This document shows positions 1 through 64,000 of a DNA stretch of 64,000 nucleotides, one piece after another; the first letter of the stretch is position 1; every line of letters starts with the position of its first letter. Under the pieces are notes generated by a model. That model searched no databases and was not told the DNA's origin. It worked only from the letters and a program-made list of their open reading frames with translations. The stretch is taken from NCBI GenBank assembly GCA_963817915.1, contig CAWFQL010000017.1, forward strand, positions 448,001 through 512,000. Reading direction: 5' to 3'. This DNA comes from an uncultured candidate division Zixibacteria bacterium. GTDB taxonomy: Bacteria > Zixibacteria > MSB-5A5 > UBA10806. Position numbers and translations under genes: made by a program.

Positions 1-2
1 AA

Positions 3-1178
3 ACACTCGTAAGGCATTTTCATGTGACCTCGGAGGCATTCGGAAGTATTCCGCATATAATATGCTACGCCGCCAAGGCCAATCCGAATCTCGCCATACT
101 AAAGGTGGCATCTCTATGCGATTCCGGCGCCGATGTAGTTTCAGAGGGTGAACTTCGCGCCGCTCTAAAAGCCGGAATTCCGGCCAATAAGATCGTTTTT
201 TCAGGAGTCGGCAAGACCGATTCCGAAATCGAATTTGCCGCCCGAACCGGAATACTTTTTATTTGTGCCGAATCTCTTCAGGAAATTGATACGATCGGCA
301 AAATTGCCAAGAAGCTAAAAACCAAGATTCCAGTCGCAATCCGGGTAAATCCGGAAATCGATCCGAAAACCCATCCTTATATCGCCACCGGTCTGAGAAA
401 CACGAAATTCGGCTTAAGCGAGGATTTAGCGAAAGAAGCCTATAAGAGATGTCGGAAATTCGAATGGGTGGAGCCAGTAGGGATTTCTATGCATATCGGC
501 TCGCAAGTTGAGACTGTGAAGCCTTATGTTGACGCTACGAAAAAAATTGTCAAGCTCTACAAATATTTATGGAAACAAAATATCCGTTTAAGATATATAG
601 ATATTGGGGGAGGATGGGCCGCTCATTTTAATTCGCGGAAGCGACTGCCACACCCCGACGATTATATCTCGGCCGTTAAAGATCTTTTTGCCGATCTACC
701 GATCACTGTTGTGGTAGAGCCCGGAAGGTCGCTTATTGGCAATGCCGGTATTCTTGTCATGAGTGTCTTAGCATCCAAGAAGACGCCCTCGAAAAATTTC
801 TGTATCGTGGATGCCGGCATGAATGATTTTATTCGGCCTCCATTATATGGAGCCCGGCATCGCGTCGAACCTGTCAAATATTCGCATAGAATATCTATTT
901 TACAGGATGTTGTCGGCCCGGTTTGCGAAAGCAGTGATTTTTTCGCGAAGAAGATAAAATTGCCATTGATGAAAAAAAATGAACTGCTTGCGCTTTTCAC
1001 CGCGGGCGCTTATGGTTCATCGATGAGCTCAAATTACAATAGCCGCAGAAAAGCGGCTGAAGTGGCAGTAGCAAAAAATAAAGTATTTTTAATAAAGAAG
1101 AGGGAAACTTACGATAATCTAATCAGGAACCAAAATTTCGCTGGTATAGATTTAAAATTGGTTGGTAAATTATTATGA
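3..1178 (+). CDS. lysA: diaminopimelate decarboxylase (5' end runs off the window)
   Basis: Motifs YAAKAN (PLP Lys), HPYIATG, HIGSQ, EPGR, GPVCES, GAYG; frame is open back to the window edge. Confidence 0.93.
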   Translation, partial: TLVRHFHVTSEAFGSIPHIICYAAKANPNLAILKVASLCDSGADVVSEGELRAALKAGIPANKIVFSGVGKTDSEIEFAARTGILFICAESLQEIDTIGKIAKKLKTKIPVAIRVNPEIDPKTHPYIATGLRNTKFGLSEDLAKEAYKRCRKFEWVEPVGISMHIGSQVETVKPYVDATKKIVKLYKYLWKQNIRLRYIDIGGGWAAHFNSRKRLPHPDDYISAVKDLFADLPITVVVEPGRSLIGNAGILVMSVLASKKTPSKNFCIVDAGMNDFIRPPLYGARHRVEPVKYSHRISILQDVVGPVCESSDFFAKKIKLPLMKKNELLALFTAGAYGSSMSSNYNSRRKAAEVAVAKNKVFLIKKRETYDNLIRNQNFAGIDLKLVGKLL

Positions 1179-2293
1179 TAAATAAACTCGCGCGACCATC
1201 AAGAATAGAAATAGATATCAAAGCGCTCAAGCACAATATTTCTGTCATCAAATCCTGGATCGGACCCAAATCGACTCTAATGGGAGTTGTCAAGGCCGAT
1301 GCCTATGGACATGGTGCGGTCAAAATATCTCAAGCCGCCTCCGAAGAAGGCGTAGATTTCCTGGGCGTGGCTTTTCTCGAAGAAGCAATTGAATTACAGG
1401 AAGCCGGTATTAATACTCCGAAAGTTATCCTGTATCCGGAATCGATCGAAAGAAGCATTGAGGCGGTCAAGCGGAATATATTCATTACGATTTCCAATAC
1501 TGCCCAGTATACGACAATCAAGAACGGGCTCAATGGCAACAGCAACTCGATCAGATATTTTATCAAAGCCGAGACTGGAATGAATCGCTATGGCATGAAA
1601 TCCGACGAGATTGAGCAAAATATCGTCTTGCATATTAATTCACCGACCAAAGAATTGTATGGCATCACGACTAATTTAGCCGACCCCGGTATGAATAACA
1701 AAATTCTTGCTGAAAAACAGGTGCGCAATTTTGTGGAAACTGTTAAGCACATAAGCGAAAATTCATCCAACGGCATATTCTATTCAATCGATTCTTCCGG
1801 CTCTGTTTGGAAAAATAAATCATCCAACGGTTCGTTAGTTAGAATAGGACATCTGCTTTATGGTCTTGTGCCTAATGGATCCCGCTCAGATGAATTAAAA
1901 CCGGTAATGTCGGTCAAAAGTAGGATTGCTGAAATTCATCATGTTAAAGAAGGTGATGGTGTCGGCTACGGCTTTTCATTCATTGCCAGGAGAAATTCGA
2001 TCGTGGCGACTGTGCCGGCGGGCTACGCCGACGGCTATCCATGGAATCTTTCGAATAAAGGCCAGGTGATAGTGCGAGGCAAGAAGGCTCCGATAGCGGG
2101 CAAAATTTGCATGGACGCCTTTATGATCGATATCACCGATATTCCCGAATGCCAGCAGGGGGATGATGTGATTCTGCTGGGGTCAATGGGTGATCAGAGA
2201 ATCGACGCTCATGATATCGGTTCCTGGGCCGGGACTTTTTCATATGAAATACTCTCCGGATGGAGCAAGAGGATGCCGCGGATATATCTATGA
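1175..2293 (+). CDS. alr: alanine racemase family PLP enzyme (divergent)
   Basis: VVKADAYGHG, TGMNRYG, VGYG, GYADG, CMD, SYEIL motifs; ATGA overlap with lysA. Confidence 0.88.
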   Translation: MINKLARPSRIEIDIKALKHNISVIKSWIGPKSTLMGVVKADAYGHGAVKISQAASEEGVDFLGVAFLEEAIELQEAGINTPKVILYPESIERSIEAVKRNIFITISNTAQYTTIKNGLNGNSNSIRYFIKAETGMNRYGMKSDEIEQNIVLHINSPTKELYGITTNLADPGMNNKILAEKQVRNFVETVKHISENSSNGIFYSIDSSGSVWKNKSSNGSLVRIGHLLYGLVPNGSRSDELKPVMSVKSRIAEIHHVKEGDGVGYGFSFIARRNSIVATVPAGYADGYPWNLSNKGQVIVRGKKAPIAGKICMDAFMIDITDIPECQQGDDVILLGSMGDQRIDAHDIGSWAGTFSYEILSGWSKRMPRIYL

Positions 2294-3069
2294 TGGTGAG
2301 AATTAACATTAATGTTGCTGATATTCGCAAGGAACCTCAAGATAATTCTGAAAGGATTACTCAGGGATTATTCAACGAGATTGCAGAGGTTATGACCGAC
2401 AGCGATTCCTGGAGTAGAATCAAATTTCTCGATGGTTACGAAGGCTGGATCAGAAAAGCATTTATCAGTACTTATTGCAAACCATATGGCGAGGATTCAT
2501 TCGTTGTCGCTTTAAATCTCTCGCCCGGTTATATACAACCAAATATTCTATCCAGAGTTAATGGCTATTTCCCATATGGATGTTTAGTTGAAGGCATAGA
2601 TAATGGTCAATTTCTGGAGATTAAGACTGAACGATACGGCATATGTTTTTTGAACAAGACTGACCTTATAGAAAAGAGCTCTCTCGTAACGCCTCCCCAA
2701 AAAGACGAGGGGCGAATTGTATTGGAAGCAGAGAAATTTCTCGGCGTGCCATATCTTTGGGGCGGAAGATCATTTTTTGGTATCGATTGCTCCGGATTTT
2801 CGCAGGCCATCATGAAACGTTTTGGAATAAAATTGCCACGAGATTCAAAGGATCAAATTCATGAGGGAAGTGAAATCAACCGCAAGGATATTCGTACGGG
2901 AGATTTGCTCTTTTTCCCGAGGCATGTGGCGATTTCAACTTCTGGCGATATGCTTATTCACTCCAGCAGCTCCAATGGAGGAGTGGCATATAATAGCCTT
3001 GATCCCAAGAGCCCAATGTACTCTGAAAATCTCGATAAAACATTCATCACTGCCCGACGATTTTTTTAA
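2290..3069 (+). CDS. SH3 + NlpC/P60 (C40) peptidase, YkfC-like gamma-D-Glu-diamino acid endopeptidase
   Basis: GVPYLWGG..GIDCSGF, HVAI, IHSS catalytic triad motifs; N-terminal SH3b-like segment (DGYEGWI); ATGA overlap at 2290; no signal peptide. Confidence 0.85.
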   Translation: MMVRININVADIRKEPQDNSERITQGLFNEIAEVMTDSDSWSRIKFLDGYEGWIRKAFISTYCKPYGEDSFVVALNLSPGYIQPNILSRVNGYFPYGCLVEGIDNGQFLEIKTERYGICFLNKTDLIEKSSLVTPPQKDEGRIVLEAEKFLGVPYLWGGRSFFGIDCSGFSQAIMKRFGIKLPRDSKDQIHEGSEINRKDIRTGDLLFFPRHVAISTSGDMLIHSSSSNGGVAYNSLDPKSPMYSENLDKTFITARRFF

Positions 3070-4209
3070 TGAATAATATTTATAAATACCTCGTTTTGAT
3101 TTTAATAATGATATTGTCATTTATGGCATTGACTGCAATTAAAGGCTCGACCTTATCAGGAGCAAAAGTGAATAATATGATTTTCATAGAAAATGATGAT
3201 GATTGGCAAAAATGCAAATTTGTCAACTGTGCTCCCAATGTTCAGGACCATTCGATTGATTTTAACTGCGCGGGCGGTCCGTCATCGCTGACTACCGATA
3301 TTATTGATCCTGGATTTCGAATTTGATCAGATAATTCTTTCCTGGAATATTAACCGACTGGATTCATTATCTTCGATGTCATTCGAATTAGAGGTTTCTC
3401 CGGATCAGGAAGAATGGTACCGATTTGGGTATCTCGCCTGGGGTGCATCCGATTCCGCCAAAATGGCCGCGTTAATGATCTCGCCGAGAACAATAGATGG
3501 AATTGGTTATATGGATACCGATGTTCTTAAGCTGAAGAAACCGATGAGATTCGCACGTGTAATTGCAGCCGCGAGTTGCGATACATCATCATCGCATATA
3601 TCATTAAGAAGACTGGCTCTTGCATTTTCTTCCAAAAACTCAAGTTGGCGCGAATACCTCAAAACAACAAAAGGTGAAAAGAAACCAATCTACGGCATTT
3701 CCAAACTCGCTGTCCCATATTTTAGCCAGAGAAATCTGCCGGAAGAAATCTCCGGCTCCTGTTGTTCGCCAACATCGGTTAGTATGGTGCTCAATTATTA
3801 TAATCTGAATATCAATCCCGAAAAGCTTGCTTGGCAAATTTACGACCCTTTCAATAAAATGTTTGGCGATTGGCCATTTAATGTTCAGGCCGCTTACATG
3901 AATGGTCTCGGCAAAGCCTGGGTTGAAATACATAGCGGTTTCGACGAAATCTACGACGAAGTCGTTGGCGGAAGACCGGTGATTATAAGTATTGCCTATG
4001 GCTATAACGAATTACCCAAATCCCCGATCCATGAAGCAACTGTCGGCCATCTAATTGTGGTCGTCGGTTTTGAGGGTCCCGATACCGTAATCTGCAATGA
4101 TCCCGCAGGCCATGATGCATCGGATGGAATAATCAAATATCCAAGGCTTGAGCTCGAAAAAATCTGGATAAATCACGGCGGCGTTGCCTATCATCTATGG
4201 CCAGAATAA
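3069..4209 (+). CDS. secreted C39-like cysteine peptidase (one apparent +1 frameshift at about 3315-3317)
   Basis: Signal peptide in 3069..3326; removing one T joins DPGF to EFDQIILSWN; PYFSQ..CSPTS, GHLIVVVG, NDP motifs in 3304..4209. Confidence 0.75.
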
Positions 4210-5140
4210 TAAAACCGCGCAAATTAAATCCGGGCGATACCATCGCGCTGATAGCGCCATCATGGATCGTGCCCCCGGAACAGCTTAATAAGGGTATCGA
4301 ATTCCTTAGAAACCGCGGTTACAAGGTAAAGGAATATCCACAGATTCGTAGCCGATACGCTTACTTCTCCGGAAATGATAAAATGCGCGCCGATGCCTTG
4401 ATGCACGCATTCTCCGATAAAAAAGTCGATGCCATATTCTGTGTCGCGCGGCGGTTTCGGTGCGCAGAGAATACTTCAGTATATCGATTACAATGTGATC
4501 CGAAAAAATCCCAAACCATTTCTTGGTTACTCGGATATTACGGTCTTATTACTTTCGATATTCGCAAAAACCGGACTGGTCACATTCCATGGCCCCATGG
4601 TATCGACATCATTCGCGAGAAAGAAAAAACCATATACGATAGAATATTTTAAGAAAGCTTTGGAGGATTCATCTCCAATAGGCTTGGTGGCCAAGCCAAA
4701 AGAGTATAAAATAGAATGCCTCATTCCCGGGCGAGCTTCCGGCAGAATCGTCGGCGGGAATCTTTCCCTGATCACAAAGTTAATCGGCACCGGATTATTG
4801 CCATCATTTAAAAATAAGATAGTTTTTCTCGAAGATACCGACGAGGCTGCTTATCGTGTTGACGGCTACTTGTCTCATCTTTTTCAGGCCACTGATATTA
4901 GCCAAAGCACGAGGTTTCGTCATCGGTGAATTTACCAAAACCCCTCGACCAAAAGGCGGCGCTAAAGGCTGGACTCTAAAGCAGGTTATTCAGGATTATT
5001 TCTCGAAAGTCAAAAAGCCTACAATCAGCGGTTTCCCCTGCGGGCATGGCCACGAAAAAATCACTATACCAATCGGCGTAAATGTGGTAATTGATGCTGA
5101 CAAGAAAACTCTGGAATTTACTGAGGCGGGGGTGTGGTAA
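4197..5140 (+). CDS. ldcA: S66 family LD-carboxypeptidase (apparent +1 frameshifts at 4444 and about 4897)
   Basis: Three ORF pieces rebuild LNPGDTIALIAPS..FCARGGFG..GYSDIT..HGPM..GGNL..FLED..GHG (Ser-Glu-His triad). Confidence 0.85.
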
Positions 5141-6141
5141 TGAAAATTAATATAAAAGAACACGAAATCCATCTAAAGACAACCTTCAGGACAACCCATG
5201 GAGCCAGCGACTCCAAACGAGTTATTATCACCGATATCGATGGCGGCCTCGGCGAGGCATCGCCGGTTCATTATTACGGCGAAAATCTTGATACGGTAAA
5301 GATATTCCTCCATCAGGCATCCAATATTCTGAGCGATGATCCGTTCCAATTGGAATCGCTGGGCAAAAAGCTTGATAGCATTGCTGCATTCAATTATAGC
5401 GCCAAAGCGGCCATCGACATGTCAATGCATGATCTGGTCTGCAAAAAACTCGGCATTCCTCTATATAAATTTTTCGGCATTACTCCACGTACAGATCTTC
5501 CCACATCCTATACAATCTCAATCTCCGATCCTGACAGTATGAAGAAAGAAACCGAAAAATCGCCGGGCTATCAGGTCTACAAGGTAAAAGTCGGCGTACC
5601 AGGCGATATCGAAATGGTTGCCGCAGTCAGAGACGCTACCAAGGCGCGAATCAGGGTCGATGCCAACGAAGGATGGTCAGTCAAAGAGGCCATCTGGCGA
5701 ATCAAAGAGCTTGAGAAGCTTGATGTCGAATTCATCGAACAGCCTCTTAATAGAGATGATTTCGATGGTTTCAAAATCCTCCGCTCCAGGGTCGATATGC
5801 CGATTCTTGCTGATGAAGGAATTTTCCGCGCAAGCGATATCCCCAAGTATGTGGGCTTAGTCGACGGTATCAATATCAAGCTCTCCAAATCCGGCGGCCT
5901 GAGAGAGGCGTTCAAAATGATCGCAGTCGCCAGGGCTCATAAAATGAAAATAATGATCGGCTGTATGATCGAGACCTCAGTTGGTATCACTGCCGCCGCT
6001 CACCTTGCGATGCTATTAGACTATGCCGATCTCGATGGCAATGTCTTGATAAAAGACGATCCCTATCGCGGAGTCACTCTCAAAAATGGCTGTCTCATTT
6101 TACCTGACAGCCCTGGCATCGGTGTAGTTCCAGCAAAATGA
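5140..6141 (+). CDS. L-Ala-D/L-Glu dipeptide epimerase (enolase superfamily, YcjG/YkfB-like)
   Basis: KVKVG, DANEGW, EQP, DE, NIKLSKSGG, GCMIE, DLDG motifs. Confidence 0.88.
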   Translation: MKINIKEHEIHLKTTFRTTHGASDSKRVIITDIDGGLGEASPVHYYGENLDTVKIFLHQASNILSDDPFQLESLGKKLDSIAAFNYSAKAAIDMSMHDLVCKKLGIPLYKFFGITPRTDLPTSYTISISDPDSMKKETEKSPGYQVYKVKVGVPGDIEMVAAVRDATKARIRVDANEGWSVKEAIWRIKELEKLDVEFIEQPLNRDDFDGFKILRSRVDMPILADEGIFRASDIPKYVGLVDGINIKLSKSGGLREAFKMIAVARAHKMKIMIGCMIETSVGITAAAHLAMLLDYADLDGNVLIKDDPYRGVTLKNGCLILPDSPGIGVVPAK

Positions 6142-7883
6142 AGAAGCTTATACTCTGCATTTGGATCTTATTCATAGTCGATATAGCGTCGGCCGGCTTG
6201 GAAATCAATGTCATCTATCCCAGGCCCGGGCAGGAAATCGCAATTGTCGATTCGACATTTATATTCGGCAATATCACTTCAGGCGCATCTCTCTTTATTA
6301 ATGATGAACTCATTCCTGTCTATAAATCCGGTGGCTGGATTGCGTTCCAGAAAGTGCAACGCGGCGATTTTGTCTTTCATTTGGTGGCTTTCAAAGATGG
6401 CGATTCTACATCACTCGATTGGCCTGTCAGAATCGGCCCAATTATCGAATTCGATTCCACTGGTGGAGGTATCGTAAAAGGCTCTATTCGCCCGACATCG
6501 AAAGCAATTTACTCGGTCGGCGATCTTCTTGAATTTTCATTCGAAGCGCCATCCAATGGCTGCGCGTATTTCAAAATCAATAATAGGCAGCCTGTCGAGA
6601 TGATCGAATCCGATTCATCAATAAAGATCGAAAATCTATCTATGTATCGCGGCTATTATCAATTCACAGAATCCGACACTGGATCACATCGTATCTCATA
6701 CGAATTCTCTGCCAACCGTTGGGAAGCATTGACAGGCAATTTTATTACAATCGATACTCTGCTTAGCGTTTTGCCCGATTATCCGCCAGTTATCGGTGTC
6801 TTTAAAGGCACATCACAAATCGTCAGAACCGGTCCATACATGGGATATAAATTGCTCTATCAACCGCCAGGCATCAATGTTCTTGTCACCGGAATGGTTG
6901 ATGGCTTTTATAAAATTGCCCTGGCCGAAAATATCAACGCCTATGTCAATGTCGATAGCGTGAGCATCTTGAGTCCCGAAACATCTTTGCCTGCAGCTTC
7001 CTGTTCCGGTATTACGATCGACAAGGTATCCGATGGAGTCATAATTTCGGCCGAAATTGGAGCAAAGATGCCCTTTGAGGTTAATGAAAATCTCAATCCG
7101 CAAGTAATGGATATCGATATTTTCGGAGTTAAAGGCGATGTCGATAGAATTCGGTATAATTCCGATGATAAATTTATCAAAATGGCAAGATGGTCCCAGC
7201 CTCAGGATGATCTTTTCCGAATATCGATCGATTTCGGCGAAGGGAAAATCAAGGGATATACCGCTGGTTACCAGGATAAAAAATTTGTAATTCATATTAA
7301 AAAGAAATCAAATAAACATGGGATGTTCTCCAAATCATTAAAAGGCGTGCGAATCGTAGTCGACCCCGGGCATTCACACGACGCCGGAGCAGTCGGCCCG
7401 ACCGGGCTGAGAGAAGAAGACCCCAATCTCTGGATCGGGCAGGAATTGAGAACCATGCTCGAACGAAAAGGCGCGAAAGTGCTTATGACGCGCTATGGTC
7501 ACGAAGACGTCCCTTTGTATGACCGCCCCGCGATGGCGGAAAAATTCAATGCCGATATTCTTGTCTCTATACACAATAACGCTCTTCCCGATGGCAAAAA
7601 CCCATTCACCGATAATGGCACGTCTACATATTATTATCATCCGCATTCCAAGCCGCTCGCAGAAGCTATTCAGAAACGACTGCTCCATGCCACGGGTCTT
7701 CCCGATTACGGTCTCTATTATGGCAATTTGGCGCTTACCAGGCCGAGTTCATTTCCTGCTGTCCTTGTCGAATGCGCATTCATGATGATCCCCGAACAGG
7801 AAGCTATGCTGAAGAATGAGAAATTCAGAAAGAAATGTGCCAGGGCCATCATGGAAGGTATAGAAGATTATCTCGACGAATAA
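6138..7883 (+). CDS. exported N-acetylmuramoyl-L-alanine amidase (C-terminal Amidase_3 domain, long N-terminal beta-rich region)
   Basis: Signal peptide; IVVDPGH..E..SIHNNA..VLVECAF zinc-amidase motifs. Confidence 0.88.
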   Translation: MKKLILCIWILFIVDIASAGLEINVIYPRPGQEIAIVDSTFIFGNITSGASLFINDELIPVYKSGGWIAFQKVQRGDFVFHLVAFKDGDSTSLDWPVRIGPIIEFDSTGGGIVKGSIRPTSKAIYSVGDLLEFSFEAPSNGCAYFKINNRQPVEMIESDSSIKIENLSMYRGYYQFTESDTGSHRISYEFSANRWEALTGNFITIDTLLSVLPDYPPVIGVFKGTSQIVRTGPYMGYKLLYQPPGINVLVTGMVDGFYKIALAENINAYVNVDSVSILSPETSLPAASCSGITIDKVSDGVIISAEIGAKMPFEVNENLNPQVMDIDIFGVKGDVDRIRYNSDDKFIKMARWSQPQDDLFRISIDFGEGKIKGYTAGYQDKKFVIHIKKKSNKHGMFSKSLKGVRIVVDPGHSHDAGAVGPTGLREEDPNLWIGQELRTMLERKGAKVLMTRYGHEDVPLYDRPAMAEKFNADILVSIHNNALPDGKNPFTDNGTSTYYYHPHSKPLAEAIQKRLLHATGLPDYGLYYGNLALTRPSSFPAVLVECAFMMIPEQEAMLKNEKFRKKCARAIMEGIEDYLDE

Positions 7884-7895
7884 ATAATAATTGTA

Positions 7896-8705
7896 CTACT
7901 GCTTAAGCGCTCCGGCAGTGATTCCTTCAGTAATCTGTTTCTGGAAAATCAAAAATACTATAATAACCGGCATCGAGGCAATCACCGAACCGGCCATTGT
8001 CACTGGCCAATCGCTTGAACGGGGGTCCTGCATCAACGCCAATCCCACCGGCAATGTGTACATCTGATTGGAATTAGTCAGTATTTTCTGGAAAAGAAAT
8101 GAATTCCAGGTTGTCAAAAATATCTGTACTGCCAGCACGGCCATTGCGGGTTTGCACATTGGAAGCACTATCTTGAAAAAAATCGAAAGCTCGCCTGCCC
8201 CATCGACTCTGGCGGCGTCCTCTAAATCCTGAGGCAATCCGTCGATATACTGCTTCATTAAGAATATCCCCAATGGTGATATCAGCCACGGTACAATCAA
8301 CGCCCAATATGAATCAAACCATCCGAATTTCAGCATCATCTGAAAAATAGGCAATATAAGCACGTGGGCCGGTATCATTAGCATCGCGATAGCCGATACG
8401 AAAATCGGCCAGGCTATCTTTTGAAACCCTCTCGAAAGGCCATATCCGACCATTCCGCAAAAAAGCATATTCCCCAATGTTACCACTATCGCAACAAATG
8501 TTGAATTGAAAAAGTACCAGCCAAAATTATTGGATTTGAATACTGTTGTATAGCTTTCGAGACTGAATGACAGCTTGCTCAGATCGACAGCAAATGTGCC
8601 CGGCTTTTGAAACGATAGCACGATCATATATATCATCGGAAATACCATGATAAATAATATCAGCCCCAGGAATACCGAAACTGTCCATTTAATGATCTTA
8701 TTCAT
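7896..8705 (-). CDS. carbohydrate ABC transporter permease (MalG-like)
   Basis: EAA loop LEDAARVDGA; WNSFL; TLPVGL; GITAGALK. Confidence 0.9.
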   Translation of the reverse strand: MNKIIKWTVSVFLGLILFIMVFPMIYMIVLSFQKPGTFAVDLSKLSFSLESYTTVFKSNNFGWYFFNSTFVAIVVTLGNMLFCGMVGYGLSRGFQKIAWPIFVSAIAMLMIPAHVLILPIFQMMLKFGWFDSYWALIVPWLISPLGIFLMKQYIDGLPQDLEDAARVDGAGELSIFFKIVLPMCKPAMAVLAVQIFLTTWNSFLFQKILTNSNQMYTLPVGLALMQDPRSSDWPVTMAGSVIASMPVIIVFLIFQKQITEGITAGALKQ

Positions 8706-9571
8706 TTCGATGTGCTCCGCAAATTGATCAGCCTGAATTGAATCAATGAGAACAGCAGTATTATCATGAATAATATATATGCCGCCGCTGAGCCATAGCC
8801 GATATCGCCCCGTTGTATACCCTTATCGAATATATAATATACCGTGGTCAATGTAGAATTGAACGGTCTTCCTGAAGTCATCACGAAAATCTCCACAAAT
8901 ACCTGGAATGATCTTATCGTATTTAAAACTATTACGAAAACAAATGTCGATTTCAATAATGGTATTGTAATACTTTTGCTTCTTCTGAAAAAACCGGCAC
9001 CATCGACTTTTGCTGCTTCGAAAAGCTCGGTCGGTATGGATTTAATTCCCGCGAGAAATATAAGCACATAATATCCTATGGCGACCCAGATATCCATCGC
9101 CATTATCGCTAAAAGCGCAGTCTTCTCAGATTGCAGAAAGCCATTGGCAGGAGGAGTTAGTCCGGCCAGCTTATACAAAGAAAAGATATAACCGTCTCTG
9201 GAATAAAGATTATAAAACACTAATGCCACCACTACCATGGCCGTGATCGACGGTATAAAATATGTGGCTTGAAATATCCGATGTCCCGGTATTTTCTCGG
9301 CAATTATCAATGCTAATACCAGCGCCGCGATTGTGGTTATCGGTATCGTGCCAAAAATAAAGTAGAATGTATTCTTTAATGATGTGACAAATACAGGATC
9401 ATTAATTAGCCTTAAGTAATTGGCGAATCCTATGAATTTTCCGCTTCCTCTCAATAGCTGGAAGTCAGTGAGAGATAGATAGAATGAATAGACCATCGGA
9501 TAAAGCCAGAAGACTATCAGGAAAACTACCCAGGGCAAGGTGAAGAGTAGTACTTTATTTTGCTGTCTCAT
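8702..9571 (-). CDS. carbohydrate ABC transporter permease (MalF-like)
   Basis: FIGFANY; LFEAAKVDGA; ITIPLL. Confidence 0.9.
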   Translation of the reverse strand: MRQQNKVLLFTLPWVVFLIVFWLYPMVYSFYLSLTDFQLLRGSGKFIGFANYLRLINDPVFVTSLKNTFYFIFGTIPITTIAALVLALIIAEKIPGHRIFQATYFIPSITAMVVVALVFYNLYSRDGYIFSLYKLAGLTPPANGFLQSEKTALLAIMAMDIWVAIGYYVLIFLAGIKSIPTELFEAAKVDGAGFFRRSKSITIPLLKSTFVFVIVLNTIRSFQVFVEIFVMTSGRPFNSTLTTVYYIFDKGIQRGDIGYGSAAAYILFMIILLFSLIQFRLINLRSTSK

Positions 9572-10751
9572 TTTCCAAATTTCTCAATTTAGTATTTATA
9601 TCGACCGACGCCTTCGTCAATACTTCCCGCGCTGTCCCATGGCCGTACATGGCAGCTTCGATCGCATCCTCGATATCTTGTTCGATATCGATCCATATCG
9701 GCGTTGGCGGAGTTGCTCTCGAATTCCGAAGCTGCTGCGCCATTATTCGCTGCTCAGGATCGCTGATTGTGAGATCATTATATGGCGGAAATCCGAACCC
9801 GGCGGCATCGCATAACCTTTGCGAATTTTCTTTCGATGTCAGAAATTCGGCCAATTTTTTCGCCATCTCCATCTTTTTTGATTTTGCGTAAACCGCGATA
9901 TATTCGCCGCCGAAGAACGATGTTCCTGTTCCGCCGCCTGAACGAAAAATCGGAACCAATCGATATTTAAAATCAGGAGGTGTCTTTTTCAATCTCCTCA
10001 GAAGCCATCCACCGGAGATTACGAATCCGACCTTCCCTTCACGAAAATATTCTTCTATTCTCGATTGACTCTCAATTATTCCGCAGTGACATAGATCAAG
10101 GTAAAAATCAAGCGCGCCCACCGACTCTTTGGTATCGAGTGCGGATATTTTATTATCTTCGCTCAATATCTGGCCGCCATTGCACCATAGAAACGGTAAA
10201 AACTTTTTATACAACCTGTGTTTTTCGGCAGAATTGCTTCCAAAACCAAAACATTCATCTCCCAAAAGATCAATTTTACGGCAAGCCTTGAGCAATTCCG
10301 GCCAATCGTTAGGAGTCTTAATTTTCGCTTTCTGAAGCAGATCAATATTGAAATAGAATATTCTCGAATCAAGCATCCAGGGCAGCGCATAAAGCTTTTC
10401 ATTCCAAACTGCGGGGTAGAGATAGTTTTCCGGCAAATCCGATTCAAATTCGGTCAAAAGTCCGTTCGATGAAAATTGCGCGATCCAATCTGAACCCAAT
10501 TCCATCACATCTGGCGGAGCCTTGGCCGCGAATGATATTACAAGCTTGTCTTGTCCGTTGGCCCATGTTAAGTCGGTTATCTCTACTTTTGTGCCGGGGT
10601 TTGCCAATTCAAATTCCGCTATCAACTGCTCAATTACCGGTTTTGTGTTGATATCCGACCAGAATTGCCAGAACCTGATGGCATTCTCATCCTTTCTCGG
10701 AATCGAACAGCTTAATAGCAAAACCGCGAGGACAAAAAATACCTTTCGCAT
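9555..10751 (-). CDS. carbohydrate ABC transporter substrate-binding lipoprotein
   Basis: Lipobox LLSC; PPDVM; LYALPW; FREGKVG; adjacent to two CUT1-type permeases. Confidence 0.88.
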   Translation of the reverse strand: MRKVFFVLAVLLLSCSIPRKDENAIRFWQFWSDINTKPVIEQLIAEFELANPGTKVEITDLTWANGQDKLVISFAAKAPPDVMELGSDWIAQFSSNGLLTEFESDLPENYLYPAVWNEKLYALPWMLDSRIFYFNIDLLQKAKIKTPNDWPELLKACRKIDLLGDECFGFGSNSAEKHRLYKKFLPFLWCNGGQILSEDNKISALDTKESVGALDFYLDLCHCGIIESQSRIEEYFREGKVGFVISGGWLLRRLKKTPPDFKYRLVPIFRSGGGTGTSFFGGEYIAVYAKSKKMEMAKKLAEFLTSKENSQRLCDAAGFGFPPYNDLTISDPEQRIMAQQLRNSRATPPTPIWIDIEQDIEDAIEAAMYGHGTAREVLTKASVDINTKLRNLENETAK

Positions 10752-10758
10752 AGATTTG

Positions 10759-10788
10759 ATTTTATCTTCAATACATATCGCTTGTCAA
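10759..10788 (-). promoter_or_regulatory. sigma70-type promoter for the ABC operon (leaderless geometry)
   Basis: TTGACA-18 nt-TAAAAT-7 nt-ATG on the minus strand. Confidence 0.65.
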
Positions 10789-10805
10789 GCGCAAGCTCAG
10801 GATTT

Positions 10806-10849
10806 GTAGGTCGGGTTCCGAGTCAGCTATGCTGACGAGAAACCCGACA
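10806..10849 (+). repeat. REP-like palindrome GTAGGTCGGGTT...AACCCGACA
   Basis: Related copies at 18318-18365 and 54475-54542. Confidence 0.75.
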
Positions 10850-10878
10850 AACTGCTAATTCTCCAAAATATATTAACC

Positions 10879-10907
10879 TTGACATAAATTTATACTACGC
10901 CTACAAT
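10879..10907 (+). promoter_or_regulatory. sigma70-type promoter for the four-gene membrane cassette (leaderless geometry)
   Basis: TTGACA-17 nt-TACAAT-8 nt-ATG; no SD. Confidence 0.7.
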
Positions 10908-10915
10908 CGATTTTA

Positions 10916-12046
10916 ATGAAGAAACTCTGGCTGATATCCTGTTTTTGTCTTCTTATATGCAATTCCATCATGGCATTCGATCTTCATATCTCCGATCAGC
11001 CCAACGATGATGGCTCCGCGCTGATAATAAAATGGGATAAACTTCCGCCCGCCGATTTGAAAGACAAAAATCCGCCAATCTACAATCTCGAACGAAGCCT
11101 TAGACCCGATTCAGGATTCTCATTTGCCTCATCAATATTAAGAGATGATTCTTCGCTGACAACAACTGACAAGGGCCTATCCAACAAGCTGAAATATTAT
11201 TATAGACTGTCTTATATTGATTCAACAATTTCCTGGCATTCGAACACAGCCGGGCCAGTCACTCCAAAGGAAAATTGGTATAATACCGACCGCTCTAACG
11301 TCCTTATAGGGATTATTATAACCGGGGCATTGGTGGCCTTTTTTATTGCGCTCGGCAAAAGAGGCAAGATGCTTTACCTGAGGCCAATCGCCGGACTCCT
11401 TGCGGTCGATGAGGCCATTGGCCGTGCTACTGAGATGGGCAAGCCGATTCTATATTCGTCCGGCCGCGGCGGTATGCAACGTCCCGCCTCTATTGCCAGC
11501 ATGAATATATTCGGCTCAGTCGCCGAGAAGGTCGCTACCTATGGGACACCTTTGATATTCCCCAACAACGACCCGGTAGTCATGGCAGTGGCGCAGGAAG
11601 TCGCCCGAGAGGGGTATACTCGAGCCGGTCATCCCGATGCCTACAATCCTGAAAATATCTATTTTGTCACTGATAGTCAGTTCGGTTATGCCGCCGCTGT
11701 AGATGGTATAATGATGCGTGAAAAACCTGCCACGAATCTTTTCTTCGGGACTTTCGAAGCCGAATCATTGATTCTCGCCGAAACCGGGAACTCCATTGGA
11801 GCTATCCAGATCGCCGGAACCGATTCATCTATTCAAATGGCGTTTTTTATGGTGGCGTGCGATTATGTTTTGATAGGGGAGGAGCTCTTTGCGGCGTCTG
11901 CATATCTTTCCGGCGATCCGCAGGTTGTTGGCTCTCTCAAAGGTTCCGATATATCGAAAATAATAATCATCGCATTGCTGATAATTGGTACGATTTTGGC
12001 ATTCATCGGGATTGCCTGGTTCGTGAATCTATTTATTACGGTTTAG
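10916..12046 (+). CDS. fibronectin type III + DUF6754-like membrane protein
   Basis: Signal peptide, Fn3-like segment (DQPNDDG..W..YYYRL), TM helix, conserved-looking domain RPIAGL..DEAIGRATEMG..IGEELFAASAYLS, C-terminal TM; family recognised from memory. Confidence 0.65.
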   Translation: MKKLWLISCFCLLICNSIMAFDLHISDQPNDDGSALIIKWDKLPPADLKDKNPPIYNLERSLRPDSGFSFASSILRDDSSLTTTDKGLSNKLKYYYRLSYIDSTISWHSNTAGPVTPKENWYNTDRSNVLIGIIITGALVAFFIALGKRGKMLYLRPIAGLLAVDEAIGRATEMGKPILYSSGRGGMQRPASIASMNIFGSVAEKVATYGTPLIFPNNDPVVMAVAQEVAREGYTRAGHPDAYNPENIYFVTDSQFGYAAAVDGIMMREKPATNLFFGTFEAESLILAETGNSIGAIQIAGTDSSIQMAFFMVACDYVLIGEELFAASAYLSGDPQVVGSLKGSDISKIIIIALLIIGTILAFIGIAWFVNLFITV

Positions 12047-12049
12047 AGA

Positions 12050-12667
12050 ATGAGAAGATCTGTTCCGATAATTGTTTGTCTTGGAGTCGGCCTCGCTATG
12101 CTGATCCAGTTTTTTATTCCCTCCAAGTTATCGCGCAATGTTTATAATGAAGTCACCGATTGGGCGCAGATAGTCTATGCATTTGCATTAATTGTAGGTG
12201 TTTTCGGCTTGATGAAATATCATTCGGGCAAGATTACCCGACGCGATAACGGTTGGATTTATAATCTTATCACGCTTCTGGCCTTGTTCATGATGGCCTT
12301 TCTCGGATTTGCCTTAGGCAGGAAAGACAATAGCCCATTTATGTGGATATTCAATTTTGTACAATCACCGATGCAGGCGTCAGTCTTTTCGCTTTTGGCA
12401 TTCTTTGTGGCATCGGCTGCGTATCGGGGATTCATGGCGCGCAATACCGAAGCTGTTTTATTGCTATTATCCGCCGTATTCATAATGTTTGGAATCGCTT
12501 CGGTTGGCAATTCGATACCTCCATTTTCAGATATCGCCAATTGGATTCTGATGAATCCCTCGATGACTGCTCGCCGCGGTATATATATAGGTATTGGATT
12601 AGGCACAATTGCCACCGCTCTCAGGGTTATCCTCGGTGTCGAACGGACCTATCTGGGGAAAGAATAA
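12050..12667 (+). CDS. uncharacterised polytopic membrane protein
   Basis: About 6 hydrophobic segments; SLLAFFVASAAYRGF; RGIYIGIGLG..LRVILGVER. Confidence 0.8.
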   Translation: MRRSVPIIVCLGVGLAMLIQFFIPSKLSRNVYNEVTDWAQIVYAFALIVGVFGLMKYHSGKITRRDNGWIYNLITLLALFMMAFLGFALGRKDNSPFMWIFNFVQSPMQASVFSLLAFFVASAAYRGFMARNTEAVLLLLSAVFIMFGIASVGNSIPPFSDIANWILMNPSMTARRGIYIGIGLGTIATALRVILGVERTYLGKE

Positions 12668-13492
12668 ATGAATTTCTGGGATAAAATTCGGCATTTGGAT
12701 CGACGAATCATTTTCATCCTTATGGCGTTGGGTGTTACTCTTCCGCTTCTTGTAAATATAGGCCTGCCGGTTCGCATCACCCCCGATGTTCAAAATATTT
12801 ATGATTATATTAATGGCTTAAAGCCGGGGGATGTTCTGATAATTTCATACGATCATGATACCGGAACACTTCCCGAGATGGTCCCTATGTCCACCGCTAT
12901 CTTGCGTCACGCCTTTTCCAAAAATTTGCGCCTAATAGGCATGGCTCTCAATGCCGAGGGTGCTGCAATCGGCAGACAGGCTTTCAGACGAGTCGGAGCC
13001 GAATTCAATAAGGAAGAGGGGATTGATTTCGCCTTTCTCGGTTACCGTCCGGAGATTACCGCCGCAGTTATGGGGATGGGAACTTCAATTCAACGAGTCT
13101 TCCCCAAGGATGATCGCGGTATTCCCGTGGATGAAATACCTCTAATGAAGACAGTCCACAACTACAATGATATCTCATTGGTTGTATCAGTCGCTGACGC
13201 CGATGCGCCCGTTTATTGGGTTAATTATGGCAATGCCCGTTTTCAGGTCAAGGTTGCCCCTGCTGTGACTGCGGTGATGGCCACTACTTTCTTTCCATTC
13301 ATTGATTCACATCAGGTGATAGGAATGATAGCCGGTCTCAAGGGCGCCGCTGAATATGAAAGATTGATTAAAAAGACGGAAGCCGCCAGCAGAGGCATGG
13401 ATGCTCAGTCGATTGCCCATCTTGTCGTAATAGGATTTATTCTTGTCGGCAATATAGCATTCTTCATGGGGCGAAAGCAGGGGAAGGGATAA
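12668..13492 (+). CDS. uncharacterised membrane-anchored protein (N- and C-terminal TM, central soluble domain)
   Basis: LDRRIIF N-terminal TM; GLKGAAEYE..GMDAQS before the C-terminal TM. Confidence 0.8.
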   Translation: MNFWDKIRHLDRRIIFILMALGVTLPLLVNIGLPVRITPDVQNIYDYINGLKPGDVLIISYDHDTGTLPEMVPMSTAILRHAFSKNLRLIGMALNAEGAAIGRQAFRRVGAEFNKEEGIDFAFLGYRPEITAAVMGMGTSIQRVFPKDDRGIPVDEIPLMKTVHNYNDISLVVSVADADAPVYWVNYGNARFQVKVAPAVTAVMATTFFPFIDSHQVIGMIAGLKGAAEYERLIKKTEAASRGMDAQSIAHLVVIGFILVGNIAFFMGRKQGKG

Positions 13493-13495
13493 GAA

Positions 13496-14194
13496 ATGGA
13501 TTTTCATTTCATATTCGATTACTTGATCGCCTCTGAAAGACTGGGAATCTGGATCGCGGCCTTAATGACGCTGGCGATCTATTCCTTCCTATATAAAGAC
13601 AACCCCATCTACCGATTTGCCGAAAGCATTTTAGTGGGAATATCGGTAGGATATCTTCTCGTCACGACATTCCAGACCACCATTATGCCCCAGGCTATGG
13701 ATCCGCTTGTCTTCAGTTTCAAAAATATATTCACGCCCGGAGAATCAGGTGGCATCGGGCTTTTCGTAATGGCCGCCCTGCCGATTATCCTCGGGCTTTT
13801 GATGTTCGCTCGATTTGTGCCCAAATTCACCTGGCTTTCCAGGGTTGCGCTTGCATTCTATATAGGCTTCGGCGCGGGCGCCTCGATTCCCGCCAATATG
13901 CAGTCCCAGATATTAAAGCAAATCGAGGCTACTATACGCCCATTCCTTGGCATTCACGGCTTTATGCCGATTCTAAATGCAATCTTAATCCTGGTTGGGC
14001 TGATTACGACACTATTCTATTTCTATTTTTCCAAAGCCCATACCGGCCTATTCGGCAAGGCCGCCAAATTGGGCACATTTTACCTGATGATATTCTTTGG
14101 TGCGACGTTCGGATATACCGTCATGGCCCGTATCTCGCTTCTCATTGGCAGAGTCACATTTCTGCTGAGAGATTGGTTGGGTCTGATTTCGTAG
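13496..14194 (+). CDS. uncharacterised polytopic membrane protein
   Basis: About 6 hydrophobic segments; SFLYKDNPIYRFAE; FGATFGYTVMARISLLIGR. Confidence 0.8.
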   Translation: MDFHFIFDYLIASERLGIWIAALMTLAIYSFLYKDNPIYRFAESILVGISVGYLLVTTFQTTIMPQAMDPLVFSFKNIFTPGESGGIGLFVMAALPIILGLLMFARFVPKFTWLSRVALAFYIGFGAGASIPANMQSQILKQIEATIRPFLGIHGFMPILNAILILVGLITTLFYFYFSKAHTGLFGKAAKLGTFYLMIFFGATFGYTVMARISLLIGRVTFLLRDWLGLIS

Positions 14195-14242
14195 ATTTCT
14201 ATTAATCTATTTTATGATAGAAAGACAAAATATAATAGGAGG

Positions 14243-16004
14243 TTGGTCGTGAAATTAGGATTTTTGACCATTATTCTTTTGGTCTTAACTATAGCATGTG
14301 AAAAGGTTGAAATGAACGCATGGGATCAAGTTAAGTTGCCCGGAAGCTATTCTGATTCTCACATATTATCGATCGACATCAAAGATAAGGAAATTTTATT
14401 GGGCACATATGGTCGAGGGGCATTATTCACCACGGATAATGGCCAAAACTGGGTATCTTATGACACAACCAAAGGTCTATCGTGGGATTTCATAATGGGT
14501 GGGGCATGGGACAAGAACTACTTCATTCTGGCTACCCTCGGAGATGGTGTCAATATTTCCGAAGATAAGGGCAAAACCTGGAAACGATACGGCTTCGATT
14601 TCTTCAAGCTCGAATATCTCTACACAGTCGGCGTAAAAATCCAAAATGGCAAAAGATATGTCCCCACTGCCGACGGCCTCGTCGTATTTGATAATATCCA
14701 AAACTGGCAAGGCTTGACCGAAAAAAATGGTTTGCCGTCTCAGTATATTTATAAAATGAAAATATCCGGCGATACTATCGCCATCGGTACGCTTCATGGC
14801 TTTTCTATCTCCACCGATTTAGGCGCGAATTGGAAAAATTCCTCTCCAAATGGCAAATACACAGCCGAAAAATCCTCCGCCTGCAAGGTGCGGGCGGTGG
14901 AATTTGCCGGCAATAATATCTATGCCGGATGCGATGACGGCCTCTATTATTCTCCGGATTTTGGCTCGACCTGGCAGCAAATCGGCCAGAATAATCTGAA
15001 AAGCAATTTTATTCATGATCTTGTCTGGGATCAGGATGGCAATCTTATGGATTGCGACATACAAAGAAATCACCAAATATAACCCAGCTAATTCGCAATG
15101 GCAGATATTCGATGAAAAAAGTGGCCTTCCCGGCGGAAGCATCAATTGTCTGGCATTGGGCAGAAAAGGTGTCGTTTACGCCGGTACCAATTACGGTCTT
15201 TATAAGCTCAACCACGGCCCTGCGATCGAACCGAAATCCGAGCCTGTCGATGCCGAATTCACCGAGACAGAGACTCCAATTCACCAATGGCTCCTGCGCC
15301 CTGTTGCCCCCGAAGAACAGAATTGCAAAGACCAAACCTACCTTTACGGTTCAACCATGGGCGGCAATTTCCGCCAGCATCAGGGAAATGAATACAATAA
15401 TCCAGAGGGAGTACCGCTACTCGCGGTTGATGATGGCGAGATAATCTATACCGAACCACCAATCGGCTTTACGATTCTTAAATGCAATACGAAAATGGAA
15501 GGCAAAGATATCTACGCCCACTACCATCATCAATTTGAAATCCTTAAAAAAGTCGGAGATAAAGTCAAAAGGGGAGATATAATCGGCTCAGTCGGCAAGA
15601 AGGGCAATGTAACCAATGAGCACCTTCATTTCGAAATCGGCATGTCTGCCAACGATTCCCAGAAGGAAGTCCCGACTCAAACCCGCAATTCCGAGCTTTG
15701 GGTCGCGCCGTTGGCGGGATGCGGCACGATTGTCGGCAATCTTGTTGATAAGGATGGCAATCCGGTTCAGGGCGCTCGCATTTACGGAGTCACCAAACCG
15801 GTGCCCTCAGAGACTCCTTTCTCGTTCGCTGAGACTTACAAAGATAAAGCCCATCCCGATAATTGGTACAATGAAAACTTCGCCATTGGCGATGTTCCCG
15901 AAGGCGATTACGTGTTGTATTGTCATAATGGCGACTTGAAATCGCGGATCAAGGTCCATGTCGATGCCGGCAAATTCACGAAAGTGAAAATGATCTTGAA
16001 ATGA
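14243..16004 (+). CDS. lipoprotein: beta-propeller repeats + M23 peptidase + carboxypeptidase-regulatory-like domain (apparent +1 frameshift at about 15046)
   Basis: Lipobox TIAC; S-x-D-x-G-x-x-W (BNR-like) and GLPS repeats; GNL|WIAT junction; HQGNEY..VGDKVKRGDIIG..HLHFEI; GNLVDKDGNPVQGA. Confidence 0.78.
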
Positions 16005-16065
16005 TTTGGAACCGTATTTGACCATTACCTGTTAATCATGGACAGAAAGTGTCTTCATTTATTAG

Positions 16066-16200
16066 ATGTTTTGCCGAAAATGTAAAAAGAAGATGGAAGA
16101 AGAGAAGCGAAGCTTCCATAAAAGACGAAAATGGATTTGCCCGAAATGCGGTTCTGTAAGATTCCAACAGGCTAAGATCGATGTTGGCAAACGCAGGTAA
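16066..16200 (+). CDS. 44-aa basic zinc-ribbon protein (not in the ORF track)
   Basis: Translates MFCRKCKKKMEEEKRSFHKRRKWICPKCGSVRFQQAKIDVGKRR; two CxxC pairs; stop overlaps the DUF72 start. Confidence 0.7.
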   Translation: MFCRKCKKKMEEEKRSFHKRRKWICPKCGSVRFQQAKIDVGKRR

Positions 16201-16975
16201 AATCATAGTGGGAACATCCGGTTATTCATTCGATGATTGGGCTGGCGTCTTTTATCCGCCAGATCTTCCAAAGGGGAAACGTCTTGATTTCTATAAAGAG
16301 CATTTCAATGTCACCGAAATCAATTCGACCTATTATCGCATTCCACATCCGGCGGTATTCTATAATATCGCGAAAAAAGTTGGTGATAATTTCGAATTCA
16401 TGATCAAGACTCATCGCAGCTTCACTCATGACCGAAGGGATCTCAAAAAGCAATGCCAGCTTTTTAATGATTCCATCAGACCGATGACAGATTCGGGCAA
16501 ATTAAAGGGACTCATGGCTCAATTCCCATTCAGCATAAAATTTACAAAGGCCAATCTTGATTACATTATCAATGGCAAGGATTTTTTCCCCGGCCATAAT
16601 CTTTTCGTCGAATTTCGCCACGATAGCTGGGATATCCCCGAAGTCTATGATTCATTGGCGAAAAATGACATCGGGGTTTGTTCGGTCGATGAGCCACAGC
16701 TGCCCGGCCTTTTTCCTCCGAAACCGATTGCGACCACAAATATCGGCTATGTCCGGCTTCATGGACGTAATTCTGCCAACTGGTGGGGCGGCGAAGGCGA
16801 TCGATATGACTACATGTATTCGGAAAATGAATTAAAAGAGTGGAAAGATAAAATTGATCTCTTGAAAAAAAATACGGATAAGTTATATTTGTTCTTTAAC
16901 AACTGCCATTTGGGGCAGGCTGTTAGAAATGCTAAAATGTTTTTGGACATGATTCAAACGGAAATGACGCAATGA
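16181..16975 (+). CDS. DUF72 family protein (YecE/YunF-like)
   Basis: VGTSGYS..W..FYP, EINSTYY, QFP, EFRH, YVRLHGR, YDYMYS, FNN. Confidence 0.9.
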   Translation: MLANAGKIIVGTSGYSFDDWAGVFYPPDLPKGKRLDFYKEHFNVTEINSTYYRIPHPAVFYNIAKKVGDNFEFMIKTHRSFTHDRRDLKKQCQLFNDSIRPMTDSGKLKGLMAQFPFSIKFTKANLDYIINGKDFFPGHNLFVEFRHDSWDIPEVYDSLAKNDIGVCSVDEPQLPGLFPPKPIATTNIGYVRLHGRNSANWWGGEGDRYDYMYSENELKEWKDKIDLLKKNTDKLYLFFNNCHLGQAVRNAKMFLDMIQTEMTQ

Positions 16976-17862
16976 AAAAATTCTGGAAAAAAATACTGTT
17001 CTATGTGTTGGCCATCTGGACTGTCACCGCGGTTTATACTGCGATAGCCAATAATCGCCGCTCTGAAAGCATTCGCTTTCAAGAGAAACCGGCGACCTTC
17101 CAACTGCTTCTTGATAGCGTCAATCCATCCAAACTTCCCAAAATAAGCGCCAAATCGGCAATATTAGTTGATCTCGATAGCGGCAATGTTCTTATGAAAA
17201 AAGATGAACTGGAAACAAGACCGATAGCCAGCCTTACCAAGCTCGCGACTGCGCTTGTTTTCCTTAATACCGCTCCCGATTTTCTTAAAGTCGAAACTGT
17301 AACTCAGGAAGATCGCGAAGGCGCTGGAAGGTCTCGTTTGTATAAAGGCGAAAAAGTTACTGTTTATGATCTTTTCCACTTGATGCTGATATGCTCTGAC
17401 AATGTCGCCGCGCGTGTCGTCGCCAGATCGACCGGCATGACCACCGAGCAATTCGTCGCCAAAATGAATGAGCTTGCGTCAAGCCTGAATCTTGCCAATA
17501 CCCATTTTGCCGATCCCACCGGCCTCGATCCCAATAATGTTTCCACAGCCGCAGAACTTGCTATCATCTTTAAATCCGCTCTCGAACAAAATTTCATTGC
17601 TGAGGCTATCTCGAAAAAGAATTTCTCATATAGGGCTGTCAACGGCGAACGGCTCTTCACAATATATAATACCAATCGCCTGCTCTTCGGACGAAATGAA
17701 ATCATCGGCGGCAAAACCGGATACATCAAAGAATCCGGCTACTGCCTGGCTCTCGGTATTGAGGATGTCGATGGCAGAAAATTAGCCGCAGTCCTCCTCG
17801 GTGCCCCTACCAGCGGATATCGTTTCCGCGACGCCGCCAAACTCATGGCCTCAGTAGAGTAA
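16972..17862 (+). CDS. S11 family D-Ala-D-Ala peptidase (PBP5/PBP7-like)
   Basis: PIASLTK (SxxK), SDN, GGKTG; FADPTGL; N-terminal anchor. Confidence 0.88.
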   Translation: MKKFWKKILFYVLAIWTVTAVYTAIANNRRSESIRFQEKPATFQLLLDSVNPSKLPKISAKSAILVDLDSGNVLMKKDELETRPIASLTKLATALVFLNTAPDFLKVETVTQEDREGAGRSRLYKGEKVTVYDLFHLMLICSDNVAARVVARSTGMTTEQFVAKMNELASSLNLANTHFADPTGLDPNNVSTAAELAIIFKSALEQNFIAEAISKKNFSYRAVNGERLFTIYNTNRLLFGRNEIIGGKTGYIKESGYCLALGIEDVDGRKLAAVLLGAPTSGYRFRDAAKLMASVE

Positions 17863-17888
17863 TATAAGATAAATAATTTTGAATACAT

Positions 17889-18365
17889 GTGGCGTCGGGT
17901 CTCCGCACCCGACGCTTGTTCAGCGCGGCAGAAATCCCGCCTGTCCCGTCATGCCTGTCATTCCGGCCCCCGAGCCGGAATCCATCTTGCTCCTGCGTGT
18001 CAGGGCTCGCCCTGACCGCATCAAGAGTGTCGTCAGGTCGCCTGACCTGACGACTTAATCTCAATCAGATTAAGTCATGAATTCTCATTTTTCATCTTGT
18101 CTCTTAATCCTCGCTCCGACGCGAAGTAATGACGCACCTGTAGGTATTTGATTTATCAAACCCGCCAGCAATTAGAACGAATGCCGCCGTAAGGGTTCAA
18201 AATTTTGAACCATCACCTGAATCATTATTGATAGAATCTTTTGTAGGGGCGAACCCAAGTGTTCGCCCTCCTCTTTTGGGCCGACACGCGGGTCGGCCCC
18301 TACAATGTAAACCCGCAGTAGGTCGGCGTTCCGAGTCCGGCCACTGCCGGACGAGAAACCCGACA
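17889..18365. repeat. field of REP-like palindromes of several families
   Basis: About ten hairpins, including the convergent pair GTAGGGGCGAAC..GTTCGCCCT (18243-18269) and GGGCCGAC..GTCGGCCCCTAC (18278-18303), and TGTCATTCCGG..CCGGAATCC (17956-17983). Confidence 0.75.
18023..18117 (+). repeat. 95-bp direct repeat, copy 1
   Basis: 91/95 identical to 20451-20545; contains two perfect stems (11 bp and 10 bp). Confidence 0.92.
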
Positions 18366-18445
18366 TCTTGCCGGATGGGTGAAATAAACGATACCATTTC
18401 CCCAAAAATCTGTTATACTAAAGCAAGTAGTTTCGAGTAAAGACA

Positions 18446-20286
18446 ATGGGGTGCAGAATGACCAGACCGTGGTTTTTGGCAGCAATAACTATAGCATCAA
18501 TCAGCACCGCAACATTCGCCCAGGACGATTGGCATTTCGTTGACGAAACCAGTACTCGGCTCCCCGATACAATGGCGGTCGGCATCGGGTTGGATGGCGG
18601 CGATGTAAATGGCGATGGCGCCCTTGATATATTAGTTGGGTGTATTGAAGGAGTATGGCCTCAAGGGCCGGGATTTGAGCAACTTTACTTCAATGACCGT
18701 AATGGATATTTCAGCCTGGGCGATTCCTCAATGTTTCCTCAAATTGATGACGGAACCAACAGTGTTCTACTTTTCGATTGCGACAATAATGGAACTTTGG
18801 ATGCCTATGTGATTAATGCAGGTCGCGATACGGACTATCTTGCCATAAATGATGGCGCAGGCAGGTTTACGATAGACTGGAGCAGAATTCCTCCTGACTC
18901 CTCCACTGGGTTGGGCGCCGATTATGGCGATATCAATGGTGATGGAAACATTGATATCTGTATGCTGGGTAATGCAGTTACTAATGGCTATCATCATAAG
19001 GTTTGGGTAAATGATGGGACTGGTCATTTTACTAATCAGTTAAATCGTTTACCAACACTAAACGAAGCTTATCTTACTGTTAGATTTGCTGATATCGATG
19101 GGGATTTAGACCTGGATTTGCTTGTTATGGATTATGGTAATATCTTTCAGCCACGGATTTTGATTAATGACGGTAATGGATATTTTACCGATGAAACCGC
19201 AGAAAGACTACCTCCGGTCGAACGGAGTTATACTGGCGAATTTGTCGACATAGACGGGGATGGTGATTTTGATATAGTCCTTAGTTATATTGAAAGATGC
19301 GGATTTCTGATTAATGACGGCACTGGGCATTTTGTCGATGAAACGGAGCTTCGGGGACCATTATTTTCGGACCCATCGCATCCAACTTCGATAAGATCGT
19401 TTGATGCCGATAACGACGGACAGGAAGATATAGTTTTGGGCACCTATTTCTACGGAAGGCCAGATTTGATCTTTATGAATAGCGGCGGCGGTTTCTATGG
19501 GGATCAAACCGCTCTGAGATGGCCGAATCAGGCTCAAAGCACGCAGAGAGTCTTTTTAGGGGATTTTGATGGAGACGGAGTTTGTGATATTTTCAGGGTG
19601 GGTGACGGTTATTGCAGAAATAGCATATTTATAAATACTCTCGAAATGCCTGATTGGATTGCACCAGCCATAAAGAATGTTTCGATAATTCCAAATATCA
19701 ATCCGAATCCAGGTCCATATGCTGTTAAATTGGTGGCCAAAGATGGTGTTTCCATAGAATACCAATTAGCGGTTTCCGTTTATTATTCGATAGACGGTTT
19801 TAATTATCTGGAAAGCCATATGCATTATGTTGGCGGATATATGTTTTACGGAAATATCCCTGCTGTGGACAGTGGCTCTACTGTAAGATATTACTACACA
19901 GCAGCGGATAAGGACGGGAATATAAGGCGATTCCCGTCAAATGCGCCCGATTCAGTTTTATCGTTTGTTTATTTACCGGATTATACTGGGATTTCTGAGA
20001 ATGGTGATGGAATAAATCCCGGAAGGATTGGAATAAGAGCATTTCCCAATCCATTTAATTCCTCAACGATAATAACAATATTCAGGCATGGAAGGAGGTG
20101 AGTATCGAGATATACAATATCAACGGCCAATTAATCAGATCATTGGGGACCGAACAAAATTTGGAGGGACAAATAAAATGGGACGCCCAGGATGCTATGG
20201 GAAATAAAGTCACGTCAGGCATCTATTTCGCCAGAGCAAGAACTGCTGCAAGCTCGACGGCAATCAAACTAATTTATCTAAAATAA
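18446..20286 (+). CDS. secreted FG-GAP/VCBS-repeat protein with FlgD-Ig/T9SS-type C-terminal domain (apparent +1 insertions at about 20078 and 20103)
   Basis: Signal peptide; repeated D-x-D/N-G-D-G-x-x-D and NDG-x-G-x-F motifs; AFPNPFNSST; removing two bases gives TYSGMEGGEIEIYNINGQLIRSL..SGIYF..KLIYLK. Confidence 0.8.
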
Positions 20287-20311
20287 TCATATTATAAGAA
20301 AATATATATTT

Positions 20312-20409
20312 TGCGTGTCAAAGCTTGCTTTGACCGCAAGATGCTTTTGCGATCGCAGTAAACTGCGACACGCAATTATCGATGTAGGGGCGGGTTTCAA
20401 ACCCGCCCT
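20312..20409. repeat. REP-like palindromes (TGCGTGTC family pair plus GTAGGGGCGGG..CCCGCCCT)
   Basis: 20312-20338 (+) and 20348-20374 (-) match 17994-18020 with compensatory stem changes; 20384-20409 is a GTAG hairpin. Confidence 0.75.
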
Positions 20410-20450
20410 CTTTGTATTCTACCTGCCATTCCTGCCCCCGAGCCCGAATT

Positions 20451-20545
20451 AAGAGTGTCGTCAGGTCGCCTGACCTGACGACTTAATCTCAATCAGATTA
20501 AGTCATGAAACCTCATTTTTTATATTGTCTCTTAATCCTCGCTCC
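20451..20545 (+). repeat. 95-bp direct repeat, copy 2
   Basis: 91/95 identical to 18023-18117. Confidence 0.92.
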
Positions 20546-20610
20546 AGCTATTCCCTTGACCTGGAAACCTGACCCCAATAATTATTCCAAATATTATTCA
20601 ATCAACTTTC

Positions 20611-20639
20611 TTGACTATCCGATACATCAAATATATATT
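20611..20639 (+). promoter_or_regulatory. sigma70-type promoter for tRNA-Thr/Tyr
   Basis: TTGACT-17-TATATT. Confidence 0.55.
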
Positions 20640-20730
20640 GCCGACCGACTCGAATGTGTGCCCTTGGGCGGTAGGCGTCCCGCCTGCCCCTTCCTGATAG
20701 GTTTGAGTCAGATGTGTTCTTTGAAAGTGT

Positions 20731-20803
20731 GCCGGAGTAGCTCAGCTGGTAGAGCAGCTGATTTGTAATCAGCTGGTCGGGGGTTCGATTCCCTTCTCCG
20801 GCT
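20731..20803 (+). tRNA. tRNA-Thr(TGT)
   Basis: Cloverleaf GCCGGAG/CTCCGGC, anticodon TGT, GGTTCGATTCC. Confidence 0.96.
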
Positions 20804-20818
20804 TATTCTAAAATAAAT

Positions 20819-20900
20819 GGTGGGGTTCCCGAGTGGTCAAAGGGAACAGACTGTAAATCTGTCGCCGCAGGCTTCGGAGGTTCGAATCCTCCCCCCACCA
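20819..20900 (+). tRNA. tRNA-Tyr(GTA)
   Basis: GGTGGGG/CCCCACC, anticodon GTA, long variable arm. Confidence 0.96.
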
Positions 20901-20922
20901 TTAATACTTACATCGATTTAAT

Positions 20923-21264
20923 ATGCCCGCGAAAAGCAAAAAATCATTTTTCATCATCCATTCCAAGGGCCTCACCGATAAGGCCGGCAAATTGGCGGAT
21001 CAGCTTCGAGCCGAGGGACATACTGTTTATGTTCCCGGCACTCAGACAAAGCAAGACACCGACGAGCTGACAATCTGTACTGCCAACCGCGATGCTATGA
21101 TGAAGGCCGATGAAGTTCGTGTCATTTGGGACGGCACTTCGCATGGAGTGATCTTCGATCTTGGAATGGCCTTCGCTCTCAATAAGCCTGTCAAATTGGA
21201 ATATGTCATTCCGAAATCGATGAAGGGCCTGATGGAACGGCTCAGCGCTCTCGATAATTCCTGA
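20923..21264 (+). CDS. nucleoside 2-deoxyribosyltransferase-like small protein
   Basis: G-H-T-V-Y-V-P..NRDAMMKAD..SHGVIFDLGMAFALNKPV resembles the NDT/RCL signature. Confidence 0.6.
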   Translation: MPAKSKKSFFIIHSKGLTDKAGKLADQLRAEGHTVYVPGTQTKQDTDELTICTANRDAMMKADEVRVIWDGTSHGVIFDLGMAFALNKPVKLEYVIPKSMKGLMERLSALDNS

Positions 21265-21279
21265 TTTTATTTTTCGTCC

Positions 21280-21307
21280 TTGACAAGTTCTTATAGCCGC
21301 ATATAAT
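21280..21307 (+). promoter_or_regulatory. sigma70 promoter for tRNA-Gly
   Basis: TTGACA-16-TATAAT. Confidence 0.75.
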
Positions 21308-21319
21308 TGTATGCTTGCT

Positions 21320-21392
21320 GCGGGAGTAACTCAGTTGGTAGAGTCACAGCCTTCCAAGCTGTTGGTCGCGAGTTCGAACCTCGTCTCCCGCT
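21320..21392 (+). tRNA. tRNA-Gly(TCC)
   Basis: GCGGGAG/CTCCCGC, anticodon TCC. Confidence 0.96.
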
Positions 21393-21578
21393 AATGATTT
21401 CATCCGCCGATTCTGATAATCAAGTTCCATTCTGAAACAAAAATCCAATTTAACGTCGGATATAATTACCGATATGGCTATCCATGAATTTCTAACCTAT
21501 TGTGAGGCAATAAAATTATCATTTAAGCAAGCCGCCTGCCAATCCGATAAAAAATATAGTGCGGCGGTAAAAAAATGC

Positions 21579-21606
21579 TTGACATGAAATCTCAGGGTTT
21601 TATATT
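21579..21606 (+). promoter_or_regulatory. sigma70 promoter for tRNA-Thr-tuf
   Basis: TTGACA-16-TATATT with upstream A tract. Confidence 0.65.
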
Positions 21607-21659
21607 GCAAGTCTGTTATTTACGGGGAATTAACCCGTTTAAGCTATTTGTGTCAAATG

Positions 21660-21732
21660 GCCCAAGTAGCTCAGTTGGTAGAGCACATCCTTGGTAAGGA
21701 TGAGGTCACCGGTTCAATCCCGGTCTTGGGCT
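21660..21732 (+). tRNA. tRNA-Thr(GGT)
   Basis: GCCCAAG/CTTGGGC, anticodon GGT. Confidence 0.96.
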
Positions 21733-21784
21733 TAAAGAAAAACGTGAAGAAGATGAAGACCGAAAAACATAAGGGAGAGTCCTG

Positions 21785-22997
21785 ATGTCGAAGGAGAAGT
21801 TTGATAGGACGAAGCCGCACGTTAATGTAGGCACGATAGGTCATGTGGATCATGGCAAGACGACATTGACGGCGGCGATCACGATGGTGCTATCGAGGAA
21901 GTATTCGAAGGTAGCGATCCGGGATTTTGACAGTATTGACAACGCTCCGGAGGAGAAGGAACGTGGTATAACGATAGCGACGGCGCATGTCGAGTATGAG
22001 ACAGCCAAGCGTCACTACGCCCACGTTGATTGTCCGGGTCACGCGGATTACATCAAGAACATGATCACGGGAGCGGCCCAGATGGATGGAGCTATCCTGG
22101 TGGTCAGCGCTTCGGATGGTCCGATGCCTCAGACGCGCGAGCATATCTTGCTGGCCCGTCAGGTTGGAGTGCCGTTCATCATCGTGTATATGAATAAGGT
22201 AGACATGGTAGACGATCCCGAGTTATTGGATTTGGTGGAGTTGGAAGTTCGGGACCTGCTCAATAAGTATCAGTTCCCCGGCGACGAGATACCGGTGATA
22301 AGAGGCTCGGCTTTGCAGGCGATGACCAAGGGTTCTGATAAGTCGGTATCGATCGACGCGCCGGAGTTTAAGAGCATATTGGAATTGATGGATGCGGTGG
22401 ATAGCTACATACCGGAACCTGTCAGGGATACCGACAAGCCGTTTTTGATGCCGGTCGAGGATGTGTTCTCGATTACCGGCCGTGGCACGGTAGGCACCGG
22501 CAGGGTAGACCGCGGCAAGATCAGACAGGGCGACGAAGTCGAGATAGTGGGCATCAAGGATACCCGCAAGTCGGTAGTCACCGGTGTTGAGATGTTTAGA
22601 AAGCTATTGGATTTTGCTCAGGCAGGCGACAACGTTGGTCTTCTTATTGAGGGGTGTCGATAAGGAAGAGTTGGAACGCGGCATGGTAGTAGCCAAGCCG
22701 GGTTCGATCACGCCGCACAAGAAGTTTAAGGGTCAGGTCTACGTCTTGAAGAAAGAGGAGGGTGGTCGTCACACGCCGTTCTTCAATGGTTATCGTCCGC
22801 AGTTTTATTTTAGGACGACGGACGTTACGGGCAACGTGAATTTGCCGGCGGGGACGGAGATGGTAATGCCGGGTGACAACGTGGTTATGGATTGTGAGTT
22901 ATTGACTCCGATAGCGATGGAGAAGGAGCTTCGATTCGCCATCCGAGAAGGCGGCCACACAGTCGGCGCCGGAGTCGTCACCGAAATAATTGAATGA
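21785..22997 (+). CDS. tuf: elongation factor Tu, copy 1 (apparent +1 frameshift at about 22639-22646)
   Basis: [21 protein letters not shown]-terminus continues in the 22584..22997 frame; one extra base relative to copy 2. Confidence 0.95.
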
Positions 22998-23008
22998 GGA
23001 TTTGAGTT

Positions 23009-23161
23009 ATGCCGAGAGAGATTATTATTTTGGCTTGCGGCGATTGTAAACGGCGCAACTATTCAGATACAAAGAATAAACGGAACCAGCCTGACCGGGT
23101 TGAATACAAAAAATACTGTCCTTTCTGTAATAAGCACACTGCGCACAAGGAAACCAGATAG
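23009..23161 (+). CDS. rpmG: 50S ribosomal protein L33 (Zn-binding C+ form; not in the ORF track)
   Basis: [35 protein letters not shown]. Confidence 0.95.
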
Positions 23162-23168
23162 GTAATAC

Positions 23169-23241
23169 AGGACAGTAGCTCAACTGGCAGAGCTTTGGTC
23201 TCCAAAACCAAGGGTTGGGGGTTCAAGTCCCTCCTGTCCTG
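23169..23241 (+). tRNA. tRNA-Trp(CCA)
   Basis: AGGACAG/CTGTCCT, anticodon CCA, canonical rpmG-trnW-secE position. Confidence 0.96.
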
Positions 23242-23264
23242 CTTAAGCTAAAGAGAGATGGTGG

Positions 23265-23459
23265 ATGTTTAACAAAATTAAGGGCTTCTTCAATGAAGTG
23301 TATCAGGAACTCCAGAAAGTTGCCTGGCCCTCACGCGATGAGCTGGTTGGCTCTACAGCGGTAGTAATCATCATGTCGTTGATTGTTTCGATTTTCATCG
23401 GAGCGGTAGATCTGATCCTCAGGGAATCCATTAACGCGTTGATTCGCATAGCCGGTTGA
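23265..23459 (+). CDS. secE: preprotein translocase SecE
   Basis: ELQKVAWPSRDE plus one TM helix. Confidence 0.95.
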   Translation: MFNKIKGFFNEVYQELQKVAWPSRDELVGSTAVVIIMSLIVSIFIGAVDLILRESINALIRIAG

Positions 23460-23473
23460 CGGAAAAAATCATT

Positions 23474-24004
23474 ATGGCAAAAAAGTGGTATGTGGCCCAT
23501 ACATATTCGGGTCATGAAAATAAAGCCAAAAAGTACCTCGAATCAGCCGCTGAGGCGGAAGGTCTGAAAGAACAATTCGGACAGATTTTGGTTCCAACCG
23601 AGGAAATAGTTGAAATGAAGCAGGGAAAACGGCACACTGCCGTCAAAAAATTCTTGCCCAGCTATATTCTTGTCGAGATGGAGCTGAATAAAGAAACTCA
23701 GCATCTCGTTACATCCACGCCGGGCATCACTAATTTTGTTGGAGCATCCGGAAAACCTGTTGCCCTCCGCGAAAATGAAGTCAAGAGAATCCTTGCGCAA
23801 ATAGACAGATCTAAAAACAGGGAAGCCCTCGATATCCCATACAAAATCGGCGAAGCGGTCAAGGTTGTCGATGGACCATTCTCCGAATTCGCGGGCACTG
23901 TCAGCGAAGTTAATCCGGAAAAACGCAAGCTCAAAGTCATGGTTTCTATCTTTGGACGGCCCACACCGGTCGAGCTCGATTATTTGCAGGTAAAAAGTCT
24001 TTAA
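23474..24004 (+). CDS. nusG: transcription factor NusG
   Basis: WYVAHTYSGHE; KOW motif DGPF; SIFGRPTPVEL. Confidence 0.97.
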   Translation: MAKKWYVAHTYSGHENKAKKYLESAAEAEGLKEQFGQILVPTEEIVEMKQGKRHTAVKKFLPSYILVEMELNKETQHLVTSTPGITNFVGASGKPVALRENEVKRILAQIDRSKNREALDIPYKIGEAVKVVDGPFSEFAGTVSEVNPEKRKLKVMVSIFGRPTPVELDYLQVKSL

Positions 24005-24028
24005 TAATAGATTCATCAAGGAGTAATT

Positions 24029-24463
24029 GTGGCTAAAAAAATTACAGGAATGGTCAAGTTGCAGATACCCGCTGGTAATGCCACACCGGCGCCGCCAGTC
24101 GGACCTGCTTTGGGTCAGCAAGGTGTCAATATCATGGAATTCTGCAAATCATTCAATTCCAGAACCCAATCGCAAGCCGGAATGATTATTCCAGTCGTCA
24201 TTACCGTGTATGTGGACAAGACATTTACATTCATCACCAAAACGCCGCCAGCATCTATTCTCTTGAAGAAAGCTGCCAAATTGGAAAAGGGTTCAGGCGA
24301 ACCCAATCGTAATAAAGTCGGCAAGGTATCAAAGCAGCAAGTCCGCGAAATCGCCCAGCTTAAGATGCCCGATCTTAATGCCAATGACCTGGAAATGGCT
24401 GAAAGAATGGTAGCTGGAACCGCTCGCAGCATGGGAATTGACGTCGAAGGTAGTGAAATTTAG
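24029..24463 (+). CDS. rplK: 50S ribosomal protein L11
   Basis: [20 protein letters not shown]. Confidence 0.98.
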
Positions 24464-24571
24464 ATATCGCTTCAATTTTATCTTCGGATTTAAACAAAGC
24501 GAATGAATTGAAATAATATTATCTAACGGTCGATACGGGGAGACCATTAACAGTTCGGAGTATTAAAAATC

Positions 24572-25273
24572 ATGAAACGTGGAAAGCTTTACAAAGCAGG
24601 CGCAACCAAGATAGAACAAGGCAAAGCCTATACCCTGGCCGATGCCGTGAAGGCTATCCGTTCCGCCGCGCACGCCAAATTTAATGAGACCATCGAGGCC
24701 ACCGTGCGTTTGGGTGTAGATCCCAAAAAAGCCGATCAGATGGTTCGTGGCACTACAGTTCTGCCTCATGGCACTGGCAAAACTATCAAAGTCCTTGTTC
24801 TCACAAAAGGTGAAAAAGTCAAGGAAGCCGAAGACGCCGGAGCCGATTTAGTCGGTGGCGATGAATACGTCGAAAAAATTCAAGGCGGATGGGCTGATGT
24901 TGATGTCATTATCGCTACTCCCGATATGATGGGACAGGTGGGAAAATTGGGAAAAATTCTCGGTCCAAAAAAACTGATGCCCAATCCCAAATCCGGTACC
25001 GTAACTATGGAATTAGCTAAGGCCATTAAATCAGTAAAGGCCGGCAAAATTGAATATAGACTTGATAAAACTGGCAATGTTCAGGTCGGTCTCGGGAAAT
25101 TATCCTTTTCCGATGAGCAGCTCTTCGAAAATGCCAAGACATTCTTTTCCGCGATCGTAAAAGCTAAACCGTCGTCCGCCAAAGGCACATACCTAAAAAA
25201 TGCGACACTATGCTCGACGATGGGCCCTGGAATCAAGCTGGACGTTAATGAACTTCTGGCGATGAGTAAGTAA
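24572..25273 (+). CDS. rplA: 50S ribosomal protein L1
   Basis: [29 protein letters not shown]. Confidence 0.98.
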
Positions 25274-25286
25274 AGGCAGGTATAAA

Positions 25287-25805
25287 GTGACAAAAGACGA
25301 AAAAAATAAAGAAATCGCTGCTCTCAAAGATAGAATCGCCAGAGCAAACGAGATTATAGTCGCGGATCATACCGGCATTAATGTCGAAGATCTTACTATT
25401 CTTCGTCGCAAGCTGAGAGCCGCCAAGAGTGAATTTAAGGTATCGAAGAATACCTTATTGAAAATAGCCGCTAAAGACACAGGAATTGAAGCGCTTGAAA
25501 AGCATTTCACCGGTCCAACTGCTATTATTTACGGATACGACGATCCTTCGGTGCCCGCCAAGATAATCTATGAGGCAATCAAGGAGAAAGAGCGACCGAA
25601 ATTTAAGGCATTCTATCTTGAAGGTAATATTCTCGGATATGAAGATCTCAAGAAGATCGCCGAATTGCCTCCAAGAAATGTCGTCATAGCCAATTTAATG
25701 GGTACGATTGTCGGGCCAATAGCCCAGTTCGTGACACTACTTAACGCCGCGTCAAGCGAGTTTATCGCCACGCTGGATGCCTTAGCTGAAAGTAAAAAAG
25801 GATAG
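25287..25805 (+). CDS. rplJ: 50S ribosomal protein L10
   Basis: LRRKLR..KNTL..GPTA; position. Confidence 0.96.
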   Translation: MTKDEKNKEIAALKDRIARANEIIVADHTGINVEDLTILRRKLRAAKSEFKVSKNTLLKIAAKDTGIEALEKHFTGPTAIIYGYDDPSVPAKIIYEAIKEKERPKFKAFYLEGNILGYEDLKKIAELPPRNVVIANLMGTIVGPIAQFVTLLNAASSEFIATLDALAESKKG

Positions 25806-25885
25806 TGATGGCCCAAGCCTCGTATCGGAGCTTCTAAGTCGCTTTGGGAAAGGCGATTTCCGTGACGAGAAAGTGGAAACCATCA
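25806..25885 (+). promoter_or_regulatory. putative structured RNA in the rplJ-rplL spacer
   Basis: Nested pairings TGATGG/CCATCA, CTCGT/ACGAG, CGGAG/TTCCG, GTCGCTT/AGGCGAT. Confidence 0.5.
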
Positions 25886-25949
25886 ATAGATTATTAAAGT
25901 ATTTAATTAAATAGCCCCGGTTTTAACCGGTTTAAACGAGGATTTGAAA

Positions 25950-26330
25950 ATGAGTGACAGAGTACAACAAGCATTCGATATCATAAAAGAAATGACTGTG
26001 GTCGAGCTTTCCGATCTTTCGAAGAAAATGCAAACCGAATTTGGTATTACACCGATGGCGGCTGCCCCAGTAGCAGCGGCCGGTGGCGCGGCAGGCGGAG
26101 CAGCCCCAGCCGAAGAAAAGACTGAATTTGACGTTATTCTCGAAAATGCCGGAGCCAAAAAGATTCAAGTAATTAAGGTCGTACGCGAGCTTACAAGCCT
26201 CGGCTTGAAAGAAGCCAAAGATCTCGTGGAAGGTGCGCCAAAGCCACTTAAAGAGGGGGTTTCTAAGGAAGAGGCGGCAGACGCCAAGGCTAAATTAGAA
26301 GAAGTCGGTGCCACGGTAGTCCTGAAGTAG
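25950..26330 (+). CDS. rplL: 50S ribosomal protein L7/L12
   Basis: [21 protein letters not shown]. Confidence 0.98.
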
Positions 26331-26397
26331 TTTTTTATATCTGGCATCGTGCCAGCATAATCTTAAATTTTTAGAATCTTCCCATTAGGAGGTTCTT

Positions 26398-29300
26398 TTG
26401 AGACCATTTTTGAAGGTCGAAAGAAAAAGTTTCGCTAAGTTGAAAGAGCATGTCGAGATGCCCAATCTTCTCGATGTCCAGCTTTCATCTTACGAAAGTT
26501 TCCTGCAACGCGAAGTCCCGCCGGAAAAAAGAGAAAACGTCGGGCTTCAAGGAGTGTTTACTTCTATTTTCCCAATTACGGATGTCCACGAACTGTTTTC
26601 GCTGGAATTCGTAAGATATTCGCTCGGAGAGCCGCGCTATTCTATTCGCGAATGCCGCGAAAGAAATATGACCTTTGGCGCGCCGCTTAAAGCCACCTTA
26701 CGTCTTGTCGTAAGAGAACAAGTAGGCGAATCAACCGAAAAAGTTGTCAAAGACATCATCGAACGAGACGTCTTCCTCGGCGAATTCCCTCTGCTTACCG
26801 AAAACGGTACTTTCATTATCAACGGTGCGGAACGAGTAATCGTTAGCCAGTTGCACCGTTCTCCAGGTGTCTTTTTCGATGAAGAAATTCATCCCAATGG
26901 CAAACGTCTATTTTCCGCAAGAATTATTCCTTATCGCGGTTCCTGGGTTGAATTCTCTCTCGATGTCAACGACATCATGTTCGTTCATATTGATTCCCGT
27001 CGTAAGATGGCCGCTACTACATTATTGAGGGCATTGGGTTATTCCACCAACGAAGATTTGTTGAAGACATTCTACAAAATTTCAAACGAACAGGTATCCA
27101 CTCGTCGCGGAAATAAATTCATTGGCGCGATTTCCGCGCAAACTATAGTCGATCCTTCTACTGGGGAAGTTGTTCTCAAGGCCAATGAAGAGATAACCGA
27201 CGAACTCTTTAAGAAAGTATGCGATCTGAAAATCGAGACTCTTGATGTTCTCGATATCGACCTCGCGACGGACGCGGGAATTATAAGAAACACTATCGTA
27301 AAGGATACGACTACCTCCTTAGAGGAAGCGCTATTCAAAATATACGCGTTGATTCGGCCGGGCGACGCTCCGACTCTTGATCTCGCGCAAGATTTGCTCG
27401 AAAAGCTGTTCTTCAATCCCAAGCGATATGATCTCGGCGAAGTTGGCCGGTATATGATTAACCAGAGACTTAATCTTGATGTCCCGCTTGAGGAAACAGT
27501 TCTTAATAGAAAAGATTTCCTGGCCATAATCAAATATCTTATTAATCTGCGAAATGGCGCCGGCGATGTCGATGATATCGATCATCTTGGCAATAGAAGA
27601 GCGCGCTCAGTTGGCGAGCTTCTGTCAAATCAATTCTCGGTCGGTTTATCGAGAATGGCCCGGACTATTCGCGAAAGAATGAGTCTCAAGGATAATGAAC
27701 AAATATCTCCGCATGATTTGGTTAATGCCCGCACTGTCTCCGCCGTAATCGATAGCTTCTTTGGCTCGTCTCAGCTTTCGCAATTCATGGATCAGACTAA
27801 TCCTCTGGCGGAATTGACTCATAAGAGAAGGCTGTCGGCATTGGGTCCGGGAGGACTTACTCGTGAGAGAGCGGGATTTAAGGTCAGGGACGTTCACCAT
27901 ACGCATTATGGTCGAATCTGTCCTATTGAGACGCCTGAAGGTCCGAACATTGGTCTTATCGCTTCTTTATCGACTTATGCGAGAATCAATCGCTACGGTT
28001 TCTTGGAAGCCCCATATCGCGTGGTAAAGAATGGCAAAGTCACAGCTGAAATCCATTTTCTTACTGCCGACATGGAAGATCGTTATGTGGTGGCGCAGGC
28101 TAATGCTCCTCTTACCAAAGATGGTCATTTTGAATCTTCGCTAATCAAGTGCAGAGAAAAAGGCGAATACATATTGGCTCGGCCCGAGCAGATACACTTC
28201 ATGGATGTTTCCCCGAAACAGATGGTCTCGGTAGCTGCGGCTTTGATTCCCTTCTTAGAGCATGATGACGCCAACAGAGCTTTGATGGGCTCAAACATGC
28301 AACGTCAAGCCGTGCCGCTTTTGATCACTGAACCACCGGTAGTTGGTACAGGTATCGAAGGCAAGGTTGCTGTCGATTCTGGCGCCGCTCTTATTGCAAA
28401 AAGGCCGGGAGTCGTGGAATTTGTCGATGCCGATAAAATCCTCATTCGACCTGTCCGCCGCGGCAAAGAGAAATTACTTGAGTTGGTGGAATTCGATGAA
28501 TACGAGCTTACGAAATTCAACCGATCCAACCAGGATACTTGTTTGAATCAAAGGCCGCTCGTGAACGTCGGAGATAAACTTGAAGTCGGTGACGTCATTG
28601 CTGATGGTCCCGGAACCTCGGATGGCGAACTTGCGCTTGGTGCTAATGTCCTTGTTGGATTTATGCCCTGGAGAGGATATAATTTTGAGGATGCTATTAT
28701 CGTTTCCGAACGATTAGTGTCTGACGATGTATTTACATCAATTCATATAGAAGAATTCGAACTTCAGGTTCGCGATACCAAACGCGGTCCAGAAGAAATT
28801 ACAAGAGAAATTCCTAACGTTTCCGAAGAAGCTTTGTTGAATCTTGATGAACGTGGAATTATTCGCACCGGAGCCGAAGTCGAAGCCGGCGATATTCTTG
28901 TCGGAAAAGTTACTCCGAAGGGTGAAACCGAGCTTTCTCCGGAAGAGAGACTTTTGAGAGCCATATTCGGCGAAAAGGCCGGCGATGTTCGTGACGCTTC
29001 TTTGAAGGCGCCGCCCGGAATGAAGGGCATTGTAATTGATACCAAAGTATTTTCGCGTAAAGAGCGCTCTGAAGCCGCCAAAAAGCAGGAGCGTACTGAT
29101 ATTACTCGAGTGAAGAAAAATTTCTCCAAGCAGATCGAGTATATCGTTAATATGCGAAATAAGAACCTGGGTATCATCCTCGATGGCACGACCGCCAGAA
29201 CCATCAAAGACGAAAACGGCGAGGTTGTCATTAAGGCCGGTACTAAATTCAAAGAAGATAGTTTCGAACATTGCAATGCACAGGATTTGGTAGCTGAAAA

Positions 29301-30171
29301 TGGCTTCACTGGCGACGATAAAGCCAATCAGAAAGTCGATCAGCTTCTCCAGCAGGCCAAGGCCCTGATCGACAATAAAAAAATAGTGCAGGAAATTGAA
29401 ATTGAGAAAGTGGTTCGCGGCGCGGAATTGCCTCCCGGTGTAGTACAGCTTGTAAAAGTCGCGATAGCTACAAAGAGAGTGCTTTCGGTCGGCGATAAAA
29501 TGGCAGGACGTCACGGTAATAAAGGCGTTCTGGCTAAAGTAGTGCCAATTGAGGATATGCCATATATGCCTGATGGCACGCCGCTTGATATTATATTGAA
29601 TCCGCTCGGCGTTCCTTCAAGAATGAATGTTGGTCAGATACTTGAAACGCATCTTGGATGGGCCGCAAAGCTTCTCGGTTTCAAGGTGGCAACGCCTGTT
29701 TTTGATGGTGCCTCTGTCACCGAAATTAAAGAACTGCTCAAAAAGGCTGGACTTCCCGAAGATGGCAAATCCGAGCTTTACGATGGACGTACCGGTCAAC
29801 CGTTTCATAATAAAATCACTGTCGGATATATGTACATGATGAAGCTTTCGCATCTCGTCGACGACAAAATTCATGCCCGTTCTATCGGACCTTACTCTTT
29901 GGTTACTCAGCAGCCTCTGGGCGGTAAAGCCCAATTCGGCGGCCAGAGATTCGGCGAAATGGAAGTCTGGGCTCTTGAAGCGTACGGCGCCGCTTACACC
30001 TTGCAGGAAATGCTGACAGTTAAATCCGACGATGTTTCAGGAAGATCGCGCATCTATGAGGCGATCGTTAAGGGAGAAAATCCTCCTGAACCGGGTATTC
30101 CGGAATCATTCAACGTGCTTGTTAAGGAGCTCCAATCCCTGGGTTTGGATGTTGATTTGATTGAGAAGTAA
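26398..30171 (+). CDS. rpoB: RNA polymerase beta subunit
   Basis: [42 protein letters not shown]. Confidence 0.99.
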
Positions 30172-30210
30172 TGTCATCCGTTAACGGATATTTAAATTAA
30201 GGAGACTTTC

Positions 30211-33200
30211 GTGGTCGATCCTTTTGCCAAAAATCAAAGAAGACTTTCGGACCTATCAGCTATGCGAATCAAAATCGCATCGCCCGAAGTCATTAGATCA
30301 TGGTCTTTCGGCGAAGTAACAAAGCCGGAAACCATAAACTATCGCAGTTTCAAGCCTGAAAAAGACGGCTTGTTCTGCGAACGAATTTTCGGACCCGTAA
30401 AGGACTGGGAATGCAATTGCGGCAAATACAAGCGCATTAGATTCCGCGGCATTGTCTGCGATCGTTGCGGAGTTGAAGTCACTCAATCCAAGGTGCGCCG
30501 CGAACGAATGGGTCATATTGATCTCGCCGTACCTGTTACTCATATTTGGTATACCCATTCCCTGCCATCGAGAATCGGCTATCTTCTTGATCTTACTGTC
30601 CGCGAACTCGAACGGATTATTTACTATCAGTCGTATATCGTAATTGATCCAGGTAATACGTCTCTAAAGAAAATGGACATTATTTCTGAAGACGAATATT
30701 ATGAGCTTGAAGAATCCGGAAAAGAATTAGTCGCCAGAATGGGTGCGGAGGCTATCCGCGAACTTTTACGGCAAACAGATATCGAGGAATTGGCTGTGTC
30801 TTTGCGCGCTCAGGTCAAAGTTGAGACTTCAGTCCAGCGCAAGAAAGATACACTAAAGAGACTTCGCGTAATCGAAGCCTTCCGCCAATCTCAGAATAAA
30901 CCGGAGTGGATGGTTCTTGAAGTTATTCCAGTTATTCCTCCGGATCTGCGTCCATTAGTGCCGCTCGAGGGTGGAAGATTCGCTACATCGGATTTGAATG
31001 ATCTTTATCGAAGAGTTATCAATAGAAATAACCGATTGAAAAAGCTGATCGAAATCAAGGCTCCCGAAGTCATTCTTCGAAACGAAAAAAGAATGCTCCA
31101 GGAAGCCGTCGACGCGCTCTTCGATAATGGTCGTCGGTCACGATCGGTTCGTGGCGATTCCAAACGGCCGCTAAAATCCCTTTCCGATTTACTTAAGGGA
31201 AAGCAGGGTCGTTTCCGCCAGAATCTATTGGGCAAGAGAGTCGATTACTCCGGACGTTCCGTAATCGTAGTGGGACCTGAACTTAAGCTAAATCAATGCG
31301 GCTTGCCTAAGAATATGGCACTTGAATTATTCAAGCCATTTATAATTCACAAGCTTGAAGAAAAAGGGTATGTTCAAACCGTCAAATCTGCGAAGAGACT
31401 GGTTGAACGTGAAAGACCGGAAGTCTGGGATATTCTCGAAGAAATCATTCGCGATCATCCCGTGCTTCTAAACCGCGCTCCAACCCTGCATCTTCTCGGT
31501 ATTCAGGCGTTCTATCCGGTTCTGGTGGAAGGTAAGGCCATTCGGCTTCATCCGCTGGTATGCGCCGCGTTCAATGCCGATTTCGACGGTGATCAGATGG
31601 CGGTCCATGTGCCGTTATCATTCGAGTCACAGCTTGAAGCCCGTTTGCTCATGCTTTCTACTCATAATCTGCTTCAGCCGTCTTCCGGCAAGCCGGTTGC
31701 GATTCCTTCTCAGGATATGGTCATTGGGTGCTATTACTTGACCAAGGATAGAGTGGGTGTTAAGGGCGAAGAGATGATTTTCGGAAGTCAAAGCGAAGTA
31801 ATATTCGCTTACTCATCCGGCATAATCGATCTTCATGCTTGGGTCGCGATCCCCGGAAAATCAAGAAAGCTCAGTGAATATTCGGGAAAACAACGCGAAA
31901 AATACTACGAAGATTACAGCGGTATTGTCCCTGATTCTATGAAAAAACTTAAGGGCTTTTTGAAACAACGCCAGGAATTGCTTGAAAAGAAAATCAAGGA
32001 CTCCAAAAACCGCAAGGGCAAAGATGAAGATAGTTTTCAGGAATTTTTCGCCACTACAGTCGGAAGAGTCATTTTCAACGAAATAATTCCGGCGGGCCAG
32101 GATTATTTTAATAAAGTAGCGGTAAAATCCGCTATTGAAAAAGTTGTTTCGGATGTTCATCGAATTTCGGGAAATGAGCCGACAGCTACATTTCTCGATG
32201 ATCTCAAAAATATCGGTTTCGAGTATGCCACTATCGGCGGCGTAACCGTCGGTATCGACGATATCGTCGTTCCTCAGGAAAAAGAAGGCATGCTTAAGAA
32301 CGCCGAAAAAGAAGTCGAGAAAATCCATCGTCAATACGAAAAAGGCGCCATCACCAACGGTGAACGGTACAATAAGGTTATCGATACCTGGACACGTACT
32401 ACAAGCGATGTCGCGGAAATTCTTTTCAAACGGCTGAAAGATGTTGATCAGGGATTCAACCCCATCTTCATGATGACTGATTCCGGAGCCAGAGGCTCGC
32501 GCGATCAGGTTAGACAGTTAGCCGGTATGCGTGGTCTAATGGCCAAGCCTCAAAAGAGAATGACCGGTCAGATCGGCGAAATTATCGAATCACCGATTAC
32601 CGCCAATTTCCGCGAAGGATTAACGGTACTTGAATACTTTATATCTACTCACGGCGCTAGAAAAGGTCTCGCGGATACGGCGTTGAAGACCGCCGACGCT
32701 GGATACTTGACACGCCGACTGGTAGATGTCGCCCAGGACGTCATCATCAACGAAGACGATTGCGGCACAATTCTCGGCATCGAAGTTTCCGCCTTAAAAG
32801 AAGGCGAAGAAATTATTGAATCCTTGCATGATCGTGTCCTCGGGCGAGTAGCTCTAATGGATGTTTATGACCCAATCACTCAGGAAGTTATCGCTGAGGC
32901 CGGTACTGAAATCGGTGAAGAAGCTTCGACTCTCATCGATGAGTCTGGCATCGAAACTGTTTCCATTAGATCGGTGCTTACTTGCGAATCTCGCAGAGGT
33001 GTCTGTGCCAAATGCTATGGCCGTAATTTGTCCACCGGAAGAATGGTCAATCTCGGCGAGGCCGTAGGTGTTATTGCCGCGCAATCCATCGGCGAGCCCG
33101 GCACTCAGCTGACCTTAAGAACATTCCATATCGGCGGTACGGCGGCAGTTATCACAGAGCAATCCAAAATCACCGCAAAATCCGCAGGTAAAATTGCATT

Positions 33201-34449
33201 CTCCGGAGTCAAAATGGTTCCCGGTGAAAATCCCGAAGACCATATAGTCTTGACCCGCGAAGGTGAAATTAGGATTGTCGATGATCAGGAACGGATTCGT
33301 CAACGGTACGCGACCCCCTATGGCTGTACCCTCAAGGTACGCGATGGCCAGCAAGTCGAAAAAGACGATGTCTTGTTTGAATGGGATCCGCATACCAATA
33401 TGATTCTTACGGACAAAACCGGTACGATCGAATATGTCGACGTCATCGAAAATGTCACTTATCGTGAAGAGCTCGATGAATCCACGGGTCTTTCCGCCAG
33501 AGTTATTATAGAACAGCGCGAAAAGACATTGCGTCCCCATATCGCCATAATCGATTCCAAGGGTAAACGTTTGGCCAACTACTCAATACCTACAGGGGCG
33601 CATCTTGTAGTCAAGGACGGTGACGCGATCAAGGCCGGTCAGATGCTGGTCAAGATTCCTCGCGAGATTTACAAAACAAAGGATATTACCGGCGGCTTGC
33701 CAAGGGTTGCCGAGCTTTTTGAAGCCAGACATCCCAAGGACCCCGCGGTTGTGACGGAAATTGATGGTACCATTGAATACGGCAAAGTCGTTAGAGGAAA
33801 TCAGCAGATGATCGTGCATGGCGAGCATGGCGAGGACAAGGAATACTTGATTCCCCATGGTAAGCATATGCTTGTACATGAAAGCGATGCGGTCAAGGCC
33901 GGTAGCCGTCTCAGCGAGGGACCAATTGATCCGCACGATATTTTGAGAATTAAGGGCCCTAATTCGGTGCAGGAATACCTGGTAAATGAAATCCAGGGAG
34001 TCTATCGTCTCCAGGGTGTTAAAATCAACGACAAGCACATCGAAGTTATTATCCGCCAAGTGCTTCAGAAAGTCCGAATTCTCGATCCCGGCGATAGTAA
34101 TTTCCTCGAAGGCGAACAAGTCGACAAAATCCGATTCCAGGACGAACGAGACAGGGTATTGCAGGATGGCGGAAATCCAGCTACTTACGAGCCCCTGCTA
34201 CTTGGTATCACCAAAGCGTCGTTGTCTACGGAAAGCTTCCTCTCGGCGGCATCCTTCCAGGAGACAACCAGGGTTCTCACGGAGGCTTCAATTCAGGGAA
34301 AAGTGGATCTTCTGCTTGGCCTGAAGGAAAACGTAATTATCGGTCGTTTGATACCTGCGGGCACGGGCATTCCGTACTACAACAGTGTCGAACTAGTCAA
34401 TGAGCAGGAAACAACCGAGCCTGAGAAAAAGATTGAAGCAATTGGATGA
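30211..34449 (+). CDS. rpoC: RNA polymerase beta' subunit
   Basis: NADFDGDQM catalytic loop, Zn-finger Cys, GEPGTQLT. Confidence 0.99.
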
Positions 34450-34456
34450 AAAGCGC

Positions 34457-34484
34457 TTGACAAAACATTTTTTGGGATTATCTT
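34457..34484 (+). promoter_or_regulatory. sigma70 promoter of the str operon
   Basis: TTGACA-16-TATCTT upstream of the rpsL SD AGGAGG. Confidence 0.6.
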
Positions 34485-34516
34485 AGTTATCTGTATTTTT
34501 TTGAATAGGAGGTTTT

Positions 34517-34891
34517 TTGCCAACGATCAATCAGCTGATAAGAAAAGGAAGAAAGAAAGTTCTAAGCAAGCCTAATACGCCTGCGCTGAAGAGCTGTCCT
34601 CAAAAAAGAGGAGTCTGCACGAGAGTATATACATCCACTCCAAAGAAGCCGAATTCGGCTCTACGTAAAGTCGCTCGCGTCAGATTGACAAATGGTATCG
34701 AGGTCACAGCGTACATTCCAGGTGAAGGTCACAACTTGCAGGAACACTCTATCGTGCTTATCAGAGGTGGAAGGGTGAAAGACCTGCCGGGAGTAAGGTA
34801 TCACATTATCCGCGGAACTCTTGATACCGCGGGTGTTGCAGATAGAAAACAGGGAAGATCTAAATACGGGGCCAAGCGTCCCAAGAAATAA
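34517..34891 (+). CDS. rpsL: 30S ribosomal protein S12
   Basis: [20 protein letters not shown]. Confidence 0.99.
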
Positions 34892-35374
<483 letters not shown>

Positions 35375-35509
35375 TTGCATCGAAACTTATTGCTTTGGAG
35401 AATAATGAAGATTAGATCCAGAGAATAACCGAAATACCAGGGTTGATCCGCTATTCAATAGCGCCTGGATTTTCGGGGCGCTGATTTCTAAGGGATAGTG
35501 GATTTTTTT

Positions 35510-37609
35510 ATGTCAGTCGACAGTCAGTTAGGACAAACAAGAAACATCGGAATCATGGCTCATATCGATGCCGGTAAGACCACAACTACCGAACGCATAC
35601 TATTTTATGCAGGTAAGACCCATCGCATTGGCGAGGTCGATGATGGCGCGGCAACCATGGATTGGATGGAACAGGAGAAAGAACGCGGTATTACTATTAC
35701 CTCGGCCGCTACTACTATCTTCTGGAATGATAATCGCATCAATATTATAGATACTCCCGGTCATGTCGATTTCACGATGGAAGTCGAACGGTCGCTGAGA
35801 GTGCTTGATGGCGCCGTAGCATTGTTTTGCTCTGTTGGCGGTGTCGAGCCTCAATCCGAAACCGTCTGGAGACAGGCCGATAAATATAAAGTACCTCGTA
35901 TAGCCTATATTAATAAAATGGATCGCGTCGGCGCGAATTTTCTTGCCGCCGTCGAAATGATGAAAAAGAGATTGGGCGCCAACGCCGTGCCTATTCAGCT
36001 CCCTGTTGGTGAAGGCGATATGTTCGCCGGTATTATCGATCTCATTCGTATGTGCTATAGAACTTATGTTGACGAGACTCAAGGCACCGAATTTATTGAA
36101 AATGAAATTCCTAAGGATCTTTTGGAATTGGCCAAAACCAAACGCGAAGAGCTTCTCGAAAATCTCTCCGATTACGATGAAGGCCTGCTTGATAAATTCG
36201 TTCATGATCAGCCAATTGAGACTTCGGAAATTAAAGTTGCCCTCAGAAAAGCAGTTTTAGACTTAAAATTAATCCCCGTATTATGTGGATCCTCTTATAA
36301 AAATAAAGGCGTTCAGGCCCTATTGGATGCCATAGTCGATTACTTGCCATCGCCTCTTGATCTGCCCCCTGTAAAGGGTACGGATCCCGATACTGGCGAG
36401 GAAATTGTCAGATATCCGTCGGCCGACGAACCGCTCGCGGCGCTTATTTTCAAGATTATCAGCGATCCTTATGTCGGCAGATTAACTTATATCAGAATTT
36501 ACGCGGGCACATTGAAATCCGGAGATACGGTTTATAATCCCACAAAACAGCGTGAAGAAAGAATCAGTCGCTTATTGGCAATGCATGCCAATAAAAGGGC
36601 AGATCTGAAATCAGCTCAAGCCGGCGATATTATTGCGGTCGTGGGTCTCAAAAACTCTACCACCGGCAGTACCATGTGCCGTAGAGATAAGCCGATTATT
36701 CTCGAACAAATGACATTCCCGAATCCCGTAATTTATGTCGCTATTGAGCCTAAGACTAAGGCTGACCAGGACAAATTATCCGATTCCTTAACCCGATTGA
36801 CCGAGGAAGACCCGACCTTCCAGGTGAAAACAGATACTGAAACGGGTCAGACCATCATTTCCGGTATGGGTGAACTTCATCTGGAAATCATTGTCGATCG
36901 TATGCGACGCGAATTCAATGTCACTGCCAATGTCGGCAAGCCTCAGGTTGCCTATAGAGAGACAATCAAATCGACCGCCGAGGCCGAAGGCAGATTTGTC
37001 AGGCAAACGGGCGGTCATGGTCAATATGGGCATGTAAAGCTAAGAGTTGGCCCCAATGGCAAGGGCAAAGGCTACGAATTTAAGGATCTTACCAAAAATG
37101 GTGTAATTCCCCGCGAATTTATTCAGCCGGTCTCCGATGGCATCAAAGAAGCGCTCGAAAACGGCGTACTTGGCGGCTATCCAATGGTTGATATCGTGGC
37201 TGAATTAATTGACGGATCATTCCACGATGTCGATTCCTCTGAATTGGCATTCAAAATAGCGGGCTCGCTAGCGTTTCAGGAGGCTGCCAGAAAAGCGAAT
37301 CCTACGATACTCGAGCCTATAATGGATATCGAAGTTGTCGTGCCGGAAGAATACATGGGAGTGGTTATTGGCGATTTAAATTCGAGAAGAGGAAAAATCG
37401 CTGGCATGTTCCACCGTCCGGATGCTATAATAATAGCTTCTCAGGTACCGTTATCTGAGATGTTTGGATATGCAACCTCGTTGCGGTCTTTATCGCAGGG
37501 TAGAGCAGTATATTCAATGCAATTTTCACATTATGCGCCCGTTCCGGAAAGTGTCCAGGACACGATGGTCCAGTCGATTCGGGGCGTGCTTGTTGGGCAA
37601 AGAAGATAA
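35510..37609 (+). CDS. fusA: elongation factor G
   Basis: [24 protein letters not shown]. Confidence 0.98.
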
Positions 37610-37645
37610 AATAATGTTGGATTTGATAATCAAGGGAGAGTCCTG

Positions 37646-38858
37646 ATGTCGAAGGAGAAGTTTGATAGGACGAAGCCGCACGTTAATGTAGGCACGATAG
37701 GTCATGTGGATCATGGCAAGACGACATTGACGGCGGCGATCACGATGGTGCTATCGAGGAAGTATTCGAAGGTAGCGATCCGGGATTTTGACAGTATTGA
37801 CAACGCTCCGGAGGAGAAGGAACGTGGTATAACGATAGCGACGGCGCATGTCGAGTATGAGACAGCCAAGCGTCACTACGCCCACGTTGATTGTCCGGGT
37901 CACGCGGATTACATCAAGAACATGATCACGGGAGCGGCCCAGATGGATGGAGCGATCCTGGTGGTCAGCGCTTCGGATGGTCCGATGCCTCAGACGCGCG
38001 AGCATATCTTGCTGGCCCGTCAGGTTGGAGTGCCGTTCATCATCGTGTATATGAATAAGGTAGACATGGTAGACGATCCCGAGTTATTGGATTTGGTTGA
38101 GTTGGAAGTTCGGGACCTGCTCAATAAGTATCAGTTCCCCGGCGACGAGATACCGGTGATAAGAGGCTCGGCTTTGCAGGCGATGACCAAGGGTTCTGAT
38201 AAGTCGGTATCGATCGACGCGCCGGAGTTTAAGAGCATATTGGAATTGATGGATGCGGTGGATAGCTACATACCGGAACCTGTCAGGGATACCGACAAGC
38301 CGTTTTTGATGCCGGTCGAGGATGTGTTCTCGATCACCGGCCGTGGCACGGTAGGCACCGGCCGGGTAGACCGCGGCAAGATCAGACAGGGCGACGAAGT
38401 CGAGATAGTGGGCATCAAGGATACCCGCAAGTCGGTGGTCACCGGAGTCGAGATGTTCCGAAAGCTATTGGATTTTGCTCAGGCAGGCGACAACGTTGGC
38501 TTGTTATTGAGGGGTGTCGATAAGGAAGAGTTGGAACGCGGCATGGTAGTAGCCAAGCCGGGTTCGATCACGCCGCACAAGAAGTTTAAGGGTCAGGTCT
38601 ACGTCTTGAAGAAAGAGGAGGGTGGTCGTCACACGCCGTTCTTCAATGGTTATCGTCCGCAGTTTTATTTTAGGACGACTGACGTTACGGGCAACGTGAA
38701 TTTGCCGGCGGGCGACGGAGATGGTAATGCCGGGTGACAACGTGGTTATGGATTGTGAGTTATTGACTCCGATAGCGATGGAGAAGGAGCTTCGATTCGC
38801 CATCCGAGAAGGCGGCCACACAGTCGGCGCCGGAGTCGTCACCGAAATAATTGAATAA
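37646..38858 (+). CDS. tuf: elongation factor Tu, copy 2 (apparent +1 frameshift, extra C at 38713)
   Basis: Near-identical to copy 1; GCGGGCGACGG versus GCGGGGACGG in copy 1; ends [11 protein letters not shown] at 38858. Confidence 0.95.
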
Positions 38859-38878
38859 TACCAGAGAGCGGGAAATAA

Positions 38879-39187
38879 ATGGACAAACAAAAAATTAGGA
38901 TCAGACTCAAGGCTTACGACCATGGTGCGCTTGATCGTTCGACTAAAGAAATAGTCCGTACTGTCACTCGCACCGGCGCCAGAATCGCCGGGCCAGTGCC
39001 GCTGCCGACCAAGAAAACTGTCTATACGGTTCTTCGCTCGCCTCATGTTGATAAGAAATCTCGCGAACAATTCGAAATGAGAATACACAAGCGTCTAATT
39101 GATATCTACGATTCCAGTCAGCAGACAATCGATTCATTAATGAAGTTAGATTTGCCGGCAGGGGTTGACGTGGAGATAAAAGTTTAA
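38879..39187 (+). CDS. rpsJ: 30S ribosomal protein S10
   Basis: [24 protein letters not shown]. Confidence 0.99.
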
Positions 39188-39213
39188 TATATTAAGAAGT
39201 TTTTGGTTAGAAT

Positions 39214-39837
39214 ATGAAATTGATCTACGGAAAAAAATTAGGGATGACGAGAGTCTTCAAGGAAAACGGCGATATGGTCGGCGTATCAGTTATCGAAGTC
39301 GAGCCCGCTACTGTAATGCGTGTCAAGACTACCGGTACCGATGGCTATGACGCTGTTGTAATTGGATTCGGCAGCATCCGACAGAAACTCGTGAATAAGC
39401 CCCTCAAGGGCCAATTCGAAAAAGCCGGCATAGAGCAGAAACGGTATCTCAGGGAAATCCGAAGCGATAAGGCTGATTTGCCCGCCAAAGGTGAAGTGCT
39501 CACTGTTGAAGTTTTTAAAGTTGGTGAGACTGTTCATGTCACCAGTATTTCGCGCGGACTTGGTTTCCAGGGCGCGGTCAAAAGACATCATTTTCGCGGC
39601 GGCCCGAAGTCACATGGCCAATCTGATAGAATGAGAGCTCCCGGTTCAGTGGGTGCATCGAGCTATCCCTCCAGGACATTCAAAGGTCAGAGAATGGCCG
39701 GGCATATGGGTAACGCTCAAGTGACAGTCAAAAATTTGAAAATCGTCGATGTCAAGCCGGAATTGAATCTGCTTCTCGTCAGCGGCGTCATACCAGGTCA
39801 TAAGAATTCATTGGTGACCGTTAGAAAGGCCAGGTAG
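39214..39837 (+). CDS. rplC: 50S ribosomal protein L3
   Basis: GKKLGMT; GFQGAVKRH; MAGHMG. Confidence 0.98.
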   Translation: MKLIYGKKLGMTRVFKENGDMVGVSVIEVEPATVMRVKTTGTDGYDAVVIGFGSIRQKLVNKPLKGQFEKAGIEQKRYLREIRSDKADLPAKGEVLTVEVFKVGETVHVTSISRGLGFQGAVKRHHFRGGPKSHGQSDRMRAPGSVGASSYPSRTFKGQRMAGHMGNAQVTVKNLKIVDVKPELNLLLVSGVIPGHKNSLVTVRKAR

Positions 39838-39844
39838 AGATAAG

Positions 39845-40474
39845 ATGCCAGATGCAAAATTCTATCAAAAGAACGGTTCGGAATCCAAGACTGTCAATCT
39901 CGATGGGCCATTGTTTAATAGCGAGCCGAAAGAGAGTATCATTCATGAGTACATTAAGGGATTCATGAATAATCAAAGGCAGGGCACATCTTCTACTCTG
40001 AATCGCAGCCGCATGCAGGGTGGCGGCAAAAAGCCGTTTCGCCAAAAAGGCACCGGCCGCGCTCGCGCTGGCAGTAATACCTCGCCTTTATGGTCAGGTG
40101 GTGCAGTTATTTGGGGCCCGACTCCAAGAAGCTTTTATGCAGAAATGCCCAAGAAGCTCAAGAGAAATGCCCTGGTTTCCGCCTTTTCACTTAAGGCTAA
40201 AGAAGGAAGCATTAGAGTTGTGGAATTGCCTGATTTGGGTGAGGCCAAGACCAAACTGGTCGCGGGATTTTTAAAGGGTGTTGGCGTGTACGGTGATAGC
40301 ACTATTCTCCTATTCGAAGGCAAGAATGAGAATCTTACTACCGCTTCCCGAAACATCGCCAATTTCACCGCCAAGAGAGCCGAATTGGTCAACCCTTACG
40401 ATCTGATTACTCATCGCAATATTCTAATCACTGAAGATGGTCTCGCGAGAATAAAGGAGCTGTTTAATCAATGA
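39845..40474 (+). CDS. rplD: 50S ribosomal protein L4
   Basis: KPFRQKGTGRARAG. Confidence 0.98.
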   Translation: MPDAKFYQKNGSESKTVNLDGPLFNSEPKESIIHEYIKGFMNNQRQGTSSTLNRSRMQGGGKKPFRQKGTGRARAGSNTSPLWSGGAVIWGPTPRSFYAEMPKKLKRNALVSAFSLKAKEGSIRVVELPDLGEAKTKLVAGFLKGVGVYGDSTILLFEGKNENLTTASRNIANFTAKRAELVNPYDLITHRNILITEDGLARIKELFNQ

Positions 40475-40761
40475 TTAAAGAACACAAAATATTGTTTAAG
40501 GCTCTTATCTCCGAAAAAGCCACAACTCTTCAGGAAGATAGCAATTGCTATGTCTTCAAAGTTGCCACGAGCGCTAATAAAATGCAGATAAAGAATGCCG
40601 TGGAAAGCGCTTTCCATGTTAAAGTAGTGCATGTCACCACCGCCAATGTTATGGGCAAAAATAAAAGGCTCGGACGATTCCAGGGTAAAAGATCCGATTG
40701 GAAAAAAGCCTTTATATGGCTCAAAGAGGGCGATAAAATCGAGCTTTTCGAAAGCGTCTGA
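40471..40761 (+). CDS. rplW: 50S ribosomal protein L23
   Basis: ISEK..WKKA. Confidence 0.97.
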   Translation: MIKEHKILFKALISEKATTLQEDSNCYVFKVATSANKMQIKNAVESAFHVKVVHVTTANVMGKNKRLGRFQGKRSDWKKAFIWLKEGDKIELFESV

Positions 40762-40771
40762 GGAATAGAAT

Positions 40772-41593
40772 ATGGGAATTAAGAAATTTAAACCGATTAC
40801 TCCTGGCAGACGATTCATGACAGTCTCGGACTTTGCCGAGATCACACATGATAAGCCTGAAAAATCGCTCCTTAAGCCACTAAAGAAATCAGGCGGCAGA
40901 GGCAATACCGGCCGCGTGACTTCGAGACATCGCGGCGGCGGCCATAAGAGAGCTTATAGAATTATCGATTTCAAACGTGATAAGATCGGTATCCCCGCTC
41001 GTGTCGCGTCGATTGAATATGATCCTAATCGCACAGCGAGAATCGCTCTGCTTTATTATGCCGATGGTGAGAAGCGATATGTAATCGCGCCCGAAGGCAT
41101 GAAAGTCGATGATATCATCAATTCCGGAGTGGATCTTGATATCAAGCCGGGTAATACAATGGAGCTTGGCAAAGTTCCGCTGGGCACCAATATTCATAAT
41201 ATCGAACTTCGCGCCGGAAAAGGCGGGCAGGTTGCCCGTTCGGCAGGCACCATGTGTCAATTGCTGGCTCGTGAAGGCGAAAATGCCCACGTCAAAATGC
41301 CATCCGGTGAAGTCAGATTATTCAAACTTAATTGCAAAGCGACTATTGGCCAGGTGGGCAATATAGACCATGAAAATATTTCGCTGGGTAAGGCCGGAAG
41401 ATCCCGATGGATGGGCATCAGACCGCATGTCAGAGGCGTTGCTATGAATCCTGTTGACCATCCGATGGGCGGCGGTGAAGGCAAATCCTCTGGTGGACGG
41501 CATCCTTGTAGCCCTTGGGGTCAATTGTCAAAAGGTCTTAAAACCGGCAACCGCAAGAGAGCGGCAAAATTAATTGTTAAGAGAAGAGATTAG
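40772..41593 (+). CDS. rplB: 50S ribosomal protein L2
   Basis: [23 protein letters not shown]. Confidence 0.99.
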
Positions 41594-41607
41594 TTCGGGA
41601 GGATAAT

Positions 41608-41895
41608 ATGGCTCGTTCCTTGAAAAAGGGACCGTTTATCGATCAGAATCTGCTGAGAAAATTGAATGCCCTTAATGTTACTGGCGAGAAAAAGGTCGTT
41701 AAGACCTGGGCCCGCAGAACCACAATTTCTCCCGAATTTGTCGGCCACACTTTGGCCGTGCATAATGGCAATAAATTCATCCCGATTTACATTACTGAAA
41801 ATATGGTCGGTCACAAACTCGGTGAGTTCGCGCCAACCAGAATTTTCAGAGGACACTCGGGCAAAATAACCGAAAAGACTACGGCCCTTAAATAG
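41608..41895 (+). CDS. rpsS: 30S ribosomal protein S19
   Basis: [15 protein letters not shown]. Confidence 0.99.
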
Positions 41896-41896
41896 G

Positions 41897-42367
41897 ATGG
41901 AATCAATGGAAGTCAGAGCCGTTTCAAAATACGTAAGAATGTCGCCGCGCAAGCTGAGACGAGTCGCCGATTTGATTAAAGGCGAATCTGTTGACAAAGC
42001 TCTCGGCATTCTGGAATTCACCCACAAGGCTGCCAGCAAGGCTATCTACAAAACTCTGAAGTCCGCGGCTTCCAATGCCATCGCTTCCGAGGGATCTGCC
42101 AAGGTCAAAGTGGAAAATCTGTTTATCAAGCACATCAGAATTGATGGCGGTCCAAGCTGGAAAAGAATCCGGCCGGTTGGTATGGGCAGGGCATATGTTG
42201 TTCGCAAAAGAACTGCGCATATCGGGATTATTCTTGGCGAAAAAGTAGTGAAAATTAAACTTGGCGATAAAGATACCAAATCCAAAACCAAGACTGAAGA
42301 TGCAAAACCTAAGGCTAAGGCCGCTGATAAAAAAGCCGCTGCCGATGCCGGGCAATCAAAGGAATAA
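41897..42367 (+). CDS. rplV: 50S ribosomal protein L22 with Lys/Ala-rich tail
   Basis: SPRKLRRVAD; KSAASNA; RKRTAHI. Confidence 0.97.
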   Translation: MESMEVRAVSKYVRMSPRKLRRVADLIKGESVDKALGILEFTHKAASKAIYKTLKSAASNAIASEGSAKVKVENLFIKHIRIDGGPSWKRIRPVGMGRAYVVRKRTAHIGIILGEKVVKIKLGDKDTKSKTKTEDAKPKAKAADKKAAADAGQSKE

Positions 42368-42376
42368 GGAGGCCGA

Positions 42377-43294
42377 TTGGGACAGAAGACCCATCCGTAC
42401 GGTCTAAGACTCGGAATAATAAAGAGTTGGAAATCGAAATGGTTTACGACCCGCAATTTTGCAGATCTACTTCATGAAGATTTGCTTATAAGGCGTTATA
42501 CATACAAACGACTTGAACACGCCGGCATTGCCGAGGTCGAAATTCTGAGAGCGCCCAAAAAGGTTACTATCGATATCCATACCGCTAGACCCGGAATCGT
42601 TATTGGTCGCAAAGGCGCGGAAGTAGACACACTAAAAGAAGAATTACAGCTTTTGACCGGCAAGGAAATCCTCTTGAATGTTATCGAAATAAAGAAGCCG
42701 GAAATATCTGCCAGTCTCGTGGCTCAGTCAATTGCCAAACAGCTCGAGGGCCGCGTCAGTTTTAGACGTGCCATGAAAAAAGCTATGGCCGCTGCCATGA
42801 AATCCGGCGCCGAAGGTATCAAGATTTCCTGCGGCGGACGGTTGGGTGGTGCGGAAATTGCCCGTACTGAAAAGTATCATGATGGCCGAGTACCGCTTCA
42901 TACCCTTAGAGCCGATATCGATTACTCTACCGCCACTGCTCATACTACTTATGGCACGATTGGTGTTAAAGTATGGATTTGCAAAGGCGAAATTCTTGGT
43001 GAAGGTATGGCCAGCACCGAAACCCCGAGAGAAGCGGCAGTGATTACCGATGAGAGACCTGCCGATTCCAGAAGAAAACGTCCGCATCACAAGAGACCAT
43101 CGGGTCCCGGCGGCCGCAGAGATGGTGATAGAAAACCGTCAGCCAGAGATCTCAATAGAGCCCCAGGGCAGGGCCCAATTCGTCCTCCCGACCAGGCTCC
43201 ACCGAGACCCCGTCCGGAAGGTCAGCATGATCAGCCGCGCAAGGATAAGCCCCATCAAGGTCCGTCAAAAAATGAAGGCGGAGGTAAAAGCTAA
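42377..43294 (+). CDS. rpsC: 30S ribosomal protein S3 with long C-terminal extension
   Basis: [27 protein letters not shown]. Confidence 0.98.
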
Positions 43295-43716
43295 TGTTAA
43301 TGCCGAAAAGGGTAAAATTTAGAAAACAGCAGAGGGGTCGCAGGTCGGGTAAAGCTTACCGCGGTTCTGAAGTCGATTTCGGCGAATTTGGCTTGAAGGC
43401 TATGGAGCCGGCTTGGATTAGCAATAAGCAACTCGAAGCCGCCCGTGTGGCTCTCACCAGACATATCAAACGTGGCGGTAAGGTTTGGATCAGAATTTTC
43501 CCCGACAAGCCTGTTACCAAAAAGCCTGCCGAAACAAGAATGGGAAAGGGCAAAGGCGCCCCGGAATTTTGGGTTGCTGTCGTAAAGCCTGGAAGAATAT
43601 TATTTGAACTTGAAGGTATTACTGAAGCCCTCGCGAAAGAGGCAATGAGTTTGGCTGCCGCAAAATTACCGCTTAGAACTAAATTTGTCGGACGCCATGA
43701 TTTTGGCAAGGATTAA
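43294..43716 (+). CDS. rplP: 50S ribosomal protein L16
   Basis: [16 protein letters not shown]. Confidence 0.99.
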
Positions 43717-43719
43717 TAT

Positions 43720-43950
43720 ATGAAACCGCGCGATTTAAGAGACATGACAAGAGAAGAAATTCTCGTCCAAAAAGAAGATCTCGATAAAGAGATGTTCAAT
43801 TTAAAAATACGCCAGGCGACCAAACAGGTGGATAATCCTCTTAAAATTAGAACCCTTAGACGCGAACTGGCCAGAATTGTTACCATTTTGCACGAAGATG
43901 AAATGAAATTAAGACCGCTGTCTTCCAAGGGAGAAGTAACTAATGGATAG
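43720..43950 (+). CDS. rpmC: 50S ribosomal protein L29
   Basis: RRELARIVT; position. Confidence 0.96.
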
Positions 43951-44197
43951 AAAAATGCGAAAAGTCAGAACGGGAGTAGTGGTCTCTAATAAAATGAATA
44001 AGACCATCGTGGTCAATGTCGAACGATTATTCAGACATCCCGTTTTCGGGAAGACTGTGCGAATAAGCAAAAATCTTTATGTTCACGATGATGAAAATAA
44101 GGCCAAGCCGGGCGATAAGGTCAAGGTTATGGAATCAAGACCCCTCTCGAAAACCAAAAGATGGCGGCTGGTGGAAATCCTGGAGACCGCCAAGTAA
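43943..44197 (+). CDS. rpsQ: 30S ribosomal protein S17
   Basis: [18 protein letters not shown]. Confidence 0.98.
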
Positions 44198-44215
44198 TTT
44201 GGCCGGAGGGTAGTT

Positions 44216-44584
44216 ATGATACAAGAATATTCCAATTTAAATGTAGCCGATAATTCCGGCGCGAGAATCGTCCAATGTTTTCGCGTGCTCGGCGGGACCA
44301 GAAAACGTTATGCAAAAATCGGTGATATTATCGTAGTCGCCGTAAAAGATGCCATTCCCGGAGCGGCTGTCAAAAAGAGCGATGTCGTGAAGGCCGTTGT
44401 CGTACGAACCACCCGTGAAACACGACGCAAGGATGGCTCTTATATAAGATTTTCAGATAATGCGGCCGTTATTATTAATGATCAAAATGAACCGCGCGGA
44501 ACGCGTATTTTTGGACCGGTTGCCCGAGAATTGCGCGATAAGCAGTTTATGAAAATAATCTCCTTGGCCCCGGAAGTATTGTAG
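44216..44584 (+). CDS. rplN: 50S ribosomal protein L14
   Basis: [19 protein letters not shown]. Confidence 0.99.
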
Positions 44585-44595
44585 GAGAATCAATT

Positions 44596-44907
44596 ATGAA
44601 AATACGAAAAGGCGATACAGTCAAAATCATTTCCGGCAATGATAAGGGAAAGACAGGCAAAGTGCTTAAGGTGATTCCGGATACCGAAAGAATCATCATC
44701 GAAGGTGTCAATCTGGTTAAGAAGCACTCGCGCCCCACTCAAAAAAATCGTAAGGGTGGAATTGTCGAAAAGGAAGGCGCTATCCACGCCTCCAAAGTCA
44801 TTTATTTTGATGCTCGTTCGAATACTGTCTCCAGAATCGGTCATAGAATTCTGGCCGACGGCAATAAAGTAAGAATTAATAAGAAAACCGGAGAGATCAT
44901 AGAATAA
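44596..44907 (+). CDS. rplX: 50S ribosomal protein L24
   Basis: [17 protein letters not shown]. Confidence 0.98.
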
Positions 44908-44908
44908 A

Positions 44909-45451
44909 ATGGCCAGATTAAGAAAAAATTATACGGATAGTATCAGGCCCACTCTGATGAAAAACTTCGGTTATAAGAATGTCAATCAGGTACCGAAGAT
45001 TGAAAAAATAGTCGTCAATATGGGTGTGGGCGAATCGATTGGCGACCCCAAGAAGCTCGAAAGCGCGATCACTGACCTCACCACTATTACTGGACAAAAG
45101 CCGGTGACCAGGAGAGCGAAAAAATCGATCTCTAATTTCAAGCTTCGCGCCGGAATGCCCATCGGGTGTTCCGTTACTTTGAGAGGCGATAAAATGTATG
45201 AATTTCTCGATAGGTTCATCAATGTCGCCGTCCCGCGTATTAGAGATTTCCGCGGAGTCCCGTCAAAATCATTTGATGGCCGCGGCAATTATACGTTGGG
45301 TATTACAGAGCAGATTATCTTCCCCGAAATCGAATACGACAAAATCGACAAAATTCGGGGCATGAATATATCGATTGTTACTACTGCTAAGAATGATAAG
45401 GAAGGCATCGAATTGCTCCAGGCGTTCGGCATGCCATTCAAGAGGAATTAA
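44909..45451 (+). CDS. rplE: 50S ribosomal protein L5
   Basis: [21 protein letters not shown]. Confidence 0.99.
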
Positions 45452-45454
45452 TAT

Positions 45455-45640
45455 ATGGCGAAAAAATGTAAAATTGCCGCTTCCAGGAAAACTCCAAAAT
45501 TCCATGTCAGAGTGCATAACCGTTGCAGACGATGTGGAAGGCCCCGTGGCTACTTGAGGAAATTCGGTCTCTGCAGGCTTTGCTTCAGAGAATTGGCCCT
45601 GGCGGGAGAAATCCCCGGCATTACAAAGGCGAGCTGGTAG
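45455..45640 (+). CDS. rpsN: 30S ribosomal protein S14 (Zn-binding type Z)
   Basis: RCRRCGR..LCRLCFR. Confidence 0.98.
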
Positions 45641-45647
45641 GTATTAT

Positions 45648-46046
45648 ATGAAAACCACTGATCCGATTGCAGATTTCCTAACACGAATTAGAAACGCCTT
45701 TAGGGCTAAATTGAGACGGGTCGATATTCCCGCCTCCAATATCAAAATGAAAATGGCCGAGCTTTTGGTAGAATTAAATTATCTTAGAAGCGTCGATTTT
45801 ATTGAGGATGGCAAGCAGGGAATCCTCCGCATTCGACTCAAATATACGCCGGATTCAAAAAGCGTTATTACCGGAATACAACGAGTCTCCAAACCCGGAC
45901 TGAGGAAGTATCTGGCCAAAGATGAACTATCAAAAAATTCGCGCAAAATGGGCATGGTAATTCTCTCCACTTCCAGCGGCCTTCTTACAGATAAGATGGC
46001 CATGGAAAAAGGCGTCGGCGGCGAAGCCATGTTTAAGGTCTGGTAA
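45648..46046 (+). CDS. rpsH: 30S ribosomal protein S8
   Basis: DPIADFLTRIRN; SKPGLRKY. Confidence 0.98.
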   Translation: MKTTDPIADFLTRIRNAFRAKLRRVDIPASNIKMKMAELLVELNYLRSVDFIEDGKQGILRIRLKYTPDSKSVITGIQRVSKPGLRKYLAKDELSKNSRKMGMVILSTSSGLLTDKMAMEKGVGGEAMFKVW

Positions 46047-46061
46047 AGGGGAAATAGTTTT

Positions 46062-46601
46062 ATGTCACGAGTAGGCAAACGGCCAATTGCAATCCCTAAG
46101 GGAGTCAAGATATCACACTCCGGTGATACGGTTACTGTCGAAGGACCCAAGGGAAAATTGAGCCAGAAAATGATTAATATCATCTCTTTGGAAATTAAAG
46201 GGGAAGAGGCAATCCTTACCAGGCCGTCGGATTCAAAACAGAATCGAGCCTATCATGGCCTGTATAGAGCCCTGATCGCAAATATGGTTAAGGGTGTCAC
46301 TCAGGGCTTTGTGCGCGATCTGGAATTACAGGGTGTAGGGTACAAAGTGGAGCAGACCGGTAAATCCGTTACTTTCGCCTTGGGATTTTCACATCCCATA
46401 AGCTTATTGCCCCCGGCAGGAATAAAGATAGACATTCAAAGCCCAATCAAGTTGTCAATATCTGGAATAGATAAACAACTCGTCGGGCAGGTTGCAGCGA
46501 AAATACGCTCGCTTAAACCGCCGGAGCCATACAAAGGCAAAGGCATACGTTACGTTGGCGAGCATGTCAGGCACAAAGCCGGCAAGACCGCAGGAGCATA
46601 A
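46062..46601 (+). CDS. rplF: 50S ribosomal protein L6
   Basis: MSRVGK; PEPYKGKGIRY. Confidence 0.99.
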   Translation: MSRVGKRPIAIPKGVKISHSGDTVTVEGPKGKLSQKMINIISLEIKGEEAILTRPSDSKQNRAYHGLYRALIANMVKGVTQGFVRDLELQGVGYKVEQTGKSVTFALGFSHPISLLPPAGIKIDIQSPIKLSISGIDKQLVGQVAAKIRSLKPPEPYKGKGIRYVGEHVRHKAGKTAGA

Positions 46602-46602
46602 T

Positions 46603-46965
46603 ATGGCAGATAAAAATACTATTAATCGCGCGGCGCGAATTAAACGAGCTCAAAGGGCCAGGACATATTTAAAAGGCACAGCCGAACGGCCGAGACTTGT
46701 GATTTTCAAAAGTCTTAACCATGTTTACGCTCAACTGGTCAATGATTTGGATCAAAAGACTATTACTGGAGTCTCCAGTCTTAAGGGTAGTGTCAATGCC
46801 AAGGGCAATATGACCCAAAAAGCCCAGTCTGTCGGATCCGCCATAGCCAAAAAAGCGATCGACCTCGGAATCAAAAAAGCCGTTTTTGATCGTTCTGGAT
46901 ATATTTATCACGGTCGCGTAAAGGCATTTGCCGATGCGGCGCGAAAAGCGGGATTGGAATTTTAG
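46603..46965 (+). CDS. rplR: 50S ribosomal protein L18
   Basis: [20 protein letters not shown]; start moved to ATG 46603. Confidence 0.97.
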
Positions 46966-46988
46966 CACTTTTCATATGAGAGGTTAAA

Positions 46989-47477
46989 TTGGCAAGATTT
47001 TCTGACGACCAATTCGAGTTTTTGGAAAAGGTTATCCATGTAAATAGGGTCGCCAAAGTCGTGAAGGGTGGACGCCGTTTCAGTTTCACTGCGCTCGTGG
47101 CGACTGGCGATAAAAATGGCAAAGTCGGAATTGGCCTTGGCAAGGCCTCTGAAGTATCCGAAGCCATCCGCAAGGGCAGCGAAGCTGCCAGGAAAAATAT
47201 GGTTTTGATACCCCTGACTGCCGGCACTATTTCAAAAGAAATTACCGGTAGATTCGGTGCCGCCTGCGTTATGCTGAAACCGGCCGCTCCAGGCACTGGT
47301 GTCATCGCGGGCGGACCTGTTCGTGCCGTACTCGAATCTGCGGGCATACAGGATATTTTAACCAAATCGTTGGGTTCCGCCAACCCGCATAATGTCGTCA
47401 GAGCTACAATGAATGGTCTGCTTAGTCTCGGACATATTGAAGACCTGGCAACTTTCAGAGAAGCGGAGTTGAAGTAA
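46989..47477 (+). CDS. rpsE: 30S ribosomal protein S5
   Basis: [22 protein letters not shown]. Confidence 0.99.
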
Positions 47478-47478
47478 T

Positions 47479-47661
47479 ATGGCTGGCAAATTAGAAATTC
47501 AACAAATAAGATCAGTCGCGGGCACAAGCGCACATCAGCGCAGGGTAATTAAATCCCTCGGCCTGAGACGTCGCGAGCAAACAGTCGTCCACGATGATAC
47601 CCCGACAATCAGGGGAATGATCGATAAGGTTTTTCACCTGGTAAAGGTCACGAAACGGTAG
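47479..47661 (+). CDS. rpmD: 50S ribosomal protein L30
   Basis: LGLRR..IRGMI. Confidence 0.97.
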
Positions 47662-47668
47662 GATATAA

Positions 47669-48160
47669 ATGGATCTTTCAAATCTAAAACCCAGTCCCGG
47701 ATCGACAAAAAAAGTCAAGCGGCTTGGTCGCGGCCCCGGTTGCGGACACGGCAAGAATTCAGGTAAAGGAAATAAGGGTCAGAGAAAACAATCGGGTTTC
47801 AAGAGCAAATCATGGTCTGAAGGCGGCCAGATGCCGTTACAGAGACGTTTGCCTAAAAGAGGTTTTACCAATATTTTCCGTGTCGATTACCAGGAAGTTA
47901 ATATCGGCTCATTCGACGAAATAACTTCAGCCGAGATCAATCCCGAAATTCTCCGCAAGAGCGGATTAGTGAAGGGAAAAGGCCGTCCGATTAAGGTTCT
48001 TGGCGATGGTGATTTGGCAAAGGCTGTTGCAGTTACCGCCCACGCCTTTTCGAAAACCGCTAAAGAGAAAATTGAAAAAGCAGGCGGCAAAGCTATTCAA
48101 ATCGTGTTCAGAACCGCTACCCAGGTAGCGAAAGCCGCCAACGATGCCAAAAAGAATTAA
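47669..48160 (+). CDS. rplO: 50S ribosomal protein L15
   Basis: EGGQMPLQRRLPKRGF. Confidence 0.98.
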   Translation: MDLSNLKPSPGSTKKVKRLGRGPGCGHGKNSGKGNKGQRKQSGFKSKSWSEGGQMPLQRRLPKRGFTNIFRVDYQEVNIGSFDEITSAEINPEILRKSGLVKGKGRPIKVLGDGDLAKAVAVTAHAFSKTAKEKIEKAGGKAIQIVFRTATQVAKAANDAKKN

Positions 48161-48192
48161 TGATGTTTGCAAACTGTTAGCGAGGAGCAATA

Positions 48193-49518
48193 GTGCTTGA
48201 AAGCGTAAGAAATATATTCAAGATACATGAGCTGCGCCAGAGAATTCTATTCACACTGGGGCTTTTGGTAGTTTATCGTATTGGTGGCCATATTCCCACC
48301 CCGGGTGTCGACCTCAAAGCTATTGAGCAGTTCAATCCCGGCGGCCTCCTGAATTTATTCGATCTGTTCGTCGGAGGCGCTTTTACCAAGGTCACCATAT
48401 TCTCGCTTGGTATTATGCCTTATATTTCTTCATCGATTATTATCCAGCTTTTGGGCGCCGTGATTCCTTTCTTCCAGAAATTGCAAAAGGAAGGCGAAGA
48501 AGGTAGACGCAAGATCACTCAGTACACCCGTTACGGAACAGTGCTTATTGCAGCCATGCAATCAATGGCGACCGCGTTCTATCTGGCGGAGCAAACCGCT
48601 CCATCTCTGCTTTTGCCCGGCATATCTAAATTGAATTTTGTCCTTATCACAATGCTTACATTCACATCGGGCACAATTTTCATAATGTGGCTTGGAGAAA
48701 GAATTACCGAGAGGGGCATCGGCAACGGTATTTCATTAATCATCTTTATCGGTATTATCGCTCGATTCCCTCGCGCTGTAATGGATGAAATCGAGAAATT
48801 CTTCCCCGGATTATTCGGCATGACAGGTGCTGCTCGTGGCAATATTGTCAAAGAGGTCCTGATCATTGCCTTTATGATAATAATAGTTGCTGCTGTAGTG
48901 CTGGTCACGAGAGCGCAGCGAAAGATTCCCGTTCAGTATGCGAAACGAGTGGTCGGTCGGAAAGTCTACGGCGGAACCAGTACCCACATTCCGCTATCAG
49001 TTAACGCCGCCGGCGTTATCCCGATTATTTTCGCGCAGTCGATTATGTTCGCTCCGCAGACGATCTTATCGTTCTTCCCCGAAAATGATTTCATGCTTAC
49101 CATATCTGGTTGGTTCGATCCGCGCAGCATTGTCTATATCTCGCTTTATGCGCTGATGATCATATTCTTCGCGTATTTTTATACTGCCATCGTATTCAAC
49201 CCTGTCGACCTCGCTGACAATATGAAAAAGCAAGGCGGATTCATTCCGGGTATTAGGCCCGGCCAGCGAACGGCGGAATATATAGATAGAGTCCTGACCC
49301 GTATTACACTGCCTGGTGCCTTCTTCTTCGCGTTAATCGCGATATTGCCGAATATTATGTCCAATATTGCGGATGTGCAATTTTATTTCGGCGGCACGGG
49401 CCTTCTGATCGTCGTAGGAGTCGCCCTCGACACATTACAGCAGATCGAATCCCATCTCCTTATGAGACATTATGATGGTTTCATAAAGAAGGGCAGAATG
49501 AAAGGCAGATATAGTTGA
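48193..49518 (+). CDS. secY: preprotein translocase SecY
   Basis: LGIMPYISSSII; GIGNGISLII; IPGIRPG. Confidence 0.99.
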   Translation: MLESVRNIFKIHELRQRILFTLGLLVVYRIGGHIPTPGVDLKAIEQFNPGGLLNLFDLFVGGAFTKVTIFSLGIMPYISSSIIIQLLGAVIPFFQKLQKEGEEGRRKITQYTRYGTVLIAAMQSMATAFYLAEQTAPSLLLPGISKLNFVLITMLTFTSGTIFIMWLGERITERGIGNGISLIIFIGIIARFPRAVMDEIEKFFPGLFGMTGAARGNIVKEVLIIAFMIIIVAAVVLVTRAQRKIPVQYAKRVVGRKVYGGTSTHIPLSVNAAGVIPIIFAQSIMFAPQTILSFFPENDFMLTISGWFDPRSIVYISLYALMIIFFAYFYTAIVFNPVDLADNMKKQGGFIPGIRPGQRTAEYIDRVLTRITLPGAFFFALIAILPNIMSNIADVQFYFGGTGLLIVVGVALDTLQQIESHLLMRHYDGFIKKGRMKGRYS

Positions 49519-50162
49519 TAGGTCTGATTTTCTTGGGCGCGCCGGGTTCCGGAAAGGGAACTCAGGCCAAAAGACTTGCCCAGAAATTCACTCTTGAACA
49601 TATATCGACCGGCGACATGCTTCGAAATGCGATAAAGGATGAGACCGAATTGGGATTAAAAGCCAAGACATTCATGGATGCCGGACAACTTGTTCCTGAT
49701 AATATAATATTGGAAATGATTAAGGAAGAGTTGACTGGATTGAAAAAAGGCTTTATATTTGATGGCTTTCCGAGAACAGTCGCTCAGGCCGAGGGCCTCG
49801 ACAAAATTCTCGGCGAGCTCGATAGAAAAGTCGATGCGGCCATTAATTTGACCGTCGATGATTCCGTGCTTATTGATCGCCTGTCCGCTCGCAGGATATG
49901 CAAATCATGCGGCACCGAATATAATTTGAAGACAAAACCGCCACGCAAAGAAAACATCTGCGATCTCTGCGGCGGCGAGCTTTACAGGCGGTCAGATGAT
50001 GCCGCTGATGTAATAAATAAACGGCTTCAGGTCTATTATGAGAAGACCAAGCCGATGGAAGATTATTACCGTTCAAAAGACCTGATGGTCGAGATTGACG
50101 GCAATAGAAATTTTGACGAGGTTTTTGGTTCCATCACCGACGCGATCGGTGAGGGAAAATGA
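49515..50162 (+). CDS. adk: adenylate kinase (Zn-lid type)
   Basis: GAPGSGKGTQ; DGFPRT; CxxC..CxxC lid. Confidence 0.98.
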   Translation: MIGLIFLGAPGSGKGTQAKRLAQKFTLEHISTGDMLRNAIKDETELGLKAKTFMDAGQLVPDNIILEMIKEELTGLKKGFIFDGFPRTVAQAEGLDKILGELDRKVDAAINLTVDDSVLIDRLSARRICKSCGTEYNLKTKPPRKENICDLCGGELYRRSDDAADVINKRLQVYYEKTKPMEDYYRSKDLMVEIDGNRNFDEVFGSITDAIGEGK

Positions 50163-50905
50163 TCTTTTATAAATCATCCCGCGAAATAGAAAAAATGAAA
50201 AAAGCGGGAAGGATTGTTGCCGAAGCCCTCGACTTGCTCTCTGAAAACATAAGACCCGGGATTACTACCCGAAAACTGGATTCGATTACGGCGGAGTTCT
50301 TTAAAAAGAGCAATGCAAAATCCGCCTTCCTCGGCTACCAGGGCTATCCTGCCAATATCTGCGTCTCGATCGACGACGAAGTCGTTCACGGCATACCCAA
50401 TGACAGGAAAATCGTCGAAGGCCAAATAGTCAGCGTGGATTTGGGAGCTATCGTAGACGGATACTTTGGCGACTCTGCGAAAACCTTCGCTGTCGGCAAG
50501 ATCAGTGACGACGCTGAAAAGCTTATGAATGCCACCGAGGAATCACTTTACGAAGGAATTAAGATGTGCGTTGTTGGAAAGAAGCTCGGCGATCTTTCGG
50601 CGACGATTCAGCGGTATGTTGAATCAAGAGGGTATTCGGTAGTAAGGGATTTGGTTGGTCATGGCATCGGCAGAAAAATGCATGAAGAGCCACAAGTGCC
50701 GAATTTCGGCGAGCCAAATACCGGGATTGATTTTAAGGAAGGACTGGTCATGGCAATTGAGCCGATGATCAACATCGGCGGCTACAAAGTCCAGATAATG
50801 TCGGATGGATGGACAATAGTCACAGCTGACGGCTCACTATCCGCGCATTTCGAACATACAGTGGCAATCACTGCCAATGGACCGGAGATTTTAACGAAAA
50901 GATAG
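50159..50905 (+). CDS. map: methionine aminopeptidase type I
   Basis: VVHGIP; GHGIG..HEEP; SAHFEHT. Confidence 0.98.
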
Positions 50906-50906
50906 T

Positions 50907-51125
50907 ATGGCAAAAGAAGATGTAATCGAGGTTGAGGGAAAGGTTGTTGAACCTTTACCAAACGCAATGTTCAAGGTAGAACTTGATAATGGTCATCAGG
51001 TGCTTGCTCATATTTCGGGCAAGATGCGGATGCATTTTATCAAGATTCTCCCGGGCGATAAGGTGACCCTTGAATTATCACCTTATGACCTCAATCGCGG
51101 TCGAATAATATACCGACATAAATGA
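50907..51125 (+). CDS. infA: translation initiation factor IF-1
   Basis: LPNAMF; SGKMR; SPYDL. Confidence 0.99.
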
Positions 51126-51138
51126 TTCGGAGATTGTC

Positions 51139-51252
51139 ATGAAAGTCCGTTCAAGTGTGAAAGTTCGTTGTGAAAAATGCAAAATTGTAAGACGCCAGGG
51201 CGTGGTTAGAGTAATCTGCTCTAATCCAAAACATAAACAGCGTCAGGGCTAA
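51139..51252 (+). CDS. rpmJ: 50S ribosomal protein L36 (not in the ORF track)
   Basis: [37 protein letters not shown]. Confidence 0.97.
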
Positions 51253-51264
51253 AAGGAGGTTGGT

Positions 51265-51639
51265 TTGGCACGTATCGCTGGTATAGACCTGCCTCGCGAT
51301 AAAAGAATCGAAGCGGCATTAACTTATATCTATGGTATAGGACAACCGTCCGCTAAGGAAATTTTGCGCAAGTCCGGAGTAAGTCCTGATGTCAGAGTCA
51401 AGGACTTGACCGAAGATCATATTTCGAAAATCCGCGGCGTCATTGAGCAGGATTATAAGGTCGAAGGCGCCCTGAGGACCGATGTCAATATGAGCATCAA
51501 ACGGCTTATCGATATCGGCTCTTATAGAGGCTTGAGACATAGAAGAGGCCTTCCGGTTCGCGGGCAGAGGACCAAGACCAATGCCAGAACCAGAAAAGGC
51601 CCCAAGAAGACTATAGGCAGGAAAGTAAAAGCTGAGTAA
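51265..51639 (+). CDS. rpsM: 30S ribosomal protein S13
   Basis: [24 protein letters not shown]. Confidence 0.99.
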
Positions 51640-51656
51640 TAAAAAGGATGGAGTAA

Positions 51657-52052
51657 TTGGCGGAACCGACTAAAAGAAAAAAAGTTAAGAAAAAAGGTGT
51701 TAAGGTAGAATCTACCGGAGTGGCTCATATCAGAGCTACATTCAATAATACGATAGTTTCTATCACCGATACACATGGTAATGTTGTTTCTTGGGCTACC
51801 TCCGGCAAATCCGGGTTCAAGGGTTCCAAGAAGTCAACGCCTTTCGCTGCACAGATGGCTGCCCAATCAGCGGCAAAGGAAGCCATTGAGCAGGGCATGA
51901 GAAGAGTCGAAGTCTGGGTGAAGGGCCCCGGCTCCGGTCGTGAAGCAGCTATAAGGTCGCTTCAGGCTGCTGGACTCGAAATTAGCGCAATCCGCGACGT
52001 TACTCCTATTCCCCATAATGGCTGCCGTGCACCCAAAAGACGCAGAGTATAA
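51657..52052 (+). CDS. rpsK: 30S ribosomal protein S11
   Basis: [17 protein letters not shown]. Confidence 0.99.
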
Positions 52053-52063
52053 CCAGGAGTATT

Positions 52064-52693
52064 ATGGCAAGATATAGAGATCCAAATTGCAAATTATGTC
52101 GCCGTGAAGGCATGAAGCTCTTTCTGAAAGGTAGTCGTTGTACTACCGATAAATGCGCATTTGAGCGTCGCGGCTATGCCCCCGGCCAACATGGTCAATC
52201 CGGACGAAGAAAAGGTTCCGAATACGGATTCCAGCTTCGTGAAAAACAGAAAATCCGCCGCATTTATGGCGTGCTCGAACGGCAGTTCCACAATTACTTC
52301 GAAAAAGCCTCGCGGTTAAAGGGTGTCACAGGTGAAAACCTGCTCGTCCTCCTTGAATGTCGTTTCGATAATATGGTTTATCGCCTTGGCTTCGCGCCTT
52401 CAAGGAAGGCTGCTAGGCAGTTAATTATACATAGACATTTTACTGTTAATGATAAAATCGTCGACATACCATCATATCAGCTCAAGCCCGGCAATATTGT
52501 CAAAGTCAGAGAAAACAGCCGTAATCTTGATATTATCCATATGGCCATGAAGGACGCCGGGAAAGGATTCGATCTTCCCTGGGTGCGTTTGGACAAAGCC
52601 AAAATGGAAGGCGAGCTCCTGGAACGGCCCAAGAGACTCGATATTCCAACAACGGTGCAGGAGCAAATGGTTGTCGAACTGTACTCCAAGTAA
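52064..52693 (+). CDS. rpsD: 30S ribosomal protein S4
   Basis: CKLCRREG; QLREKQK; VELYSK. Confidence 0.99.
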   Translation: MARYRDPNCKLCRREGMKLFLKGSRCTTDKCAFERRGYAPGQHGQSGRRKGSEYGFQLREKQKIRRIYGVLERQFHNYFEKASRLKGVTGENLLVLLECRFDNMVYRLGFAPSRKAARQLIIHRHFTVNDKIVDIPSYQLKPGNIVKVRENSRNLDIIHMAMKDAGKGFDLPWVRLDKAKMEGELLERPKRLDIPTTVQEQMVVELYSK

Positions 52694-52717
52694 TGTGAGT
52701 TCCCGGAGGAAATATAG

Positions 52718-53710
52718 ATGAAGTGGAAAAGCATGCAAATGCCAAAAGAGGTGGTTCTTGATGAAAGTGCCGCCACTAATCAGTACGGTAAGTTCGTTAT
52801 CGAGCCCCTCGAAAGAGGCTTTGGCCATACTCTTGGCAATGCGTTAAGAAGAGTATTGCTCTCTTCAATCCAGGGAGCGGCCGTCGTTGCTATCAGAATT
52901 GACGGCGTTCTACATGAATTCACAACTGTACCTGGAGTTCTCGAAGACATGACCGAGATAGTCTTAAACATCAAACGGCTTAAATTAAAATTCATCGGTG
53001 ATGAGCCTAAAACGATTACATTGTCGGTCAGTTCAAAGGGAAGCTATAAAGCGGCTGATATTGAAACCGATGCTGACATTGAAATTGTCAATCCCGATCT
53101 GCATCTCGTCACTCTCAATGATGACATCAAATTCAGAATGGAAATGGATGTCGATGTAGGTAGAGGATTTGTCACTGCTGATCAAAATAAAAAGACCGGC
53201 GTCCCGGTCGGAACCATTTTCCTCGATACCCGTTTTTCGCCGGTAGTTAAGGTCAATTACCTGGTCGAAGATACGAGGGTTGGTCAGAGAACAGATTACG
53301 ATAAACTTACCGTAGAAATCTGGACCGACGCCACGATTTCGCCCGAAGACGCGATCAGCTTTTCGGCGAAGCTCATCCGCGACCATCTTGGGATTTTCGC
53401 CAAGGTCGATCAAGAGATGGAAATGGCTGAAGAAGAAGTAGTCGATGAAGAAGTCATGAGAATTCGAAATCTACTCAAGATGAGAGTTGATGAACTCGAG
53501 CTTTCGGTGCGTTCATCCAATTGTCTTCATGCTGCCAATATCGTAACTCTTGAAGATCTCGTTCGCAAGACCGAGGGTGAAATGCTAAAGTACCGCAATT
53601 TTGGCCGGAAATCGCTGAATGAACTTAATGCGATTCTTGGAGAACTTGGACTCTCATTCGGCATGGATGTTGATAAATATAAAGAAACCGAAGAACTAAA
53701 GGCTTCATAG
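52718..53710 (+). CDS. rpoA: RNA polymerase alpha subunit
   Basis: EPLERGFGHTLGNALRR; NFGRKSL. Confidence 0.99.
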   Translation: MKWKSMQMPKEVVLDESAATNQYGKFVIEPLERGFGHTLGNALRRVLLSSIQGAAVVAIRIDGVLHEFTTVPGVLEDMTEIVLNIKRLKLKFIGDEPKTITLSVSSKGSYKAADIETDADIEIVNPDLHLVTLNDDIKFRMEMDVDVGRGFVTADQNKKTGVPVGTIFLDTRFSPVVKVNYLVEDTRVGQRTDYDKLTVEIWTDATISPEDAISFSAKLIRDHLGIFAKVDQEMEMAEEEVVDEEVMRIRNLLKMRVDELELSVRSSNCLHAANIVTLEDLVRKTEGEMLKYRNFGRKSLNELNAILGELGLSFGMDVDKYKETEELKAS

Positions 53711-54244
53711 ATGCGTCACAAAAGATATGTCAAAAAACTCGGCGTAAAAACGCCCCATCGCAAAGCCATGATGACCAACATGGCCGATTCCCTGCTCGCT
53801 CATGGTAAAATCAAAACTACCACCGCCCGCGCCAAAGTTGTGCAAAGCAAAGTAGAACGGCTCATTACTCTTGCCAAACGGGGCGGCTTACATGCCCGCC
53901 GTCAGGCGGTTGCCGCGTTGGCCAATGGTGCCACCGTCAAAAAACTTTTCGACGAGATCGCTCCCGAATTCAAGAATGTCAATGGGGGCTACACTCGCCG
54001 GGCATTTTTTGGAAGACGTTTAGGCGATGGCGCTTCATTGACAGTCGTTGAGCTCAATATCCAGAAAAAGGTAGTCGCTGAGCCTAAGAAGGGCAAAGAA
54101 GGTGCCGAGGCCGAAGTAAAAGAAGAACCTAAGAAGGCCAAAGCCGCTGCCAAAGAGCCAAAAGCCAAAAAGGAAAAATCAGCCGAAGCCAAAAAGCCCA
54201 AGGCTAAAAAGGCCAATGACAAGAAGGCTCCAGCCAAAGCGTAG
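53711..54244 (+). CDS. rplQ: 50S ribosomal protein L17 with Lys/Ala/Glu-rich tail
   Basis: MRH..IKTT..GGYTR..GDGA. Confidence 0.97.
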   Translation: MRHKRYVKKLGVKTPHRKAMMTNMADSLLAHGKIKTTTARAKVVQSKVERLITLAKRGGLHARRQAVAALANGATVKKLFDEIAPEFKNVNGGYTRRAFFGRRLGDGASLTVVELNIQKKVVAEPKKGKEGAEAEVKEEPKKAKAAAKEPKAKKEKSAEAKKPKAKKANDKKAPAKA

Positions 54245-54272
54245 ATCAAAAAATAAAATTTATCATTTTCTT

Positions 54273-54298
54273 GTAGAGACATGCTATAGCATGTCTCT
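54273..54298 (+). repeat. GTAGAGAC-type REP palindrome, likely acting as the alpha-operon terminator
   Basis: Perfect 24-nt palindrome AGAGACATGCTA|TAGCATGTCTCT followed by a T-rich run; homologue at 61028-61055. Confidence 0.75.
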
Positions 54299-54312
54299 CT
54301 TTATTTTATATA

Positions 54313-54775
54313 TCCTTCAGGATGGAGCTCCTGCGACATCCTGAGGGGCAAGGATGATATATCATGGGTGGCACCCATCCCCGTCCGTCCTGCCTCCGGC
54401 ACTGTCATTCCGCACTTGATGCGGAATCTTGCGAGTGGTTCGCGTTAACAAATCTCCGACGCAAGAAGGCAGCCGTAGGTCGCGGTTCCGAACGAGCGTA
54501 GCGAGTTTACAATCCGGCAACTGACGGATGAGAAACCCGACATCATGTCATTGCGAGAAGTCCGGCGACTGCCGGACTTCGAAGCAATCTGCGGGAAGCA
54601 TCCTTAAGATTGCTTCATCCGTCCAAAACCTGTTCAACCAGCATTTGTTTTGAAAACCCCCGATAGGTGGAAGGACGGGGGCCCCGCTTTCTAATCCGGC
54701 GACAGCCGGATAATGTGACGATTTGGATCCTGGGATCCAGCGCCACATTTTTTCGCCGAAAACGAAAAATGTGGT
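54313..54775. repeat. field of REP-like and nested palindromes
   Basis: TGTCATTCCGCA..TGCGGAATCT (54403-54429), GTAGGTC..AACCCGACA (54475-54542), TGTCATTGCGAG..GAAGCAATCT..AGATTGCTTC (54546-54616), TCCGGC..GCCGGA units. Confidence 0.7.
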
Positions 54776-54914
54776 GCCGGAAAAATCTGAAAGGTTTGAC
54801 GGACAAATTCAAAAGTAGCGCGAAATGAAAAATTAACAAAACCCAATATATAGAAAATAATTATCAAATAATTCCAATAAATAGTATTTGTATCCAAATA
54901 TCGGCTAATACTAC

Positions 54915-54943
54915 TTGACACACCGCCCTTGTTGGAATATTTT
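54915..54943 (+). promoter_or_regulatory. sigma70 promoter for the tRNA pair
   Basis: TTGACA-17-TATTTT. Confidence 0.6.
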
Positions 54944-54960
54944 ATGACGCTAAGGCAACT

Positions 54961-55034
54961 GGGCCCATAGCTCAGCTGGTTAGAGCAACTGACTCATAAT
55001 CAGTGGGTCCCAGGTTCAAGTCCTGGTGGGCCCA
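54961..55034 (+). tRNA. tRNA with CAT anticodon, probably tRNA-Ile2 (lysidine) rather than Met
   Basis: GGGCCCA/TGGGCCC acceptor; paired 1:72 and no GGG/CCC anticodon stem, so not initiator; Ile-like body. Confidence 0.85.
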
Positions 55035-55053
55035 TTATGATTATGCTGAGCGT

Positions 55054-55130
55054 GGGCGATTAGCTCAGCTGGTTAGAGCGTTCGGTTCACATCCGAGAGG
55101 TCACTGGTTCAAGTCCAGTATCGCCCACCA
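55054..55130 (+). tRNA. tRNA-Val(CAC)
   Basis: GGGCGAT/ATCGCCC, anticodon CAC, encoded CCA. Confidence 0.95.
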
Positions 55131-55244
55131 TTTGATAATATGATGACGAACTTTCCCAAAGCACTGGATTATTCGGGTGGCTATCCACCAGCCTTTATCG
55201 CCCGCATTAAATCCGGTGACACGCTGAATATGAGAATGAGATTG

Positions 55245-55270
55245 TGCGCCTCCAAAGGGCGCATTTTTTA
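55245..55270 (+). terminator. intrinsic terminator after the tRNA pair
   Basis: TGCGCC-TCCAAAG-GGCGCA followed by TTTTTT. Confidence 0.7.
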
Positions 55271-55290
55271 TTTATAGATCGGAGGAGAAA

Positions 55291-56007
55291 TTGCAAAAAG
55301 ACCTTTCATTATTATTGGATCTTCAGGAGATCGACGATCAACTCGGAGAGTTGGAACGATCGAAAATATATTTGCCGGAAATGATACACAACCTCGAAAA
55401 TGAAATTTCGGAGTTGGTTAAGGCTATGGATGAAAATGATCAATCCCTGCAGAATAGCCTAAAAGAACAAAAGATGATTGAACTCGAAATTGAGACGTTC
55501 AAAGATGAACTCGATAGGTATCAGAAACAAATGAAAGTCATCAAAACCAACAAGGAATACGACGCCCTTTCAGCCGAAATCGATTCCAAAAAACTCGGCA
55601 TTTCCGATAAGGAAGAGCGCATGCTCGCTTTGATGGCCACCGCGGATGAATGTCGTGAAAAGGCGGTAAGTCTCAAAAATAGCCTGTCCGAGGTCAAAGA
55701 CAAAAATACCGAGCAGTTGGAAATGCTAAAATCCCAGTCGTTAACACTGCAGGCCAAGATCGATGACAAATATGAAAAAAGAAAAGTTTTAGCCAAGGAT
55801 ATTAATAAGCAAATCGTGGGTGTCTATGAGAGAGTCCGCAAGGGAAAAGGCGGCATGGTCGTGGTGCCTATTCGTAAACGTGCTTGCAGCGGATGTTTCA
55901 GCCAGATCCCGCCGCAACGAATCCAGGAGATTCGACGTGGCGATCGCATCTTCGCCTGCGACAGCTGCGGAAGAATATTAATATGGTCGGATGATGACAG
56001 TAATTAG
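55291..56007 (+). CDS. coiled-coil + C4 zinc-ribbon protein (DUF164/CT398/HP0958-like)
   Basis: LQEID; KTNKEYDAL..EI; YERVR; CSGC..CDSCGRIL; SD GGAGGA + TTG. Confidence 0.88.
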   Translation: MQKDLSLLLDLQEIDDQLGELERSKIYLPEMIHNLENEISELVKAMDENDQSLQNSLKEQKMIELEIETFKDELDRYQKQMKVIKTNKEYDALSAEIDSKKLGISDKEERMLALMATADECREKAVSLKNSLSEVKDKNTEQLEMLKSQSLTLQAKIDDKYEKRKVLAKDINKQIVGVYERVRKGKGGMVVVPIRKRACSGCFSQIPPQRIQEIRRGDRIFACDSCGRILIWSDDDSN

Positions 56008-56095
56008 CTCTTTATAATAATGATTCAAATGAAGCCGTGCTTTTCGTCCACCTGACGATTTAGCGCGGCCTCTTGTTATAAAAGGGGAGTCCTTT

Positions 56096-57550
56096 ATGAA
56101 TACAATAAAAATCGGGTTAACATTCGACGATGTCCTCCTCGTTCCCGCCAAATCGGCCGTGCTGCCCGGGAATGTCGATATCAGAGCAAAGTTGACTCGA
56201 AACATTACGGTGAATATTCCGCTCGTATCTGCCGCCATGGATACTGTCACCGAATCGGCATTGGCGATATCATTGGCCAGACAGGGCGGACTCGGGTTTA
56301 TCCATAAAAATCTTTCCGTTGCGGATCAGGCCACTGAAGTCGATAAGGTCAAGCGTTCCGAATCAGGTATGATTGTCGATCCCATAACATTATCGCCCGA
56401 TGCTCTCGTCGGCGACGCGCTCGATACAATGAGAAAGTTCTCAATTTCGGGAATTCCAATCACCAGAAATAATAAACTTGTGGGAATTCTTACGAATCGC
56501 GATCTGAGATTCCATCGCGATCCATCGGTGCCTATTGAGCAAGTCATGACCAAAGATAATCTGATTACAGTGCCTGAGGGGACCGACCTCGAATCCGCCA
56601 AGGAATTACTTCACAAGCACAGAATTGAAAAATTGCTCATGGTCGATTCCGATGGCAATTTGAAGGGCATGATTACTGTCAAAGATATCATGAAGCAAAT
56701 TCAGTATCCCCAGGCATGCAAGGATCAAAGAGGCAGACTGCGTGTCGGTGCCGCTGTAGGAATTTCTTCGGATATGATCGAACGAACTTCGGAATTAATA
56801 AAGGCCGGTGTCGATGTCATTACGCTGGATTCCTCGCACGGTCATTCTGAAGGCGTACTTAAGGCTGTTGAGCAATTGCGAAATAAATTCCCCGACCTCG
56901 AGCTTGTCGCGGGCAATGTCGCCACCGCCGATGGCGCATCTGATCTCATCTCGGCCGGTGCCGATGCTGTCAAAGTCGGAGTTGGCCCTGGTTCGATTTG
57001 CACTACGAGAGTAGTTACTGGAGCGGGCATGCCGCAAATTACTGCTATTATCGAATGCGCTTCAGTATGTGAGAAAAAAGGCATCCCTTTAATTGCGGAT
57101 GGCGGCGTAAAGTATTCTGGAGATATCACCAAAGCCCTGGCCGCAGGAGCTGATTCAGTCATGATCGGCTCGCTCTTTGCAGGCACCGCTGAATCGCCCG
57201 GTGAGAGTATTCTCTTTGAAGGCAGGTCCTATAAAGTCTATCGCGGCATGGGCTCAATTGAATCCATGAAAAGAGGAAGCGCCGATCGTTACTTTCAGCA
57301 GACTGAATCCGGCAAAATGGTACCTGAAGGCGTTGTCGGACGGGTGCCATTCAAGGGCTCGCTTGAGGACTCGGTGTTCCAGTTGGTCGGAGGCCTCAGG
57401 TCTGGTATGGGGATTTGTGGAGCCAAGGATATTTCAACATTGAAAAAGACCGCTAAATTCATTCAGATTACCAATGCGGGATTGCGTGAAAGCCATCCGC
57501 ACGATGTCAAAATCATCAAGGAGTCGCCAAACTACAGCGCCCCGGAATAA
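56096..57550 (+). CDS. guaB: IMP dehydrogenase
   Basis: [19 protein letters not shown] pair; [17 protein letters not shown]. Confidence 0.98.
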
Positions 57551-57566
57551 TATTCGCCAATAATAC

Positions 57567-57616
57567 TTGACAGCCTGCGGCCAAATTCGTATATCTGATT
57601 TTGAAATTCAATCTCA
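57567..57616 (+). promoter_or_regulatory. promoter with Fur-box-like operator upstream of fur
   Basis: TTGACA at 57567; inverted repeat TGATTTTGAAATTCAATCTCA (57596-57616), 13/19 to GATAATGATAATCATTATC. Confidence 0.55.
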
Positions 57617-57735
57617 GATGGAGATGTCGGCGATGAGGATGGCATAATAAATAACGAAAAAGATGCAACAACTAAGAGCAAGAATAGGTTAATCTTATAG
57701 AACAAGGACAATACAGTCCTGTAAATAATGACGAT

Positions 57736-58161
57736 ATGAAAAAAGAACAAGAAATTCTGGCAGGGTATCTCAGACAAAAGGGTCTGAAGCATACTGGCCA
57801 GCGCGATAAAATACTCGATTCATTCTTATCGGCCTCCAAACATATATCCGCCGACGAGCTGCACTCATCGATAAGAAAATCCGATCCGCAGATCGGTTTT
57901 TCCACAGTCTATAGAACTCTAAAATTGCTAACCGAATGCGGCCTTGCGACAGAAGTCAATTTTGGCGATGGTAGAGCCAGATTCGAAAAATCGTTCGATA
58001 AATCACAGCATGGTCACTTGATTTGCACCGGATGCGGCAAAACCGAGGAATTCGATAGCAAGAATATCGAAAAGAGCCTGAAGAAGATATCGATCGACCA
58101 CGATGTAAAGCCCCATGGTTATAGAATAGAGGTCTACGGTTTATGTAAGAAGTGCCAGTAG
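57736..58161 (+). CDS. fur: Fur family transcriptional regulator
   Basis: TGQR..IL; HISADEL; STVYRTL; HGHLICTGCG; GLCKKC. Confidence 0.9.
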   Translation: MKKEQEILAGYLRQKGLKHTGQRDKILDSFLSASKHISADELHSSIRKSDPQIGFSTVYRTLKLLTECGLATEVNFGDGRARFEKSFDKSQHGHLICTGCGKTEEFDSKNIEKSLKKISIDHDVKPHGYRIEVYGLCKKCQ

Positions 58162-58178
58162 TTTTTTTAACTTTGTGT

Positions 58179-58204
58179 TGAATATGAAAGTCATAATCAT
58201 TATA
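58179..58204 (+). promoter_or_regulatory. overlapping Fur-box-like sites upstream of feoB
   Basis: GAATATGAAAGTCATAATC (14/19) and GAAAGTCATAATCATTATA (15/19) versus the Fur consensus. Confidence 0.6.
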
Positions 58205-58230
58205 AATAGATAAATGAATCCAGATAAAAG

Positions 58231-60192
58231 ATGCCCAAGATAATCGACGAAATCGATACACTGCCGCCGATAATTCTCATCGGCAATCCCAATGTTGGAA
58301 AGTCCGCGCTTTTCGGCGCTCTCTCCGGACGATATGTCGAAGTGTCCAACTATCCCGGCACCACTGTCGATTTTTCATCGGGATGGATCGATCAGGGCGG
58401 TGTTCGCAGACGGATATTCGATTCGCCCGGAGCCGATACTCTTTCGCCAATTACCGAAGATGAGATGGTTACACGAGATCTCCTATTGTCGTATCCCGAT
58501 TCTCCCGTAATTTGTGTGATAGACGCCAAGAATCTCAAACGAGGCTTGACACTTCTTACCCAATTGGCTGAATTTGAGAGGGAAGCAGTAGTGGCCCTCA
58601 ATATGTACGATGAGCTCGAATCTCAGGGTATCAGTATCGATATCGAAATTCTCCAAAATATGCTCGGAGTTCCTGTGACTCCCACAATTGCCATTAAGTC
58701 ATCCGGAATTGAAAATCTGCTCGACAGCCTAAGTCATGCGGCAATTCCTAAGTTAAGGATTGAATTTGCGCAGTTAATAGAAAACTCAACTCAGGCTATT
58801 CAGCAAATTCTTGATGGCACTCGGATAAATTCTCGCGGCGTTGTACTCGGAATCTTAAGCGGTGTTAACGGTATTTCATCCACAATGAAAGATAGTATTT
58901 CAATCGCTCAATTGGCGAGCATCGAACATATCAAAGAAAGCCTTCAGACCGCCATTCCCGAACCGGTAGCTTTTGTCATAGCAAAATCAAGAAACAACTT
59001 TATTCAAAAAATCTATACTAAGGCGGTACTGAGTAAAAAAAATACGGGACGAGATATCTGGAAAAAAATCGGTGAAATTTCAATTCATCCATATCTTGGT
59101 ATTCCAATTCTATTGGCTGTAGTGATTGGCCTATATCTATTTGTTGGTGTACTCGGCGCGCAGGTATTGGTTGGAGTCTTGGAAAATTCATTGTTTGCCA
59201 GATATATTAATCCCTTTTTTGTCAGGACTTTTTCCGAAATCCCATCAAATTTCATTTTCGATCTTTTTGTCGGCCAGTATGGCATAATAACGATGGCGCT
59301 TACTTACGCCTTCGCTCTCATTCTTCCTATAGTAAGCACATTCTTTATCGCCTTCGGGGCATTGGAGGATTCCGGTTATCTCCCCAGATTGGCATTCATG
59401 GTGGATCGAGTATTCAAAAAGATCGGTCTCAATGGGCGGGCTGTACTTCCGATGATTCTCGGGCTCGGATGCGATACCATGGCTATCTTAACCACCAGAA
59501 TTCTCTCGACCAAAAAAGAAAAGATAATGGTCACATTTCTTCTGGCGCTTGCTGTACCTTGCTCCGCGCAGCTCGGTGTTACCCTTGGTATTTTAGGCGC
59601 AATTTCGCCGTTGGCGTTGGGGATATGGATAACCGTAGTTCTCGGCATATTATTTTTGGTTGGATATTTATCGTCGAAAGTAATACCGGGCAGATCGTCA
59701 GATTTCATTCTCGAAATACCACCGCTGAGATTGCCTCGCCTCGATAATATTATCATGAAAACCTTGATGCGTCTCGAGTGGTATTTAAAAGAAGCCGTTC
59801 CGTTATTTGTTTTAGGTACTTTGATTTTATTTATTCTCGATAAATTATCTTTGCTCGGGCGAATCGAAAAATTATTCCAGCCCATTGCAAGCGGCTGGCT
59901 GGGCCTGCCTCCTCATTCCGCCGATGCCTTTATAATGGGATTCCTGAGGCGTGATTACGGTGCCGCTGGCTTTAAGACCATGTTCGACGGCGGCCAGCTT
60001 GATCCGGTTGGCGCGATTGTCGCATTGACTGTAATTACATTGTTTGTCCCCTGTGTAGCCAATTTCTTTATTATGATCAAAGAACGCGGCATGAAAACAA
60101 CTCTTGGAATGGTGGCATTCATATTCCCATTCGCCATACTCGTGGGTGGGATTCTAAATATAATTCTTCGGGGGTTAGCTTTATGGTCGTAA
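58231..60192 (+). CDS. feoB: ferrous iron transporter FeoB
   Basis: GNPNVGKS, NYPGTTV, DSPG, NMYD; LEDSGYLPR; GLGC; PCSAQ. Confidence 0.96.
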   Translation: MPKIIDEIDTLPPIILIGNPNVGKSALFGALSGRYVEVSNYPGTTVDFSSGWIDQGGVRRRIFDSPGADTLSPITEDEMVTRDLLLSYPDSPVICVIDAKNLKRGLTLLTQLAEFEREAVVALNMYDELESQGISIDIEILQNMLGVPVTPTIAIKSSGIENLLDSLSHAAIPKLRIEFAQLIENSTQAIQQILDGTRINSRGVVLGILSGVNGISSTMKDSISIAQLASIEHIKESLQTAIPEPVAFVIAKSRNNFIQKIYTKAVLSKKNTGRDIWKKIGEISIHPYLGIPILLAVVIGLYLFVGVLGAQVLVGVLENSLFARYINPFFVRTFSEIPSNFIFDLFVGQYGIITMALTYAFALILPIVSTFFIAFGALEDSGYLPRLAFMVDRVFKKIGLNGRAVLPMILGLGCDTMAILTTRILSTKKEKIMVTFLLALAVPCSAQLGVTLGILGAISPLALGIWITVVLGILFLVGYLSSKVIPGRSSDFILEIPPLRLPRLDNIIMKTLMRLEWYLKEAVPLFVLGTLILFILDKLSLLGRIEKLFQPIASGWLGLPPHSADAFIMGFLRRDYGAAGFKTMFDGGQLDPVGAIVALTVITLFVPCVANFFIMIKERGMKTTLGMVAFIFPFAILVGGILNIILRGLALWS

Positions 60193-60377
60193 ACTGTCCT
60201 CTATGCGGCTATCGCTTCGATTCATGCTCTATGCATGCCTGCGAAGGGTGCCCGCTTAATCCCAATTGCCAAAAAATCTGCTGTCCTAATTGCAGCTATA
60301 GCTGGGTCGCTTCTTCCTCTCTTCTTAATATTTATCGCAAACTCATTAAAAAGGAAATTTCCCCTGGAAAAACATAA
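60183..60377 (+). CDS. small Cys-rich protein coupled to feoB
   Basis: 64 aa with CPLC..C..CEGC..C..CCPNC; start overlaps the feoB stop. Confidence 0.7.
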   Translation: MVVNCPLCGYRFDSCSMHACEGCPLNPNCQKICCPNCSYSWVASSSLLNIYRKLIKKEISPGKT

Positions 60378-61020
60378 AGGACATATTATCGATGAGCTTC
60401 TGGAAGCTCTATATAAAGCCAATGAGGACGGGCATTCCCTCGTAAAATTATCCGATCTTAATCTCGAAGATATCCCCGGCGATGATGATATTGAATCATT
60501 GACCAAAGAAAAGCTGATCTCAATTAGCGATGGGAAGATAAATTTACTCGATGATGGCTATTCCAGAGCGCAATTGCTTGTACGACGTCATCGTCTCGCC
60601 GAACGACTTTTCAATGACATTCTCGGCCTTAACGACGACGGGCTTAATCTCACCAGCTGTTCCTTCGAGCATATAGTAGAGCCATCAGTAACCGAGACTA
60701 TTTGCATAATTCTCGGTCATCCGCCAACCTGCCCTCATGGCAAACGAATCCCCCCCGGCGAATGCTGTAAAGATGGCAGGAAAAATGCAACTCCGATAGT
60801 AGTTCCCCTGAGCGAGTTAGATGATAAAGCCAACGCAAAAGTCGCCTTTATAACTTCGGCGTTTCGCCAAAGGCTTGATAGGCTGGTCAATCTCGGCCTT
60901 ATTCCCGGAGCGGAAGTAAGTCTATATCAGAAAAAGCCGTCTTATCTGCTTCGAATTGGCGCCACTGAAATTGCTATCGATAAAGAAATCGCCTCGGGAA
61001 TATTCGTCAGAAAAATATAA
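60364..61020 (+). CDS. DtxR/MntR family metal-dependent regulator with C-terminal FeoA domain (start uncertain)
   Basis: DELLEALY; RRHRLAERLF; CSFEH; PPTCPHGKRIP; FeoA-like RLVNLGLIPG..AIDKEIA; likely CTG start after AAGGA. Confidence 0.85.
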   Translation: MEKHKGHIIDELLEALYKANEDGHSLVKLSDLNLEDIPGDDDIESLTKEKLISISDGKINLLDDGYSRAQLLVRRHRLAERLFNDILGLNDDGLNLTSCSFEHIVEPSVTETICIILGHPPTCPHGKRIPPGECCKDGRKNATPIVVPLSELDDKANAKVAFITSAFRQRLDRLVNLGLIPGAEVSLYQKKPSYLLRIGATEIAIDKEIASGIFVRKI

Positions 61021-61027
61021 AATATTA

Positions 61028-61055
61028 GTAGAGACATGCCATGGCATGTCTCTAC
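61028..61055. repeat. perfect 28-bp GTAG..CTAC palindrome between convergent genes
   Basis: GTAGAGACATGCCA|TGGCATGTCTCTAC. Confidence 0.85.
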
Positions 61056-61064
61056 CGGTTCATA

Positions 61065-62303
61065 TCATCTATTTCTTGTCTCTTTAAGTTTTATCGAAAT
61101 ACTCAGCGACATCGCTGTCGTGATGAATACGATAACAAACAATATCCGCAATGAAAATATCTGTGCCAGCAATCCCCCCAACGCCGAAAAAAATACAGTC
61201 GGTGCCAAGAATGTATTCATGACTCCTATCGATAACAGCCGTCCTTTTTCATGGGCGATTTCCAAAAGATAACTGATGTACCCCATTCCAATTCCAGCCT
61301 CCGCCATTCCAATCAGAAAAAATACCACCGAAAAATGCAGATAATTAATCGAAATGAAATATCCGATGAATGCAAGTAACGGTGGCAATACTGATATTAG
61401 GCCCGCGATAATAATAACTAGTCTGTTCGATACCTTATTGGAAAGCCAGGCCCAGAGCAGATTAGTCGAAAGAAATCCGACCATCTGGGCCGCCAGATAA
61501 GTTCCGGCTATCCAGTTGGGCGCATCTAATCTATCTATCGCAAATACAATATAAAATGGTGTCGCCATATAATATGTATTCACCCATGCCCTCGACCAGA
61601 AAAGCCTTCTGAAATTGCTGTCATTAGTATAAATCTTTAACGCCTCTTTAAGATGCATAACCGGGGGAGCCTTGGGCAGCCGCTCTTTAGCCGACGGTTC
61701 CTTGATATAAGCAAAAACCAATAGTCCAAAAAACATCATGACCCAGGCCGCGATAAATAATATGCCAAAATTCTGAGGGTATGGATATACTTCCAATATC
61801 TTGGTGACAGCGATACCCTCAATCGCCGCGATACTTCCTCCCAGAAACATCCTCAACCCAAAATAACTTCCCCGCTTATTGACAGGAATAGTCTTCCCGA
61901 CTATTTCCGTAAATGCTATTCCGGCAATTCCCGACGCGATCGCGTAAATCGTAAAGCTTATCGCGAATGACAAAAGTATCAACGAATGATTTTGGCTGAA
62001 TATAAAAACTGTTGCAGTCGCGATTCCGAAAAAGAATAACCGCGCGAATGATAAATTATTATAAAATCCCAGTACTTTATCCCTATGCGCTATAAAAAGC
62101 GCCGTGAAAAGCTGCGGCGCGAACCAGCCAAACGATTCCAAAGTCGAAAATAATCCGATCAATATCTTGGAGTCGGTTAATTGCGAAATAAAAACCGGTA
62201 TAACTGTCGATCCGGAAAGAAATGCCAGCGCACCATTGAAGAATGTCCCATTTATCACTCCCAACGAAAAATTGCGACGGAAATCTTTATCATTTGCGGG
62301 CAT
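61065..62303 (-). CDS. MFS transporter
   Basis: About 12 hydrophobic segments; IPVNKRGSYFG; WLSNKVSNR loop. Confidence 0.85.
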   Translation of the reverse strand: MPANDKDFRRNFSLGVINGTFFNGALAFLSGSTVIPVFISQLTDSKILIGLFSTLESFGWFAPQLFTALFIAHRDKVLGFYNNLSFARLFFFGIATATVFIFSQNHSLILLSFAISFTIYAIASGIAGIAFTEIVGKTIPVNKRGSYFGLRMFLGGSIAAIEGIAVTKILEVYPYPQNFGILFIAAWVMMFFGLLVFAYIKEPSAKERLPKAPPVMHLKEALKIYTNDSNFRRLFWSRAWVNTYYMATPFYIVFAIDRLDAPNWIAGTYLAAQMVGFLSTNLLWAWLSNKVSNRLVIIIAGLISVLPPLLAFIGYFISINYLHFSVVFFLIGMAEAGIGMGYISYLLEIAHEKGRLLSIGVMNTFLAPTVFFSALGGLLAQIFSLRILFVIVFITTAMSLSISIKLKETRNR

Positions 62304-62310
62304 AGAGCAT

Positions 62311-62339
62311 ATAATATGATAGGTACGCTAACGTCGCAA
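62311..62339 (-). promoter_or_regulatory. sigma70-type promoter for the MFS gene (leaderless geometry)
   Basis: TTGCGA-17-TATTAT-7-ATG. Confidence 0.5.
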
Positions 62340-62400
62340 TAACCTTCTCACGCATAATCGACAGGCTTGAATAATTGAACAAAATAACGTAAATTGACAT

Positions 62401-63177
62401 ATGGAATTGAATAAAAATTCAAACGCCAGAGATAATTCGCCGCGGCCCGGTTCAGCCGCCTTGTTTATATTCGGGCTCAGCGCGGCCTTGGGAGCGACAA
62501 TCTCAAATAACCTGACTTACCTTTGTCTTTTAACTGTCATAGTTGTTTTCACCTTTCTTATCTTCGACGGCAGGTTCAGAGACATATTTAAGACATTGGT
62601 GTATATTCAATGGCTTTTCGCGTTTATATTTTTATTCCACCTGTTTTCGCATCCGGGCCAGATATTATTTCGCATTTGGATTCTAAATGCCACGCGCGAA
62701 GGTCTTGATGCCGGATTCAACTACGGCATGAAACTGATATCGTTTGGATATATTGGTCTCTTGATGTTTAAAATGGTTAATCCGTTTGAATTGGTTTCGC
62801 CGCTGGAACGTTTAGCGCGGCATTTAGGAAAAGCCGGCAGACCTTTGGCCAATTTCTCGCTGGCGATATTTCTCGCGCTTCGTTTCTTGCCGGAGATGGT
62901 CGAACAGGGCAAAACCACTTCGCTGGCTCTGAAGACCAGAGGAGTCAGCTCGGAAGGAAACCTAAAAAATAAAGCCCGTTTCGCGTCCTTATTAATCGCG
63001 CCACTCTTCGTAAATTCATTCAAACGCGCCGAGCTCGCCGGAATCGCCTTGGAAACCAAAGGTTATGCTCAGCGTCATCTCCATGCCGCCCTGCCGCCAG
63101 CCAGAATCAATCTTTCGAGCGTAATAGCCATATTTATTTCCGCCGGTGTCATCTATCTTGGAGCGCATCTGAAATGA
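62401..63177 (+). CDS. ecfT: ECF transporter transmembrane component T (CbiQ family)
   Basis: LALRFLP..LKTRG..PLFVNSFKRA..ALETKGY. Confidence 0.82.
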   Translation: MELNKNSNARDNSPRPGSAALFIFGLSAALGATISNNLTYLCLLTVIVVFTFLIFDGRFRDIFKTLVYIQWLFAFIFLFHLFSHPGQILFRIWILNATREGLDAGFNYGMKLISFGYIGLLMFKMVNPFELVSPLERLARHLGKAGRPLANFSLAIFLALRFLPEMVEQGKTTSLALKTRGVSSEGNLKNKARFASLLIAPLFVNSFKRAELAGIALETKGYAQRHLHAALPPARINLSSVIAIFISAGVIYLGAHLK

Positions 63178-63911
63178 GAAATATCCTGCTCAAATTAGAA
63201 TATAGAGGCGGGGGCTTTCTCGGATGGCAACAGCAGGCGCGGGGGAGAACCGTACAAGGGGTATTACGCGAAAGCCTCGAGAAATTTTTACGTCATAAAG
63301 TGAAATTAACCGGCTCCGGCAGGACTGATACCGGTGTTCACGCGCTCGCTCAATACGCCAATTTTCAGTCGGATCGAGATATTCCGCCAAAAGAAATTCT
63401 ATATCGCCTTAATCGAATTCTGCCTGATGACATAGTAGTGCTGTCGTGCAAACATGTCCCCTTAAATTTCGATTCCCGGCGCCACGCCTTGTCGCGCAGT
63501 TATCGTTATCTGATTTCCGAAAAATTGACCGCGATCGACTCCGAATTTTGCTGGGTTGCGGGAAGGAAATTCGATATATTGAAGTTGAAACAGATGGCGG
63601 GCATGGTGGCAGGAGCGAAGCATTTTGAAAATTTCTGCAAGGTAAAATCCCGCAAGATCGATAATGCTTGCGCTATACTCGATGCCAAATGGTCACGACA
63701 GGGAGGCTTTCTGCGTTTCGATATCACTGCCAACCGTTTCCTCCACAATATGGTGCGGCTATTGGTCGGTTCGATGGTAGCCGTTCATGATGGCAAAATG
63801 GAGTTGGATTTTTTTAAGAAAATGTTGGAAAATAAAATAGATGCCAAGGCGAAATATATCGCCCCGGCCCAAGGCCTGTATCTGGCCGAAGTAAACTATA
63901 AAAGGAGTTAG
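63174..63911 (+). CDS. truA: tRNA pseudouridine(38-40) synthase
   Basis: [33 protein letters not shown]. Confidence 0.96.
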
Positions 63912-63913
63912 AT

Positions 63914-64000
63914 ATGAAATTCTTCATCGATACCGCCAATTTAAATGAAATTAAAGCGGCCAATGAAATGGGTATTCTCGATGGCGTGACTACCAATCCA
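63914..64000 (+). CDS. transaldolase / fructose-6-phosphate aldolase family (5' part only)
   Basis: [29 protein letters not shown] after SD AGGAG. Confidence 0.88.

Follow-up and report, generated by a model that had tools for sequence, protein, structure and literature searches.

A four-gene cassette in a cell-wall locus

The window (the whole stretch of 64,000 nucleotides that was analysed, from an uncultured Zixibacteria bacterium) contains four adjacent genes, here called A to D, flanked by enzymes of peptidoglycan turnover and by a sugar-type ABC importer. The features discussed in this report are:

2260..6141, + strand: YkfC-like SH3-NlpC/P60 peptidase, C39 peptidase (split), LD-carboxypeptidase (split) and Ala-Glu epimerase-family enzyme (Pfam/NCBIfam)
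6138..7883, + strand: N-acetylmuramoyl-L-alanine amidase with a hydrophobic N-terminus (PF01520, 150 bits)
7896..10751, - strand: sugar-type ABC importer, binding protein and two permeases, divergent from A-D (Pfam/NCBIfam)
10879..10907, + strand: near-consensus sigma-70-type promoter, TTGACA-17-TACAAT (11/12 consensus), 8 nt 5' of A's ATG
10916..12046, + strand: A, DUF6754 protein, 376 aa (PF20539 match)
12050..12667, + strand: B, membrane protein of about 6 TM segments, without family, 205 aa
12668..13492, + strand: C, TM / soluble domain / TM, without family, 274 aa
13496..14194, + strand: D, membrane protein of about 6 TM segments, without family, 232 aa
14243..16004, + strand: exported BNR-repeat/M23 peptidase, in two frames here and one 576-623 aa ORF in relatives
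16181..17862, + strand: DUF72 protein and D-Ala-D-Ala carboxypeptidase (DacA), the downstream neighbours that this paralogue keeps most persistently

The first-pass annotation had described four co-oriented, tightly spaced genes behind one strong promoter, two of them polytopic (B and D) and two with a soluble domain between TM segments (A and C), without signatures of ABC, MFS, TRAP or ECF transporters, and this description holds. All four genes lie on the + strand with intergenic gaps of 3, 0 and 3 nt, and Pfam and NCBIfam searches of A-D returned no ABC, MFS, TRAP or ECF family. Specifically, they gave no BPD_transp_1 permease or SBP_bac_5 (the neighbouring ABC genes were matched in the same scan), no EcfA/A', EcfT or S-component family, and no AmpG, POT, OPT or other secondary-carrier profile. 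The remembered resemblance of the first gene to DUF6754 is real: A matches PF20539 over residues 118-372 (model positions 2-256 of 257) and scores 360 bits where 27 would suffice, making it a clear member of a family that carries no assigned function. For B, C and D, as for N, P and Q (see below), the profile libraries used gave no family that reached its cut-off. Our literature search found nothing naming DUF6754, PF20539, PF13941 or TIGR01319, and the titles it returned on related subjects did not concern this system.

The promoter scan found 17 sites, where shuffled sequence gave 12.2 +/- 3.6; a single 11/12 match, although present ahead of A as claimed, is therefore weak on its own. Of 23 related loci examined, 13 also have an 11/12 site 5' of A, in 12 cases at 6-10 nt from the ATG, which makes a leaderless transcript probable. 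The four genes also travel as one conserved unit, as had been proposed, and occur together across the 76 loci surveyed: the A-B-C-D order is kept at 91 of 102 A genes, the other 11 lie at contig ends, and there is no exception away from contig ends. This genome has four copies of the cassette. DUF6754 itself was found in 41/41 genomes of the host's class (3-6 matches each) and in 131/151 genomes of another phylum.

The enzymes at 2260..6141 serve stem-peptide breakdown, and the best PDB matches are to dipeptidyl-peptidase VI/YkfC. By eye, no signal peptide is evident in the YkfC-like, LdcA-like and epimerase proteins. The amidase that follows them is, judging from its N-terminus, likely to be exported. 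Downstream, the BNR-repeat/M23 peptidase gene is probably co-transcribed with A-D; the gap is 48 nt and holds no terminator-like site. On the other side, the sugar ABC importer starts only 165 bases upstream of A, with its own 11/12 promoter at 10759-10788. It holds the genome's only strong SBP_bac_1 match, one MalK-type ATPase is encoded elsewhere, and it is a rival or companion to A-D. The locus had been said to lack an AmpG, Opp or Mpp importer, and none was found there, but this adjacent importer had been overlooked.

The link to cell-wall genes holds for the clade of this copy, which is found among such genes throughout the host's class, and fails for the family as a whole. A peptidoglycan-turnover homologue lies nearby in 34/42 clade members, compared to 6/122 copies outside it; it is missing in 8/42 and 116/122, respectively, and none of 20 control paralogue regions (0/20) has one. 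The linkage is thus confined to one clade and is a single ancestral event. Moreover, the region precedes the tuf operon, and gene order there may be kept regardless of function.

Predicted architecture of the subunits

As modelled by AlphaFold2 (pLDDT 93.8), A consists of an N-terminal helix, an Fn3 domain (21-120), a helix (124-148), an alpha/beta domain (159-333) and a further helix (335-363). The exported Fn3-like module that had been suggested is therefore present in the model (the best match has Z 10.3, with 95 residues aligned at an rmsd of 2.9), and the hydrophobic helix ahead of it is, in the model, likely to be a signal peptide. The Rossmann-like domain of A is predicted to be cytoplasmic, and residues 148-157 carry 4.2 K/R. 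With 61% mean pairwise identity in its soluble domain, A is the most conserved subunit and the likely docking site for a common ATPase module. Subunit C has one TM segment at each end, with K/R-rich ends and a soluble domain between, and this Rossmann-like domain is predicted to be extracytoplasmic. It varies between copies (39% mean pairwise identity) and is a candidate substrate-binding subunit.

The domains of A and C, predicted on opposite sides of the membrane, are like-folded: they have the same helix/strand order and nine structural templates in common. Sequence paralogy of A with C and of B with D was considered and is not claimed: profile-comparison probabilities were 1.9% and 3.8%, and deeper alignments gave 2-6% and 0.2-3%, near the reversed controls. 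B is predicted to be N-in/C-in and D to be N-out, opposite to B, each with about 6 TM segments. Homologues of both tolerate large insertions; in those of B, FG-GAP-like repeats (recognized by eye) or a C-like domain occupy the loop after TM3.

Searches for known structures returned little. The B, C and D profiles found no PDB sequence relative at E<=5, Foldseek returned nothing for the C-D model at E<=0.001, its best Z being 9.5, and fold searches of the A and C-D models matched no known transporter fold. D was modelled with low confidence (pLDDT about 40-90), and these searches covered little of it. Atlas clusters nearest to a C homologue are unnamed. A complex prediction for A (118-376), B, C and D, with B as the partner, scored 0.82, against 0.00 in the partner-swap controls and 0.71 in the control with C replaced; we count it neither for nor against a complex. 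Among 7998 candidates scored there was no natural fusion of B. Two C-D fusions, each from a single record (P0273 and P0274), may be frameshift or deletion artefacts and count for little here.

A separately encoded ATPase and the distribution of Opp/Dpp

The cassette had been called ATPase-less. This is true of the operon itself and wrong at the level of the system, since a single-copy actin-fold ATPase, M, and a partner, N, track it. M is GlmL-like (PF13941 at 429 bits), not of the P-loop ABC type, and retains phosphate motifs of the actin-fold type. Of 221 genomes, 40 carry DUF6754 above cut-off, and at E<1e-100 M occurs in these 40 and in no others; N and DUF6754 agree in 146/151 genomes. 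Within 10 kb of the 76 cassette loci, M (16/76) and N (17/76) are the top recurrent neighbours. In this genome both are single-copy, compared to four cassettes, with M at C17:63958-65844 and N at C18:86226-87356; two small further genes, P and Q, lie on C15 at about 12340-13250. A PDB sequence search with N gave weak hits to RraA-like and sandwich-barrel domains (E 0.02-0.06), and one with the M profile gave none.

In group II ECF transporters, one energising module is common to several scattered membrane modules, and A-D with M resemble them in this logic. They differ in that the ATPase is of the actin fold rather than an ABC pair, in that no ECF family is matched, and in that an S-component and EcfT give way to four subunits, with soluble domains on either side of the membrane. 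M resembles GlmL/MutL and the Or-4 accessory proteins of B12 mutases in its PF13941 match and its phosphate motifs. Unlike them, it falls below the NCBIfam cut-offs (NF040745 229/475, NF040744 222/600, TIGR01319 167/204), extends about 140 residues further at its C-terminus and is linked to membrane cassettes; no B12 mutase was recognized by eye in the 28 kb around M. The published description of GlmL/MutL is that of a reactivating chaperone for glutamate mutase (PMC4682846) rather than of a motor for transport.

The distributions of the cassette and of Opp/Dpp tend to be complementary. An Opp/Dpp permease (two models) is absent in 64/131 DUF6754-positive genomes compared to 0/20 negative ones, a gap present in every size bin (the smallest having one negative genome), although Fisher values for this pattern are overstated because related genomes are not independent. 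In a second phylum it is absent in 15/40 positive versus 2/181 negative genomes (13 versus 1 after control), and as a control the Opp-less genomes there still carry 4-12 other ABC permeases. A third phylum allows no contrast, with only 7 genomes, 6 of them DUF6754-positive. Opp is retained in 67/131 and 25-27/40 positive genomes, so the two systems are not mutually exclusive. In the host's class, Opp/Dpp is absent from 38/41 genomes. This genome has five ABC importer permeases, none of them Opp-type, and neither AmpG nor POT was found in it. Its one SBP_bac_5 protein precedes kinase-like and response-regulator-like genes, with no permeases, and it does encode an OPT-family transporter.

In B. 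subtilis, ykfA-D adjoin the dppB-E transporter operon (PMC2954226). As with that Opp/Dpp system and ykfABC, stem-peptide enzymes adjoin the cassette, which would by inference do the same job, yet the cassette has no SBP_bac_5, BPD_transp_1 or P-loop ATPase.

A candidate importer and its alternatives

The reading we favour, with nearly an even chance of being right, is that A-D form an interchangeable membrane module of an undescribed peptide importer, drawing energy from a common actin-fold ATPase, and that this copy handles peptidoglycan stem peptides. The exported amidase would free stem peptides outside the cytoplasm, and these would be bound by C, possibly together with the ectodomain of A. 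B and D would span the membrane in opposite senses, giving an antiparallel A-B/C-D arrangement, and together would form the translocation path. A would be the docking site for M and N, which would power the cycle. Inside the cell, the YkfC-like, LdcA-like and epimerase enzymes would degrade the peptide, and the adjacent sugar ABC importer would take the amino-sugar half. The stem-peptide uptake first proposed is thus supported, indirectly, for this paralogue (by the conserved peptidoglycan neighbourhood, the enzymes without evident signal peptides, and the lack of Opp/Dpp, AmpG and POT in the genome) and not family-wide. For uptake of whole muropeptides or of sugars, the neighbouring sugar importer is a better explanation than A-D.

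An importer of the same design and with the same common ATPase might instead carry other solutes (amino acids, amino sugars or cofactors), the cell-wall neighbourhood being inherited synteny and stem peptides entering through some other permease, such as OPT or the sugar ABC importer. We consider this unlikely, though deserving of some weight: the neighbours of most copies are unrelated, the peptidoglycan linkage belongs to one clade near the tuf operon, and the genome encodes an OPT-family transporter as well as all components of a sugar ABC importer. Yet the loss that tracks DUF6754 is that of the peptide importer, with other ABC permeases retained, and DacA, M23, DgcN-like (DUF1611), amidase and epimerase genes alternate as neighbours within the clade. 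An equally doubtful proposal is a transmembrane machine for sensing or envelope remodelling, in which the variable ectodomains would sense or hold a ligand at the surface and a chaperone-like ATPase would remodel either the complex itself or a partner, without bulk solute flux. The wide variation of A's ectodomains (282-1276 aa in total length among 150 matches, with Fn3 and PQQ-type propellers among the 55 scanned), the insertions in B and D and the reactivating-chaperone role reported for GlmL/MutL would suit it. However, the Opp pattern does not follow from it, and regulators or kinases do not recur consistently beside the cassette on its own strand. In the second phylum, moreover, the open frames of many DUF6754 members span only about 255-300 aa, too short to accommodate an ectodomain.

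Least probable, and quite improbable in our judgement, is a membrane-bound enzyme or group-transfer complex, whose two Rossmann-like domains on opposite faces would relay a chemical group across the membrane after activation by M and N. It draws on the many invariant polar residues of A's domain, on that domain's likeness to nucleotide-binding domains (Z 9-10) and on the weak RraA-like and sandwich-barrel similarity of N. But the fold matches are generic (a search with A's core domain gave Z about 10, with unrelated Rossmann folds tied and no stand-out match), no pathway genes co-cluster, and one ATPase common to several divergent copies fits substrate modules better.

Returning to the peptide importer, its broader form would add a third ATP-powered class beside ABC and ECF, with antiparallel four-subunit modules and a common actin-fold ATPase, replacing Opp/Dpp in many mostly uncultured phyla and, in this paralogue, serving stem-peptide recycling; we advance this tentatively, at somewhat below an even chance. 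We know of no importer powered by an actin-fold ATPase. The locus is a good entry point, as it names a candidate substrate (Ala-gamma-D-Glu-mDAP peptides) and a host assay. Should the transport reading fail, a conserved machine of six to eight genes without described function would still stand, present in 41/41 and 131/151 genomes. If the reading is true, this would be a primary active transporter built on an actin-fold rather than a P-loop ATPase, and it would account for peptide uptake in lineages that mostly lack Opp/Dpp.

A conserved four-gene membrane unit

The cassette comprises four adjoining, co-oriented open reading frames (ORFs) with gaps of 3 (A-B), 0 (B-C) and 3 nt (C-D), exactly as the first-pass annotation had placed them:

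10916-12046, + strand: A, ORF, DUF6754
12050-12667, + strand: B, ORF, no family above cut-off
12668-13492, + strand: C, ORF, no family above cut-off
13496-14194, + strand: D, ORF, no family above cut-off

The suggested DUF6754 resemblance of A was borne out by profile search (360 bits). For B, C and D, no Pfam or NCBIfam model scored above its cut-off, and comparison of their profiles with PDB sequences found none. The promoter claimed ahead of A is indeed present, an 11/12 sigma-70-type site ending 8 nt before the ATG; of 23 related loci inspected, 13 have such a site. Two such 11/12 promoters lie back to back (window 10759-10788, - strand; 10879-10907, + strand), each about 8 nt from a start codon, so that the divergent operons (the cassette and a sugar-type ABC importer) both look leaderless. 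The four genes also share one reading frame across 10916-14194 (start offsets 1134, 1752 and 2580, all multiples of 3), probably by chance since the gaps vary among other cassette copies.

The genome carrying the window (G000), which belongs to Zixibacteria judging by the names of homologues, holds four A-B-C-D cassettes, and all 41 genomes searched in its class contain DUF6754 (3-6 matches each). Scanning species genomes gave 616 confirmed stretches, of which the best 80 were used; they represent 76 distinct loci, our closest matches; record titles among these 80 include WOR-3, Poribacteria, Fermentibacteria, Latescibacterota, Eisenbacteria and Armatimonadota. The survey proposed for four-gene co-conservation found A followed by B, C and D for 91 of 102 A genes in these loci; the other 11 lie too close to a contig end, and there are no exceptions to the order. 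The A core is matched by 2212 clusters (50% identity). One paralogue other than the window copy has a conserved pair of exported proteins of ~620-640 aa behind it (loci L126, L129, L132, L135, L137, L139, L140; G000:C12:184753-188464).

The model of A (pLDDT 93.8) consists of Fn3, TM, a six-stranded alpha/beta domain and TM. The C domain, taken from the model of a natural C-D fusion in the database (P0273; pLDDT mostly >90), has the same helix/strand order save one insertion. For nine templates common to both domains, the segments on which the two superpose coincide, e.g. 1kjn (Z 9.4 and 9.5 for A and C) and 4j16 chain C (279-445 and 280-450). These model-based matches are at the generic Rossmann level, and profile comparison found no sequence kinship between A and C. 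Charge bias (124-214 sequences per family) predicts the A domain inside, the C domain outside, B N-in and D N-out. In two B homologues one and the same loop holds a C-like domain or FG-GAP-like repeats, which fits an outside loop and hence an outside C domain. Large insertions, one loop each, occur in B and D homologues (L028:1255-2598; L074:11109-12887; P0271, P0272; P0275-P0281), and one B homologue contains a complete C-like domain within a loop. The A domain is far more conserved than that of C (61% versus 39%), as expected if A would meet a common partner and C differing ligands.

A probable shared ATPase encoded elsewhere

The cassette had been described as ATPase-less. This holds for the operon but not at the system level. 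G000 encodes a single GlmL-like actin-fold protein (M; 628 aa, PF13941) ~395 kb from the window cassette, which scores under all three GlmL-family cut-offs, and a single 376-aa protein without a family match (N). Among the 76 closest loci, 16 have M and 17 have N within 10 kb of a cassette; the small proteins P and Q recur in 9 and 4, respectively. In the phylum of G041 (221 genomes), DUF6754 exceeds its cut-off in 40 genomes and M (called at E<1e-100) is found in the same 40; four further genomes have just weak GlmL-type matches (~1e-39). In the phylum of G044 (151 genomes), DUF6754 and N occur together in 128, neither in 18, DUF6754 alone in 3 and N alone in 2. This co-distribution points to a larger system that has one shared ATPase and in which the cassette is the variable membrane component. 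In the phylum of G041, several small genomes carry an ABC permease within ~4 kb of the M gene (G073:C1, G055:C2, G066:C1, G107:C3, G075:C192).

Cell-wall neighbourhood of the window copy

The best C matches supplied 40 regions from 38 genomes, 2 of which gave a second match; 20 regions around other paralogues served as controls. These and the 76 loci were queried with the window cell-wall proteins and with one DgcN-like protein. Window C falls in one clade of 42 (support 0.97) in a tree of 164 C proteins, from which frameshifted, partial or identical rows and one duplicate locus had been omitted. The suggested link to cell-wall genes stands for this clade, where 34 of 42 have such a neighbour, and not for other copies (6/122: in five Poribacteria an epimerase lies several kb off on the opposite strand, and one copy has an alanine racemase; controls, 0/20). 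Four families keep an epimerase-amidase-sugar ABC block next to the cassette, even where C identity is 38-43%. Inherited as a single event, the linkage is suggestive rather than statistical.

The YkfC-like peptidase (top PDB matches dipeptidyl-peptidase VI/YkfC), LD-carboxypeptidase and epimerase of the window locus lack evident signal peptides; the amidase is likely exported. For B. subtilis, import of free stem peptides followed by YkfABC processing has been proposed, with ykfABC adjoining dppB-E (PMC2954226); in the window, it is the cassette together with the sugar ABC importer that takes this position. The ABC importer had been overlooked when the locus was said to have no AmpG/Opp/Mpp importer, of which none was indeed found. 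Directly upstream of the window (G000:C17:437276-447897), a TonB-receptor-like gene and a DacB/PBP4-like peptidase gene, identified by eye, prolong the cell-wall cluster upstream of lysA. Further features are:

begins 165 bases upstream of the cassette, - strand: sugar-type ABC importer (Pfam and NCBIfam matches)
3069-4209: C39 peptidase, split gene
4197-5140: LD-carboxypeptidase, split gene
14243-16004: BNR-M23, split gene
21785-22997: tuf, split gene

These splits, and that of an A paralogue at G000:C12 (about 178280), are likely assembly errors, since 16 related loci have BNR-M23 as a single ORF.

Opp/Dpp distribution and possible cargo

Searches of G000 (93.9% complete) detected MurQ, a single OPT gene and a single MalK, but no Opp/Dpp permease, AmpG, POT or AnmK. 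Its five ABC importer permease matches, typed by neighbours, are one polar-amino-acid, two phosphate and two within the window. Its sole Opp-family binding protein (G000:C15:406-5316) precedes kinase-like and response-regulator-like genes and is apparently a sensor outside any importer. Nearly identical murQ-bearing segments (G000:C20, C21 and the C16 end) reflect either duplication of strain material or an island present more than once.

The permease model OppC_N matched 3 of 41 genomes in the class, 2 over cut-off. In the phylum of G041 it is missing from 17 of 221, namely 15/40 DUF6754-positive and 2/181 negative genomes. A control on 33 genomes showed that the 15 positives retain 4-12 other ABC permeases; G089, G095 and G111 have adjacent high-scoring permease pairs, probably of Opp type. 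Opp is then missing in 13/40 positives versus 1/181 negatives (1/177, with the same outcome, minus the unpublished G258, G254, G154 and G263, which count as Opp-bearing negatives). For the phylum of G044, Opp was found by two models combined in 20/20 negatives versus 67/131 positives, a gap that persists in every size bin. Against this contrast, over half of the positives of that phylum retain Opp, the negatives may be few clades, and the counts for both phyla are raw, per-genome ones. A cargo other than peptides is worth weighing, although we consider it unlikely; a role in sensing or remodelling seems about as doubtful, and a membrane enzyme less probable still.

No paper in the openly available main texts searched names the cassette family. 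The system resembles group II ECF systems in working logic and Opp/Dpp in inferred role; the sequence families and the ABC-type ATPase that mark both were not found in it. Our leading reading, still a tentative one, is that the cassette forms a membrane module in a peptide importer driven by a shared ATPase, and that the window copy would recycle stem peptides.
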